In this document: one piece after another, positions 1 to 64,000 of the stretch
Layout of the letters: the number at the start of each line of letters is the position of its first letter
How positions within the stretch are numbered: the stretch's first letter is position 1
Origin: Neophaeotheca triangularis
Taxonomy: Eukaryota
Direction of reading: 5' to 3'
Assembly (NCBI GenBank): GCA_054600435.1
Contig: BAAIJX010000026.1
Location: 248,001-312,000 of the forward strand
DNA: 64,000 bases
Position numbers and translations under genes: made by a program
Notes under the pieces: model-generated
Told to the model about the DNA's origin: nothing
What the model saw: only the letters and a program-made list of their open reading frames with translations
The model's database searches: none

Positions 1-574
1 GCAAAAGCGCGGTCGCAGCTCGGGTACTCAATATTGGCTGAACATGTGATATTCGAGTCACGTGGTCGATTGGCAAAGGTTAGACATGCATCTTGATCTA
101 GCCATTGCCCAGCAGCGACAACGTCAAATGACACAAAATCAACGAGGCAAAATTCAATGGTTTCCAACAGGGAGTAAAAGGTCTATGGGCTGTGGAATTA
201 TAAAACCGAGGCATGCAAGCATCCTGGGCACTCTCGGCCATCGACGCCTCTGCGAATAATGTCACAAGGATGCAAGGCTGCTTGCTACGCCACTCCGGCC
301 GCCTGGAGCCAAGCAGTGTCTAGAGTCGGCGGAGACATCCGTGCTGAAAGTGCATCTCATGGAGGTGCCGTTGCGTGCGTAGTACGCAGAAGCTTCCTAG
401 GCTTCGAGCATAAGCCACTTCTGCATCGTCGGCAGGTGACATGTCGGCAGCATGGAAGGCATCAATACTCCTTCTTGAGCAAAAGAAACAGCTGTCCGGC
501 AGCCCTTATACGGCGCCGCAAAGAGTCGTGTCGCAAGCGGAGATTATCCGACCTCAAGCTCTAGAGACCGTCGC

Positions 575-868
575 TCAGCCGGCACTGACAGGCGGGAGAA
601 TAGCAACCTCATCCCCTTCCTTGATCACCAAGCCATCATCCCCCTTCTCAGCCTCCTCTTGCACGTCTACATAGTCAAGATTGACCGTCACGGCGCAACT
701 TCTCAGCACCTTCTGCTTGATACCCGGATAGTTCGCCTCAAGCTCATCGAACAACTTGCCGACGGTCAAGCCCGTAGTGAAGAAGTCGTGGCCTTTCCCA
801 GTAAAGGATGAGGCCGAAGCGAAGTATAACACCGTGAAATGGGAAGTTGGTGCCCGCACCGACGCCAT
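575..868 (-). CDS. cnxG: Molybdopterin synthase small subunit (MoaD/ThiS ubiquitin-like sulfur carrier)
   Basis: 97 aa; N-terminal 'VLYFASA', 'AVTVNLDYV' and C-terminal 'GDEVAILPPVSAG' are typical of MoaD/MOCS2A. Confidence 0.9.
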   Translation of the reverse strand: MASVRAPTSHFTVLYFASASSFTGKGHDFFTTGLTVGKLFDELEANYPGIKQKVLRSCAVTVNLDYVDVQEEAEKGDDGLVIKEGDEVAILPPVSAG

Positions 869-1453
869 GGTTGCGCGTTGGACGTGATACTATTAGCGTT
901 CCCTGTTCTCGAGGCTGGTTAGCGAGCAGCTTTTGCAGTGTCGTGTGATTGTTGAAAGGTGGAGGTGTGAATAGTATCAGAAATACTCAAATGGTCTACA
1001 CTGAGCACCTTGGTGCTTCGGGTAATACATGCTATTTGTTCATCATGCGAGTGAAGGGAAGGGAGGGGAGTGGAAGTGTATTCGACTTACCCAGTGCTGA
1101 GCTTCCACAGCGTTCTCGAGCCTTACAAGGTCGTAACTGGCACAATGAAGGCTCTGGTCCGTGGCGTGTTTACGAGGACATGTGTGTAGGAAGTGGGAGT
1201 CGGCTCGAAAGGGAGTTCAAATTTCCTCAAGCTGATCCTGAGCACTTGGACCATCCACGTCTGAGCCTGCGCTATACCGCTTTGGGACCGTTGCGTTGCA
1301 CTTCACGCGACTTCACGTCGAATGTTTGCTATCCAGCTCAGCGAAAGTGTTCAAGGCATCCTTGACGGTACCCTCGGAATCAACTGGATCTTCTTCCTCG
1401 CCTCTCTCCAAACAACCTGTCTTGGAGATCCGGCAAATCGAACGCCACCCATC

Positions 1454-1984
1454 ATGGCCTCAACCAAACCCAGCCCTCGAACGTGGACTCTCCTCTTCAA
1501 AATCGGAAAGACCACCATTCTCCTGCACATCGACCCGCTGCAAAAGCTAAGCAGCATCAAAACCGACCTCCTCGCCACTGTAAACCAGACGCATCCCTCC
1601 GGTACCCTCAACTCTCTCCCTATCCCCTCAGACCCCGAAACAATCCGCTTCGCGCGAGCCATAGACGAAAACGACCTCTCCCTAGGCTTTGAACCGCTAG
1701 ACGCGCCCTTCGAGCCAGATGATCTCGATGCAGAGGCTGTTGACGGTCAGAGTAAAGGCAAGGGCAAGGGCCGGGGGAAAGCGAAGAATGGGCTTGCGGA
1801 CTGCCCACAGGGTGTTGGGTTGAAGGATGGTAGTATTGTGGCTTTTAAATTTGGGAATGGAGCATCGGCTGACGATGAAGATGAGGCTGTTGTTGTTGAA
1901 GGCGCGGAGGAGAAGTGGGATGTGGATCTGCCGACCATGGAGGCGGCGTACGGTGAGGGTGAGGAGGAGGACATGCCGGGTTGA
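1454..1984 (+). CDS. Hypothetical fungal protein (possible beta-grasp-like N-terminus, acidic tail)
   Basis: ATG at 1454 in good context (CCCATCATGG); 'WTLLFKIGKTTILLHIDPLQKLSSIKTDLL...DCPQGVGLKDGSIVAFKF'; C-rich start to G-rich end composition like the other real genes here. Confidence 0.7.
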   Translation: MASTKPSPRTWTLLFKIGKTTILLHIDPLQKLSSIKTDLLATVNQTHPSGTLNSLPIPSDPETIRFARAIDENDLSLGFEPLDAPFEPDDLDAEAVDGQSKGKGKGRGKAKNGLADCPQGVGLKDGSIVAFKFGNGASADDEDEAVVVEGAEEKWDVDLPTMEAAYGEGEEEDMPG

Positions 1985-3216
1985 GGGCAGGACTTCTTGT
2001 TCTTTGGGACGACCTCTTGCTGAAGTTGCTCAACTCGCCACCAAGCCGGCCAGACCATCTATGGCCCTTGGGTATGCTCCGAAAATGCGATAAATAAGCA
2101 TGGTTCAAAGTGGAGAGGAGTGATGCAGATTCCGACGTTGCTACCAGCCCTGGCTGTTACCGCGACTCTCCGCCCAGTGTTAACCGGTGTGAAGGCTTTG
2201 AGCTCCGGATGTGAAGACGAGAACTTAACAACAAGCTGTCCACTTCGCGAATTTGGCACCTTTCTCCATTGCTCATCGGACATGTAAAAGACGTTTTCTT
2301 CGGGCGGCCAGCAGTTCGATCAAAGCCACCTCCGGGGTCTCGACGAAGACGCATGATACCGTGCTCAAGCGTGGCGTTTGACAACACCGCTTCTCTGAAG
2401 TTTGCCCTGCAGGCCGGGGTTTTCACTGCGTCACAAACGTGGCCTGGGAAAAGGGCCGAACAAGGCAAAGTGTTGCTCCAATGCTTGCTGGGGCTTGCTA
2501 CTTTCGTGCCAAGGCGACGCCGCCCTCGCGATGGCGCTTTGTACGGCACCTACTACCATGACAATGTGTCATACCAAAGATTCAATCTGGTCTTTACAGA
2601 CAGGCTTGCGATCTACACTAGAGGATCGCTTGTAGAGCTGTGGCAATGGGCTTCGCATCATCAGAAGCAGTCTTGGACAAGACGACCGCCCCCATGTCTG
2701 CAGTCGTACAAAGCAAGCTTTGAACCTTCAGTACAAACATGATCAAACTCGCGTTACATTTCTCCTTCTTTCCTTTGAACGTACCACAAGCTTATGCTCT
2801 CACTTGCCGCTTCAAAGCTGAGGTATAGGTAAATGACAATTCTTGAATCACCCCCTTCTAATGTCAGAGTCTCCCGTTGAGTAGTGCTATCTGCTTTGCC
2901 AACTCGAAACTACCCAAGCCATTGCAATCACCTAGGTACAGAAATCAAGCCTCCGCAGAATCGCTCTCGGCACCTTTCAACACGCGAGACGATCTAGAGA
3001 TACGGTACGATTCCATTAGGGAGGCCCACACGCCAGTAAACTACCATCGGTTCACCGATCCCTCCATAAAGGAAGTGCCAGAAGTCCTCTTCCAGCAAAC
3101 GACCCAGCGCGTACTCAACAGCACCAACAGCACCAACACTACGCAGCCTCGAGAAGTCAACCCGCCCCAGGCAGATCAAAATCCACACCCCCCAAATCCA
3201 AACTCAAACCCAAAAC

Positions 3217-3537
3217 ATGCCAACAACAACCCACCTCTACACCTGCGGCCACACACACACGACCCAAAACCGGCCCTGTCCCTGCCTCCTCGCCCAACTA
3301 ACCCGCATCAACAACCCCTCGGCCTTTTCGCCGCACAACAGGAACTTCTTGCCCTTCGACTGGAACCACAACTTCTACATTCGGCCGTGCGAGCACTCCA
3401 GAATTTTTAGGTTGCGGCGGGAGTGCAGGGGGTGTTTGGAGAGGAGGGAGAGGGAGGCGAGGGAGTTATGGGGGAGGTATGGGGAGGGGTGGGTGAGGGG
3501 TGGAGTGGGTGGGGGGTATGGGTTTCGGTTGTGGTGA
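3217..3537 (+). CDS. Small Cys/His-containing hypothetical protein
   Basis: 106 aa; CAAAACATG context after a C/A-rich leader; 'YTCGH...C.C...C..C' pattern suggests metal binding; same compositional gradient as neighbouring genes. Confidence 0.5.
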   Translation: MPTTTHLYTCGHTHTTQNRPCPCLLAQLTRINNPSAFSPHNRNFLPFDWNHNFYIRPCEHSRIFRLRRECRGCLERREREARELWGRYGEGWVRGGVGGGYGFRLW

Positions 3538-3921
3538 TTTTCAGGGAGGGGCGAGGGGAGGCAGGTTGGGGCGCATAGTTTTGTTGGAGGCGTTGGAAAG
3601 CTGGGTAATTGTACTTGGAGCAGGGGGAACGCTGCTGGGTCTGGCAATGCAATTAACAAATCACCGCTTGAATGTGGCTTAAGCAGCGGAATGTACAAGC
3701 CGGTGAATCATTTCGTTAATTCCAGCGTTTCTTCTGGGACTTGGTGCCAGCGCTGCGGCAAAATCCAGGGGACGCTGGTGCGTAGCTGAAAAGCGGGGCG
3801 CCAGCCGTGCAGTGTACTAGCACTTCGACGCATCGACAGCATGCACGAAACTCCCCTAAGGCCCACCAAATACACACCCCTTTCCCATACACATCCCACA
3901 TACTCAGCCACCACCATCCGC

Positions 3922-6900
3922 TCACTCCACCCTCCAGGACTCAGGCGGCCCAAGATAGCTCTCCCTTATTCCCCCAAGGTCAACCCACGCAGTATTAAAA
4001 ACCAACCCCGGCTCCAGGGCCCAAACTTTCAAGACATGCTCCCCAAGGCCCTCGTAAGTGAAATTGCTAGTAGTCGTCCAGGCGTTGTTAGCAACAGCCG
4101 CTTCCCAGTCGACCGGGTTCTGTCCGTCAGGTTGGTCCTCGATATACTGCACCGTCTGGATTTCCTGGTCGTCGAGCTGGATAGCGTAGCTTAGAGGGCG
4201 ATCCGGGTAGGTGTTGAGGCTCGCAGTCGTGGCGATGGTGATGTGAATTGAATTGTTGGGGAGTAGAGACATTTCGGAGAAGGTGTAGAGGTTGTAGAGG
4301 AGAGCTGGACCGGTGGAGTCCTGGGAGGGTGCTGTGGCGGGGAGCAGGGTAATTCCTGACAGAGTACGTGAGAGGCCGGGGATGATTTCGTAGTGGACGT
4401 CCGAGGGCGAGTCGGTGATGCTTGAGTAGTGGGACATCTCTATCGAAATGTGGCTGTCACTTTCGACGAAGCCGTTGTTGAAGTCGGCTGGGAGTTGGGT
4501 GTTGTTGTAGTGGAGCCAGAGCTGGGGCATGTTGAATTGCGCGCCGTAGATCTCACCTTCGCTAAAGGCGGTCATGGTAAGAGGGTTGCTTGAAATGTTG
4601 ACTTGCACGATACCTGAGCCTTCCGGTGCTTGATCGAAGTCGAACGTCGCCCATATGCGAATGTCGGAGGAATTGCTGGGCGATAGTGTGCCTTCAGTTT
4701 GGGAGAACGACACAAACGAGGCATTAGCAGTAATGTTCCAGTGAAAGTCGTTGATTCCCACGCTGTAGATGTCGATCCAACGGCTGCTAGCTCCGTACGG
4801 GTCGAAAGGCGGCATGGTCAGGAAGTTTTGCCCGTTGGGATGGAACTGAGTGTCACCGGGAACGGTTGCATTGGAAGTGTCGATGCTGACGCCCATGTCA
4901 CCGGTCAAAGCTCGCTCGCTTGTAGCGACATACCGCAAACCTGGGATTCTTTGACGCATGGGTTGCTGCCAGTAGCCATCGTAGCCGAGGTGAGTTTGGT
5001 CCATCATGTGCTCCCATTTCCCGTCAAGAAGAGTATTGTACGTGTGTGAGAGCTCCTGATCGTGCTCAAACTGGTCCAAGACGTGCTGGGCTAGAGTGTT
5101 GGCGCTGCTGCGGCCTTGCATGGCGTACAAGTTGTTACGAGCCGAGGAGATCATGATGTCGTGGAAGACATAGCCGGCGGTCACTGCGTGGTAGACCATT
5201 TGGAAGAAAGATGGCTGGGTTTCCGCTGGCAGACCGTCCATGACTGCTTGAGCTGCCTCATGCATAGTCCGCCACTCTTGGAGCACACGGTCTCCTTCGT
5301 TGTAGTTTATGAGGCTGTAGGTGGTCTCGTCCACCAGCTCGAAATTGCGCCTACCGGTCAAAATCGAGTAGTTGCTCATGATTTCGGCGGTCCGCTCAGC
5401 GACATCAGGCCCGAATTCGCGGGACGCCCAAGCTTCGAGCCAGCCTGGCAAGCTGTTCGCGTCGAAGCTGTTGATGTCGTAGGCTAGGTCCATGAAATGG
5501 CTGATTGGCTCCTCCATTGGCTTCAAATCTCCGACGTTGACAATCCAGATACGACGGGCTTGCCTCTCATGAGCGAGACGCATCTGCTCGAAGGTCTTCT
5601 GCATGTTCACCGTGTTAATCCACTTGTAGCTCCTTGGGTCACCAACGTAATCGAAGTGATAGTAGACACCCGCACCCCCGGATCTATCGAGTTCGTCATC
5701 GACGGGGAGCCTGCGGTTGTTGCCAAAGTCTGCGGTTGTGTCAGCCACGTACCAGAAACGTTCCTGTCGAGAAACTCACTGTCATCGGCCCAAAGCAACG
5801 TTACGTGGTCTGGGACATCCATGCCGTCGTCGTAATACCCTTGGACTTCCTTGTAAAGACACCACATCTGCGGCACCTCCAACGGGTCACGCACGTTTTC
5901 TTCGCCAAAAACCTCACCAAGGATCTCAAATTGTGCGGCAGTAAGGCTTTCGAGCTGGCTTATGGCGTCTCCACCTTCGATCTCAGTGTCGTGATTGCCC
6001 CGCATGCCGACTGTGAAAAGCGTCTCAAAGTCAGCGGCACGCTCGGCACCCTCGACGAAGAAGGGGTAAATCGATTCGTTGTTTGTGTTCCATTGCCAGT
6101 CGCCATCGCCAAAGGTCGGCCACTCCTTGGTGGCTCGGGCCATAGGTTCCGTGTGCGAGGAGCCCATGACGATGCCAAACTCATGCGCGAGGGCTTGGTT
6201 GCGAGGATCGTCGACGTTGAACATACTGTTCCACATTGCTGGCCAGAGGTAGTTCGCTCGCAGACGGAGAAGAAGCTCGAAGACATGACGGTAGAAGTCT
6301 AGAGAGATGATTAGCTTGGTTGAAAGGCGTCGGCTAGCTCAGTTTACATACCAGAGTTATACCCGGGCCCCCAAGGTGAAGGTGGTTGCTTGGCGTTGAT
6401 GTAACCGGTCAAAGCTGGCGCTTCATCGTTGATAAAAAACCCACGGTAGTCCACCGATGGGCTGCGTTGGTGGACGACGCAGTCGGTGGCATAAACTTCG
6501 TGGTGCTTTTGGACCGGTGAGTCGGCAAACCAGTACCATGGACTAACCCCGATCTGCTCGGAGACAGAATACAAGCCGTAGACGGTTCCTCGACGGTCGG
6601 AACCAGCGATGACCATGGCTCGGTCAACACCGGGCACAGGACTTTCCACAAGTGCTGAAGCATAAGCCTCCCAACGTCCCTCAATGGCACTGGCGTCCAT
6701 CCTGCCGGAGCTTGCAATGTCGTCAATTAGCGAGGAACTGCCTACAGTGCCAGCAATGATGACACCGCCGCAGTTGTCTTGGATTTCACCTCCCATCTCG
6801 AAGGACGTCATGCCGGTAACGCTGAAGATCATGCTTGCATTACCTTCGGGTCCATCACCCACTAGAGTGACCGATCCGTTCATGCCTGTTACTCGTCCGA

Positions 6901-7081
6901 AATCTATGGCTAGGTCGTTGGCGACTCGCAGGGCAGCAGGGTAGTCGCTCCGGTCAACCATGATAGTGACGGCACAGTCGGAAGAGCCGAGCATCATTCC
7001 ATTGCCGTTGAAGTTGATGGTAGACTGCTGGCCAATGGCCAAAGCCGTAGAGGCAAAGATAGCTGTTGTCAGAAGCTTCAT
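3922..7081 (-). CDS. Secreted glycoside hydrolase family 115 (xylan alpha-1,2-glucuronidase)
   Basis: Exons 7081-6352, 6298-5780, 5729-3922 (GT-AG introns of 53 and 50 nt with CTAAT/CTGAC branch points), 1018 aa. Signal peptide; motifs 'GSDRRGT.YG', 'YRGFFINDEAPAL', 'NYLWPAMW', 'GSSHTEPM', 'WADDNFGN', 'YYHFDYVGDPRSYKW', 'NVGDLKPME'. Confidence 0.93.
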
Positions 7082-7764
7082 CTTTTCTCACGATAGTTTG
7101 CGTGAATAAGGAGCTGGAATTCCCATGGCATCACCTACCTATCTGTATACAGACTCATACTTATACTGCATTCGTTGTAGCCGTTCCATGAGCATACCGG
7201 GTGCGTCCAGGCTTGGCGATGCAGACAATGTTCAAGTCTGCATCTCACTCCGGCTAAAACGCGACAGCTGGATCATCAGGTAGAGAAAGCATTCTGTGCA
7301 TTGGCATGCGGGCAGTCGTCTCGATCAGGAAATGAAGCTCAGGTACTGATGCGTGGCATGGCTGCGCAAAGCATCGGCGGAATGGGTACCATATCAGCCG
7401 CTGGGCGGGTAGTGCAGTGCCACGACTACTGCATGTAGAGCCTGCTGATGGATATATCCACCAAATACATCGCTAGCGGGTAATAAGATGTGAGTATGAG
7501 TGTCCAGCAGGTGCAGCCGATTGCGGCGGGAAAGGAGGAGATGAGGAGGTGAGGTCTCGAGTCTGGAGATGAAGTCGTGGGGAAAGGCTCGGCGGCTGGG
7601 GGCCGGGCCTACGCCCGGGCTTGGTCTGATGACTTGGCGTACATAGAGATCAATTTAGCCGACGACTTTTCTCGACCACCTCAGCAGCCAACGTCAACGA
7701 CCGTGAACGACCAAGACAACAACATACCTTAGGCATACCAAGGTGCCGGCAACATCGCAACGTC

Positions 7765-8155
7765 ATGGCGCAAGGACTCCTCAAGAAAGGCAAGCCACCG
7801 GCGCCCAAACCGTACGTCACAAGCCAGTCCCAAGAAGCAGTCAAAAACCACCCGCTCTAACGGACCCCCTCCACCAGCTCCCAACGCAAGCAAAACGGGT
7901 CCAGAGTAATCAAACCCAAGAAAGAAGCTCTTAAGAAGCAGCAGAAAGCGAACCACGTAGGCCCATCAACCGGAGCCCCTCCCTTGCGTCCTTTGTATCT
8001 AACACCAATCCTAGAAACACACCTCAGGCCTCACAGCAATGACGGAAAAGCAGCTCGCCAGCCGTGCCGGACATTTAGAGATCTTACACGGAGGGGAAAA
8101 GGACAGTAAAGCACAGGATGCGGCTATGAAACACGCGCAAAAGATTAAGAAGTGA
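7765..8155 (+). CDS. Small basic DUF2462/UPF0390 family protein (not in the ORF track)
   Basis: Exons 7765-7811, 7878-7956, 8015-8155 (introns GTACGT...CTAAC...CAG and GTAGGC...CTAAC...TAG) give 88 aa '[10 protein letters not shown]...SRVIKPKK...[27 protein letters not shown]'. Confidence 0.85.
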
Positions 8156-9285
8156 AGCCTGATAGGTAGTGATGTCGGTATGGAAGCTACGAGGGTGGTT
8201 GAATTTTACAACCTCCGGCGGTGGAACATTTGCTGGATGGCTAGGCGGCCGGGATGTTGCGGGCCGGGGATATGGTTGCAACAAAGGCCGGACAGGTCGG
8301 GGCCCATGAGATACGAAGGCTGCTTTCGCTCTCGCTGGTGGGATCGTTCTGGCCACAGGTGGAAGTCAGTAACGGCCGATGAGCGGCAGATATTGCGCAC
8401 CACGGAGTGAAGACTGCGACTCTCAGGCCGCGAGCTGGTGTGATCGGAACGGGGAAATTCAGCGCTATGACTCGCATGGTCTTGATTGCCGTGAAGCAGA
8501 CGGGCCCACAGTACTGCGCAATAGCTGTCGGGGAATGGATACTACGGCCGGTGGTCTGAGTCAAGATGTTGAGATAGAAGGACGACTTCTATCAACGTGT
8601 GATTTGCTAATTCATACGTGCTGGCTTAATGAAGGAGAACGTTATTAGCGCGAATGTATAGACTTTTGCCAAACTTATCTCTTTCTACCCTTGGAGATGC
8701 ATCTGCCAAGGCATTCGTTCCTTAGCTGGCAAAGGAGCGACACGTGCGGCAACCAGAGCCCCATGGCGGGATTAACAACTCGCGCCGTCTACCTTCGTAC
8801 CGCCTGCTACAATAACCAGGCAAAACGCATTGAGCTTATAACTAGGGTCTGACTCGACAGCTAGCCGGGAATGTGGATTGAAGGCTTTACAATGCTTTTA
8901 GCTTTGCATTCCCGGCGCACTCCAAGGCTTTGAGAACCGAGGCACTCGACAACAAGAGAAAACGCAGTCTTGCCGCGAGATGTTTGCGGGTGGCGCTCTG
9001 CAAGTCGTGAGCTCGAGCCGTTGATGAGATGCAAGCCCTCGACTCGTCTTCCTCGCGCGCCGTCCGGGTTGATCGGTAACCGCAGACCTTAAAAATGCCC
9101 TAGGGTGTTCGGGAAAGTCTTGCGCAGCCGTCTTTGAGCGGGTGCCCATCCAATATATAGCGCATGCATTTTGTTTTGCTGCCGAAGCCGTGAGGGGACT
9201 GCGGTAAAACTGCGATGGTGCCATGGGTTCCTATGCCGGTGGACTGCCTTGTAGGCCATTGACTTGCCTTGGCGTCGTTCATGCC

Positions 9286-10095
9286 TCAACTGGTCAGCTT
9301 CCCTCCGCTTCCCAGTCCAACCGATCGAACCGACTCAGCACCCGCTTCAACCTTGCCCCTGCCCATAACTGTCCTTTTGACGGACTCAACGTAGCCCAAC
9401 TTCCTCCCTCTAGCATATCCAAGCGCATCCTGCAGCAACCCAAACCCCAGCCCAACCTTCGCACCCATCCGTGCCAATCTCGCAGCCGTAGGCACGGGAA
9501 AGCGATTCCACGCACTAAAAACACCCGCAGTCCCCAACCCAGCAAAAACACTACTCACAAAATCACGATTCCCATCCATCTCCCTCTCTCCAGCCCCCAA
9601 GGCAACCGGTCTCAAAACCATGTTCCCAAGCTCATCAATCTCCTCCCCCTCGCGCAAACCCTTGACATCCTTCCTCCAGACCCTGGCAGCCGCCGCACGT
9701 GCCCTGTCGACCCCTTCTTCCATCCCCACGTACAATCCAGCTATGGCAGCGAGTCTGAACCCCATCTTACAGCCTTCGTACAGCGAGCCGAGGGCGACGT
9801 GGTAGTTTTTGCTTTTGTGGTAGAGGTACCAGCCCGTTTGGGTGTCGGGCAAGCGGTGCGCATTCTCGGCGCGGAAGCGAAGGGAAGTTGTTGTGCCGCC
9901 GTGGAGAGCGCCTAGAGAGAAGCCGGAGACTGAGGCTAGGAGGGTGGTGACAGGGAGACGCATGGGAAGGGGCAGGGAGAGGCGGGCATTTTGCTTGGCT
10001 ACTTCCGAGGCGGCGAGGCGGGCTTCGTGGTCAGAGAGGTGGGGGGATAAGTAAGAGCTCTTGTAGGCTGCCACCGCTTCAGACGGGGTGGCCAT
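9286..10095 (-). CDS. Conserved fungal membrane protein (Gly-rich helices, Tim17/22/23-like)
   Basis: 269 aa from the ATG at 10095; motif 'RFRAENAHRLP...GWYLYHKSKNY' and several GxxxG hydrophobic helices. Confidence 0.75.
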   Translation of the reverse strand: MATPSEAVAAYKSSYLSPHLSDHEARLAASEVAKQNARLSLPLPMRLPVTTLLASVSGFSLGALHGGTTTSLRFRAENAHRLPDTQTGWYLYHKSKNYHVALGSLYEGCKMGFRLAAIAGLYVGMEEGVDRARAAAARVWRKDVKGLREGEEIDELGNMVLRPVALGAGEREMDGNRDFVSSVFAGLGTAGVFSAWNRFPVPTAARLARMGAKVGLGFGLLQDALGYARGRKLGYVESVKRTVMGRGKVEAGAESVRSVGLGSGGKLTS

Positions 10096-10287
10096 GATGG
10101 ACACGGTGGGTTAAGTGAAAGAGTATCATTAATCATGAAGGTAGATTGATATATGTGTACCAGTAGCTCGGCCATCTATTCGTCTCCGCATGGTCTGTGC
10201 AGTGAGATGCGACTTCCATCCCTAGTCTACCTCCTCTTGCGATGACAACGACAAGGCTGCCTACAACGCCTCACACAGCTGCCGACG

Positions 10288-13200
10288 ATGTTGCCAGTCC
10301 AACGGCGCGCCACCGACGCTGTCGTCAGGCAGAGTGGCCATGTGTGCCTCAGCTGTCGCCTCAAGACGCAGTATCAGCAACGCAGGCACCTGAGCCAGCA
10401 ATCGCCTGCCGACCCCGACGACGAGGAGCTAGACCCGTTCCGAGAGAACCTCCACGCGCATCGCCGCCACGAAGTGAGCGATCGCCCACAACCGCCTGTC
10501 CACAAATTTGCCGTCCCGACGTCTTCACGAGCTCTGTCCCTTCGCCCACAGAAGGCGAATTACAAAAGAACTATCAACACAGAAAAGACTACTGGACAAC
10601 CGGCCAAGTCAAGCCGTGCGGTCTTCATTCGAAAACACCCTGCATCTGGCGACACCATCGACGATAGGTGGTACAGAGAGCATCGCCGCTCAGCTGCGAA
10701 AGTTTTCAAATTACACAAATATGTGTCACCGCACGATGTCGTTCGAAGACTTTTCGAACGAAGGACGTCGGACGAAAGGCAAAGCGTGCAATTTCGCGGA
10801 ATACCTGGAATTCGCAGGCACACTCACCCAGGGGTGAGAATGGTCAACATACCGGAGGAGTTGGAAGCGGAAGCAAAGGCTGTGGACAAGGAGTTCAACG
10901 CGGTGCTCGAGAGCCACCTCGGCGGGGCTGATGCGATCAGGAGCATTTTCAATCTCGAGTCGAAAGTCGCCGTGGAAAAATACATTGCGCAATTGGAGAG
11001 GACCCTGGAAAGGGCTCTGAGAAAGCAAGGAGTAAAGCCCAATAAACTATTCTCGAGCCAGGACCATAGCCAACTAAAGAAGGTTAAGCTGGACCGGACG
11101 ATGAGTTGGTGCTTGTCTACGTTGCAAGACTTGTACAAAGTCAGAAGGGACATGCACGGCGAGCCCGAAGCGGAGGGGCCCTCATACGTTGCGCAGCGCA
11201 CGTCGAACCAGTCGAAGCGACAGATCGACGGTGCTACCATCGTCGAGGATCCCAGTCTCGAACACATTCAGTCAGACGCGCCTGGAATACGATTTCATCT
11301 TGCGTCGCAATCACCTGGGATTCGTAATAACCGACCATTTCCTGCTCCCTCTGGGGACGTAGATCGTCGGTTCACCAACTGTGTTGGCCGAGCTTCCTCA
11401 CAGCGTGTGCCCAGCCGAAAGCCAGAACCCCCGCCTTCGTCTCCTGCCAGCGCTTCTGCTTTTGCATGGCAGCGACCATCCTGGGCTCTATCGAGCGGTC
11501 AACAAACGCGCGCATTCAGCAGCACCAACTACCAGTACCGTACTACGGCAGCAGAGGCCTCCTACCTGTCCCCCTACGCACAACCTCCTCCCGACATGTC
11601 GTCGGACCCGAATTACAGTGCTCCTCGTCGAAAAGTCGAGAATCCAAGCGGCATCCGCGCGCAGCTCCGTAGATGGCAAGAAGCTAACGGTAAGGATGAG
11701 ACTCATACGACTCCATCGATTGACGTCGGAACCTCGGATGGGGTCACGGGAAACACCCTTACCCGCCTCACTGAAAACGATAACAGACGTCGGGACGCGG
11801 AGGATGACACGCAAGACCAGCAAGAAGCTATGATGGAGTTCACGAACGCAAAGGTTGACGAGCTCAGCGGCAACCAGCTCGATCCGCGATTTTTGAAGCA
11901 GGGAGACCTGTGCGAGATTGAGTTCCCGAAGACAGAAAGAGAAAGCATTCTCGCCATCTTCATACAACGTTTCCAAAATTTCGCTCAATTCTACACCATC
12001 CAGGGCCGCTGGATGCACATGGAGGAGAAGAAGATCCAGTATGCCGTTCCATCGGTAATAGGACCCGAGATGCTTGCTCCTTTGATAGAGCACCTGCCTA
12101 CGGAGGACCAATATGCGAACCGTGAGGCGCTAGAGCAGTTGGCCTATGTCGAAGACCTTTCCGTCCCAAGGAGGGTGTCCAAGCCGGTCATCGACCGCCT
12201 AGCGCAATTTCAACGCGAGAGTGATGAGATCTACCGGCGACATGCGAGCTCTTTAGACAGCGCACATGATTTGTTGGCTCACGATACCGATTTGAGATAT
12301 GGCAGCTTGTTGTCCACTGCCATGGTATTGTTACGCACAACTGCCGATAAAGTGTCTCCGGCTGCGCTTTTCACGGTTCGGAAGTCGTTGATGCGGGCAG
12401 GGTACGCTTTCAACATCGACCGCAGAAGCCACCGCGCTACTGGATACCTGCAGATACGGAGTAGAGATCAGGTCAGAATGGTGGAGTATGTTAGGAACTG
12501 GATTAGGGAATGGCAAGACGACCTTGCATTGACGTCTGGCAAGACCGAAGGTGCCAAAAAGAGGCACAAGAGCAATAGAGGCGCACAGATTGTGCAAGAC
12601 TTTATCGAGAAGAGTCGGAGCATCGTGCTGAAGAGTCGTGAGAACCGAGATCCTACACCGTTTGGCAACGTGGGACCAAGTAAGATAAAGCGGACAATTT
12701 CAGAAGACCAGTCCGCCGTCGAAATGACGGCAGAAGAAATTTTTACCAAAGAAGAATCGGAGCTGGTGAGATTTTTGGAGGCTTGGACATGCTCCAACAT
12801 GTTCTTGGGTCTTCCAAGGCTTGAGAGCTTGCCGCCGCTGATATTGCAAGCTACTGGATTATATAGAGAAGCGGGGTATGGTTTCATGCCATCCACTGGG
12901 TTTGTCTTCTTACAGGAGATAGGCACCATCCTGCCCTACGAGAATCGGATCCGCTTCGACCAACATCTTTTACTCCCCTCGAGCCAGCACTCTCGCCCTT
13001 TGCAGAAGCTAATGACGAAAATCCTCGCCATGCGTCAGAACCCAGACTTCAACGACAGCATGTCTGATTTGCGGCGTGACTGGGGTAACATGCCAGTCTT
13101 TTGCGTCGATGCCGCGGGTGCCCATGAGATCGACGACGGCATTTCACTAGAGCGTGCGGGCTTGGATCAAGCGACGGGTAAATTTATTTACTGGGTCCAC

Positions 13201-14682
13201 ATACACATTGCGAATCCGACAGCCTTCTTCGACCGCGACCATCCGCTCGCGAAGATGGCTAGACACATGGGTGAGAGCATCTACATGCCCGAAAGAGCGT
13301 ACACGATGCTGGCCCCGTGGACGACGAGCGGACACTTCTCTCTACGGCGTAACCGGCCCTGTCTCACTTTCTCTGTCAAGATGGACGAAGACGGTACCAA
13401 GCTGGGCCACAAAATTCAACCGGGTACGATCCACAATGTCCAGCGTCTCACGCCGACCGAGGTCGATCAACTTTTGGACGAGCACCAGGCTCCACTTGCA
13501 CCGAGCGAAGAACTGGTCATGACTGTTGGCGGCGATCCACCACCTTCCAAAGCGTCCGCGTCCAATTTAGCCCATGTCACCACACAGATGAAAGATGACT
13601 TGAGGATACTATCTAAAATTGCAGCTACGCGCTTCGCTTTCCGATCTGCAGCGGGTGGGGTCTCTTTCGATATGTCCAGCCCGGAGGTCAACGTCTGGCA
13701 AAACTACAATACCGGTCTGGCTTGGGACCACCCTTTTCGCAAAGGCGGACGCATCGTTGAGGGCGACCCAGTCATCCAATTCCGCACCAAGCCCTTCCAA
13801 AACTGGTTCGCAGCAAAAAGCAGACCGGGCGAAAACATGGTCAAAGAAATGATGCTGCTCACCTGCGAGACAGCCGCGTCCTGGTGTGCCGAGCGCCAGA
13901 TCCCAACTCTCTACCGCGGCACCAAGATACGCCCCGACCGCATTGGCAGCGAGAAATTTATGCGCGAAGTGCTTGCCCCGGCAACCGAAAAGAACGACGG
14001 CGAGTACCCCTTCACCCTAGGGCTCCAATACATCACAACCCTCGGCACCACCAGCCTCTCCACTGAACCCCTCGCCCACCGAACCTTAGGCCTAGACTAC
14101 TATACAAAAGCCACCAGCCCCCTCCGACGTTACGGCGACATGATACTCCACTGGCAAATTGAAGCCGCGCTGCGCGAAGAAGCGCGCACAGGCAAATCCC
14201 TAGTCACCACGCAACCGCGCACGACAAGCGCCTCGCAAGCTTTCCTTCCTTTCCCCACTCAAGCTCTCAAAACCATTATCACGGGCCTCCAGCCCCGCGA
14301 GAGCATCATAACCCGCGCCAAAGGCTACTCGGAACGCCACTGGCAAGTCCTGCTCTTCTTCCGCGCTTTCCACTTCGGCGAAGCCGCCCTGCCGGCTGAC
14401 ACTTTCCGCGCTATCATCTACGGCAAGGTCAACGATCCAGGTGCCCAACTTGTGCAGGTCATGGTCGAGGAGTTGAACATCAATGCCACGATGACTCCGC
14501 CGCGGGAACGGACGGTAGGGGCGGGAAAGATAACGCCGGCGGCGCAAGGCGGGTTGCTGGGGTGGGCTACGGCGGGGGATGTGTGGGAGGTCAAGATTGA
14601 GTATGTGCATGTTTATCGCAGGGAGATTAGTGTTAGGGCTCTTAGGTTGGTTAGTCGCGAAGAGTGGGCGGACATGATTTGA
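10288..14682 (+). CDS. cyt-4: Mitochondrial RNase II/RNB-family exoribonuclease (degradosome subunit, Dss1/CYT-4)
   Basis: 1464 aa single ORF; RNB motifs 'FCVDAAGAHEIDDGISLE', 'HIHIANPT', 'SIYMPE', 'ATSPLRRYGDMILHWQI'; Arg-rich presequence-like N-terminus. Confidence 0.9.
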   Translation: MLPVQRRATDAVVRQSGHVCLSCRLKTQYQQRRHLSQQSPADPDDEELDPFRENLHAHRRHEVSDRPQPPVHKFAVPTSSRALSLRPQKANYKRTINTEKTTGQPAKSSRAVFIRKHPASGDTIDDRWYREHRRSAAKVFKLHKYVSPHDVVRRLFERRTSDERQSVQFRGIPGIRRHTHPGVRMVNIPEELEAEAKAVDKEFNAVLESHLGGADAIRSIFNLESKVAVEKYIAQLERTLERALRKQGVKPNKLFSSQDHSQLKKVKLDRTMSWCLSTLQDLYKVRRDMHGEPEAEGPSYVAQRTSNQSKRQIDGATIVEDPSLEHIQSDAPGIRFHLASQSPGIRNNRPFPAPSGDVDRRFTNCVGRASSQRVPSRKPEPPPSSPASASAFAWQRPSWALSSGQQTRAFSSTNYQYRTTAAEASYLSPYAQPPPDMSSDPNYSAPRRKVENPSGIRAQLRRWQEANGKDETHTTPSIDVGTSDGVTGNTLTRLTENDNRRRDAEDDTQDQQEAMMEFTNAKVDELSGNQLDPRFLKQGDLCEIEFPKTERESILAIFIQRFQNFAQFYTIQGRWMHMEEKKIQYAVPSVIGPEMLAPLIEHLPTEDQYANREALEQLAYVEDLSVPRRVSKPVIDRLAQFQRESDEIYRRHASSLDSAHDLLAHDTDLRYGSLLSTAMVLLRTTADKVSPAALFTVRKSLMRAGYAFNIDRRSHRATGYLQIRSRDQVRMVEYVRNWIREWQDDLALTSGKTEGAKKRHKSNRGAQIVQDFIEKSRSIVLKSRENRDPTPFGNVGPSKIKRTISEDQSAVEMTAEEIFTKEESELVRFLEAWTCSNMFLGLPRLESLPPLILQATGLYREAGYGFMPSTGFVFLQEIGTILPYENRIRFDQHLLLPSSQHSRPLQKLMTKILAMRQNPDFNDSMSDLRRDWGNMPVFCVDAAGAHEIDDGISLERAGLDQATGKFIYWVHIHIANPTAFFDRDHPLAKMARHMGESIYMPERAYTMLAPWTTSGHFSLRRNRPCLTFSVKMDEDGTKLGHKIQPGTIHNVQRLTPTEVDQLLDEHQAPLAPSEELVMTVGGDPPPSKASASNLAHVTTQMKDDLRILSKIAATRFAFRSAAGGVSFDMSSPEVNVWQNYNTGLAWDHPFRKGGRIVEGDPVIQFRTKPFQNWFAAKSRPGENMVKEMMLLTCETAASWCAERQIPTLYRGTKIRPDRIGSEKFMREVLAPATEKNDGEYPFTLGLQYITTLGTTSLSTEPLAHRTLGLDYYTKATSPLRRYGDMILHWQIEAALREEARTGKSLVTTQPRTTSASQAFLPFPTQALKTIITGLQPRESIITRAKGYSERHWQVLLFFRAFHFGEAALPADTFRAIIYGKVNDPGAQLVQVMVEELNINATMTPPRERTVGAGKITPAAQGGLLGWATAGDVWEVKIEYVHVYRREISVRALRLVSREEWADMI

Positions 14683-14992
14683 AGTGGTGGAATGTGGCTT
14701 TTGAGCGTTCTGACGGGGGCTTGAGCTCTTGTCTCCAACACAGAGTTACGGTGTTGAGAAGCCGCGGTAACCTCGGTGGATATGTTGATATGGCTGGCCG
14801 TATAACCTTACTAAATGGATTACAAGAGCTCAATCACATACCACTCAACTGGCACCATCAAGTTGCGAAATGAGATCGGACAGCAAATAAATCTAATCTA
14901 ATGATCCAATGACAAAAAGAACCTCCAAAATCGAAGCGAACGTTGTATCAGTTTACATCCTTCACCGCCGGCAAACAGGTTTCTTCCCCGGC

Positions 14993-15980
14993 TTAAGCGC
15001 AACCATCGCTGAGAGTCAACAGACCAGTAACAGCACAAGTGGCATTAACCAACAAGTTAGTAACTGGATCGACACCCGCAAAGACATCCTTGACCGTACC
15101 CTCAGTCAGCACGCTCAAACCCTCCGGCAGGGGCTCGGGGGAGTTGGCAAAGAGCTCGAGCACCATGGCGGCGAGCGAGGGCAGCGTGGTGGGGGCTTTG
15201 GTCGGCCTCCAGCCTTCGGCGTACGGCAGACGCTCTTCTTCGAACAGGACGCGGACGTATTCGAGCGGCGCGACACCCGTGACTGGGTCGCCCATGGTGG
15301 AGAGGTAGATGGCCGTCTCGCCGTAGCGGAAGGTGAATTCGCGGGGGCCGTAGACGAATTTCGGGTTGCGGGCGAGTGAGTCTTGGTAGCGCTTGTACAT
15401 GGCGTGCGAGGCTACGGGAATGGAGGTTTTGTCCATGCCTGGGTGATGTTGTTGTTAGTGTAATGTCTACAGCATGGATGAGGGGAAGGGGGCTCGCTGT
15501 GGCTACGCACCTTCGTAGGCCGCAAGGATCATGTCCCAGATTTGCTGGTTGAAGTCCGAATTGTCACCCAGGTTGGCGTCTTGACGGCTCAAGCTTGCGT
15601 CGTGCTCGATGGGGAAGTTGTGCTGGTCGAGCATGTTTAGGTCGAAGAAGCCGTCGGTGGGCAGGTCGTTAGAGAGGAGGCCGGCGCCACCGATGGCGGT
15701 CGTGAAGTCGTCGCCCATGTTGAGACCATCTTTCAGACCCTTGTAGAGGATAGGGAGGGTCATGCCACGGCCATCGCGAGGGAGGATACCGTGGTTTGCT
15801 GGTGAGTCCTGTTAGTGTGGTCGCAACGCCTGTAAGGCTAGCTCGGGTCATACCTAGGGCGTTAAGGCCTGGACATGGCGAGCGGACATCGTTTGGCCCC
15901 GGACGCTGGTAATTGGAGAAATCGACAGCAGCAGCTGAACCGGCCAACACGCCAGTGAGAGCTTTGGTTAGAGTGGACAT
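14993..15980 (-). CDS. Secreted heme-thiolate peroxidase / short unspecific peroxygenase (chloroperoxidase family)
   Basis: Exons 15980-15854, 15798-15511, 15438-14993 (introns of 55 and 72 nt), 286 aa; signal peptide, 'RSPCPGLNALANHG' proximal Cys, 'IEHDASLSRQD', 'EERLP...GW'. Confidence 0.92.
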
Positions 15981-17649
15981 GTTGAAGCGAGTGTTTGTTT
16001 CTATGAAGGGATTCACAAACAGATTGCCACGAAGGTAGAAGTGAAAGAAGGAGACTGCGCCAGAGATGTATGTTGCTTACCTTTGCCAGTATTGCAATAT
16101 GCTGGTCACCGTCCGCCACACCGAGGCACTATCGAAGCCATTGATGACAGCCCACAAGGTTGTTCTTGAGCCATCAAAAATGTGACCATTCAGGACTGAG
16201 AATGTAGATCTACCTTTAAGCATGATTGCAGATCATTCTTCGACATCTAATACCTGCCGCGGCTTGGCGGAGCTTAGGTTAAACTCTCCCCGCTCCAACT
16301 CCACTCACGTCTTTGGAATCTTGCTGACAACCGCGGGTGACGAGGAACACTTGAGAGGCCAGGTCGACGTCGAGCTGTCACTTAGAAGAAGTTATAGTCT
16401 TTCTGGACATCTCTCGGCAAATCGAGATTGAGATCTGACGTTTGGTTCAACATGAGCAAGAAAGCATGACCACGGCTCTAAAAAGGATTGCCGACCTGTC
16501 TAGGCACGTTGTTTGGCAGCTGAGCGTTTTCTAGGAGACCCGTGGAGAAGAGCTACAAGAGTGCCGTTACAGTCGAGCTCTGGTCGTGGTGATGGCCTCA
16601 TTGCATTTCGAGATCGAGAGCCATTCGCTGCTGCCATCACGTCTTCGATGATCGACGCTCTCTAGTACGCACCGTTTTTAGTATTGGCCTTGCGTTCGCA
16701 GCCTATACGACAGGAAGACAACGCGTTCATCAATTCGGGTGTTCGAGGAAACGTTGCATGCTCGCAAAGGTTTATTGAGAGGTCCGAGCAGTGGAGTGGA
16801 CAAAGTCTTTACTGGAGAAATTGGAGGAGCCTCATAGCGCGACATTGTTAGTAGACGATTCGTCATGACTGCTTTGTTGGGAAGCGCTTTCGGATAGCTC
16901 AAACGTGGTAAAGGAAGCTATTAAAGACACGGCTTAGGACAGCTTAGGATGGCTCGAAATGTATCATGGTATCGCGATAACGCTAGTTGGTAAATCAGAC
17001 TCTCGAGCTCTGGTGGGAAATGTCAGAAGTGAGACGCCAGTATTCTCCAGGTCCCGGCGAAAGTAAGTAAGATGGAGTGACCAGGTAGTCTATACTCGTA
17101 CTGCGTACGACTGTAATGTAGGCGAGAAACATCCTGCTCCAGCTGGAGACACCCGGTGTAACCAACGGTGGCTTTTCGAAAGAGTCCTACAAAGGATTCC
17201 CACGTGTCGGACGAGTATCGTTTACTGTCGATTCACTGTGACATGCATACTTCAGCCTCAGGCTTACAAGCCTTGGTAAGTCTCTAGATACCTGCCTGAC
17301 CGAGTGCCTGGTTTGTGTCGCCACCGTTCCCAAGTGCGCGTGCTTGAAGGTGTAGTAGCTAATGCGTTCAAAGAGAATAAGACAGCAGTAGCAGTAGATA
17401 CGGTATGTTGTATGTTGTAGGTTGGCAATGTTGAACTTCGCGGTGCTGGAGATTCGCTTTGCTGAGTAGTTCCTGCCTCAGGCCAACATCTCTCCACCAT
17501 ATCCAGGTCTGCCCGGCTACTCCCGACAACCGCCAAGGCTCGCTCCAGGAGCAGCTTCGCTTCCAGCAGCAACACAACCTCAAGCTATATACACCCGCGC
17601 GCATCACCCATTCGACCCTCTCCACTCCTTCCGACCGCTACAAAACATC

Positions 17650-18564
17650 ATGTTCCTCCGACGAGCCGCCCCGGCGGCGCTTTCCAAACGCATAGTGCCC
17701 CGCCAGACCGCCGTGCGCAGCTTTGCCAGCTCGATGAAGAGATGTGAGTGCCCCCAATGGCAGGCGGGAGGGTGGAGCACGCCGGCGTACAAATGAGTTG
17801 CGGCAACTTGGGCAATACAGAGTAGAAGTGGGGGTTCTAAGGAGTCACACGAGACTGACAAAGATGCGTAGTCGAAAGCGGCACCCACGGCAACCCGAAG
17901 CCCGGCGAGGAGAGCAAGCACATGAAGCCGTTTGAAGGTACAAAGCACACCGATATCATGCCCAAACTTCGGACGACTTCAAAAGAGCGTGCAAGACTCA
18001 GGATCGCCTACTAACCATACCTCTGCGCCTTAGAAATTTCCAACGAGCACGACCTGATGCCCCCCGGCGGCCAGCCCGGTACCATCCCCACGGACCTCGA
18101 GCAATCCACCGGTCTCGAGCGCCTCGAAATCCTTGGCAAAATGCAAGGCGTCGACATCTTCGACATGAAGCCACTGGACGCCAGCCGCGTCGGTAAGCAG
18201 CCACAACAACCACCAGCACTGGCCCCACTCTAACCCCCATCTCCCCTCCCCCTTAGGCACCATGGAAGACCCCATCTCGGTAAAATCCTTCGGCGACGAG
18301 CAATACGTCGGCTGCACCGGCTGCCCGGCCGATACGCACAACGTCTGGTGGTTGACCATCTCGCGCGACCGGCCGCACGAGCGCTGCCCCGAGTGCGGCT
18401 CCGTCTACAAGATGGAGTACGTCGGGCCACAAGAGTCGCACGACGCGCACGGCCACGGCCACGGCGAGCATGATATCCACGCCGATGCCGACGGCATGCA
18501 CAACTACGAGGGCGAGCCGAAGACCATGGCCGATTACATCAAGCCCGAGTATAGGTATGTTTAG
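17650..18564 (+). CDS. COX4: Cytochrome c oxidase subunit IV (fungal Cox4 / COX5B zinc-binding family)
   Basis: Exons 17650-17743, 17872-17937, 18034-18192, 18257-18564 give 208 aa; mitochondrial presequence, 'GTIPTDLEQSTGLERLEILGK', 'YVGCTG', 'RCPECGSVYK'. Confidence 0.95.
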
Positions 18565-19065
18565 GGCTGTGGACTGCTGGGGAAGTCGGGAGATGTGGTT
18601 TTCAGAGACGAGGAGTTGGGCTTGGAGATGGAGGGGGGCGGCTGTATAGATGAGAGAGGATGTGTAACATAGGTTGCATGGAACAGCAAAGCAAAGACGG
18701 TTCAGCGATTGAACGTGCAGGTTCCGAATTGCGTTTCTCAACTCGACTTCCAGATCCCTTGACGCTTCTGTGTGGACGTGAGAAGAAACCTCTTGCGTCG
18801 TTGCTGGGTTCTGTCGCCTCCTTCGCGTTCAAACTCGCAGACTACTCACATTAGTTGGCCTGATACATAACCTGCTACCTCGGCTTCCGAATCCAAAGCC
18901 CATGGCCAACAATTAAGCTTGAACGCCCACGCTCGCCATTAAAAAGCAAGCCGCAAGCTCACTCAAAAGTAAAGACGGTTGCTCCCACTCCCAAAGCAAT
19001 TCCACTACCTAAACCCCCACTCCCGACCTTCCTGCCCCCCTCGAACCAAACACCCTGGCCCTCAC

Positions 19066-20071
19066 TCAAGACCCCTTAAGCGCCACAGCCCCAAGCACCG
19101 CCCTCTCGCTCTCCCTCCTCCAAGCCCTCAACTCCCCATCCCCCTTGGGCACGGCATCGAGCTTGTAGACTTTACGGACCCGCGACAAATCCGTGTGGCG
19201 GGCGAGGTTGGCGTCTGTCAAGGGCTGCAGCTCACCTTGGATTTGGGATTGCAGGTGTTGTTGGGTCGTGGTTTCTGGGGTGCTGGTGGGAGGGCTTGTT
19301 GGGGGGTTGGTCGAGGTTGTGCGGGCGTTGTGGACTTTGATGGCCAGGAGGGTTGTTGTGGTTTCTTGGACGCCGAAGCGGCGGAAGGACTCGGCGATCT
19401 GTGGGTGGAGAGAGGGGGGAGGGGGTTAGTTTGTGTGTGGCTGTTCTTTTTTTTTTTTTTTTTTTTTGCTTTTTTGGTTGTTCTGGCAAGAGAAAGAGAA
19501 TGGTGTTTGTGTGGATAATAATGCTATCAAGGTGTTGTCGTGCTGGGGTTTTGTTTTCCATGGCGGGACTGGTGGATCTGCTACTACCGTTTCACCGCCA
19601 GAGCGGATGTTCAGGCTTCCGTGCAGTGTTGCAATTTGCAAGGCTGTGCGGAGATGTCTCGCCGATCTGAGGCAAGACCTCGGAGGATTTTTGCGCGGGG
19701 AAGAATAGCAATGGAAGGAGTGGGACGAGAGATCGCTACTCATGATGACAAGGGACGATGATGAAAGGGGAGCACGCAATGTCGTGCGTGTGGCGGGGAC
19801 TTACGTTGTTGTTCGGGCTCAGGTTGAAGACGATCTCGGAGTGGACGTTCCGGCTGGAGAGTTTGTCGTCGAGCATGGCGTTGATGGCTTTGAAGCTCGC
19901 GGCCAAGACATGGGCGCGCGAGAGCAGGAGCGTCGCGTCCAGGAAAGCATATTCGAAGTCCGTGTTGCCGGCGAGGAGTTGTTGACGGAGAAAGGCAGGG
20001 TTGGAGACGTTGGTGAACAGGGCGGCTGTCAGAGGATAGGCTTCTAGGTGCGGGAGGCGGATGGTTTCCAT
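19066..20071 (-). CDS. CGI121: KEOPS/EKC complex subunit Cgi121
   Basis: Exons 20071-19805 and 19398-19066 (406-nt intron GTAAGT...ACTAAC...CAG) join 'SRNVHSEIVFNLSPNNN|IAESFRRFG...RVRKVYKL...AVALKGS'; 199 aa. Confidence 0.93.
19549..19690 (-). ncRNA. Candidate intronic box H/ACA snoRNA (snR42-like, LSU U2975 guide)
   Basis: Inside the CGI121 intron. Hairpin TGGCGG...CCGCCA (19600-19561) has internal guide strands GGUGAAAC and ACCAGUC and is followed by AAAACA; a further hairpin lies at 19652-19618. Boundaries are approximate. Confidence 0.5.
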
Positions 20072-21361
20072 AGTATCGGTTCTGTGTCTGTGGTTATGGA
20101 TGGCGGGTGGCTTGAGGCTTGCTCGTGCGTGCTACCTACTACCTCCAGTATGCAGATGCAGGGCTATAGCTGGACCCGGGTAGGTGCGTGTCAAGTTAAG
20201 TTAGAGGTAGTAAGTACCTTGGTAAGTACTGCAGGTCGTGTCGTCGTAGGTTGGTCGACCGTCGGATGGATGGCTCGTTGCCCGTCGGGTATTATGACCC
20301 GGGTCGGTCGACTACGCTTTGGTCTCGTACCGTCTCGTCTCACTTCCCGAAGGCAACTGCCGGGAAAGAATCACTGTGGGATAGAGTGAGGATGGTTTGT
20401 TTCGACAGATGGCGTTGTGAAGTCAAGATGGAGGGGGAATGGCGTGGTGAGCCTCGGCTCGTTGGCAAACTGCTGCTTTGGGTAAGATACAGTATGTACT
20501 CGTACCTGTCTGTCTACGTGATTCGTGATGGGTCTCGAGTCGACATGTGCGTCGAACGAGACGGCGAGCGGAGTCGGAGCGGAGTATGTAAGGGGAGGAG
20601 GGCAAGGAGGGGCTGAGCGGAGTTGAAAAAGTGGAATGGGCGAGCAGTAGTAGAAGCGTTTTTCTGACTAGGCACATCATTAGAGTTGCACCTTTTTCTC
20701 GAGTCAGGTGGATACAGTTTCTAGCTAGGAGCAGCAGACAGCGTGTGAGAGTAGTAGTGTGTGATGAGAGTGTTAGGACAGACGGGAGGTCTAACTTACA
20801 CGCTGCAATAATAATGTTAATGATTTGCTGAGGCTACCACCACCACCACTCACTATTCACTACTGATGAGACTCTCTGGGACTCGGCGCCACTCTCGACG
20901 TTACAGTAGGTGGTAGGAGGTAGTCGACCGATACCGCTGCTGTCGAATGTTACCTTACCTTTACCTCACCTCACCAACTCACCTTACTTACACCAACCTT
21001 GCGCCGTCCGCCGTCCTTCATCACCCCCTCTACGCCGACTTGTGCAACTTCACCTCCAACTCGACCCGCTCACCACCCCGCCTCACCTGCAGTTCGACTG
21101 TCTGCAGAGGAATAATACCAGCAGTAGCACCGCCCGCCTGCATCCATTAGCCCGAACCCCGATCGGCAGAGGCCAGGTGAATGCGCGCCAATCAGATGTG
21201 TCCCGCGTGTCCCACCTCCCTGCGCTGAAGCGTGAAGCGGCAACAATCGCCACGGCATCTGCCACGAGCCTGATAGACGAACGACATACTCTTCCTCTCC
21301 CTCTTTCGTAACCTCCCTTTTACGGGGTGCCACCGCCGGTGCCCGCCGCCCGCCGCCGGCC

Positions 21362-24300
21362 ATGCAGGTGGACAGCAGCAACAACGAAAATATCAACAGC
21401 TACAAGCGGCCCGGCGACGACGGCAACTTGTACGCTGGACCAAACAAGTATGCCAGGACCGACGACAGCGCGTCCTCAGCGGGGTACTTGAGCTATGGTG
21501 GTGGCAGTGCAGGTGGGCTTGTCGGAGGCAGCGGTGGTGGGAGTGACGACCAGTCGCGCAGGACCAGCGAGGAATGCAGGAGGGGAAGCAAAAAGGGCTC
21601 CAGCACGACGAGGACGGGACAGGCGTGCGATCGGTGCAAGGTGTGTACGACTTGATGTCTGCTTGGCGCATGTGGTTGTCCAAGACCGTCCCGACGAAAG
21701 ACATGTTTGCCCCATCATTTGGGTATGCTAGTATACTAACTTACTCGTGCTCGCTCCCAGGTGAGAAAGATACGGTGTGACGCCAGACCAGGTGGTTGCT
21801 CGCCATGCCTTCAGAACAACACCGAGTGCAAAACTACAGATCGCATCACTGGCCGCGCGACGAGCAGAGGCCATACCGAGAACCTTGAGAACGAGAATGC
21901 GAGCCTGCGTATGTACATGGTGGAGCTTCAGCAGCAATTGCGTGAGCACGAGATTGAACCTCGGCCGATGCCTGGAGTGCCCCCTGGCTATCTGCCCGCA
22001 ACATCCGCGCCACAGCAGCAGTATGAACCACAAGCTAGATCGAGCACAGCGGATTGGGAAGGCAGTGTCGTATTGGGCGAGCAACAAGGACAAACGCAGA
22101 ATGGACCCGAAGGTCGTCAAGGCTCTCAGACTTCCCTCCTACCAGATTTCAAGAGTGGCTGCGTTGGCGACAACTATCTGGGTGTGTCCTCCGAGAATAA
22201 TTGGCTCAGCCCTATCAAGGGAACTTCGCTCGCGCTGTTCGGCATGGAGATAGACCTGGCCAAATTCACTCCCGCCGAGAACGACCTGGGACAGAGTGCT
22301 ATGAGCTACGAGACATTTCTCAACAACAGTTTCGGCAAATCTCGTCAACAAATGCATGTCCCCCGGCTGCCTACCTACGAGCAGTGCAAAACATATGCAG
22401 AATGGTATTTCCGCTCCATTCAGGCATTTGTACCCATCCTCCACAAGCCCGACTTCATGACGCTTTTGGACCGCATACACCATCAAGGGTACCAAACCAA
22501 CGCTGCGGAAACAGTGCAAGTTCAACTTGTACTTGCAATCATCGGCTATCAGTACTCGGTACGAAACGCCAACACACAAGCTCGTGACGAGTCCATGAGT
22601 CGCTTTCACTATGCCTGCTCATTCGTAGCCGAACTCATGAAAGGCCACAGTCTCCAGGACGTACAAGCCCTCACTCTTATCGCTCACATGATGCGCGGCT
22701 TTCCTCGGCCTGGAGCTGCATGGATGTTTACCAACATGGTGCTGGGTCTGGCCATGGAGATTGGCCTACACCGCTCGGCCAAGGCTTGGAAATCGGAATC
22801 GCCGGCTGCTGCTCCCACTGAGCCACATACCATAGAGATGCGCAAGAGAGTTTGGTGGAGCCTTTTGCTCTTCCATGTCACCCTATCTGGCCGCCTTGGT
22901 CGGCCGATGCCTTTGCGACTTGAAGACTTTGATATTGAATACCCTGAGCCTCTGTCTGACAATCTGCCATCTGATCGGGATCTATCTCCATGGCGCAAGT
23001 GCTCTTTCAGGGCGGCGATTTTGGGTTTCAAGCTTGTGGCGCTCTTGATACAGGTGTTCAGCACAATTTACAGCGTCAAACCATCGAGCTTTACGGGTCT
23101 GGGCACCTACGAGGCTAGTGTCAAGAGGCTCGAGAAGGAAGTCGACGCCTTTCAAGCCGAAATACCCCCTGAGCTTTCCGGAGGCCCTCAGACCACGCAC
23201 GAGAGCAAGGTCATGTCGCTTTACATCAACATGACTGTTCAAGAAATACGCTTGCTGCTGCATCATCCTGCCCTTTGCCGCACCACGAGTCCCAATGTCA
23301 CGGCCGATAATCTCTCTGTATGCCTCGATGCCAGTAGCAAGATGCTCGCTAGCGCCGTTACCGTTCGGCAGTTCAAGAGTTTGGACACGACGTGGTACAT
23401 GGCAACTACTTTCCTTGCTGCAATTTTCACGACCCTCTTCGCCTATACAGAGCGACAGGATACCGTCACCAGCTCTGAGCTTTCGAAGCTGAAGACCGAT
23501 ATGGACTCTTGGCTCGAAATCATTGGGGAAGTAGGGGTTTTATTAGGCTCGGGCTCGAGCCTACGAGACAGTATCAGCGTCATTATCAATACTGCTCTCG
23601 ATCACCTTGGCCGTCATTTGGCAGAGAAGACGGCCGCCCAAGCGGTTGCATCTGTAGACTCTCCGCAACACTCCCCGCATCAACAATCGGGTGCTCAGCA
23701 GCAAATGGGCTATGACCCTTCCCAGGGCTATGCCAACGGCTACACCAACGGCACACATCCGCAAGACCCGACTCGTCAGGGCTACAACGTAAATGGACCA
23801 TACCAACAGCAGCCATCGCAGCCGACAGAAACCCACCTGCAGTCATCTCATCAAAGCGGCTACCCCAGTGGCAACCATTACGCCTTCCCACCCGCTCAAC
23901 CGACTTACCCCGCGGATACCACTATATCCACTTACGATGCAAGCACCACATCCATGTACCCAACACCATCCGACGATGTCAAACCCATCATCCGCAACAT
24001 CACCCCGACGTCCCAACAAACCCCGCCGGCGACGTTCCCTAACACCTCACAACAACCCCCTCCCACAAACCACTATCAACAATACCCCCAACCCTTCCAC
24101 CCGGTCTACACGACCGACCCGAGCCCTGAAACCTTAAGTTTCACCACCAACGGCCCAGCCGCCTGGCGACACTTCGCCGACAACATGATGACCTCCTTCC
24201 CAACCCACTGGGGCGGCGACCCCAACGCCGCGCCCGTAATGCCCGGAGTTGGCATCATGGGAGCCGAGGCGGCGCACACACTGGACATGACGCATGGGCT

Positions 24301-24424
24301 CATGGCGGCTGTTTCGGCCGGTGGCGATGGGGGTGCGGGCACTGCTGCTGCTGCCGCTGGCATGACTGGTGGACAGGGCCAGGCGTGGCCGCTGGTGGGG
24401 CATCACGCGCAGCATGGACATTAG
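21362..24424 (+). CDS. Zn(II)2Cys6 transcription factor with fungal-specific TF domain (possibly EBR1/COD1-like clade)
   Basis: Exons 21362-21640 and 21761-24424 (intron with TACTAAC) join 'ACDRCK|VRKIRCDARPGGCSPCLQNNTEC'; middle domain 'EIGLHR...EMRKRVWW...GRLGRP'; 980 aa with a Q/P-rich tail. Confidence 0.92.
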
Positions 24425-25323
24425 GTTTAGGTCGTGGTGTGTTTTTGCTATCATTTCATACATGGATCTGCGCGGTTTCTACGTCGATTAGCCTGGCGTT
24501 TGCGGTGCTGGGTGGTTGGTCGACTTCGCTCGTGGTGTTACGCGTGGTTGGGACTGTTTTGATTTATCGGAAGTGCACTCCAGCGAAAGGCTGCAAGCAA
24601 CAACGGTTTCACGGTTATTCTGAGGATATGCAGCGATACACTCGGGATTAAGGCTAGATTATTTATGTACCTCGTAGCTGCTCAATGCAAAATCTCGCTT
24701 ATAATATATCCGCGACAGCAACCCGCGCAATCAATCATCATGTCCCTGATTTCTCTCTTCCAATACCCCATCAACATCTTCGCACCCTAATATGTGAGTA
24801 CTTCCATCGCCTTGGCCCTAGAAGTGCAGAGAGATATCGTTCGGTGAAGCCCTGCCTGCCTCCTCGGAGCGCAACTACAGTGGTCCGCGGCTCCCGCAGG
24901 GTCTTGCTTGTGACGTACATTCGGGCCGTCGGTTCGCGATGAGGTCTCGACAACATCATCATCGCGAGCGCAGAACAACCTTAAGCTGGAAAGGTGATGG
25001 TTGTCTTTTTGGTAATGATAAAACAAGACAGCAATTACTCGTATCATCACATCCCAGAATCGTAAGTTGATCGACTACTTGTTTCTTTGAATTGATCGCA
25101 CTGCCCGAGAGAAACCACATACCACTCCAGCGACAACGAGTTTGTCAAGAATAAAGGCGGTGGATATCGATCGATCAGGCTCTGCCTCTAATCCAATCAT
25201 ACCGATTTATTTACTCTGAAGAGCTATATCTCTGGCCAATACACTCGCCATACCAGCAGCCTCGACTCCCCAACCCGCTCCAGGAATCCCGCAAACCGCA
25301 CATTCCCACCGCAAATCGCCACC

Positions 25324-26829
25324 ATGGCCACACACCCCGAAATCAAATCCCTCGCCATGATCGGCTGCGGCTCCATGGGCGGCGGAATGGCACTACTCTT
25401 CGCCGAGCACGGCCTGCAAGTCAGCTTGCAAGACCCCTCAGAAGCAGCCATGGACAAGATCCTCGCGAGCGCCAAAACGGACGGCCTCGAGGCCCGCGTC
25501 AAAAAGTTTTCCAACTATGCCGATCTGTGCGCTTCCCTCGGCAGTCCCAAGGTTTTCGTCTGGAGTCTGCCGCATGGACGCGTCGGGGATTCGGTTTTGG
25601 AGGGTTTGATGCCGTTTTTGTCCAAGGGGGATGTGCTTATTGATGCCGCTAATGAGCATTGGCAGAATACCGAGAGGCGGATGGGGAAGTGCGCGGTGAG
25701 GGGGATTCGCTATGTGGGCATGGGGGTTTCTGGTGGGTATCAGGCTGCTCGTCGGGGGCCGTCCATGTGTCCGGCTTCCGATGGGGAGACACTTGATCTG
25801 GTTCTGCCGCTTTTGCGGAAGGTTGCTGCCAAGGATGTCGATGGCCGGCCTTGTGTTGGCCGCGCGGGCACGGGTGGCGCAGGTCATTATGTGAAGATGA
25901 TTCACAATGGTATCGAGCACGGTATGATGAGCGCCATTGCCGAAGCCTGGGCGATCATGTCCAAGGGTTTACAAATGTCGTATGATGAGATTGCCGACGT
26001 TTTGGACGCATGGAATCGCGAGGGCGAGCTGAAGAATACCTTCCTGATCGGCATCGGCGCCGACATCTGCCGCATGCAAGACCCAAGCCGCAACAACGAG
26101 CGTGTCCTCTCTACCGTCGCCGACAAAGTCGTCCAAGACTTCACCGGCGAAGAGGGCACCGGCGTCTGGTCCAACACCGAAGCCATCGAGCAGCACATTC
26201 CCGCCCCGACCCTCTCAACCGCCCACTTCCTCCGCATCGCCAGCGGCGACCGCAACCAACGCAGCAGCATCAACAGCGCCTTCGCCGGCTCCATCGCCGC
26301 CCCGCAACCCCTCTCCACCGTCCAAGACCGCGCCGCCTTCCTCGAACACCTCCGCAAAGCCGTCTACGCAGCTTGCCTCTCAGCTTACGCCCAAGGCATG
26401 GCCATCATCGCCCACGCCGACCGCGCCAACCACTTCAACATCTCCTACCCCGAAGTCCTCCAAATCTGGTCCGCAGGCTGCATAATCCGCGCCGACCACC
26501 TGGTCAACGACCTCCTCAAACCCATCTACAAAACCTCGCAAACCCCGCCCACGAACCCCCTCTCCTCCCCGCCCGTCGCCGAGGAGTTGAAGCAGCTATT
26601 CCCCAGTTTGAAACACGTCTGTCTCAAAGCCGTCGAGGGCGATCACTTCGTCCCCGCGCTTAGCGCCAGTCTGGAGTATTTGAAGATAATGACGAGTGTG
26701 GAGCTTTTGCCTGCGAGCTTCTACGAGGCGCAGTTGGATTATTTCGGGAGTCACATGTACGATCGGTGGAATGATGAGACCGGGGAGCCGGTTGAGGGCA
26801 AGCATCATTATGAGTGGAAAGCTGCGTGA
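25324..26829 (+). CDS. 6-phosphogluconate dehydrogenase-family protein (atypical paralog)
   Basis: 501 aa; 'IGCGSMGG', 'GMGVSGG', 'GAGHYVKMIHNGIEHG', 'AGCIIRA', 'DYFGSH'. Confidence 0.9.
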   Translation: MATHPEIKSLAMIGCGSMGGGMALLFAEHGLQVSLQDPSEAAMDKILASAKTDGLEARVKKFSNYADLCASLGSPKVFVWSLPHGRVGDSVLEGLMPFLSKGDVLIDAANEHWQNTERRMGKCAVRGIRYVGMGVSGGYQAARRGPSMCPASDGETLDLVLPLLRKVAAKDVDGRPCVGRAGTGGAGHYVKMIHNGIEHGMMSAIAEAWAIMSKGLQMSYDEIADVLDAWNREGELKNTFLIGIGADICRMQDPSRNNERVLSTVADKVVQDFTGEEGTGVWSNTEAIEQHIPAPTLSTAHFLRIASGDRNQRSSINSAFAGSIAAPQPLSTVQDRAAFLEHLRKAVYAACLSAYAQGMAIIAHADRANHFNISYPEVLQIWSAGCIIRADHLVNDLLKPIYKTSQTPPTNPLSSPPVAEELKQLFPSLKHVCLKAVEGDHFVPALSASLEYLKIMTSVELLPASFYEAQLDYFGSHMYDRWNDETGEPVEGKHHYEWKAA

Positions 26830-27524
26830 GAGGGGTGTGGGGGTTTTCTGTTCTTGGCATTGTTATTGTTAGACGAGACCTGAGGCATTAGGAGGTAGAG
26901 GGGTGTGATATTTTGTGTGAAATAGTCTGAGATCCTCGAATGCTGAATCCCTACCATCTCCCCAAACTCTGACCCTAAGGGGCACTTCTTATATCTGACT
27001 GTCGGAAGGCAAGGTAGGGTTCGATGTCCTTCGTCGAGATGACACCCGTCCTTGCGAAGCCACCAAGACTTGAAACAGGGCTGGCGTGTCGTAGCGCGTT
27101 GTCTTGGGGGCACGTCCGGTGTTCACAGAGCAACAGCTGGACGAACATTGTTAAGGGTGATCGTCGTGAACTCTCGTTGGCCCTGAGAGTTGCCATGCGC
27201 TGATTACACCCCTAGGTGACCCATCTTCCTCCTTTCACTTTTAACGTGCACAAGATTAAGAGGTGCGCGGGTGCGTAATCTACTGGCCAATTTGAAGAGC
27301 GCGAAATGCTTCACGAGTATTGCAAGGGTATATAAAGCACAAACGCCAATTCCGCTGTTCCCCTTGTTTCTAAAGCGTTGCCGTCAAGAAGGCGCCGTAC
27401 AAAGGAAACAAGACCGAAGCAAGCGGTCGATAAGAGCAGAGAACGCAACGATCCAAAGGTCTCCCCGAAGCCACCGTTACGCCGTGCCACGCAATCCACC
27501 AGCCCCCAGCTCCCGCTCTCGGTC

Positions 27525-29225
27525 TCACTCATTCAACGCATGCGTGGGACAAACGCCAACCCCCCTCCTCTCCCACCAGCCCCTAATACACGCCCGGTGG
27601 AATTTACACAAACACTCCATCCGACCAAGCTCGTCCCCCGGCTCGAAATCCTCGAAACATATTATGCACTCCTGCTGCCCGCCCTCAGAGTCTAGACAGT
27701 CTTTCTCCGTGGCTTTGTAGACGGCCATGCCGCGCGGGCGATGCATGCTGCTGCTCGCGCGGGGGCGTGTGGGAGCGGTGGCCGGGGGTGTGGAAGCCGT
27801 GGCGGCGGCGGGGTTGAGGGGGAGGCGGGAGGATGCAAGATTCGGGGTTTGATTGGGATTGTTGGGGTGTGAGGAGGGTGTGCCACTGCCGAAGCGCGTG
27901 GAGATGCAGTCTTGGATGTGCTGCTCGCGGATTGCGGTTCCCGGGGGCATTTCGTCGCCACAGACGGGACATTCGTCTTCTTCGGGAATTTCACGGCGGG
28001 GTTCGGGGGTAGGAGGAAGGGCGCGGGTGGTGCTGTTGGATTGGCTGCTGCGGTGGCGGACTGGGGGTGGGAGCATGCTAGAGCGGGGTTGGTAAGAGGA
28101 GGAGACTGATGCGAGTGGGCGTGGCGGCAGGCCTGCGGGACGCGGGTCGCTTGGGAGGAGAGGGCGGCTGGAGCTGGGTTGGTAGGACAGACTGCGGTTT
28201 CGGTTTGTCGTTGCGTGGGCGGAGTTCGAGGAATGGGATGTGGAGGTTGCATGATCACGCTGAGCGTGGTGCGGGCCTACGTAGCGGTAGCGCGCGGCTT
28301 CTCGACCGCTTGTACTGTCTCCTCGTTCTAGCCTGTTGGTTAGCAAGGGCGGAGCGGGAACTCCAGTCGTTGCGTTGGCTGTCGAAGCCAGATGGGGTGA
28401 GTTCGGTGCATCCGGCGTCCAAGGATCTGGCACGCATGGATTGCATACTCGGACGACTTCACCGCCACCAAGGTTGGGCCGCGCGACCGGACTCTCTGTT
28501 GATGCTGCAGGAGTCAAAGCATTGGGAGGCTGCACAATATATTGTCGAGGGATGGTGATGCGATGAGGAGAGCAGGTGGAGCAGACGACGCGGCCGCATT
28601 TGCTGGGTGGCTCATGTCAGACTTTATCTCCGACACTATCTCATGGAAGAAAGCATGCGACTCACCGACAATGGTGTCTCCTAGTCCAAAAGTTAAAGAC
28701 ATTGCCGCAAACTGGGCATTTCGTGACTTCATGGTCTGGCTGCCAGCGTGGAAGCTGGTCACTGCCCCTTCTCGAACTCTCGTCCTCCCTCCGGCTTTCC
28801 TCCGTCACTCTTCTGATGGGTCCCTCATTTCTAGGTGCTCTTGGTGGGGAAGATAGATCGATCGCTGTCCCAAGACTACCGCCATCCCTCACCGCTCCGG
28901 CCTCGTTCATACCGCCGTGCTCAGGCATAGCGATCCTCCCGTGAAAGCTCCTTTGATGATAGCAGTGTTCGCCCCTGTGATGATAATAGTGGCCCCTCCT
29001 ATCAGGCTCGGGCGCCGTCGTCAACCGCCTCTTCCTATCCTGTGACTCTGTACGATGAGTTGGTGGTCTTTGAAATTCGTCCGTGACTTGCTGGCGAGGA
29101 GTAACGCTGCTAGGTGCTATTGTGCGGCCTGCTGACCGTAGAAAGTCCAGCCATGTCTCTTCTTGGGTTCGTTCTGAGGACTCTGGATTCTGTTGAGGGA
29201 CGTGACGATTTTCGCTCTCTGACAT
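27525..29225 (-). CDS. PIB1: FYVE-domain RING-H2 E3 ubiquitin ligase (Pib1-like)
   Basis: Exons 29225-28666 and 28602-27525 (63-nt intron) restore the FYVE motif 'WQPD...CPVC...RRHHCR|KCGRVVCSTCS...RVCNPC'; C-terminal 'CIICFEDF...CLCKFHRACIRGW...CPTH'; 545 aa. Confidence 0.9.
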
Positions 29226-29696
29226 ATCCCGATGACTTGGTTCGTTCGATGTATCGATGGCCCGCTCGTGGCGGAGATAGCGTGTCTCTGTGGAGGTCTC
29301 GTGATCGATTCGTTTGTGACTGAAGAGTCGTAACTAATCAGTCTGCCTCCCTTCGAAAGAGCCCTGCAAGGTAGAAATGGTGATCTCAAGGGTAGACCAA
29401 CGACACCCTCGAAAGCCCATGGCAACGGAGGTGGCGTGTATGTAAGCAACCCTTACCTATCTTATCACCTCCTTATCTATCTCCGACTCCGATGCTCCGC
29501 CAACACTAGCGGTCGGTCCCTCAACCTTATCTCGACATCAGCGCACGTGCCCTCGCTCGCCGTTCGCAATGCCAGAGCCCCTTATGGGTGTTGAGACGGT
29601 TTCGCGAATATCTTCCACCTTGAAAGGTGCCTTCTCTACATTATTTCCGGCCTGAAACGCGTTCTTCGCCCTTTGTTATTGCTCAGCAATGGCCAG

Positions 29697-31256
29697 ATGC
29701 CCCGTACTCGATCCTCCCTATCTGCCTTTAGCAGGACCCTCTTCCGCTACCTCTTCTTACCAACCCTGATCGCCGCCGTTTGGCTCTACCTTTACCCAAT
29801 TATCCATGGCTGTTCCTTCCCCTCCGCCAGCACGAACTACGATGGTAATCAAACTGCTCCCTTCCGACTCCTTGCCTTAGGTGATCCGCAACTAGAAGGC
29901 GATTCGTCGCTGCCTGCTCCGAATGCGCCAGCATTTCCTAGCCTACGTGGTTTCCTCAACGGCCGCAAAGATTGGAGCAGCGTCGCAAGAGATGTACTCT
30001 TGAAAGACATACCGAAACTGGCCCAGGGATACAGGAAACAGCTGGACCTTTGGGGCAACGACTATTACCTGGCACACATATACCGCCATGTGCGCTGGTG
30101 GACGCAGCCTACACATACCATAGTGTTGGGTGACCTACTAGGAAGCCAATGGATCGATGATGATGAATTTGAGTGGCGTGCCAGGAGATTCTGGGGCCGG
30201 ACGTTTGCTGGAGGGGTTAAAGTCCCAGACGACATTATGGAAGAAGAGGGACGGACGGAAGCTTTGGGGAACGATAAGGAATGGGAAGACAGAATAATGG
30301 TAATCCCAGGAAATCACGACATCGGCTACGCAGGCGACATCAACCAAGGACGAGTTGAGCGTTTCGAGCGCGTCTTCGGCAGAATGAATTGGGACATCAC
30401 CTTTACCCTGAACTCCTCACTTTCTGGCCCAAGCTTGCACCTTGTCCTCCTCAACAGCATGAACCTCGATTCTCCCGCTTTCTCCCGATCGCTTCAAGAC
30501 CAGACCCAGGCCTTCCTCTCCCGCCAGCTCTCTACACCCGCATCCTCCCCCAACCACGCCACAGTCCTTCTAACCCACATCCCCCTCCACAAACCCGCAG
30601 GCATCTGTACCGACGCCCCTTTCTTCGACTACTTCCCCTCCTGGAACGGCGGCGGTATTAAAGAGCAGAACCACCTCAGCGAGGAAACGAGCAAAGATCT
30701 CCTAGACAGACTCCTCTCCACGGCAGCAGAACGCAGCCTCCACAACGACTGGTGCGAAACTTGCTACAGCAATTCAATCTACTACCCTTCCCGGCCCAAA
30801 GCCATCATTCTCAACGGCCACGATCACGAAGGTTGCGATTCCTTCCACCACCTTGTTTCTGACCCCGCCACGACCCGACCTGGGTGGGAAACTATCCCCC
30901 ACACATTGTCTCACTTGTCTTACGCTGTTCGAGCCCTGGGAACGCAACCGTGGTTGAGAGAAATTACGGTTCGGAGTATGATGGGTCAGTATGGGGGTAA
31001 TGCGGGGATGCTGAGTGCGTGGTGGGAGGGGGATGTTGACCTGAATGCGACGGGAGCGCCGGGCTTGAGGAAAGGTGGATGGCGATTCGAGTACTCGACT
31101 TGTGAGTTGGGTGTACAGCATTGGTGGTGGGGCACGCATACGCTTGTCGTCATTGAGGTGGCTTTGGGAGCCGTGTGGGTGCTTGCGAAGTTGCTGGATG
31201 CTTTGGGTGGTGGTAAAGAGCGGATTAGGCAGGGGCGGAAGGAGAAGAGGGGATGA
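29697..31256 (+). CDS. TED1: Calcineurin-like metallophosphoesterase Ted1 (GPI remodelling)
   Basis: N-terminal TM helix, 'LGDPQLEGD', 'DLWGNDYYLAHIY', 'LGDLLGSQWI.D.EF', 'GNHDIGY', 'HIPLHK', 'GHDHEGC', 'EITVRSMMG', C-terminal TM helix. Confidence 0.9.
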   Translation: MPRTRSSLSAFSRTLFRYLFLPTLIAAVWLYLYPIIHGCSFPSASTNYDGNQTAPFRLLALGDPQLEGDSSLPAPNAPAFPSLRGFLNGRKDWSSVARDVLLKDIPKLAQGYRKQLDLWGNDYYLAHIYRHVRWWTQPTHTIVLGDLLGSQWIDDDEFEWRARRFWGRTFAGGVKVPDDIMEEEGRTEALGNDKEWEDRIMVIPGNHDIGYAGDINQGRVERFERVFGRMNWDITFTLNSSLSGPSLHLVLLNSMNLDSPAFSRSLQDQTQAFLSRQLSTPASSPNHATVLLTHIPLHKPAGICTDAPFFDYFPSWNGGGIKEQNHLSEETSKDLLDRLLSTAAERSLHNDWCETCYSNSIYYPSRPKAIILNGHDHEGCDSFHHLVSDPATTRPGWETIPHTLSHLSYAVRALGTQPWLREITVRSMMGQYGGNAGMLSAWWEGDVDLNATGAPGLRKGGWRFEYSTCELGVQHWWWGTHTLVVIEVALGAVWVLAKLLDALGGGKERIRQGRKEKRG

Positions 31257-32386
31257 AATCGGCCTGGCGGTGTGCATGTGTTGAATACCCTAGACCCGTA
31301 CAGTATAGCACTAATTGGAACATTAGACAGCAGATCTTTGAGTTCTCCCTCTTTCATTCCGTCGGCTCGACTGCTGACCGCTAGGCTGCGATGGTAGTGA
31401 TTCCACCCCTATTTGCGTTCATCGAGCTGTTTTCGGTGCTACGTACAACCCGCTCCTATTTCCGAAGCAATAAGCAACAGTGAATCAGCAGGCTCTGTTG
31501 CCTGCTTCCAAAACAATGCTCAACATCCTGTCGTAATTGGGCGAAACATCACTTGAAAAAATACTATTAGCCACCATGCGCTGCATCTTGACATTGCGTG
31601 GCAAGATAGTCAACTCATGGAGCTGGCTGCAGAGATGAGCTTCTGTCGATGGTATGTATGACAACGTGTAGCTATGGTATCCTGTCAGCAGTGTCAACTT
31701 ACAACTGCCCGGGTCAGATACATTATCGGGGAAGCAGAGCCCACCGGCCAGGCATGGGTCACTATCAGTCTTGCCAGAAGCTTGTGCGGAGACCACCCAG
31801 CACATCAATGGGCACGAATGCCTGTACATTGCCGAAGTCTGAAGGATTCTGAGCAATTCCTCAAAGCTTGCGGAGCTGATAGTTCTTCGAGAGTCGGAGG
31901 GTCGCTAAACGTTTGCGCGCTTGGATTGGGCGGGAATGCTGATTGATTCATCATGTTACGCACTTGAGAGCCCAGGCGTCAATGACGCTCCCTAGCTCTA
32001 TTCACTACGATAGGGATTGGCTGTAGTAAGCACAATTCAAGCATATTCAAAGCTCGTCTGCTGTGTAGAAGCTGGTTGGCTTGAAACGATTGCACCGAAT
32101 TCACCAGCATTCAAAATTATTTTAAGTTCTTGGGAAAACAAATCGAACTACCAGTTCAGTAAAGCCTCCTCGACTTCGACCTACATCAAAGAGTCCCAAC
32201 GTGATGGACCAACAGTAATACCTCTATCTTCCCGACCATACCGAAAACGAGACATGTCGTCGGGACTTGATCACCGAAGAAAGCCCAGTGCACGGGCCAA
32301 ACAGTAACCGACACCTCGGCATCTATGTCACTGCTTAAGACTGTCGCGTTTTGGACGCTCTCTCGAAGACACGATGTGTTAAATCA

Positions 32387-33874
32387 ATGGCAGACTTCGC
32401 GGCGGCTCAGCAACGTGTTCTCGCTCGGCGCGCAGCGAGGGAAGCAGTCGCCCGATCAGAAGCTCGAGAGCGCGCAGCTTCCCGCGCCGCAACGGTCGAC
32501 TTCCTTCGGCTACCTCCTGGATTGCGAGTGCTTGCAGAACAATCTTTGCGCGCATGGGAGACTGTTAGCAGTCCCTATGGCACCAGACCGGCGTTTCGAG
32601 TAGGGCAGGTAGATGCCGAGCTCCTGGATGAAGAACTGTTGGAACTCTTGAAGAACCAAGCAGGCGAGGGGTTGAAGTTGTATGGTGGACATTTGAAAGA
32701 CGAATGGGGAGCGGAGATAGGTGCAGCACTACGAGCAGCGCTTTGGAAACTGTCGATATGGGATCACGCAGCCAGCTATGGTGCTTCTCTGCAAGGTCTA
32801 AAGTACATCGACGCGCGCTCGGATACCAGACGAGAAGCAACGGCCTGGCAACGTGTCGCGTACGGCTTGCTCACTGTTGGCGGTAGATATGCGTGGACCA
32901 GGTGGGAGGATTATCTCGCCAATACTGAAAATGGCTACGACGAGCCATCACCATTGATGAAACGCCTCAGCCGATTCACGACTCTCTTCGATACGACACA
33001 CAACATCGCCGCTTTCACATCATTTCTAATCTTCCTATACAATGGTCGCTACCGTACTCTGACCGATCGGATCCTGCGCCTACGATTGGTCCCTTCGAGC
33101 AATCAAACAAACCGCGAGGTATCATTTGAATACCTGAATCGGCAATTAGTCTGGCATGCGTTCACGGAATTTCTCCTATTCCTCCTGCCCCTCGTAGGCA
33201 TTTCTCGATGGAAACGATGGCTTGCACGAGCATGGAAGAAGGCAAAAACCACAGTGACAGGGCTACGGTACGGTAGAGCAGCGGCAGATGCTGAAGACGA
33301 TGACATACAGAAGGGCGAGCTTGCGTTTCTACCGGAGCGAACGTGTGCTATTTGCTACCAGGATCAGAACCCAGCTGGGGGAGCGCAGAGCGAGCAGGAT
33401 ATGCTGGCTTCGCAAGCTTCGGGAGGCGGTGGTGTGATTGGATCGGCCATGACTGACATCACCAATCCTTATGAGACTATACCTTGTGGGTGCATCTACT
33501 GCTTCGTCTGCCTTGCGCAGCGCATAGAAGCGGAAGAAGGCGAGGGGTGGACTTGTCTGAGGTGCGGTGACCTTGTAAAAGAATGCCGACCGTGGGATGG
33601 AGATGTACTGGTTGAGCGCAAGGGCAGGCTGAGTGGGAGTTCCGGGTTTGTGAGCGATGGCCGGCCTGCTAGTCGAAAAAGCGTTGTCTTTGCCGAAGAC
33701 CTAGACGGCGAAAGGGAAATGGCGGCGAAGGAAGAATACTGGGAGAAACCCATGAGCGAGGTCGACCCTATGCCGGTAGAAGACAGCGATGAAGGATATG
33801 ACGAAGGCCCGTTCGACGACGAAAGGGCTCGCGAGGGGTCTTGGCAGTGGGCGAGAGATGATAATGTTTTGTAA
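32387..33874 (+). CDS. PEX2: Peroxin-2 (peroxisomal RING ubiquitin ligase subunit)
   Basis: 'FRVGQVDAELLDEEL', 'ASYGASLQGLKY', 'GRYRTLTDRIL', 'REVSFEYLNRQLVWHAFTEFLLF', RING 'CAIC...CGCIYCFVC...CLRC'. Confidence 0.93.
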   Translation: MADFAAAQQRVLARRAAREAVARSEARERAASRAATVDFLRLPPGLRVLAEQSLRAWETVSSPYGTRPAFRVGQVDAELLDEELLELLKNQAGEGLKLYGGHLKDEWGAEIGAALRAALWKLSIWDHAASYGASLQGLKYIDARSDTRREATAWQRVAYGLLTVGGRYAWTRWEDYLANTENGYDEPSPLMKRLSRFTTLFDTTHNIAAFTSFLIFLYNGRYRTLTDRILRLRLVPSSNQTNREVSFEYLNRQLVWHAFTEFLLFLLPLVGISRWKRWLARAWKKAKTTVTGLRYGRAAADAEDDDIQKGELAFLPERTCAICYQDQNPAGGAQSEQDMLASQASGGGGVIGSAMTDITNPYETIPCGCIYCFVCLAQRIEAEEGEGWTCLRCGDLVKECRPWDGDVLVERKGRLSGSSGFVSDGRPASRKSVVFAEDLDGEREMAAKEEYWEKPMSEVDPMPVEDSDEGYDEGPFDDERAREGSWQWARDDNVL

Positions 33875-34177
33875 AAGTGTCACAAATGCTGCTCAGACTT
33901 TCCTGGCAGTAAGTTTCTCGTTACAATCAATTATTTGTACTGTATTTTCCACAGAGCTAAAAGCTACAACACTTACTGAAGCCTCGCTTTCCCCGTCATT
34001 GATGCCTCAGTCAAAAGTCTTGGCATTGAGATCTCCCCGCTGAAGAGACGACACTGTTCTCTACGTACATGCTCGCTAGCATTCTCTTCGAGTCACTTGC
34101 ATTTTCGAGCTGCAGTAGGAACAATGCAATTCTTCGCCAGTCGCCGGTTTCTCTCTTGATCTCTTTGGCAAACTGCA

Positions 34178-37100
34178 ATGATGCAGTTAGTCTTTTCCGG
34201 AGACCCCCCTTCTGGCCATCATAACGCCACCTTTACACCGCCGAACTATCAACTCTATTGCTTTCACGATGTCTGGGATGCGCGGGAGGCCAGATTTGAA
34301 AGATGTTTTCTGGGAGTCATTGCTCTGGTACCAACTGGCTTCGCTGTTCTCGTTCTGCTATCACAAGTCCTAAGACTGGGCATCCAATGGCGGCCCCGCT
34401 GGACACGACCGTTTGTCGAGGAAGAACCACCCGCGAATGACGATCTCGAATACGACGTCAAAACAAAACTGCATTGGAGCCCTCTGACCATTCTCCTCGG
34501 GCTACTAACTTCTCTGGGACTAATCTTCCAGGTGGCTAGTCTGGCGCTCGTCTTGCGCGATCGACATGTTCCTCTCCCCGAAGCTTCGATGGCGGTGCCT
34601 TGGCTTGTAACGTTGTCCGTAACTCTAGTTCAAAGGCCTAGGACCGCTCCTATTAGCATCCTTACGATACAATGTGTGTACATTGTTTGCACGGCCATCA
34701 ATCTGGCGAGTTACCCGCATTGGCCGCTGCAAGCCAGAGAGGGCCTGGACGTTGCAACATTGGTCATGGCTGTACTCTCGGTGCTTACAGCGCTCAACAT
34801 GCCTTTACGGGATCCTCTTCTGTGCAAAAAGGACATTTGCTCGCCCAACATGGAACCCACCTCTGCATTGCGTAGCCCTGAAGACGACATGACAGTCTTC
34901 CAGTTCATGACCATCTCTTGGATGTCGCCCCTAATTAACATCGGCAGCAAGCGCCAACTGCAAGATGAAGATGTATGGCAGCTAGCTTTCGAATTTCAGC
35001 ACAGCAGGCTACACCACGCTTTCCGGCAGCTGAAGGGTAGCGTGGTCAAGCGGCTGCTCAAGGCGAACGGTGGTGATCTCGTCATACTAACATGTCTTGG
35101 CATCCTTGAGTTGTGCGCCAACTATGCTGCACCAGTCTTGCTACAGTACTTGCTCAGAGCCATGCAGGACGCAGCTGCACCAAAACGGGCCGCGGTCACT
35201 TACGCCGCTATAACTTTGGCTGTGCGTCTTATATCGACACAGTCAGGCGTGTTCAGTCTGTGGTTTGGAAGAAGGTGCTATGAACGTTCCAGGGGAGAGA
35301 TGATCACAATGCTGTACGAGAAGACCCTGGGCAGGAAGATTGGGTTCAAGACAGCGGCGGACAAGCAAGACGAAAACGCTGACGTCGATGCAGACGGCAT
35401 TGCGAATGGCCATCAGGATGTTGGCGCAGTGCCGAGCAAGGGAGAATCGCCTTCCCGGTTCATGCGAATATGGCAATCTATCAGTGGCCTCTTCCGTCGC
35501 AGCAAGGAGTCGGAGAAGCAAAAAGAGCCGGCATCCATGGGCAAGATTCTCAATCTGATGCGAAACGACGTCTATGAGGTTGCGCAAAGATTCTGGGAAT
35601 TCCAGCAACTCATCACCAAGCCGCTGAGTGTGGTGTTCTCCATTACTCTTGTGGTCCGCTTCCTCGGATGGTCGTCATTGATCGCGGTGTCCGCCGTGCT
35701 GATCGCCCAGGTGCTCAACTCGATACTGGCTCGTGTCATGATCTACTTCGAGAAGAAGCGTCGAGCAGCGACGGATGAAAAGTTGCAGGTTATCACTCAG
35801 TTCATCGAGGCTATTCGGCATTTACGATGGTACGGGTGGCAATCCGCATGGCTAAAACAGATCATGGCTGCTCGACAGAAGGAATTGAATCTGCGCATCG
35901 TTACTGGACTTTGGAACGTCTTGATCGCCTTTGTGAACACTTCCGCACTCGACCTTACGCCGGTCATTGCGTTCTTCGCTTACACTGTAATTGCCAAGGA
36001 GCCCTTGACTGTTGACATTGCCTTCCCGGCGATGCAACTTTTCCAGATGATGACTAGTGCGTTGCGAGACATACCTCAGCTCATCATCACACTTCTCAAT
36101 GCATATGTTGCCGTTGGCCGCTTGGAAGATTTCATGGCGGAGCCCGACCGCGACCAAAAAGCCACAGAAGCTCTAATCGGAGACAGCCTGGCATTGCACA
36201 AAGCTTCGTTCGCTTGGCCCGGGCACAAGGACCCTGTGATAAAAGAAATCGAAGTGTCCATCCCTGAAGGGCTGACTGTAGTTTGCGGAGAGGTTGGCTC
36301 TGGTAAAACAGCGCTGCTCCAGGCCTTGCTAGGTGAATTAGATCTACTTGACGGCCAACTCATTGCACCACCGGAGCCAGTCGGATACTGTGCCCAAGCG
36401 CCTTGGTTACAGAGCATGAGTGTCCGAGACAACATTTTGTTCTCCGCACCCTATGACGCTAAGCGTTACAGGAACGTCCTAGATGCATGTGCTCTTACCC
36501 CAGATCTCGCTGAATTCAAGGCAGGAGACTTGTCGATGATCGGGGAGAACGGGGTAGGACTCTCGGGAGGCCAGAAAGCTCGTATCGCCCTTGCGAGAGC
36601 CGTCTACAGCACCGCGAAGATCTTGTTGCTTGACGACCCATTGTCAGCGCTCGACCAACAAACCGCGGAAATGATCGTCAAGAAGCTGTTCGCAGGTCCC
36701 TTAGTGCAAGGTCGTACGGTTATCCTCGTCACCCATCGGACAGACCTTGTACTGGGTTTGACGAACCAGATGCTCCAAATCGACAATGGATACGCAAAGC
36801 TTTTGGACCACGATGCCGCAGCTTCTGATAGCCTTCACCGTACTGCGACGGCTCAATCGGAAAAGAAGCTCGGAGAAGAAGCTGAACAGAAACAGCAAGA
36901 TGCAGCCATCCCAGACAAATTCATCGAAGATGAACACCGAGCACAAGGTGGCGTTAAAGCTTCCGTGTACTGGGAATACATTAAAGCTGGTAAACTTTAC
37001 TGGTGGGCTCTACTAGTCACGGTTCTTGCACTCTACCGACTGTCAGACACCGGCCTATCGTGGTTCCTCAAGAGCTGGGGCGAGGCGTACAACACCAAAT

Positions 37101-38725
37101 CCAGCTTGACGCTTCTTCTTTCCCAAGACTCGGACGTCATACGTAGCTCCATATCTGGACCATTCGATGGCCTTCCGCCGCCTGAAGACAACATCCGGCC
37201 TTGGTTGATCGGCCTTTTTCTTCTTTCCTTCAGCAAATCCATCACCTACGTGCTATCGCAGGCTACAATGCTCATTATCGTCTACGTTGCCGGCAAAGGC
37301 ATGTTCGAAGCGGTGATGGAGAGAGTTGCCTTCGCAACATTCCGGTTCTACGACGTTACCCCTGTCGGACGCCTGATGAACCGCATGACCTCTGACATCG
37401 GTGTAATTGATGGCAACATCAGTGCTCAATTCCAGCTCGTCACCTGGCTGGGTATTTCCTGGGTCACTTCTGTCATCGTCATTGCGTCAGTCACGCCTAC
37501 CTTCCTGGTCTTCTCCGCCCTCCTCGCCATTGCATTTGTGCTCATCTTCCGCCAATTCCTACCAACATCACAAAGCTTGCGGCGGCTAGAGATGGTATCA
37601 CTGAGCCCACTAATGTCTAACTTTGGTGCCCTGCTAAACGGTCTAGCTACGGTGAGAGCGTTTCACGCTCAGCCTCGCTTCCAAGATCGAGTCATCGAAG
37701 TCGTCGACATTTTCCAGAAGATGGACCACTTCTACTGGAGCTTGCAAGGCTGGCTCATGTATCGCTACGACTCTCTTGGTGCAGTCGCTACCTTCCTGAT
37801 TACCATGATTGCGCTTGGAACCGACGTCTCCGCCGGACTGACTGCCTTTGTACTGCTGAATGCTAATAGGTTCGTCATCACCACCCATTATCTATGCAAG
37901 CAGTACGGTCAGCTGCAGATGGAATTTGTCTCGGTGGAGAGGGTGTCGGAGCTCCTGCACCTCGAGCAAGAACCTCAAGGCGAAGTCAGCCCTCCAGCGT
38001 GGTGGCCTTCGTTCAGTGGCGACATCATTTTGGAAAAGGCCACCATCCGCTACGCCGAGCACTTGGACCCGGCTCTCTCAGACATTTCCTTCACGATTAA
38101 GGGTGGGTCCAAAACCGCTGTAATCGGTCGAACAGGCTCTGGTAAAAGCACATTGGCACTCGCCTTGCTTGCAACGGTGCTACCAGAGTCTGGCCGGATT
38201 CTCATCGACAACATCGACTTGGCAGAAGTCGACAAGCAGCTGCTCCGAACTCGAGTGACCTTCCTTGCCCAGGACCCAGTTCTGTTCCCCGGTACGATGC
38301 GTGAGAACCTCGATCCCGTCTCCGAGCACACTGACGAGGCGTGCGATGCTATACTGGAACGAGTCTGCTCACGACAAGGCTGGACTCTCACGACCGAGAT
38401 TGAAGCCGGCGGACGGAATTTAAGCCAAGGTCAACGGCAACTGGTAGGATTGGCGAGAGCCGTGCTAAGAAGAAGCGCCATCATTATCATGGACGAAGCG
38501 ACCGCCAGCATCGATCAGGACACCGCTATGCAGATTCAGCAGATCTTGCACGAAGAGATGAAAGAGAGCACCGTTGTTACGATAGCGCATAGACTGGAGG
38601 CGGTGCGGAATGCGGATTACTGCATCGTGCTCGGCAAGGGTAAAGTGATAGAGCAAGGGCCTGCGGAGGAGATGCTGAGGAAGAGAGGTGCTGGGACTGA
38701 CCGGGATGATGAGAACAATACTTGA
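34178..38725 (+). CDS. ABCC/MRP-type ABC transporter (Ybt1-like)
   Basis: 1515 aa with TMD0-TMD1-NBD1-TMD2-NBD2; Walker A GEVGSGKT and GRTGSGKS, signatures LSGGQ and LSQGQ, Walker B LLLDD and IIMDE. Confidence 0.93.
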   Translation: MMQLVFSGDPPSGHHNATFTPPNYQLYCFHDVWDAREARFERCFLGVIALVPTGFAVLVLLSQVLRLGIQWRPRWTRPFVEEEPPANDDLEYDVKTKLHWSPLTILLGLLTSLGLIFQVASLALVLRDRHVPLPEASMAVPWLVTLSVTLVQRPRTAPISILTIQCVYIVCTAINLASYPHWPLQAREGLDVATLVMAVLSVLTALNMPLRDPLLCKKDICSPNMEPTSALRSPEDDMTVFQFMTISWMSPLINIGSKRQLQDEDVWQLAFEFQHSRLHHAFRQLKGSVVKRLLKANGGDLVILTCLGILELCANYAAPVLLQYLLRAMQDAAAPKRAAVTYAAITLAVRLISTQSGVFSLWFGRRCYERSRGEMITMLYEKTLGRKIGFKTAADKQDENADVDADGIANGHQDVGAVPSKGESPSRFMRIWQSISGLFRRSKESEKQKEPASMGKILNLMRNDVYEVAQRFWEFQQLITKPLSVVFSITLVVRFLGWSSLIAVSAVLIAQVLNSILARVMIYFEKKRRAATDEKLQVITQFIEAIRHLRWYGWQSAWLKQIMAARQKELNLRIVTGLWNVLIAFVNTSALDLTPVIAFFAYTVIAKEPLTVDIAFPAMQLFQMMTSALRDIPQLIITLLNAYVAVGRLEDFMAEPDRDQKATEALIGDSLALHKASFAWPGHKDPVIKEIEVSIPEGLTVVCGEVGSGKTALLQALLGELDLLDGQLIAPPEPVGYCAQAPWLQSMSVRDNILFSAPYDAKRYRNVLDACALTPDLAEFKAGDLSMIGENGVGLSGGQKARIALARAVYSTAKILLLDDPLSALDQQTAEMIVKKLFAGPLVQGRTVILVTHRTDLVLGLTNQMLQIDNGYAKLLDHDAAASDSLHRTATAQSEKKLGEEAEQKQQDAAIPDKFIEDEHRAQGGVKASVYWEYIKAGKLYWWALLVTVLALYRLSDTGLSWFLKSWGEAYNTKSSLTLLLSQDSDVIRSSISGPFDGLPPPEDNIRPWLIGLFLLSFSKSITYVLSQATMLIIVYVAGKGMFEAVMERVAFATFRFYDVTPVGRLMNRMTSDIGVIDGNISAQFQLVTWLGISWVTSVIVIASVTPTFLVFSALLAIAFVLIFRQFLPTSQSLRRLEMVSLSPLMSNFGALLNGLATVRAFHAQPRFQDRVIEVVDIFQKMDHFYWSLQGWLMYRYDSLGAVATFLITMIALGTDVSAGLTAFVLLNANRFVITTHYLCKQYGQLQMEFVSVERVSELLHLEQEPQGEVSPPAWWPSFSGDIILEKATIRYAEHLDPALSDISFTIKGGSKTAVIGRTGSGKSTLALALLATVLPESGRILIDNIDLAEVDKQLLRTRVTFLAQDPVLFPGTMRENLDPVSEHTDEACDAILERVCSRQGWTLTTEIEAGGRNLSQGQRQLVGLARAVLRRSAIIIMDEATASIDQDTAMQIQQILHEEMKESTVVTIAHRLEAVRNADYCIVLGKGKVIEQGPAEEMLRKRGAGTDRDDENNT

Positions 38726-40061
38726 TGCCCATTCGGGATCGTAGGTTTGTGTAGTGGTATTCTCTTGTCTTCTCTTTGCTCAGGTCTTGCTACTTCTACT
38801 TCCTTGCTGTCTCAGTCTGGTTTACCGCACTCTAAATTTCCTACTGGGCACTTTTTTCCTCCCTCCTTAATCTGGTATCGTCGTCAGACTGACCGCCCAC
38901 TTCAAGCAGGTATGATAAGCTCGTGAGGTCACCCTCTCCTAGGCTCTCCTTGCCTTTTCTGTTGTTCTTCCGGGCGGCCATTATCCATACTCAACGCTAA
39001 AGTTCCTGGTATACGTTTTCTCCCGCTACCCATCGTCAACAGCCAATGTCAGCTCGCTTTAAGCTCTTCCAGGCTTACCTATACCGGAATCGAAGCTTGA
39101 ACATCGTCACGATTTCTTGGAGCCCTTCCTATAGGCTAGCTCTTTTCTACGCTCCTAGCCCTTGATTCGCCCCAGGCTTAATGCAAGGGTCCTAAGGATG
39201 TTGTGGACAGACAGTACTAGCTGGAGCCTTTTCGGCTTGCGGTACCTCCACGCATTCCTGCCCTGGAGCGCAACATTGCTGAAGCCCTGAGGTGGCAGTA
39301 GCTCCGCGGTAATCAATGCTACGCTTTGAGCTCCACAAGGTCACCGAAGAAATGTGACGGCAACAGAAGCTCTGCGATTGTATCCCTGCCACCTCTTCGA
39401 CTTCCTTGCCACCTTCGAGAAAGACCGTGCTGCCGCCTTCGGGCCTGCCCCCGTATGTGTCCATCCGCCATTTTTCTAAACATCTCCTTCTCTTAGTAGG
39501 TCACCACTATCGCGGTCGTGCTTGGGGGTTTGGCTGAGCCGCGCGTCCGGCGTCCCACTGCTAGCTCTTGACAAGGTTATCGGTAGGACAATGGAGGAGG
39601 ATAGGTCTGGCCTTTTTACGTGCGCTGGTGGCTTCTGACATGACGGCGTAATACACGTGGTGTGTGGCTCATTCATCAGACGTTTGTAAAATCGACAAGA
39701 TTACTGCAGTCGCTTGAAAGTACTGTGGTTGATTGCTGCATGCAAGATTAGGTAGGTCATCCGAAGGTATTTAGATTTTGCTTCTCGCCTCGTTCTCCCT
39801 AGCTCTCCTTACACTCGCCAATGCGTACCGTTGGCTCTCAAATTCTGCTCTTCTCTGAACACCAGCTGAGGAAGCTGATCGTTTCAATGAAAAGGATGTG
39901 ATTGTATCGTTGGACCAACGCAGTACGAGACTACTTAAGCCTTCCGAGAGGGGGTGCCAAAAATTCCCTGCCAACCCGAAGGTCGGCAAGAGTATTCAGT
40001 ACTGCACCTTCTCAATGCAGTACAACTGCAGTATGATACTGCCTCAGACTTGCTGAAGGTG

Positions 40062-40325
40062 CCAAAAATTAATGTTGGAGGTACGGCCTTCAGACATACA
40101 TTCACTGACCGAGCTCCTTGATGTGGTTCCAAAAAGTAATGTTGGAGGTATGGCCTCAGACGCGTCTTCACTGACCAAACTCCATGAGATAGTTCCAAAA
40201 AGTAGTGTTCAAATACGGCCTCAGACGTGTCTTCACTGACCGACCTCCACGAGATAGTTCCAAAAAATTGAGAATGGGGATACGCCGATACGGTCTCAGA
40301 CTTGTCTTCACTGACCGAACCCCTT
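40062..40325. repeat. Degenerate tandem repeat, 4 copies of ~66 bp
   Basis: Units start at 40062, 40129, 40195 and 40260; consensus CCAAAAAGTAATGTT...TACGGCCTCAGACGTGTCTTCACTGACCGAxCTCCAxGAGATAGTT. Confidence 0.9.
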
Positions 40326-41928
40326 GATCGTTTTCTGTTGTTCTCGTCGACGCTGGCGGAAGGAAAGGAAAGAGGAAAGGGTACGAGGAGGAGGGCTTTT
40401 TGTAGGGCCTCACATGGTCCGTGTGTTTGCCGGAATCACGCCTTGGAATCACATACACCACTTGGCGCGACGAGGCATGACATTGATCTGCCGTCGCCTG
40501 CAGGGCGGTGAGGACGTGAGGTAGCGGGACCAATGATTGTCTCCCGCTCCCGCACACAGAGCTAGAAAGTACAAATTCAAGTGTTTGCTCGCTTCTCACT
40601 CTTCCTATGATTCTACCTGCAACGCACTCACCTTTCCCTTTGTCTCTCTTATCTATCACACAACCTCCCCAAATCGCGTAACCTACTGAAGTCTCGACTA
40701 TCGACACAGCTCAGGCTGCTCACGAAGGTCTGATCATGGCCAAATGCGACAAGCCATCGCGACAAGTTTCGCGTGGCCCAGGTGCTGTTTCCCCCTGCCC
40801 ATGATATAGCCTAAAGGCACATTTGGGGAGCTACGTGATAACGCAACAGCAGCAGTTCGATCAACTACCCAACAACGGACTTTACGACTGGCCTCCGAAC
40901 GGTTCGCACGACGCGAGTCGCAAGCAGAGAGGAAGAGGCAGTGACAGCTTGAGTCAGCAGTCTCAACGAGCGCTTCGATCCAGGCGTGATGATTAGGTCG
41001 CCGCCAGTGGAGAATGAAGAGTGAAAGATTTCGGGGAACGAAATTCGAACAAAACCCTTTACGAACAGCCGCAGGCACAATCACATACCTGTTGGTTATT
41101 ACTAAACCGGGGAGATTGAACACTACTAGTCCTTCAACCTTGCTGGTTGATTATGAGCTCGTTCTCAATCGCGTTGTACCATTAGCTAGACATATTTCAC
41201 CACACGCAACCCTTCGTTCTGAATTTTGCTTGAATTCAGCTTTAGGTTTATGTTGTCGCCTCCTTTTCGCAACTGTCATAGATTAAGTCAAGCTATACAC
41301 CGCGTGAAACAGCAGTCTCTGCACCGCACATATTAGGCGCACGACAATAGCGTGGTTCGCTTGACTCGACACATGTCCATCAGTGCTTCAGGCTACCATG
41401 ACCGTTGGAAGGTATCGTTAAGCAGATTTCTCCACGGTAATCCAATCTCTGTCACCGTTGGCTCTACCCCCTTCTTCAGACTCGACCTGTCTTCACAAAA
41501 TTGAAGAAGTTCCATTGGAAAGAAAATGACTGGCGCTAGTAGAAAGGCGAAATAGGCTCTTTTTACTTCAAACCATTACTTCGGTTTCCTTTAACTGCCG
41601 CGACTTTCGATTGGACACATAAACTCACCGCTAGTGAATGAATGGGTTTTCAAACAAACCTCAAGCACTTGAAAACAGCCTTCACTGTGCTCGCTACTAA
41701 AGCGGTCAAGATTGTCAATACACACGACTGTACTGCGTGGCTTTGTCGTAGCATTCTGGTCTCTTCGAACCTGTAAACTTCCAGTAAGAAAATTTGAGAC
41801 ATTGCTTTTGTTCGATATGGACGTTCTACCCCTTGCTCCACGAAGACAGCGTTGTCGTACTGCAATCGATCAACCACCAAGGTTGCTAGCCGTTGTCATG
41901 TTGCTGAGACTTCTGTGGCCCTCGACAC

Positions 41929-42180
41929 TCACAAGTTGTCGATCGTCTCGGTGTCTTGGACCCAGTAGCACTTCATCCAGCCGTTTTGCTGGTCAAACCT
42001 GACCCAAACCCATTGCTGCGTCTCCTCCAACCACTGAGGGTGAAGGGCCTCCCTCCCAACCAAGCCAAAAATGCTTTGCATGGCATGCGAGAACCAGCGG
42101 AAGCGTGCGATCTCCTCGAGTGGAGTCCAGTGGTTGCGCGAGCGCAAACTCTGCCCTTGGTAGTAGAGGGCGAGAGGCAT
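41929..42180 (-). CDS. Small orphan Trp-rich protein (83 aa) with an upstream intron
   Basis: CAAGCATG context; intron 42280-42210 (GTATGC...TACTGAC...CAG) in a C/A-rich leader; 'MPLALYYQG...WVWVRFDQQNGWMKCYWV'. Confidence 0.55.
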   Translation of the reverse strand: MPLALYYQGQSLRSRNHWTPLEEIARFRWFSHAMQSIFGLVGREALHPQWLEETQQWVWVRFDQQNGWMKCYWVQDTETIDNL

Positions 42181-45100
42181 GCTTGCGGTGGAGGTTTGTG
42201 TAGGTTTTGCTGTTCCACGAATGGACGTCAGTAGACTGTTTACCGCATGTGCGGACGTGAGACGCATCGATCAAGCATACTGGTTTTGTATGTGGATGTC
42301 GAGTTTAATGGTGATTTGCGGCGAGCAGAGCTTGTGTTGGTTGTTTTTTTCGTGATTTGTGAGTGTGACAAGGTGTAGGAGAACAAGCTGGAGTTGAACT
42401 TCAGCTGCATGGCGCTATCCAGTAAGGTGGGCAACCACCTCTCATTCACGCAGTTGAGCCAGCTACTGCACGGCAACGCACATTCACACGGGCAAAAACA
42501 GAAGAAGAGAAGAAGAGACGCCTTTACGAGTACCGCCCCTCGATTGACACCTTCCAAAGACCTACTCAATCTCGGAGGTTGACTCTCCGTCAGGACAGAG
42601 GTATAGCTTGCAATTGGCGAAAACATGTGTCAAACGCTCGTCGTTGTTCTTATTCTTGTCTTGCGCGCTACATGCTTACACCACCCTGTTGCTACAAGCG
42701 ACGGCTGCCCTGTATTTACCCCTGATGGGCATCATGCAAAGCCAACAGCAACAGCAGATTGGAAAGCTTCGTTCTGCTTCGGAAGAGACGATATGTAGCA
42801 GACGAGCCGTTTACCTGCAACCTTAAAATCAACTCATTAATTGGGCGAGACAACGGAAAGTCGGCTTGTCCTGTTGAATCAGTTGTCGAGAGGCTGAGTA
42901 GTGAGGCTCCTTGATAGACTAAGAGACATGTCGAGATCCCTCTGTGTAGGGCCATCTCGCAGTTCAGCGTTCTCAACTCTTCGTCCGTATCGTTATCCTA
43001 CCAATCTCAAACAGTATCCAGGACCGTATATCTTGTCAGTCATCTTCCTTTCTCAAGATTGTAGCCACCTGTCTGTTATTCAGCTTTTCCTCGGCTCCCT
43101 TTGATTGTCTCGAATCAGACGCATGTTATAAACAGCGGAGATTTCTTACCTTTGTAAACCAGCTGGAAGATATGCGTGCGTGAAGCGGAGGAAGAAGAAA
43201 GAGCCTGAGGAGGCCGGGTCGTATTCCCCACCGAATGAGTGGGACCGCTAACAGGGCATGATAGGAAAAGATCAGCGGTCTTGCAAGCCTTTGAGTTGTC
43301 CGATGAGAGGAAGGCCATGAAAAGGGGAAGACGGTCAGAAACGATAGAAGTGTGCGTAGCATTGAAACGTACAGGTATTGAGCAGAGGTTCTGGGGTTTT
43401 CAGAGCGTAGCGATTTGGGAATTGAAGTGACGAATCGCCCTCACTTACAGATTTTGGGATAGAGCCCGGTCGATGGTTGCCGTAAATAGCCGTGCAGAAT
43501 AAACCGACCCAAAGGCGGTAAAGTATAGCATGAAACGCCAAAGACCGCTGACGTTGTCCAAATGTTGTATCGGAGAACGCTCAAGATGCTCAATACAGTC
43601 TCTGAAGTCTTGGCGGATAAATCTAGCCGGAGCTGGGAGCAGCCAGGCTTCTTACCCTCAGTCGTGGCTTCCGCGTCGCTCTACATTTCCAATCTGCTTG
43701 CTTTCGCATGTCGCCCATGGCCCCTGTCTCCATGTGCTCGGGGGCGGCACATATGTGCTGTTGCTTGTTGAGTAACGATCTGAGTCAGTATCTAGCCAAC
43801 GAAAAGCCACCAGCCGCACCTCCGCCTCAGCGACGACGACCTCTGTTGATTCTGGATCCCGAACGATTAATATATGCGAAGGATCGTCTATGAGCCGTTG
43901 GCGGGCAGTGAGCAGCACAAGAGTGCATCCGGCTGTTATGATTTCCCCGATCGCCCTTGGTAAGCTCTCCCGGATCGCACTTGATGGATGGCTTTGACAC
44001 CGGTGAGGTGAGAAAAGAGCAGATTCACAAACAACGGACACACAAGGCAGAGAGATGAATGAAAGCTTACCTTTGAATGCCCAGAGCCGACGATGTCGAG
44101 TGACCCTCACGGAATGATCGCCTCATTCTCGCAGATTTCGCAGCGACTCTTTCCTGCTTCTTTGCCCTCAGGGTTCCCACCTGGGTCTCGTACTGGGAAC
44201 CGACAACAGGACCTCCGTGGCATGCCACATAGCCTCCGACCACGGCCAGTAGACAGGCAGCAACGCTCCAAATTGAGTCGGCATGCGTTCTGGATCTGCG
44301 AAGAGCTTCTCTGCTGAGCAGGAGGCACTTGCAAGTCCTCCTTGGCTCTCACCAGTGGAGGAACTTACCAAGTTACCAACGTTGGGATCCTCCGAAGAGA
44401 TCCATTCTGCTCGGCGTCGACAGCTTTGTGACTGGTCATGTACTATGGTGTGGATCCTGTGCTCCGTGATGAATTAACCATGTGCGCCACGGCCACTTCA
44501 AGGATAAGCGAGATCCCGAAGCCAGCGGGCGAAGGCACAAGGTCCGATCACGAGAAGGAAGTCATGTAACGGTAGGCATGGAGAGACCCAGCATATAAGG
44601 TGGCAGTATTTGAATAAGAAGAGACGGGAGGCGAAGGATGTATACACTTGGAGGAAGGAAGAATTAGTATGGGGAATGAGACAACACCGCCTCCTGGTAA
44701 TCGGTACGAACCTCGAGGGGACACCCTTACTCTATTGCTACCAAGTGCCACGACCCGCGCGGAGGATCTGCACCCATTCCCAGTCGATAAGACTTCGTGA
44801 GGGCATCCAGCATACCCGACAAAGTGCTGCGACCTAAAGCTACGACCAACTACCACCATGTCACCCACCAGCCGTTTGCAAAAGCAAACATCAGAACGGT
44901 CAAAAATCGCCTGCTTGCTTCAGAGTCGTCTTTCCTGTGCAGCGCCGGCAGCTAGCCGCCTCAGTGTTGAAGCCGGAGCAAGCCAGCCCGCCATTGCGCA
45001 AAAGAACGTGAAGTCATCACATAGCAAGAGGAGCCCCCGAAGACAACGAGATCCGCTCCACGTGCAGCTCGACAGCTCGACAGCGTGTCGGTTAGCTACC

Positions 45101-45439
45101 AGCGGAAGCAGGATCGAACTAGTATGTATACCACCAGTCGTCTGCGTCCGGCTGCCGACATCTAAGGCGGGCTTACTGCCATGGCAAGAGCTGACTTTGG
45201 GCAAGTTTGGACCGACATGGACAACGGCAGGCGAGCGCCAAGTGCTGGTGTTGAAAAAACACGAGAGCGGGCAACGCAAGCGGTAAGTCTACGTAGCGGG
45301 TCAGTAAAAGAAGAAGTTGAATGCTAACGGTGCGGGACTTCTACGGGCCATGAGGCTCACCGATGCCAGCGAGTGTTGAAGATTGAATGGACAGCGAAGC
45401 AAAGAGAGGCTACAAACCGACGTTGAAGGTCCGTGCGGA

Positions 45440-45930
45440 GCAATTCAGCAAAGTAGGAAGAGCCACCAGAGGAAAGCTGCAAGCTGCTTCAAAGACCATG
45501 TCCAAATGGCAAGCCAGCGCAGTAGTGAGAGCCGCCCAAAGGAGACTGCAAACTACTTCGAGGACTGTACGGTGAGGGGCGCAAGCCAGCAAAGCAGCAA
45601 GAGTCGCCCAGAGGAGGCTGCAAGCTGTTCAAAGGCTGTAGTGAAGGGTGCAAGCCAGCAAAGCAGCAAGAGTCGCCCAGAGGAGGCTACAAGCTGCTTG
45701 AAGACTGTGACGAAGGGTGCAAGCCAGCAAGGCATCAAGAGTCGCTCAGAGGAGGCTACAAGCTGCTTGAAGACTGTGGCGAAGGGTGCAAGCCAGCAAA
45801 GCAGCAAGAGTCGCCCAGAGGAGGCTGCAAGCTGCAGTGAACACCTTGCATGCCTTGGAGGCCAGCGAGGCAGTGGGGGCCTCTGCGTAGAGACCGCAGA
45901 CTGCCTTGAAGACCGTGCAGGGGGTGGGGC
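45440..45930. repeat. 69-bp tandem repeat (about 4 near-identical plus 3 degenerate copies)
   Basis: GCAAGCCAGC anchors at 45509, 45581, 45650, 45719 and 45788, degenerate at ~45857; unit GCAAGCCAGCAAAGCAGCAAGAGTCGCCCAGAGGAGGCTRCAAGCTG...GAAGGGT. Confidence 0.92.
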
Positions 45931-48487
45931 TAAATTTTGCTGTGGAGGTGGATGAAAGAAAAGCAACCTGCCCAAGACGCTATCGCAAGAGTCTCCCAGG
46001 GGAGCCTGCAAGCTCAAGCAACTGGTCAGGAATGCGAGGGGCGGTGGCAAGTAGTCCATGTTCAGAGTCTCCCACGAGAGGCTGCGGATCATGGCCCAAG
46101 CCGTGAGGAAGCAAATGGAGAAGACAGCGCGGATACATCACCGACTAGACCAAGGTAGGGCAGTCTCACTCTTCGCTGGCGAAGACATCAACGACAGCGT
46201 CCCATCGAAGAGCCTGCTGGCAGAAGGAGTGATGCGACGTACCATTCCCAAGGTCGACGACAAGCCAGCTTGACCATAGCTGCTGTCGGTGCATACTCTC
46301 AATCTGCTTTTGTTAGTTGATGTTTTCACACGGCTTTGGTTCATTATGAACTATCGTACCCGCGGCCTGGATCGCACGACCTGACGGCTTCATCGGTTGG
46401 CACGCTGTCGCTCACATCGCCGCACCTTGAAAGAGCCTCCAAAGGGACACTACGATCAAGAGCATTGACGCCAGCGAAGCCTGCGGCGCCGATGGAACGA
46501 GGCAAAGCTGAGTGGGATATGGCGATCACTCGCCCGCTTGCGCCCGCTGCCGCCTGGCCGTGTTCTCCTCCTCTTGCACCCACGTTATACTTGGCCGTTC
46601 GCCAGACTCAAGGCTGTTGCAGCGCAGGTGTCATGGGCTTGAGGTTTCTTTGCATCTTCTGACGAAGCCAGCGCTACGAGGTCGAGGAGAGGCGGCAGCG
46701 TTCTCGCGATCGATCGCAGATATACCCCAGCGTCCTGCGTCTACCAGAGCAGCCGACAAGGCGCTTTCAAGCCATCGTGCTTCAGGTGTACAAGGTAGCT
46801 TGTTCCCTTTGAGCGCCACTGGTTGCGAGGTGAGCTTGCGTGACCTGCTCAGCAAGAGCATTAGCAACACGCCCATGATGGGACTCAACATGAAGTGAAG
46901 TACCTTTGAAGAGCGAGACCGTACCCTAAGAGCCCTGCTCCTTACTACCGTCGCCGCCCAAAGGAAGCAAGACGCGCAAGTGAACAAGGCCGCCCCGACC
47001 TTCTCACCAGACCGATCGCCGCCGGCCTTTCAAGGACATTTCACCAAGCAGTATGCCTTCTAGAGAACACAGTACAAGCTTATGAAAGTACTGTCGAGGC
47101 CGGACAGGGATGTTCCAGGTTGTAAGTAGTTTTGGTGGGGGATAAAGAGAGAGCGTTGTCGTCAAGCGGAAAGCCGAAGGACGTCGCACCTCTCTGCCAA
47201 GACTGCGGCAACGCTAGCGCCCTTTGAATGGCGCCTCATTGCCTGAGGCGGTGACTGCTCGTTCTTTCTTGAATGATACCCTGTCCTTTCTCCAACTGCG
47301 GGCATGGGAAGAGTTGCAATCAGCATTCGTAGCGCAAGACGAATGTCACCTTGCCAGCTTTGCAGCTACATCCTAGCCCCTGAGCACAGCTACAGCGTAA
47401 TACCCGAGTCGACGACCATTGGCCACGAGAGAACGACACAGAGGCTGCGTACCTTCACCACTCGCTGCTCGTCGGCGACTCGTGGGAAGCAACAACTTGA
47501 GAAAGTCCGCTCGCAGCGTAAGGTAGGCCAGTGCTACTCAAACCACGGCAAAGCCTGCAGCCGCAGCCGCCTTCCACCGACCTGCCACAACAGCAAACAG
47601 AACGAGACATCTTGCACGAAGTCAGCACCTATTGCAAATACCTAGGCTTGGTAGATACATAAGCCCGAGTCCTCTAGACAACTCAAAGTCGACCTCAACC
47701 GCATCACAGCCTGAAACCCTTGTACCCCTTGCAAACTCCGCCCTACCCCTTTCAAGACCACCCAAGCAGCGCTGGCCTCCGTCAACCCCCAAGCAAAAGG
47801 ATGGAAAGCCTTGCACGGCAAGAGAGAGACTCTCAATTGCAGCGCTCGCAAAACCCAGAAGTGTAGCCAGCTTCGCAATGGTTCGAGAGAGCGGCTTCGA
47901 CTAGGCCCCCAAAGCCTCGCAAATCGCAATCGCCTGACGATCGACAGTGCCGGGACTTGCACCCCGGACTGATACTCCCACAGCTTGCCCATCATCGTCC
48001 CACACCGCCCTCGAAAATTGGCCCCACACCCCGAGACCGTTTTTAGCCGTTAACCCACCCCCTTGAGAGCGCTCGAATTGATCCTTGGTCGAGGCCGCGA
48101 GATTCGCCGTGTGCCAGCGAGTGAGTTCTTTCTTGGTTCCTACTGCTTCCTGTGACACTGAATGCCCCTCTTCAAGTCACGAAAAGGTGAAACTATATTC
48201 GAGGAAAGTAGTATAGTATATATACCAATAGCATTGTCCGCCGAGGTGTGGGTATATTCAACCGATATGAAACCGCCAACGCCATAACCGGCACCTTGAC
48301 GCAATGCTCGCTCCCTCCATCCACCCCTCCATGCCCGTTCCAAAATGCGGCCACGCTCGCTAAATCAGTAGCCCCCAAAAAAGCACCGGCTAATCGAAAA
48401 CAACCCCGACGCCGTGGCCTGACGATCCAGAGATGACAAACTCAACTCCCAGCAACCGAGTAACGCAAGCAAGCTAAACACGAAACC

Positions 48488-49987
48488 TCACTCGACCCCG
48501 AACACGGCCCTAAACCTCCTCCAAAGCTCCCCTTGCATAGCCCTCCTGCTCTCGCCAGTCCGACTAGCAGCATCCTTGTTCTCCGCCGCCCTCCGGAGCA
48601 AATAATTCAAACACTCCGTCATGGATCCCCAAGTCGTGCACTTGAAAACCTGCTCCCTCAACAACCCCTTCCGCGTGGCTTCGGAACTGGAGACGTCGGC
48701 TTTGGCGGCCGCGAGCAACTGGCACGAGACTTCGTCGGCCATGCCTTGTAGTTGCGCGAAGGAGAGGGGGGTTAAGGACGTGCCTGTGGCGTGTTGGTCT
48801 TGGCGGAGGGCTTGCATCTGGGTCACGGTGGCGGCGTTGTGGGTCGCGAGGACGATGTTGGTGGCGGGCCAATTGGATGAAGAGGCGGACGGGGTGGCGG
48901 GGCGCAAGAGTGAGTTGTAGGAGCGTTGGATCAGCGCCGTCGCCAGGGTGTCGTAGGCGTGGTGGGTGGCTTCGATGGTATCGTGGATGAGGCTGCGTTG
49001 TTCGCTGTGCAGGTATGCGCCGCGGACGAGTTTGGCGCCGAGAATGAAGTTTTCGTTGCGGGCGGTTTCGAGGTGCTGGGAAAGGCTCGCCGGCATGGAC
49101 TTGAGGTAAGCTTGGTAGGTGTTGTAGACGACGGCTTTGCCGTTGGTGTTGTAGCTGCGCTGCATGGTCATGCACCAGCTGAAGAAGGCGTCGAGGGTGT
49201 TGGTTTCTTCGGCCGCTGGGAGGAGGGAAATATCTTTGTCTTTGGCTGCTTGGCAGACGGTGCGCATTGCCTCCTCCATGCGCTCGCTCGGGGCGTCATT
49301 GGCGAGCATTCGACGCAGGGCGGCGGGCCCCATGCCGCTCCATTTGAGGCCGACGAAGTCGCCGGGTTGGCTCATCTCGATTGTGTCGAGCAAGCCCTTG
49401 CGCCATACTGCTACGTCTGTTGCCTCATGGCCTTCGGCGTCCTTGAGCACCTCCAAGGCATACTCAAGGATCACTCCCGCATAACCTTGCTGCCTCAGAC
49501 CGGCACATGTGCGGTCAATTTGCGTCTTGCTCTCTCCTGCACAGAATTGCTTGTAGAATGTCTCCCATAGTATCCAGCGGAGGAGGGGATTCTTCTGCAC
49601 GTTGAAGAGGGGGCTTTTGCTCTCGAGCATGAGTCGGAGAACAGCTGTCGAAGCGCTGAGAAGGGTCGGTGACGAGGAGAGGGTGGTGATCAGATACGTC
49701 CTGAGGACTTGGGAAAGAGGGAGGCTTGCAAGAGCTGATTTCGAAACGCCAGGCTGAGCTTGCAGAGGGGGTGAGGCTGCTGGAGGAGGCGGACTGGGTT
49801 GGTTTGCCAGTGTGAAAGCTTGAGCAGAGGCATCTGGACGGGTGGAATGAAGCTGCCGTCGGTGTGGTTGGGTGGTCGTATGCGCTGCTCTGACACAGAG
49901 GAGGGGGGCGTAGCCGTTCCTTTTTGTGACGGAAGAAGACGAGAGCAGGACAGCCTCGATACGCTGCATGCGCAAAGAAGGCTTCAT
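48488..49987 (-). CDS. PUT1: Mitochondrial proline dehydrogenase (proline oxidase)
   Basis: 499 aa; presequence, 'FYKQFCAGE', 'YNTYQAYLK', 'GAKLVRGAY', 'LATHN', 'AQLQGMADEVS', 'YLLRRAAEN'. Confidence 0.95.
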   Translation of the reverse strand: MKPSLRMQRIEAVLLSSSSVTKRNGYAPLLCVRAAHTTTQPHRRQLHSTRPDASAQAFTLANQPSPPPPAASPPLQAQPGVSKSALASLPLSQVLRTYLITTLSSSPTLLSASTAVLRLMLESKSPLFNVQKNPLLRWILWETFYKQFCAGESKTQIDRTCAGLRQQGYAGVILEYALEVLKDAEGHEATDVAVWRKGLLDTIEMSQPGDFVGLKWSGMGPAALRRMLANDAPSERMEEAMRTVCQAAKDKDISLLPAAEETNTLDAFFSWCMTMQRSYNTNGKAVVYNTYQAYLKSMPASLSQHLETARNENFILGAKLVRGAYLHSEQRSLIHDTIEATHHAYDTLATALIQRSYNSLLRPATPSASSSNWPATNIVLATHNAATVTQMQALRQDQHATGTSLTPLSFAQLQGMADEVSCQLLAAAKADVSSSEATRKGLLREQVFKCTTWGSMTECLNYLLRRAAENKDAASRTGESRRAMQGELWRRFRAVFGVE

Positions 49988-51566
49988 CGTCGTTGTTGTT
50001 GTCGTCGTCGTCGCTAGTTGATGAGAGCTCGATACTGTTGAAGAGGACGGTGGGAGATGGATAGATCAATAGCAAGCGAACGAGGTTGATTCGAGCAACA
50101 AGCGAGAGCAGAGAGGTACTTGGCCTTGAAGTCTATCACGGGACGAAGGAAACCCTTATACTTGTCGCCCCCATTGACGGGACTCACGTCGTCGCCGCGA
50201 TCGCAGTCTCCCGTCACGGAGCTGCGAGGCAAAGAATGATAAAGGCGCGGCTACTGTCGGCGTCCTTTGTACTCGCCAGCCCCACCGTTCCGGCCCCCAC
50301 GCCGCTTTCACAGCTCGAGCTCGCCTTGTACGGCTGGGCGGTGAACAGCGGCAGAATACTGGCTGCGGCTGGGTGCGGTTAAGACTTTTTATGGAGAAGC
50401 TGGTCGACATCACCTCTTGGCTGCCGGCAGAGCGTGAGAAGAGATTGCCTTTGCCGGTGGGTACGCAGGGCTGGAATCGTCTTTCAATTACGTTTCCTGG
50501 AAGTCGAGGGCTTCTGGCCGCAGAAGTGAGAACGTCCCAGATGATCGTTTTGTGGAGTCTTATCTCGTGGGGAAGTATGGACCGGGCGCATTCGCAAGGG
50601 TTGTGGACTGCATGCCCATCAACCTCACAGCCCCTCGGGGACTCCTTGAACCTCCGTATCCACATGTGCTCGGGTATTCTTCTGCTTACCGTCAGCACGA
50701 TCCTTTCTTGATGTCGAGTAGTAGTGAATGGCCCAAGCAGCGTCCCAATTCCCGCCTAAAGAGATTGATGCGGTGCTTCGTTCAAGCCAGGCATCATGAG
50801 GGTTCCTCTTGCTGCGTCTGAGCAACAAAGTGGTACTATCGTAAGTGAATAGTATCGATCTAAAGTCACCCGGGGTGGGTGGACGAGAATGTGGTACCGG
50901 CGGTGGTTCTGAACGGAACGATTTTTGTGCTGTGCACACTGCTATGTACACAATCCAACCATACAATCCGAGGCGCTGTCCATCACCAAAGCAACAGCGA
51001 CGTCGCGATGTCTCTATCAATGTGCAGCTCCAGGCCAAACAGCACCGGAAAGACAAGACGGACACCGGTGCTGCTCGAGGTAAAGTACGGTACGCTAAGC
51101 TGCAATATCCATCTCAGTATCTCTTCTCCATCTCTTCCATCTCTTGTCGATCTATGGGCCCCCTTGCTCTCAAACCACACCACTGATCTTCCGCACTACT
51201 TTCCGCCTGCAATATTTGCCCCAAGTCGCGCTGACTTGTTAGCTGGCTCAGGTCCCAAGGGCAAAGGACCATATCCGGGCGTACCAGTTGTTGGCGTGTC
51301 TCAAATGGTTGCCGCCATTCCCTCCCTTGGCTCTTCCGCGCGATTGCTGGGGCCTTCCACGACCTCGTTCCTCTGGCCATCTGAGGAGTCGTGGCCGCGC
51401 ACCGAAGGGTGGTCTCGGTCGTACTGGTCAGCGCCATAGCCATTGCGGGCCATCGTGGCGCACTACTTGCAGCCGAGCCACTCCAGGCTCCACGACTCTG
51501 TTTGCAGCCATAAAGGCTATGGGGGTGGTGGTCAGGAAGCTAGAGAATCCTACAGCCGGCGGACCG

Positions 51567-51617
51567 GAAGTAGTCGCGTTTGAGATGATTGTAGGCGGGC
51601 AAGTAGATGGCGCTGAA
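51567..51617 (-). pseudogene. Short fragment of mitochondrial aspartate/glutamate carrier (Agc1-like)
   Basis: '[17 protein letters not shown]' closely resembles Agc1 'FSAIYFPTYxHLKxDxF'; frameshifted traces 'FLTT' and 'WLQTE' downstream resemble 'YLTTP...RLQVE'. Confidence 0.65.
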
Positions 51618-51767
51618 GGTGGAAGTGGTCCGGGCGAGTGCCATTCGCACTGGGAGCACCAAAGGCGTAACGTGGCACGATGGCGCTCTGTTTACTGCCA
51701 TATAGGCATTTCTATAGAAACGTTCCGTCGGAGGGCCGAAGGCCAAAATCCGGAGTGGGCGGTAGGC

Positions 51768-52133
51768 TTCGAACAGGCTGGGAATAAGGAGGCTGAGCAG
51801 GTGCAGCAACATGCCCAGGGCAATGTGCTTGACCACTACGGCGGCTGTTTGGCGATGGGCCTGGATGCAGCCGGTGAGGGCGTCTTTGAGTAGTGGTATG
51901 ACGGCGTAGACGTAATCTTTGTCCATCTCGCCGATGTACTCGAAGAGAAAGGACAAGGCCTCGAGCGATGCGACCTGGTCGTGAAGCTCTGGCAAGCGGT
52001 AGTCCTTCATCCGCACCGAAAGCACGGTGAATGGCTGACAGGTCTCGGCAGCCTCCCCAATGGCGATAGCAGCGCAGACACGGCTCTGACGCTCTTGGGC
52101 ACGAATGTCGTTGAGCAGAGTTGAGAGAACGTT
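51768..52133 (-). pseudogene. Degenerate internal fragment of U2 snRNP splicing factor SF3B1/Hsh155 (C-terminal HEAT repeats)
   Basis: '[37 protein letters not shown]...[27 protein letters not shown]...[15 protein letters not shown]' matches the recalled SF3B1 consensus, with radical substitutions and a deletion; only ~120 of ~1200 aa are present. Confidence 0.85.
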
Positions 52134-55112
52134 CGAGTCGTTCTTTCTCGCTTCGCAGGAGCGAGAGCCAACGCGTTCGCGATAGCCTTGGGGGTGGTGG
52201 TGAGGAAGCTGAAGTATTTCTGCTAGAGAACCAGGAATCGGTAATATTGGGGATTGGAGGTAGATTGTCTCGAGCTGCAGGCCTATAATCTGACTGCCGA
52301 TATTGGAATTGGGATCGTTGTGAGTCGGCGCGGTCTGAACGTGGTGTCGATGCTTGGTCGCTCTCTTGCTCTGCACTGACATTTTCGGCCAATAACTATC
52401 AATTGAAGGTTTATCCGCATTGTTGACCAGGAGTTCCGATGACAACCGCGAGGGCGATGCCTCAGACCGAATTGCCATAGCGGGACAGTGATATTGTGAT
52501 GTGCAATACACAGGAGCTGGAATGTTGTTCGCGGAACCTAGGAGCTTCTGCCTCTTTCTCGCTGCCTACTGTCATTGTTAGACGCGAAATCGAGCGTTAA
52601 AAGAATTCCGTGGACTAGGACTTACCGAATGGCCCTGAAATCTTCTCTGTGTGGTCTTCTGTTTCTCAGCTGAGGTGAGGAACATCGTGTGAAGAGAAAG
52701 TGATTGCTAGTCGATTGAGCTGAGAAACTAGGCAATAGTAGGTCGTCTCGGTGGTACCTGCATGGCAGCACTCGATACGCGTGATTAAGAGGTTGCAAGG
52801 GAGGAGAACAGCGTATACGATTAGAGGGAGCTGAATGTTGCAGAATTTGGTTGTATTGGTAGTAGAGTTTGAGTCGTGTATGGGATCTACGCCTCACTGG
52901 AGACTTCTAGGCAACAGAGAAACCCCCATTGCTGGCCTCACTGGCGACACAAGGCTGCCTGAGGCTGGTCAGAGTACGTAACCGAGACCTTGGCACACAG
53001 CCTCGATTCCACCTATTTAAGAAGCTCCGCGCCCCGTTTCATCTATCGTTCCTTCTTCCTCCTCCTATGCCAGGTTGTGATAACGTATTCCGTTCTTGAT
53101 CCTACAGTAGTCGGTGAGTAACTCCCCCCGGAAACGTTTCAATTCAAAGACTTAACTAACTTGGCAAGTTGCTTGCGAGCTATACTAACCTGGCTAGTAT
53201 AACGGACGATCTGCCGTCTTTCACAGCAACAATCCTACTGTCCACTTCTGTCCAGAGTCAGACGTTGCCTCTTGACTGTCTGGCTTTGATATATGTGGAG
53301 CACAGAGCAAAGCAGTGGAACATGGCGGCGCAGTGCTTGACGTCCTCTGGCGTTCTTGCTTACCGATCCTTCCTACATCTCTTACCTTTTCATCAGTCTT
53401 CTTGCTCAGAGCAGGAGGCTGGAGAAGAGAGAGCAACTCCCTAACAGCAACGCACCTGCACAACTTGCGTAAAACGTAGCTACGAAAGCCGTCTCGTGAT
53501 CCCCATTACGTGCTACGCCTTTTGAACAACGCGCCCTGAACTGCCTAGCAGTGAATTGGTAGTTGCGAACCACTGATCATAACAGCGCGCTGGGCAACCT
53601 TAGCTTGACTAGTTTGAAGAGTGAGAGGCCCAAAATTTGACATTCAGCCCTTGGTAATGTGTTTGTACCTGCCAGAAACGCCTCATGATTTCTCGCGCTT
53701 GATTGATGTGCGTCTTGTTCCCTTCCTAACCCGCAAGTTCCAGAATAACGCTTGAGTAGGGCATATATCTCTGCGAGCGTTCCCTACGCGCTTCTGTGCG
53801 GGCAAGGACAGGTCGGAAGCCTTGACACATACCTTAGACGTAGGGAGGTGCATTTACGGGAACATTGAGCCCCCCAAGAACAAACTTGTCATATTCAGTG
53901 CTCTTGCCACGCCGTATTAATTGGAAGGAGAATGGGGCCACGCTAGTCGCTTGAGGAAGGGGCTGCGGTATTGTTCAAGACGCGTCTTCAGCGGCTGCCT
54001 CCCGCGCCTCGATGCCTCGCCTTGCTTCTTCGTTTTTCATCACATCCCTTCTCCCTCTCCAGACACGCCGCCATCCATCCACACATTAATTTCACGCATT
54101 ATTCCGATGTAAAATGCCAGCGTCAGGACCACATCCACCAGCTGGTCGTAGCCACATCCTCTCATATCTTGCTAACAGAGCTCATCGCCCCTGGCTCAAA
54201 CATCCATGAGGTCAGTCTCAAATATCATCAGTCCCCTCACCGTCTTCAAATCACGCTCCCCTTTCATCTACTAATGATCGTTATAGGAACCCTTCTGCCG
54301 TAGCCGCGCCACGTCAACTACCCAACGTCTGTTCAGGGCCGGCTTTCATGTACCTCTCTTATCCTCCGAAAGATCGCTCACCGCTGCTACACTCGAATCT
54401 CACAAGAGAAGCTCAATCTCCGCACCATCCGAGTAGTCCGTCCAGGAGCAAAGAGCTTGGATCATTCGGTTGGGGCATGGATGTCTGGTTCTGTCATGCT
54501 CCATGGACCATCTGCCGACAGCTGACAACGATCGACTGCTTCATTTGTCACTCAGTCCCGGAGTCGCTGTCAAGAGAACCTCGAGGGCCACGCGTAACCT
54601 GCGGGCTTGCCGCGGATCATGACTAGTATCTTTACTGTGATGGCCCCCAGCGTGAGATCATTTACTTGATGCTCTTTCAGGCTCGGTAAGCTAGTCCCGT
54701 CACCGCCTCGGAAGGGTCTTTCTAACACTCCAACAGCAACCAGCGGAGCGACAGTAATACATATACTTGGTCTCCTTCCACCGGACGATTGCGTGTCTGC
54801 GAGACATGGGTCCCAGCCTAACTGGCCGACGGTTCCCTCGGACCGCCCACTCGTCTTGATCACGGTCATCACATCGCTTGATGCGTCGGCCAACTCATCC
54901 CTTCCATCGCAGCTTTCCTCCCCATAGCTACCTCCGCTATCTTGTCGTCGGTTCAGTTGTTACTCTCAAGTGGCTTTTGCTGCTGAGCCTATCCTTGTTC
55001 GGAACAACATCTCGTGCGATACGGCCTTATGAACAACTCGGCATCGGGCCCGAGGCCTCTCTCAGCACAAACCAGAGCTTCGCCGCCGGATGCGAGCCGT
55101 GACGCTGGCACC

Positions 55113-55290
55113 AGCGATATCACTTACTACGCCCCTGACCTCGGCTCGTGCGGCGGGAGTCACGGCGCTTTCGACAATATTGTCGCTCTCTCCCACGTTA
55201 TCACGACCACCCAGAACGGAGGCAACCCCAACAACAGCCCTCTGTGCGGCTCGACCATCACCACCCACTACAGGGCTATGAGACACTAGG
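55113..55290 (+). pseudogene. Truncated RlpA-like double-psi beta-barrel (expansin-like/Asp f 7-like) domain
   Basis: 'DITYYAPDLGSCG...IVALSH...NGGNPNNSPLCGSTIT.HY', then frameshift/stop; the 'VVD.C..C...DLS' half is missing; no upstream signal peptide in frame. Confidence 0.75.
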
Positions 55291-55841
55291 CTGCAACCCG
55301 TGCGATACGGCCTTAATACAAGTCGTCAGCGCGTCGGTGCGGACGTGCACAGATACTACGACTGGATGGACTTCCGGTCACATCTACCTCGTGTGACAAG
55401 ACCTCATGAAGACCTCGGAATCGGCAGCTCGGTTTTTGGGCCCAGCTACCACCACCACCAAACTTGTCTGTCATTCTTATCCCTTCCACCCACTTACCAC
55501 ATTCTTTACACCACAAACGCTTGCAAACCACTGCTATACAGCACCTTCCGTTTCACACCAAAAAGACAACCAATCACACACCCCGGTCCCCCACGACAGC
55601 CAACGGAACTTTCACCAAGATGGCGCCATCACTATGGCGGCCTCCGCTGTCTCCACCCGCGACGAGTGTAGCGGCTCGTGCGATACGACCTTATGGAACA
55701 TCCGCCAGCAATGGCACTCTTGTTGCAGACGCTCTTCTGCTACAACGCTGCAACGGGATTGGCCTTTCGGTTTTCTCCACCTCTTGCGTCGACGCGACGC
55801 CCAGCCTATGGGCGCCTTGGCCACGGGCGCCATAGGCGACA

Positions 55842-56100
55842 AACGCGGCACCGTGGACATCACCGAGGCGGCGACGGTCATCGAGACCGTCGTCGTCACC
55901 CACACTGTCTGGGTCGACCCTCAACCAACGCGGCACTGTGGACGTCACCGAGACCGCGAGGGTCATCAAGACCGTCGCCGTCACCCACACTGTCTGGGTC
56001 GACCCTCAACCAACGCCGCACTGTGGACGTCACCGAGACCGCGAGGGTCATCAAGACCGTCGCCATCACCCGCACTGTCTGGGTCGAGCCTCAACCCACT
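55842..56100 (+). repeat. 85-bp tandem triplication of a coding-derived segment
   Basis: GTGGAC anchors at 55853, 55938 and 56023; each unit reads 'VD.TE.A.VI.TV..T.TVWV.PQPT', shifting frame in each copy. Confidence 0.93.
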
Positions 56101-56822
56101 CGCGCCCGCCACGGCCACGGCCGCAGCTACCTTGTCGGTGCGTGGGCAAGGTTTTGAGGGCGGAAGTGGCTCTTTCAAAGGACACTTTAGGGGTTCTGAT
56201 AGCTTAATGTAATCAAGATTGGGTTTTTGCGAATGCCCATCACTGCGTCATGTCAAGGAGGTTGCATCGTCTTCGACTGTGACATTTTGTTATCTCTACC
56301 TAGGTACCTAGGTATTTACTGTAGACCTTTCTCAGCTTTGCACAAGAGCAATAATTCGGCCGCTGACAGTCTGATAGTCTACTAGGTGGCGCTTGCTTTT
56401 TTCAGGCTTACCAGGTACCTAAGTAGCTTTGGAGATGGAAGATTTGAATGGACCCACCGATCAACCGACCCACAACTACTTTCTCCACATTCAAGAAGGG
56501 TAATTCATCACTTCATCTTGTCTGTGACTGAATTTTTATTCATCTCCCGTCACTGAGCCGATCTACACCAATCGAATCCCAGCGTTATGCATGAGATCAG
56601 AGGCAATCAGCATGGCTCGATCAGCAAGAAGGGAATGTCCCATTTCAAGAACCTGCCGACGATAACTACCTTGCGCCGCACATTATGAGACATCCCCTTG
56701 CTGCGCGAGAAGTTCTGCAAGAAGTCTGCAAGAAACAACACCGTGCGGATTGCGTGGACGATAGAGAGCCATGCATCTTTGGGCCTAACACCGTCACCGA
56801 TTGTGGATAATAACTTGAATGT

Positions 56823-56967
56823 TAGAAGGAGACTTTTGAAACAGGAAAACAACGCAGGACGCCCCTGCTAGCCACATAACTTGGATGTTCAGTTGGACTG
56901 AGAATCGGGGAAGTGTGGCTAGCAGGGGCGTCCTGCGTCGTTTTCCTGTTTCAAAAGTCTCCTTCTA
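56823..56967. repeat. 54-bp near-perfect inverted repeat with 37-nt spacer (MITE-like or hairpin RNA)
   Basis: Arms 56823-56876 and 56914-56967 are reverse complements at 53/54 positions; the element begins and ends with TA. Confidence 0.93.
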
Positions 56968-57917
56968 TTCCTCGGTGAGACCTTGCACTCGTTCAGCAAA
57001 GTCGTCGTTTCTCTTGGCCTTCTCTTTGCCTGCTCTTGATCCTGCTCCTGTCGGCGTCCTAGTACTCTCCTCACACGCGAGGGCACTATTGGGATCGAGA
57101 ATTTGCGCATAGGCGGCTTTACCAACCGTTTGGGGATCGATTGAGACAGAGAAGCATGGCTTGCTCCCTAAAGACGCGGTTGGCTCCGTGCTAAGTGTAT
57201 CTTCGCTGACAGGTCAGAGTCATTGGGGATCCGATCCTTTGCCTTTACGAGGAGCGCAGTGGTTGGAGAATCCATCGCATATTATGAGGTCCAGTTGGCG
57301 CAGGCTTGCGAAGGCTTTGTAGATCGCGTCGATGGATCAATCTAGCGTCTTGAGAGTTTGGTAGGGGGACGATTGGTCGATGCTTTTCCTATATATCTTG
57401 CTGCGAAGATGATTGTCAGTAGGGTCTCCCAGGGAAATATCGATGGAGTCTAGACGCACCGTCCGTCCTGACCATGGCAAGATGCGCCGATGCTGGCTCC
57501 TCTGATTCGTAAATGTTAATAGGGGTATGCAGTGTGACAGTTTCGCTGCATCGTGAACAACGATAGACTCGATCAATCTACTCATCGTTCACTTACGCAT
57601 TCTCTTCATTTGCATTCTCACCGGCGCTCCAAGTGAAGCATGCCAAGGCAATGATGTCGCTGTCGCTAAGCAAAAGCACTGACCATGCTCGCACACACAA
57701 AACCGCGCTCCCCTCCCGATTTGTTTCCTCTTCCTCTTCCCAACCTCGACATCCATTTTGCACAGCTTTTTCAACCTCCATCCACACACCACCTCACAGT
57801 AAGTATCTTTCGCTGTCAGCACACAGTACAGCTCTCTCATCGCACATTCTATATGCCAATGTATTAACAAACATTCTCTCAGGCCGACACCTCACATCGT
57901 ATAAATGTCACTGGACA

Positions 57918-58900
57918 CTGGAGTTTCAATTCGACCTGCCCAAATTCAAGCTACGTATACAGCTTGGCCAATGTCTCTGTTCTACCTTGCCCTGTTTCAG
58001 CAAACACACAATAACAGCCACTTCAGCATACCTCCGGACCACGACATTGCCTCCACTCCCACAAGAACATCCTCGCCCTGAGCGCATCGCCACCTCCTGG
58101 AGTTTCAATTGACCTGCCAAAAGCCAAGTTGAGTCAGCTTGGCCGAAGTCTCTGTCCCTGTGCCCACGTCTGAAGAAACACATGATAACAAATGCATCAG
58201 ATCGGTCTCCACTCTCGATCCACGAGACGTTTTCGCACCCTCCAAGTTCACCATGATCTCGCCTCCGCCTACTGGAGTTTCAATTGACCTGCCGAAAGCC
58301 AAGTTGAGTTCAACTTGGCCCAAGTCTCTGTCTCTCCAGCCATGGTTTGCAAGACATGTAATAACAACTTTCCAGATGCCCTTCCAGCTTTAACAGCAAG
58401 CCTAAGGCCGCCATCGACCGCGGCATTCGACACACAGAGGAGGATTGAGGATTGACCAAGTGCCACAAGCCAAGTTGAGTCCCAGCTTGGCCAACGTCTC
58501 TGTCTTACCTACCCTGCTTCGGGAACAACATGATGACAAGCGCTCAGGCACCCTCCAATCTTCGAACATCAACTCAAGCCCGCTCTCGACCGCGACATTC
58601 AACACACGGAGGAGGAAGAGAAATTGACCAGGTGCTACAAGCCAAGTTGAGTCCCAGCTTGGCTAATGTCTCTGTCTTACCAGCCCCAGTTGGGGAACAG
58701 CATGATGACAAACAATCTAGGCACCTTTTCAACCTCAACAGTCACCCTGTTGCTGCTTTCGAGCGCTTTCGACCTGAGCTTGCCGACTGGGTATGGAGGA
58801 GGATGGGAGTTGACCAGGTGCCACAGGCCAAGTTGAGTTCCAATTTGGCCATTGTCTCTGAATTCACTGGCATAATTGATGGACACAAGATAACAACTTC
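57918..58900 (+). repeat. Six-copy ~175-bp tandem array with a conserved palindromic core
   Basis: Core ATTGACC...GCCAAGTTGAGTxCARCTTGGCC..GTCTCTG recurs with CAAG at 57947, 58125, 58300, 58471, 58643 and 58829 (spacing 171-186). Confidence 0.92.
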
Positions 58901-61900
58901 ACAGATTGGCTCCCTAGCTGCCCTTCTCAGGGATGTGCTGCCAACCCATCCGGCATTGCCGAAGACTTTCTTTCATCATGACATTGGCTTTTTGACCAGT
59001 GTGTGGAGAAGGACATTGTTTCTACTCGACCGTACGATATCAAGACTTTTTATGTAGCCCTTGCCTCTGTGTTCTTATTGAATTGATGAGGTAGATCCAT
59101 GCAGCACAAATTTCGGCAGACCTTCGTTCTGTTATTGATTTTTGGTAGCGGACGGTGCGTCGCTTATTATCCACGTGCGCTCAAATTAGGGGGAAGGCCT
59201 TCGATGCTCTACATCTATACCATACGCAATCTGTCTGTCCGACTCCTTGAGAACGCAGCCCCCAACACCTCATTAACGCTAACTTCTACGTTCGCCATTC
59301 TGCCTTCGCAATTTTGTGGAACCTATTTCTCTCCTTCGACAACCGTGTCTTACATTCTCAATACAAGCCTCCAACCTATCCACAGCCGACTGTCACGTCT
59401 ACGTAATCATGTCATGCTCCACCCACTGTAGCGCTCCGTGCGTGCTTCATCAGACATTGCACTTCTGATAGAGTCTTCATCGATATGATCTGCTTTTACG
59501 TGCTTCTGCGTGGCCTTGCTACTCTGGAGACGGCCTTTTGCTATGCTTGTAGTTGAGTAAAAGGTCCAGGATTGTCTCGGGCAAGGCGAGTAGTCAATGC
59601 AAGGGTGTTCGGACTACGGCAAAGAATCCTTGCCAAATTAAAGAAGGACTGAGACTATGTCGTTGATCAAGAGGGTCACCAGTAAAGTATGGCCGTAATC
59701 GATGTGATCCCGGGGGGCGGTGTTAATTTTTGCAAAATTAACCATATCAGGTGTGGGTCTCCTTTTGTCGAACAATGGCCTCCAAGACGACGGATGTTCC
59801 GGTCTTTGATAAGATTCAAACGTTCGTCTGTGATCGTGAATTGAGAGTGTAACAGTAGTGCTTTCTTCATCGTCGCTGGCAGACCGTGCTGCTTTGAAAG
59901 CCTTAACACCAAGGCAAAGCTCTCCTGAGCACGGTCGTTATTCTAATGTGACTATTCCCACAGCCGCCGTTCCGTCGAAGCAGACTATGATCACGCGCAC
60001 TTACAGTATCAACAACGACCACAAGGCCATCGTCCGAAGCAGCGACAACAAGAAAACCACAACATGTCGTAAAGAAGGATAACAGCGACAGCAACAGCCT
60101 GTGAGTTCGCCTACAACCACCTAGCTTAGACCCTACAACCAAATTGACCGCAGGGAGACACGGGAGTTCATTTCAGAGCAGGAGGATCAGGGGCCGTATG
60201 GCAAACTTGTTGTTGAGCCCAAGCTCTTCGATCAGCAAATACGCCTTTAAAGTCCAGCCTTGAGCCTGGCCAGTGTCCGTACGGTGAGCACTATTCCGAA
60301 CGACATGGGTGCCGTCTGGCCCACGCGGAGATTGTCTTGCGAAAGCTAGCTCGGCGGCGGCGTCTTGACAAGTTTGGCCACACGCCTTCAGGGGTGTGCT
60401 CCATAGACCGAAGCCAGGTCATGGCATGTTGTCTGAAACAAGGCCCTTTGAGAAATACTGGGTGAGCGCCCGGGGTTTCTGCTTCTCTATAAAAGCGTGT
60501 ACCTTCGGTCTTCGTGGCTCGCTTGTGCTCCCCCCGCCCCCGTACGGTCAGAACGCTCTGTAGTGTTCTGACGGTACAAAGAGCGGCGTGTACTATACCA
60601 CTGTCGCCTGTCGATCAAATATCATGCCACTAACTCCGTTTCCAGTTGTCTGAAAATTTTGGATCGCGCCTATCGGCCAGTCTCTGGTGTATCAGCATAC
60701 ATGTACTGTGCGGCACCGCATCGCAATGTCAATGACGAGCTGATCCATGATGGCTTCGACGCCCAGGGCAACAATACCAGCCAGAGGCTACCAGAACGCC
60801 GATCAATCCTGCGCACACGGTTATTCTTACTTGCCGATCACAATCATTCCAAAACAAAATGGACGCTCGCTGTAAGATGAACAGCGCCAGAGTTGTGCAC
60901 ATTATGCTCGGAAAGTCGGAGGTTGTCCCATGGTGCTGGTACACGACCACGGGCACGCAGCCTTTGCGAACAACTCGCACAAGCCTGGGACGAAGAGTTT
61001 CCTTCCAGGGTTCGAAAATCTGGTTTCATACATTGTGCTCGGGACCGTGTAGAGCATTCCATAAGCTTCCCGGCATGTCGAAGAAAGGCCACGTCAAGGG
61101 GGCTTCCGCAGAGAGGCCAGAGACACCTCCGTCCCAAACAACAACGTCGCGAACCCGATCCACCAAACCCAAGAACTCAACCTCGTCCTCTGGGTAAGTA
61201 GGTAAGGTAAGGCAGGTAAGTAGCAACCCCCCCCCTCGCGGGACCCAGCCCAGACGTCCAAACAACCACAACGCTAGGCCCAAGCCTAAAAAACGCTATT
61301 GCAATTTAGCGAAAACCGCTAGCCCGACTCGGCTAGCCCGCGATAGGAGTCAAGACTTCTGTCCGGGCGAAACTCAGGGAATAGTGTGCTGGGGTGCGGG
61401 TGAAGCTATTGCGTGCTTTGCTCGAAACGTCGCGGGATCGGTCGGCATGGAGCTACCTAGTGAGAGTCTTGAGGGCCAGAGGGTGGGAGTTGATGCGTTA
61501 GGCTCGGAGTTGGTGTTGTCTTTGCGACAGCGAGTTGGGATAGGAGCGGGCGAGCGGGGCGGGAGGTCGGGTCGGTTGGACATGGGACGGGGGTGGGGGG
61601 TTGATGTTTGGAGAGGGTTCCGAAGCTCGAGAGCTTTTGTCTAGAGCCCGGGGATGTTTACTGCTACAATGTCGGTCGCGCAGCGCTGCACAAAGTCAGG
61701 ACTGGCTAAGCTTTGATACATAGCTCTGATCAACCACTGCCAAAAGCCCGTCGAAACAAGAAGAGTGCAAGACTCGATGTCACGGAGAATGATATTTGAC
61801 AAATCTATACCCCGCCCACGCACGGTACCTAGCTGAGAAAGCCTTCTCGAAACTTTCCAAACCCCATAAGCCCGAGCCCCTTTCCAACCGGGTTACCGCA

Positions 61901-62079
61901 AGTATCCAATCCCAAAACCAATGGAGAGAAAACAGCAAGAGCCAAAACAAGAAGCCCTCTTCGTGTAAAGAACCCAGAAAGCGACCGCTCCCTGTGGCAA
62001 AACCGAGAGATCCAAAGCCATTAATGCAATCAAGCCGGCACAAGAATCCAAAGCAAAATCAGCGAACATCCAGTCCCCA

Positions 62080-64000
62080 TTACTGCCGATAAGGATCATA
62101 ATCCCCCCCATGACCACGCTGACCGACCGGGGAATCCTCGCGCTCATCGCCCCTCGCGCTCCCAGTCCAGCCGGCAGACCATCCCGCACCATTCTCAGCA
62201 GCAGTATTCCCACCACCACCAAGACTATTACCATTACCATTACCATTCGCACTCCCCTTTCCCCCAATCCCTCCGATTTTCAATGGCGCAGGCTTAACCT
62301 CGGAAACACTGACTCTCCCTCCATCCCCCCCAGCGGCTTGAACCCTCAAGAACCCCGGCGAGTCCAGCGCCCCACCGCTAGCAACGCTGTTGCGGTCGTC
62401 GTAGAAAGACTGCAGCGTCTCTTCCAGCCCTCTGCGGCGGGGAAGCGGCGTATGGGTCTCCACGTAACCCTCCCCTTCGTCGTCGTCGTCCGCATCGTCG
62501 TCGTCATCATCGGTATTGGAGGGACCAGAGGGATCAGAGAGCACGCCGACGTTTTTGACGAGTTCTACCACCCCGGCGCTCAGATTCGAAGCCGCAGCAT
62601 CGAGCAGCGCGATCGGTGAAAGCCCCGCAGAAGCCGCGTGTTGTTTCGTAGCGGTTATGAGGGAGTTTGCGGTGCCCGTGACGCGGGCGCGGAGTTTGAG
62701 AATCTGCACGTTGCCGCTGGAATTTTGCGGTTGTGAAGTGGAGGAGTTGTCGGTGTGGCTATCCGCCACGGCGGACGCGCTTATGGCTTGCACGGCGATG
62801 ATGACGGGTTTGAGGCTTTCCAGGAGGAGGGATTCGGTTTCGGCTGGGTCGGAGGTTTCGGCGCGGGCGTTGCGCAAGAGGTCCGAGATGGAGGTTTGGA
62901 ACGCGGTAATTTGGACGTCGTGGACGCGGCCGGTGGGGGTAATGAGAGCGTTGCGGGTGGTGCGGTCGAGTTGGCTTTCACTGCTGAGGAGGTTGTGGCC
63001 GTTTTGTTGTAGCCCTAGCGTGGAGGCGCGGAGATTTTTATTCAGGGCTCTGACGCGAGCGCAGCGTTCGCGCCATTGTCCATTTTGGGTTTCGAGGTGC
63101 GTGATGCGGTGGGCGAGCTTCTCTTCGCGCTCCACGGCGGCGTCATTGGATTGTGCTAGGTCGCGCATCTCTCGGAGGTAGAGGGTTGCTTCTTCGCGAA
63201 CTTGGGTGGTTAGTTTGGCTTGCTGTTCGAGTTCTCGCTCTAGCAGTTCGATGCGCTCGCGGTCTTGCTCGTTACCTGTCGCAGGAGCGGGTTGTTTGCG
63301 CAAATCGGCGTTCTCGCGTTGCAAATTTGTCAGTTGGGCGTGTAAGGTGTCCGTCTGAGCGTGTAAATTATCGAGCTCCGCTGCCTGGTCTTCGTTCTGC
63401 AATTGTAGCTTGTCGAGTTCGGCGAGTTGGCGTTGTAGGTCTTCGTTCTGGGTCTGCGCCGTGCTTTGCAAGCGGTTGGCGTCTTGGAGCTTTTGCTCTA
63501 GCTCTTTGCGAAGCTCATGCCATTCGTTGCGTTCGTTACCGACGCCGACTTCACGGTCGCGGCTGGTCGTTCGGGCCTTTTCAAGCTCCGAGTCTTTCTC
63601 CAGCACACGGCTTTCGAGCTGTTCAAGCATTTCCCGGAGTTCCATTGTGGTAGTCTTGAGAGATGTGATTTCCGTCTCTTGCGCCTTGATGGTTTCGCGA
63701 TCCTTTTCGTTTCCTTGACCGGCCGAATTGAGCACAGAAGATATGCCACCCATGCTATACTGGCTGACACCACTCAAGACTTTTCCATCACTATTATTGT
63801 CCAACGCGAATGCGTCACTGCCTCTCTGCGCCGCCTGATCAGCTTCATCCCCAGACTCATCCTCCTCAACCATGGTCGACTTGTTAGGCACGATAGTATT
63901 TTGCGCAAAAGTTTTGGGCAAAGGACGGCCGAAAGACCCGCCTTCGCTGCCATTGGTAGGCGCTCGAGGTCTGCCAGCGGGTGGTGGACCCCCAGGACCA
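62080..64000 (-). CDS. SPA2: Polarisome scaffold Spa2/SpaA, 3' portion (5' end outside the window)
   Basis: Frame is open to the window edge; 'RPLPKTFAQNTIVPNKSTMVE', long coiled coil 'VREEATLYLREMR...WRERCAR', GIT-like C-terminal 'TANSLITATKQHAASAGLSPIALLDAAASNLSAGVVELVK'. Confidence 0.88.
   Translation of the reverse strand, partial: GPGGPPPAGRPRAPTNGSEGGSFGRPLPKTFAQNTIVPNKSTMVEEDESGDEADQAAQRGSDAFALDNNSDGKVLSGVSQYSMGGISSVLNSAGQGNEKDRETIKAQETEITSLKTTTMELREMLEQLESRVLEKDSELEKARTTSRDREVGVGNERNEWHELRKELEQKLQDANRLQSTAQTQNEDLQRQLAELDKLQLQNEDQAAELDNLHAQTDTLHAQLTNLQRENADLRKQPAPATGNEQDRERIELLERELEQQAKLTTQVREEATLYLREMRDLAQSNDAAVEREEKLAHRITHLETQNGQWRERCARVRALNKNLRASTLGLQQNGHNLLSSESQLDRTTRNALITPTGRVHDVQITAFQTSISDLLRNARAETSDPAETESLLLESLKPVIIAVQAISASAVADSHTDNSSTSQPQNSSGNVQILKLRARVTGTANSLITATKQHAASAGLSPIALLDAAASNLSAGVVELVKNVGVLSDPSGPSNTDDDDDDADDDDEGEGYVETHTPLPRRRGLEETLQSFYDDRNSVASGGALDSPGFLRVQAAGGDGGRVSVSEVKPAPLKIGGIGGKGSANGNGNGNSLGGGGNTAAENGAGWSAGWTGSARGDEREDSPVGQRGHGGDYDPYRQ

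Follow-up and report, generated by a model that had tools for sequence, protein, structure and literature searches.

A chimeric open frame in Neophaeotheca triangularis holds pieces of SF3B1 and Agc1 and adjoins a third copied patch, interleaved with a repeated local motif

In the 64,000-nt stretch of Neophaeotheca triangularis DNA analysed here (the window), an intergenic region of about 5.3 kb (50066 to 55396) lies upstream of a proline dehydrogenase gene and contains a patchwork of about 0.9 kb. The features of this patchwork, and of the open frame associated with it, are listed below.

51540..52565, minus strand: open frame (P0001), 341 codons plus stop
52382 (start, Met62), minus strand: protein-database gene model P0002, 280 aa, 100% identical
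52221..52565, minus strand: N-terminal 115 codons of the frame, without homolog or coding-like composition
52168..52217, minus strand: motif copy A, with a 22-nt core at 52189-52210
51768..52140, minus strand: SF3B1-derived piece, C-terminal HEAT repeats (human residues about 1089-1222), which may extend to 52220
51618..51767, minus strand: filler between the SF3B1 and Agc1 pieces, including motif copy C
51676..51720, minus strand: motif copy C, most of whose core has been lost from the window allele
51567..51617, minus strand: Agc1-derived piece (EF-hand aspartate/glutamate mitochondrial carrier), 17 codons (51 nt) in the donor's frame and strand
51490..51548, minus strand: motif copy B, with a 22-nt core at 51520-51541 that holds the frame's stop codon
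51337..51485, no strand assigned: third-locus piece of at least 149 nt, with a sharp right end at 51485 and an open left end

The initial annotation of this DNA had described a single stop-free frame of 323 codons; the frame is real and is longer, running from stop to stop on the minus strand over 341 codons. A frame of at least this length appeared in 0/500 dinucleotide shuffles of 50100-52700, the longest shuffled frame being 323 codons, and the observed length thus exceeds the composition-based expectation, a point against regarding the locus as a neutral pseudogene. Coding-like composition is confined to the SF3B1 piece. The N-terminal 115 codons have a codon log-likelihood of about 0 (-0.014), compared with 0.11-0.26 for real genes in the window, and belong to no Pfam family; the tail of the frame (residues 268-341) also has no coding signature. 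The database protein P0002 is a singleton, with one member on one contig, and has no ortholog among 5.8 billion protein clusters. Its AF2 model has a mean pLDDT of 48.9 and is poor even with an SF3B1 alignment. The frame probably makes no functional protein, and the 280-aa database entry is probably a pseudogene annotation.

The proposal that about 120 residues of the frame derive from SF3B1 (Hsh155/Prp10) is borne out. The secure span, 51768-52140, comprises about 124 codons that align to HEAT repeats near the C-terminus of the splicing factor; the PDB SF3B1 chain 6en4_C matches frame residues 142-267 with an E value of 2.6e-37, Blumeria prp10 (P0153) shows 55.9% identity across 161 aa at 52220-51768, and fungal-type residues, among them QSRVC and AIG, are also present. 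Taken alone, the first 28 codons of the BLAST alignment with prp10 (52141-52220) show no significant likeness to SF3B1, as an equal score was reached in 179/2000 shuffles, and the inclusion of motif copy A in the SF3B1 piece is unsupported on the same evidence. When five SF3B1 proteins were used in tblastn searches of the 64-kb window only 52220-51768 was recovered, other matches having E values of 2e-6 or worse at unrelated places, and the window contains no full-length SF3B1/Hsh155 with its N-terminal domain and about 20 HEAT repeats.

Unlike SF3B1 itself, the piece represents only about 10-15% of the protein and has lost 36 of the 82 positions that are invariant (defined as the same residue in at least 25/29 homologs), 46 being kept, 30 substituted and 6 deleted, which supports the earlier suggestion of relaxed constraint. 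Relative to SF3B1 the piece has lost 24 nt by an in-frame deletion and a further 6 nt by a second one. The two specific changes to which the initial annotation drew attention are both present: the frame reads LSVRMKDY in place of LPALMNEY, and the segment resembling VVGLGCEDA has been removed by an 8-residue in-frame deletion where the donor has VVGMGCEDAM. The further claim that the piece includes part of the pladienolide pocket holds for position only. The SF3B1 positions aligned at K126, I128, R130 and A131, which we take to be the pocket, are occupied by other residues (K126Q, I128Y, R130E, A131R).

The 17-residue Agc1-like segment predicted some 50 codons beyond the SF3B1 piece lies 49 codons away, at 51567-51617. 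The initial annotation had made nucleotide similarity to the host Agc1 gene decisive for its reading, and such similarity was found: 47/51 nt are identical to a contig of the same strain. This identification was reached by matching contigs of that strain and by a degenerate-pattern scan of metagenomes. The donor sequences flanking the piece translate to ASACLLRDVP and GESQTKKLGI, that is, to Agc1 coding sequence, and the same residues flank the motif in genes from metagenomes that encode EF-hands and Mito_carr repeats. Indeed, 15/17 residues match the Agc1 open reading frames of metagenome loci (EF-hand plus three Mito_carr); FSAIYFP occurred in 110/110 of the loci fetched and its C..RD.P context in 90/110, and, among the metagenome frames, Mito_carr was detected in 7/7 tested and EF-hands in 5/5 long ones. 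The ends of the patch are sharp, as beyond them only 6-10 of 30 nt agree with the donor.

Only these 17 residues of the frame are Agc1-derived. Neither the whole frame nor the tail gave a Pfam match to the Mito_carr repeat (PF00153) at E values up to 1 or 10, and the string FLTTTP...ARLQV, read in another frame and considered as additional Agc1 sequence, is a chance resemblance, since tblastn with Agc1 reading frames recovered the 17 residues alone. A diverged SF3B1 C-terminus was also considered for the tail, on the basis of two BLAST alignments that reached residues 326-328; when scored against a profile of 84 SF3B1 C-termini, however, the best approximately 57 rows consisted of shuffles only, with the real tail absent from them. 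The tail has no match in PDB, Pfam or the ESM Atlas, an indexed protein search returned seven candidates, none at an E value of 10 or better, and 594 pattern matches in metagenome loci yielded 0 that were confirmed.

The donors of all three patches were located on separate contigs of the probable source strain (X1), at nucleotide identities of 86-89% (SF3B1), 92% (Agc1) and 90-95% (third locus). The view that the frame is a chimera of fragments from unrelated conserved genes is therefore supported, both parent genes having been found at the nucleotide level in the same genome. The SF3B1 donor, on one 21.5-kb contig, differs from the window at 21/154 nt over 51813-51966 and at 9/81 nt over 52057-52137, with a diverged stretch of 90 nt, of equal length in both, between the two tracts; its loose ends read VVGMGCEDAM and FGYIARAIG. 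The Agc1 donor lies on one contig of 17.7 kb. Divergence across the SF3B1 piece is patchy, with the two tracts at 86-89% and the remainder under 80%, a pattern not expected from simple neutral decay. Repeat-induced point mutation (RIP) was considered as a cause of divergence and rejected: the indices of the mosaic are not RIP-like, and the changes relative to X1 are without asymmetry, the window having G/C against A/T in the donor at 14 places and A/T against G/C at 10.

The existence of at least a third donor locus, and of a local motif repeated three times, extends the earlier two-parent reading. The third piece matches two X1 contigs, contig 2 over 51365-51450 (9/86 nt differ) and contig 5 over 51424-51485 (3/62 nt differ), and on its left side the likeness persists, after a 2-nt indel, at least to 51337. 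It contains no coding-like frame and matches no Pfam family. The motif is local and 30-50 nt long. The observed score of the A/B alignment was reached by 0/1000 shuffles, that of the B/C alignment (51517-51491 with 51707-51676) by 5/1000, and the 22-mer occurs twice in the 64 kb compared with 0 expected. One contig of a second isolate (X2), which has 15 other differences, carries 18 extra nt at copy C; the core reconstructed from it by hand is seen in that contig alone. The filler in which copy C lies is not duplicated in X1 at 80% or more and has no Pfam, PDB or Atlas match. Copies A and B differ at 4/29 nt, which is within the range by which patches differ from donors (8-14%) and thus fits a single age.

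It could be argued that SF3B1 and Agc1 reads were simply joined wrongly during assembly, and the Logan unitigs of X1 do break at 51424-51450, where a 33-mer is common with the third donor locus and the join is bridged by none of the contigs listed. In contrast with this proposal, one X1 contig of 4500 nt agrees with the window throughout 51424-53100 (0 differences) at single-copy depth, crossing all the SF3B1 and Agc1 junctions, X2 contigs span 51624-51778 and 51988-53084, and a 151-nt air-metagenome contig, identical over 51530-51680, crosses both Agc1 junctions. Furthermore, the patches are 8-14% unlike their donors and thus are not mis-placed donor reads. The mis-assembly against which the initial annotation had cautioned is therefore hardly credible. 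The second isolate, which is 3-4% diverged, retains the locus. Within the frame, the listed differences between X2 and the window comprise 10 non-synonymous and 6 synonymous changes; in one X2 contig a single nucleotide inserted behind 51787 may shift the reading frame.

On the minus strand the order of elements is motif A, SF3B1 piece, motif C, Agc1 piece, motif B and third piece, and one copy of the motif (A, C and B) thus precedes each copied patch. This layout, in which sharp-ended patches from three distant donors are interleaved with re-copied local sequence, suggests serial template switching in break repair or replication. Complex templated insertions generated by serial template switching (MMBIR/FoSTeS, and the capture of distant DNA at double-strand breaks) are familiar from work on human copy number and on break repair in yeast, and junction microhomology of a few nucleotides is their defining signature. 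Our locus resembles such insertions in being single-copy, in its short patches (51 to about 450 nt), unlinked donors and sharp ends, and in the interleaving of patches with re-copied local sequence. The present event differs in being old (8-17% decay), and the comparison is one of layout; a 5-nt TTCCA overlap is possible, by eye, at the upstream Agc1 junction, with only 30 nt of donor flank available at each junction. Among the capture mechanisms initially put forward, templated insertion at a break fits best, while a Helitron or Pack-MULE origin is unsupported (no transposase or RepHel domains, no long terminal inverted repeats and single-copy flanks). Repair pathways in filamentous pathogens are treated in a review (PMC9779921).

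We infer, with confidence that is about evenly balanced, that the locus is a lineage-specific chimeric pseudogene assembled from DNA patches of at least three host loci in one template-switching event and subject since then to neutral decay. DNA would have served as the template at no fewer than three unlinked loci: SF3B1 gave about 370-450 nt, Agc1 51 nt and the third locus 149 nt or more. All this would have happened in a single complex event of repair or replication, either MMBIR/FoSTeS-like or a templated insertion during break repair, in which the growing strand may have switched three times to a distant template, each time returning to the local template and re-copying the local motif. 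The whole patchwork would afterwards have decayed roughly neutrally, with later gene conversion or error-prone synthesis needed in addition if the patchy divergence of the SF3B1 piece is to be accounted for. The 341-codon frame exists, on this reading, because 124-152 open codons arrived with the SF3B1 piece, the flanks of which stayed open by chance. As regards the proto-gene or source of silencing RNA that the initial annotation proposed, the evidence on selection leans to neutral decay. Two further observations point the other way: in simulations of neutral substitution (2000 runs per setting) only 8-15% of runs left the SF3B1 piece without a stop, and the two identified patches share one strand and are each in the frame of their donor gene, for which the chance is 1 in 6. 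The locus does not represent a novel type of system. As a multi-donor templated mosaic with nameable donors and a layout that records its making, it would be a clean natural case from a filamentous fungus, indicating that new open frames can be built from shuffled pieces of essential genes through error-prone break repair or replication restart, without transposons. Such mosaic loci would be raw material for de novo genes as well as a source of spurious gene models.

An unlikely alternative is that the patchwork is the relic of capture by a transposon, a non-autonomous Helitron or Pack-TIR element whose ends were later lost and of whose termini the motif is a remnant. A stitching together of short pieces from several unrelated genes, two or more of them sharing an orientation, is what Helitron capture classically produces, the intergenic region of about 5.3 kb is unusually long, and ends as old as the patches may have drifted below the 80% likeness threshold. 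Helitron ends consist of 5'-TC and 3'-CTRR with a subterminal hairpin, and insertion occurs between A and T, signals that are too short to carry weight in a lone locus of this age; here, however, no hairpin-plus-CTRR is kept between the motif copies, B having CTAG where A has CTGA or TCAG. Neither transposase, RepHel, helicase nor reverse-transcriptase domains were detected in the 62 open reading frames scanned across 50050-57600, for which Pfam gave only three weak matches below cut-off, and an Rfam scan of 50000-55500 returned nothing. In X1 contigs neither flank (50500-51364, 52138-53100) has a further copy with a likeness of at least 80%, and no long terminal inverted repeats surround the mosaic, the nearest being 20 nt or less at 78-80%. 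Helitrons with captured gene fragments are reported in fungi (PMC4289320, PMC5148889); they too are mosaics of unrelated host-gene fragments readable as one chimeric frame, but our locus has no RepHel gene, no recognisable termini and no X1 copies at 80% or more. Similarly, Pack-MULE and Pack-TIR elements capture host gene fragments, sometimes from several genes (PMC8277862), and are in that respect alike, but the mosaic does not have their long terminal inverted repeats. Highly improbable is a chimeric retro-pseudogene, formed by a LINE reverse transcriptase switching between mRNAs, with the A/B repeat as its target-site duplication. Copies A and B do flank the same-orientation SF3B1 and Agc1 pieces, and LINE-mediated bipartite and tripartite chimeras of transcripts, with short (14-bp) direct repeats on either side, are described in Magnaporthe (PMC2104539). 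The likeness extends to fungal chimeras with short flanking repeats; the Magnaporthe retrogenes, however, join the 3' part of a LINE or SINE to non-coding RNA and bear LINE hallmarks, whereas at our locus no LINE, SINE or reverse-transcriptase part was found and no poly(A) or A-rich tract precedes copy B, where the sequence is CGGTCCGCCGGCTGTAGG. In addition, the repeat is imperfect and 22-29 nt long, the third patch falls beyond the A-B interval, within which the third motif copy is found, and the pieces are internal coding fragments rather than transcript 3' ends.

The locus could, finally, be a young functional gene encoding a small HEAT-repeat protein, or a transcribed regulatory locus whose small RNAs act on SF3B1 and Agc1 transcripts, a reading that is distinctly unlikely. 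It draws on the length of the frame relative to shuffled sequence, the in-frame position of both fragments, the gene model called there, the persistence of the locus in a 3-4% diverged isolate and SF3B1 tracts (154 and 81 nt, 86-89%) long enough for RNA-level pairing. The absence of an ortholog of P0002, the lack of a coding signature in the N-terminal 115 codons and tail, the 36/82 invariant positions lost, the low pLDDT, the 10:6 ratio of non-synonymous to synonymous changes among the differences listed, the frameshifting insertion in one X2 contig and the mere 51 nt of the Agc1 patch all argue against it. We regard as very unlikely a proto-gene born of one repair accident that fused exon-sized pieces of two essential genes in frame, preceded by new sequence, to yield a small HEAT-repeat decoy or small RNAs. 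The frame would then have been kept open in at least one lineage, and the small RNAs would tune SF3B1 and Agc1 through the 81-154-nt tracts, which are still 86-92% identical to their donors.

On the evidence of its sequence, the locus is most likely a chimeric, multi-donor pseudogene derived from template-switching repair. The in-frame SF3B1/Agc1 chimera proposed by the initial annotation is confirmed through donor contigs and extended by a third donor locus. The features concerned are listed below, where X1 denotes public contigs of the probable source strain.

51540-52565, minus strand: stop-to-stop frame of 341 codons, from translation of the window
51567-51617: Agc1 piece, 4/51 nt different from a 17.7-kb X1 contig whose match is confined to exactly these nucleotides
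51813-51966: SF3B1 donor tract 1, 21/154 nt different from a 21.5-kb X1 contig
52057-52137: SF3B1 donor tract 2, 9/81 nt different from the same 21.5-kb contig
51365-51485: third piece, 90-95% identity to two X1 contig ends plus a shared 33-mer
52189-52210, minus strand: motif core, copy A (exact-core search)
51520-51541, minus strand: motif core, copy B (exact-core search)
48488-50065, minus strand: proline dehydrogenase, long ORF with a domain match
50156-50755, 50178-50711, 50864-51439, 51243-51893 and 51712-52395, both strands: overlapping open frames (open reading only)

It could be argued that the locus is a mis-assembly, as one join, 51424-51450, is the only one unbridged among the contigs listed, because of the shared 33-mer. 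However, 51424-53100 is spanned without differences by a single 4500-nt X1 contig of single-copy depth; the locus is also present in X2, a second isolate diverged by 3-4%; and an air metagenome yielded a 151-nt contig that matches 51530-51680 exactly. These contigs support the locus as assembled, and it is not a mis-assembly. The metagenome contig crosses both Agc1 junctions, and its identity indicates the same or a near-identical strain in the air sample. Across 50500-53100, X2 contigs occur in half-depth pairs that cover common positions (50500-50677 and 51624-51778 among them) with unequal difference counts; this sample apparently contains two haplotypes or strains at the locus.

The similarity of 51567-51617 to the host Agc1 gene, on which the initial annotation depended, amounts to 47/51 nt, and the Agc1 context was confirmed. 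Past 51567 and 51617 the window and the 17.7-kb contig are unrelated (6-10/30 nt match), the unaligned ends of the contig reading ASACLLRDVP and GESQTKKLGI. The donor was named by scanning metagenome contigs with a degenerate pattern made from the window's own 13 residues, which gave at least 110 loci. FSAIYFP is present in 110/110 loci listed and the context C..RD.P in 90 of them, while several metagenome loci carry a 42-residue string that agrees with both unaligned ends of the contig. Mito_carr was detected in all seven ORFs tested, and five long ORFs (676-780 aa) combine EF-hands with three carrier repeats, which we take to be the Agc1/aralar architecture. When metagenome ORFs were compared with the window by tblastn, the sole match was 51617-51567, with 15/17 identities.

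Searched exhaustively with HMMER, a set of 1.84 billion representatives yielded 619 proteins at E <=0.001. The 149 matches listed besides the window's own protein all align solely to residues ~113-328, and those fetched or named among the matches listed are SF3B1. The best database match, P0003, has an E value of 7.3e-37 and 61% identity over residues 142-267, and PDB SF3B1 chains reach 2.6e-37 (human residues 1089-1222). By tblastn, SF3B1 similarity lies at 52220-51768, with no further SF3B1 parts in the window. The leading 28 codons (52141-52220) alone were equalled by 179/2000 shuffles and are not significant; thus, the secure SF3B1 span is 51768-52140. The piece is fungal in type (QSRVC, AIG, KDYVYAV). 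When public contigs were aligned to 50500-53100, non-locus X1 contigs matched three parts of the locus. The two SF3B1 tracts are separated by a diverged 90 nt, of the same length in the 21.5-kb contig and the window. On the minus strand the unaligned ends of this contig read VVGMGCEDAM, the segment deleted from the fragment, and FGYIARAIG, the SF3B1 sequence immediately upstream, identifying it as the parental SF3B1; the loss of a 'VVGLGCEDA'-like segment, noted previously, is thereby borne out. Divergence within the SF3B1 piece is patchy (two tracts at 86-89% identity, the remainder <80%), which might reflect subsequent gene conversion by the parental gene.

Between the patches lie copies of a local motif. 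The core of the motif, AGCTTCCTSACCACCACCCCCA (22 nt), is found at two places in the 64 kb, where the expected count is 0, and the score of extended A (52217-52168) against extended B (51548-51490) was reached by 0/1000 shuffles. The B extension also matches 51707-51676, copy C (24/27 nt; 5/1000 shuffles). In the window, copy C lacks the core. At this point one X2 contig carries an additional 18 nt; interleaved manually with the nucleotides of the window, they appear to restore the core with ~84% identity to B, a restoration that is tentative because 15 other differences of that contig are not listed. Similarity in the third piece runs on past a 2-nt indel to 51337 at least, and the piece has no coding-like frame; 4 nt separate its start from the end of B. 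On the minus strand motif copies and patches alternate, in the order A, SF3B1 piece, C, Agc1 piece, B, third piece, and the same local sequence thus stands ahead of every ectopic patch. Serial template switching would predict such an arrangement: a growing strand would quit its local template, copy a distant one and return, re-copying a stretch of local sequence. Divergence between A and B (14%) and between patch and donor (8-14% in alignable tracts) is in the same range, which fits one event. Construction of the mosaic by transposon capture is less likely and lacks support, as RepHel, transposase and RT domains are absent from the 62 ORFs scanned, no long inverted repeats were found and the flanks are single-copy in X1. 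An origin as a LINE-type chimera, as described in Magnaporthe (PMC2104539), is unlikely: the poly(A) and the retroelement part of such chimeras are both absent here, and one patch sits outside the A-B pair. RIP as a cause of divergence was ruled out by the dinucleotide indices of the mosaic and X1 change types. Among 48-58 kb, mildly RIP-like indices occur only at 52500-53499, adjoining the mosaic (TpA/ApT 1.14-1.35; (CpA+TpG)/(ApC+GpT) 1.00-1.09; GC 0.49-0.50).

A functional gene would be consistent with the length of the frame (341 codons, reached by 0/500 dinucleotide shuffles; mean 159, longest 323), with the native frame of both named patches, and with simulated neutral substitution, under which 8-15% of 2000 runs per setting left the SF3B1 piece without a stop. 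Against this, 36/82 invariant SF3B1 columns are lost, coding-like composition is confined to the SF3B1 piece (0.24-0.26 vs ~0 in the N-terminal 115 codons and filler), and AlphaFold2 with an SF3B1 alignment gave a mean pLDDT of 48.9, residues 1-80 all being <50. The X2 substitutions shown within the frame, an incomplete list of 16, comprise 10 non-synonymous and 6 synonymous changes, and a 1-nt insertion follows 51787 in one X2 contig. A rough count by hand puts the amino-acid changes vs the fungal consensus at ~10 among the 21 nt differences of 51813-51966, suggesting a dN/dS near 0.4-0.5, the value that would be expected of a neutral copy vs a constrained parent. The 280-aa database model of the frame, P0002, which starts at Met62 and has 100% identity in the protein collection, is a singleton there (1 member, 1 contig of 321,829 bp), with no ortholog in protein clusters, and calls for caution in annotation. 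The locus is a well-resolved example of a multi-donor chimera, of modest interest.

The window derives from a filamentous fungus, and its long ORFs encode Fungal_trans/Zn_clus, cyt-4 RNB, GH115, 6PGD, Pex2/Pex12, ABC transporter and proline dehydrogenase proteins. The mosaic lies within a ~5.3-kb stretch, 50066-55396, that is devoid of recognisable genes: no Pfam family scored above cut-off for any of 62 ORFs of >=55 aa, an Rfam scan gave no match, and every long flanking ORF of the stretch lacks coding-like codon usage. Several overlapping frames of 140-230 codons occupy both strands of 50156-52400, none with a Pfam match or coding-like codon usage, and simply reflect a scarcity of stop trinucleotides. 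In the 271-aa ORF 55397-56212 (plus strand), which has neither a Pfam family nor coding-like codon usage, an 85-nt unit is repeated three times in tandem at 55839-56102 (85-90% identity); as this period is not divisible by three, the copies would fall in differing frames. A near-perfect palindrome at 56823-56967, with two 71-nt arms, 3 nt apart and 87% complementary, may represent a small foldback or MITE-like element.

Follow-up and report, generated by a model that had tools for sequence, protein, structure and literature searches.

Is the tandem array found in the analysed stretch of ascomycete DNA (64 kb in length, here called the window) a gene for a repeat protein, the source of a non-coding RNA, a set of DNA sites or a relic of local duplication? 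It consists of six tandem units on the + strand (57883-58904), spaced by 172-186 bp. The units had been described in an earlier note as about 175 bp long, and a repeat search located six direct copies in register (at 57960, 58135, 58311, 58483, 58655 and 58841), with copy-to-copy spacings of 175, 176, 172, 172 and 186 bp. A profile built from the six units and searched against the whole window recovered exactly these six (E values of 7e-29 to 3e-37), with no further copy below an E value of 0.05. The array was not reported by Tandem Repeats Finder run on the window, because the divergence of the units is too high. The host was identified as an ascomycete, since the clusters of the neighbouring proline dehydrogenase are eukaryotic and mostly derive from Ascomycota. 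The identified features are listed in Table 1.

Table 1. Features of the array and its flanks (positions within the window), followed by the modules of a single unit; identities are pairwise, over all 15 pairs of six paralogous, non-independent copies.
Feature	Position	Strand	Elements or evidence	Pairwise identity
Leader, C-rich and G-poor; candidate first exon or promoter-proximal tract	57690-57798	+	composition, sequence	
Canonical intron-like stretch GTAAGT...TATTAAC...CAG, 84 nt	57799-57882	+	pattern scan	
Unit 1, most divergent	57883-58026	+	hairpin CAAGCT/AGCTTG 57947-57966; GTCTCTG 57973; ATAACA 58011; CAG end 58026; E 7e-29	
Unit 2	58027-58200	+	hairpin 58123-58143; GTTGAGT 58128; GTCTCTG 58148; ATAACA 58185; CAG end 58200	
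Unit 3	58201-58375	+	perfect hairpin 58298-58319; GTTGAGT 58303; GTCTCTG 58324; ATAACA 58361; CAG end 58375	
Unit 4	58376-58547	+	hairpin 58469-58491; GTTGAGT 58474; GTCTCTG 58496; ATGACA 58533; CAG end 58547	
Unit 5	58548-58720	+	hairpin 58640-58664, extra A-U pair; GTTGAGT 58646; GTCTCTG 58668; ATGACA 58705; TAG end 58720	
Unit 6	58721-58904	+	hairpin 58826-58850, extra G-C pair, one G.U; GTTGAGT 58832; GTCTCTG 58854; ATAACA 58890; CAG end 58904	
Tail, faint unit-like remnants (GGAGAAGGA..., GCCCTTGCCTCTGTG)	58905-59098	+	MAFFT aligns tail onto units	
Variable 5' part				47%
Pre-core (TTGACC..TGCC)				73%
Hairpin 5' arm				85%
Hairpin loop				74%
Hairpin 3' arm				90%
4-nt link				50%
GTCTCTG heptamer				100%
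Middle 30 nt				51%
ATRACAA				82%
Last 9 columns (tail of unit)				35%

The borders of the units were set at the conserved YAG, and in the resulting alignment (A1) the six units have a mean column identity of 59%. They form two sub-families, units 1-3 and units 4-6, which are separated by a 3-nt indel within the core; units 4 and 5 are the closest pair. The tail that follows unit 6 may, judging from its remnants, be a decayed seventh unit, and the unit profile did not detect it at E values up to 10. Extra flanking units were considered on both sides, as the tail and a "unit 0" (57740-57882) can be aligned with the others, and were rejected since neither is significant against the unit profile.

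The earlier note had stated that no ORF spans the array, and this proved correct: the longest one has 192 codons (58479-59057) and covers units 5 and 6 together with the tail. Such a frame could be what is left of a repeat gene that once encoded about 58 aa in each repeat, with the motif I-D-(Q)-x-P-x-A-K-L-S, and was later broken by frameshifts. The length of the ORF, reached in 44 of 1000 shuffles, is in line with this explanation, as are the 3-nt size of the indel between the sub-families and a post hoc count in which units 4 and 5 differ at five places over the 20 codons of the core, four of these differences being synonymous in the frame of the motif. However, the first four periods (175, 176, 172 and 172; the fifth is 186) are not divisible by 3, the peptide-like motif is spread over three frames among the six units, with stop codons present, and a single open frame is restored by neither of the two splice models considered below (GTCTCTG or GTTGAGT as the donor). 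The mismatches between units 4 and 5 are distributed over codon positions 2, 3 and 1 of the motif frame as 9, 16 and 11, which is not significant, and codon periodicity is flat in the other pairs of units. The GC3 value of the 192-codon ORF (0.49) also differs from those of two real genes of the window (0.72 and 0.62).

A decayed repeat protein was among the outcomes that the earlier note had named as fatal to its own interpretation, and it was found neither with Pfam nor in word-indexed or exhaustive protein searches. Comparison of nine frames with Pfam gave no family at the curated cut-off and two matches at chance level (E values of 0.16 and 0.29). Three ORFs used as queries in a word-indexed search of a 5.8-billion-cluster index had no homologue there; this collection includes the annotated proteome of the window itself, as the proline dehydrogenase was found exactly (source NCBI). 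An exhaustive HMMER search of 1.84 billion representatives yielded one match only and no credible homologue. The lone match, a translated satellite of 2817 aa that aligns only to the non-repeat tail, was judged spurious. The array is thus not protein-coding, and its origin from a decayed protein-coding gene is very improbable.

Another explanation is a functionless product of local tandem duplication that is drifting, with its conserved core left by uneven mutation or partial homogenisation. No homologous locus, protein or RNA family was found in the collections searched, and the array lies within a 9.5-kb stretch without any Pfam-recognisable ORF. A second tandem array is present 2 kb upstream, and the region is therefore prone to duplication. 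If the units were such a relic, neutral columns should have decayed alike; instead, the conserved modules (82-100% identity between paralogous copies) alternate with a link and with 6-7 nt preceding the YAG that are only 35-50% identical, and the YAG is kept at a fixed distance in all six units although the tail of the unit is saturated. Between the two sub-families the variable part is 42% identical, while the modules are 85-100% identical.

The spacing between the modules is fixed as well, while the intervening sequence varies: GTCTCTG and ATRACA are separated by 36-38 nt, and the end of ACA and the end of YAG by 9-10 nt in 6/6 units. Homogenisation works on tracts and not on interleaved islands of 7 nt, and the signature of RIP-type decay is absent (TpA/ApT of 0.47; (CpA+TpG)/(ApC+GpT) of 1.43). 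The islands of 7-10 conserved bases, interleaved with saturated columns, were therefore taken as evidence of selection, with the proviso that six paralogues are not independent. Such a pattern is hard to explain by drift or tract homogenisation, and a functionless relic is in our opinion an unlikely explanation. The array of six units is a real and old feature; it is non-coding and has no relative in any of the collections searched, which makes it an orphan.

Each of the six units contains an inverted repeat of 6-10 bp. All the inverted repeats quoted in the earlier note are present in the sequence, and RNAalifold places the same 9-bp helix in every unit; when the helix is counted as ten pairs, 90% of its cells are paired over the six units. 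The variability reported previously for one stem position corresponds to the pair 147/158 of the alignment (U.G in three units, U-A in two and C-G in one), and that of the outer pair to 140/165, where unit 5 has A-U, unit 6 has G-C and the remaining four have no pair. One further G.U occurs at 146/159. As had been claimed, every pair inside the helix that is not of the Watson-Crick type is G.U when read on the + strand.

One part of the earlier argument, covariation as evidence for the hairpin, is not supported: the score of 0.167, obtained from six paralogous units and hence from too small a set for a firm decision, was reached by 300 of 500 column shuffles, and only one pair of the helix changes on both sides, a count reached in 429 of 500. 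Nor is the hairpin the best-kept part of the unit, since its arms are 85-90% identical compared with 100% for GTCTCTG. The changes in the helix that are informative about the strand amount to about two independent transitions, for which we estimate a chance probability of about 0.25. As covariation does not exceed that of the shuffles and informative transitions are so few, selection on the helix at the RNA level is compatible with the data and unproven. Hairpins of 9 bp are also frequent on the + strand of the window (17 seen versus about 7 expected from shuffles), and 5 of the 17 lie in the array. A single hairpin of this size is thus unremarkable; what exceeds chance is its retention in six otherwise diverged copies. 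The folds of whole units are not unusually stable when compared with shuffles (z-scores of +0.82 to -1.68).

The same inverted repeat might act as DNA. The units would then be composite cis-regulatory modules, in which the near-palindrome GCCAAG..CTTGGC, flanked by TTGACC, TGCC and GTCTCTG and repeated at roughly nucleosome-scale spacing, would form the site of a dimeric factor regulating a neighbouring transcription unit. A palindrome kept in 6/6 units with covariation no higher than in shuffles is what is expected of DNA, and the presence of several conserved modules outside the hairpin, together with the regular spacing of 172-186 bp, also fits such sites. On the other hand, about 45 conserved bases per unit, arranged in five modules, are much for one factor site, and no known fungal factor motif was recognised on reading the units by eye. 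A DNA site does not account for how strongly the two strands of the variable segments differ in composition, and the ATRACA-N6-7-YAG arrangement, with its fixed spacing, mimics the 3' end of an intron. Moreover, the mismatches of the palindrome would all still pair in + strand RNA, although this rests on the two or so events mentioned above. We consider an array of DNA sites to be rather unlikely.

The strand asymmetry and the intron-like ends point instead to an RNA. On the + strand the variable segments contain 142 C and 69 G, the core being balanced, and the leader (109 nt) is composed of 49 C, 8 G, 24 A and 28 T. This excess of C over G (GC skew of -0.35), strong in the variable segments as well as in the leader, favours the + strand as the functional one. 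The interpretation of the earlier note is thus supported in part: the array is real and non-coding, the choice of the + strand and the idea of splicing gain in strength, and the argument from covariation does not.

The leader and the GTAAGT...TATTAAC...CAG stretch which follows it were both found as previously described. This stretch is one of four canonical GTRAGT..NTRAC..YAG matches within the ORF-poor part of the window between 56 and 62 kb, where 0.9 would be expected; four were reached in 3 of 300 shuffles. Against splicing, it should be noted that a lone canonical match may arise by chance, given that 0.9 are expected per 6 kb when both strands are counted.

What the present analysis adds is an apparently intron-like 3' end in every unit, preceded by an invariant GT-heptamer. 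A branch-point-like NTRAC followed by YAG terminates each of the units, and in all six it takes the U2-type form of ATRACA with a YAG ending 9-10 nt after ACA. Its repetition at this fixed distance in each unit argues for splicing on the + strand beyond the single upstream intron. Two heptamers could serve as the donor. GTCTCTG is invariant (6/6 units) and would define introns of 51-54 nt. GTTGAGT, present in 5/6 units, would give 73-75 nt; unit 1 has other letters at this place and the same span is 78 nt long. The 64-kb window contains 16 strong intron-like matches of the GTRAGT..NTRAC..YAG type (median length, 60 nt), 4 of which have ATRAC as the branch motif. The implied lengths (51-54 or 73-78 nt) would therefore fit the introns of this genome. 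A+T makes up 54% of the segments from GTCTCTG to YAG and 46% of the remaining unit sequence, and in this respect the segments are similar to the upstream intron-like stretch. Given an intron-like 3' end and an upstream GT-heptamer in each, the units look like exon-intron modules, with putative "exons" of 121, 123, 120, 120 and 133 nt (GTCTCTG..YAG) or of 101, 102, 98, 98 and 111 nt (GTTGAGT..YAG).

Both of the candidate donors are atypical. The usual fungal donor consensus is GTRWGT, to which GTCTCT is a poor fit. GTTGAGT fits only a register of U1 shifted by one position, in the form /GUNRAGU. According to excerpts of the respective publications, human donors of the /GUNRAGU type are read by U1 shifted by one position (PMC4856993), and a review mentions both this register and donors sequestered in inhibitory structures (PMC9311317); the sequestration of donors in hairpins is a known means of splicing regulation (PMC4856993, PMC9311317). 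As far as these excerpts extend, the shifted register is documented for human cells only (PMC4856993, PMC9311317), which counts against GTTGAGT as the donor. A reading on the minus strand was also considered and rejected: the donor-like GGTAAG occurs there in two units only, and upstream no gene model on this strand came to light. Introns joining ORFs were harvested for a splice-site matrix, which produced nine candidates, most of them doubtful.

The explanation that we put forward, tentatively and as something short of probable, is that of a multi-intron non-coding transcript of the + strand, in which selection would act on the splice signals and on a hairpin at the donor or next to it. The anatomy of the array, its modular conservation and its lack of coding signal are observations; transcription, splicing, the donor used and any binding partner are inferred. 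The old, non-coding tandem array would be read on the + strand as a part of a Pol II transcript starting near 57.7 kb, within the C-rich leader. Each unit would begin with some 65-100 nt of fast-evolving sequence, rich in C and poor in G, and continue with a conserved core of approximately 55 nt (TTGACC..TGCC..hairpin..GTCTCTG), followed by about 30 variable nt, the branch-point-like ATRACA and, 9-10 nt further on, YAG. A short intron would be spliced out of every unit. With GTCTCTG as the donor, every exon would end in the hairpin; once spliced, the RNA would display six of these hairpins at intervals of about 120 nt along a C-rich backbone without structure, potentially forming a multivalent binding platform. 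With GTTGAGT as the donor, which lies inside the hairpin and would be read by U1 in the shifted register, the hairpin would occlude the donor and might thereby gate splicing.

A search for relatives among known RNAs was performed with Rfam 15. No match at the gathering score was obtained in the 64-kb window, and the four matches between 56.5 and 60.5 kb were at chance level (E values of 0.7-5), all far below that score. No hammerhead or other ribozyme was returned by Rfam, and neither tRNA nor SINE-like A and B boxes were found. Two classes of snoRNA were considered and dismissed: the box C/D class, because TGATGA is present in 2/6 units only and no CTGA is in place, and the H/ACA class, because the ACA lies 32 nt past the conserved core and the units do not fold stably. 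In agreement with the earlier note, the array is not of the CRISPR type: its cores have diverged, its spacers share partial homology, it belongs to an ascomycete and no cas-like Pfam match was found among 51 ORFs scanned (48.5-64 kb). When the pattern of the hairpin was used in one metagenome scan, 23 loci were obtained; in BLASTN they match over no more than the pattern (24-36 nt, with 3e-4 as the best E value), and they were therefore discarded as chance matches. Among the papers listed by a literature search on repeat-bearing fungal lncRNAs, none was relevant.

Several known systems share some of the features of the array. The A-repeat of mammalian Xist has short, hairpin-capable conserved cores and poorly conserved spacers within an ORF-less transcript, with units of about 50 nt. 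The array similarly combines conserved hairpin cores with variable spacers in the absence of an ORF, and a multivalent protein-binding platform is proposed in both cases. It differs in that its units are about 175 nt long, carry intron-like signals and occur in an ascomycete without any sequence relation to Xist, and in that its transcription is only predicted. In non-coding snoRNA host genes, a spliced transcript has intron-associated parts that are better conserved than its exons, and the same would hold for the predicted introns and "exons" of the array. Unlike in such genes, the candidate introns are too short to contain a snoRNA; no box D is in place, the box C-like TGATGA is confined to the two units mentioned above and no Rfam family reaches the gathering score.

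The ordinary short U2-type spliceosomal introns of filamentous ascomycetes resemble the modules in having a GT-heptamer, NTRAC and a YAG 9-10 nt after ACA, as well as in their length (51-78 nt versus a median of 60 nt). In contrast to these introns, the donors of the array are atypical (GTCTCT, or GTTGAGT in the shifted U1 register), its modules are tandem paralogues and its "exons" lack a reading frame. Two fungal families of intron-like sequences, the introner-like elements (PMC3609843) and the "sister (stw)introns" of Hypoxylaceae (PMC8469720), are described in excerpts of the two reports as having inverted repeats or stable predicted structures. According to the same excerpts, hundreds or scores of copies are scattered over unrelated protein-coding genes, with canonical splice signals and terminal inverted repeats of 45-55 nt (PMC3609843, PMC8469720). 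To the extent covered by these excerpts, the array is comparable, being a set of sequence-related intron-like copies with an inverted repeat. Unlike the introner-like elements, its copies are tandem and local, with none elsewhere in the 64-kb window, the inverted repeat is 9-10 bp long, and the folds are no more stable than those of shuffles.

Should transcription and splicing take place as predicted, the array would represent a compact non-coding gene whose conserved parts are the splice signals and a repeated hairpin only. It would then offer a tractable fungal model both for the gating of splice-site choice by local RNA structure and for the building of multivalent RNA platforms from repeat modules. 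If it is not transcribed, it would be a conserved array of DNA sites or a curiosity of local duplication.

A more specific version of the multi-intron transcript can be envisaged, although we regard it as highly speculative and give it little weight. The array would encode a fungal lncRNA of six exon-intron modules, in which selection keeps almost only the elements that engage the spliceosome, and its function would lie in structure-gated splicing itself or in the titration of splicing factors, and not in the sequence of any product. The elements kept would be the donor-like GUUGAGU in the hairpin, the downstream UCUCUGU, AURACA and YAG. On a post hoc reading, UCUCUGU was found in 5/6 units, and we take it to be the exact complement of the ACAGAGA motif of U6.

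The heptamer GTCTCTG, invariant in the six diverged tandem units, extends to TCTCTGT in five of them (at 57974, 58149, 58325, 58497 and 58669), and these account for 5 of the 11 occurrences of TCTCTGT on the + strand of the window. TCTCTGT is the exact complement of ACAGAGA, a motif of U6 snRNA. The match, read from the sequence, was noticed post hoc and may be coincidental.

The features surrounding the six-unit array are listed in the table below. Approximately 9.5 kb (52600-62000) lacks any Pfam-recognisable ORF; despite this, canonical intron-like matches (GTRAGT..NTRAC..YAG) are enriched between 56 and 62 kb, with 4 counted across the two strands together versus 0.9 expected.

Features in the vicinity of the six-unit array
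Feature	Position	Strand	Remark
Proline dehydrogenase	48491-49987	-	exact match in protein collection
PP2A-A-like HEAT protein	51543-52565	-	one flank of Pfam-empty stretch
85-nt tandem array	55839-56102	+	within stop-to-stop ORF 55397-56212
Candidate ORF	59099-59428	+	starts 195 bp past six-unit array
Paired open frames	60751-61641	+	same frame, one stop codon between
C3G9 VBS-like protein	62083-63999	-	other flank of Pfam-empty stretch

The 90% identity cluster of the proline dehydrogenase has only two members, and therefore close relatives of this fungus seem to be sparsely sequenced.

A second tandem array lies upstream of the six units; in it an 85-nt unit occurs three times, with 85-90% identity between copies. 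The 271-codon open frame that spans it produced no Pfam match and, since the 85-nt period is not a multiple of three, runs through each copy in a different reading frame.

Downstream of the six units, neither the candidate ORF (approximately 110 codons) nor the two 148-codon frames matched Pfam. The translation of the paired frames is of low complexity, and the N-terminus predicted from the candidate ORF is hydrophobic and, judged by eye, resembles a signal peptide.
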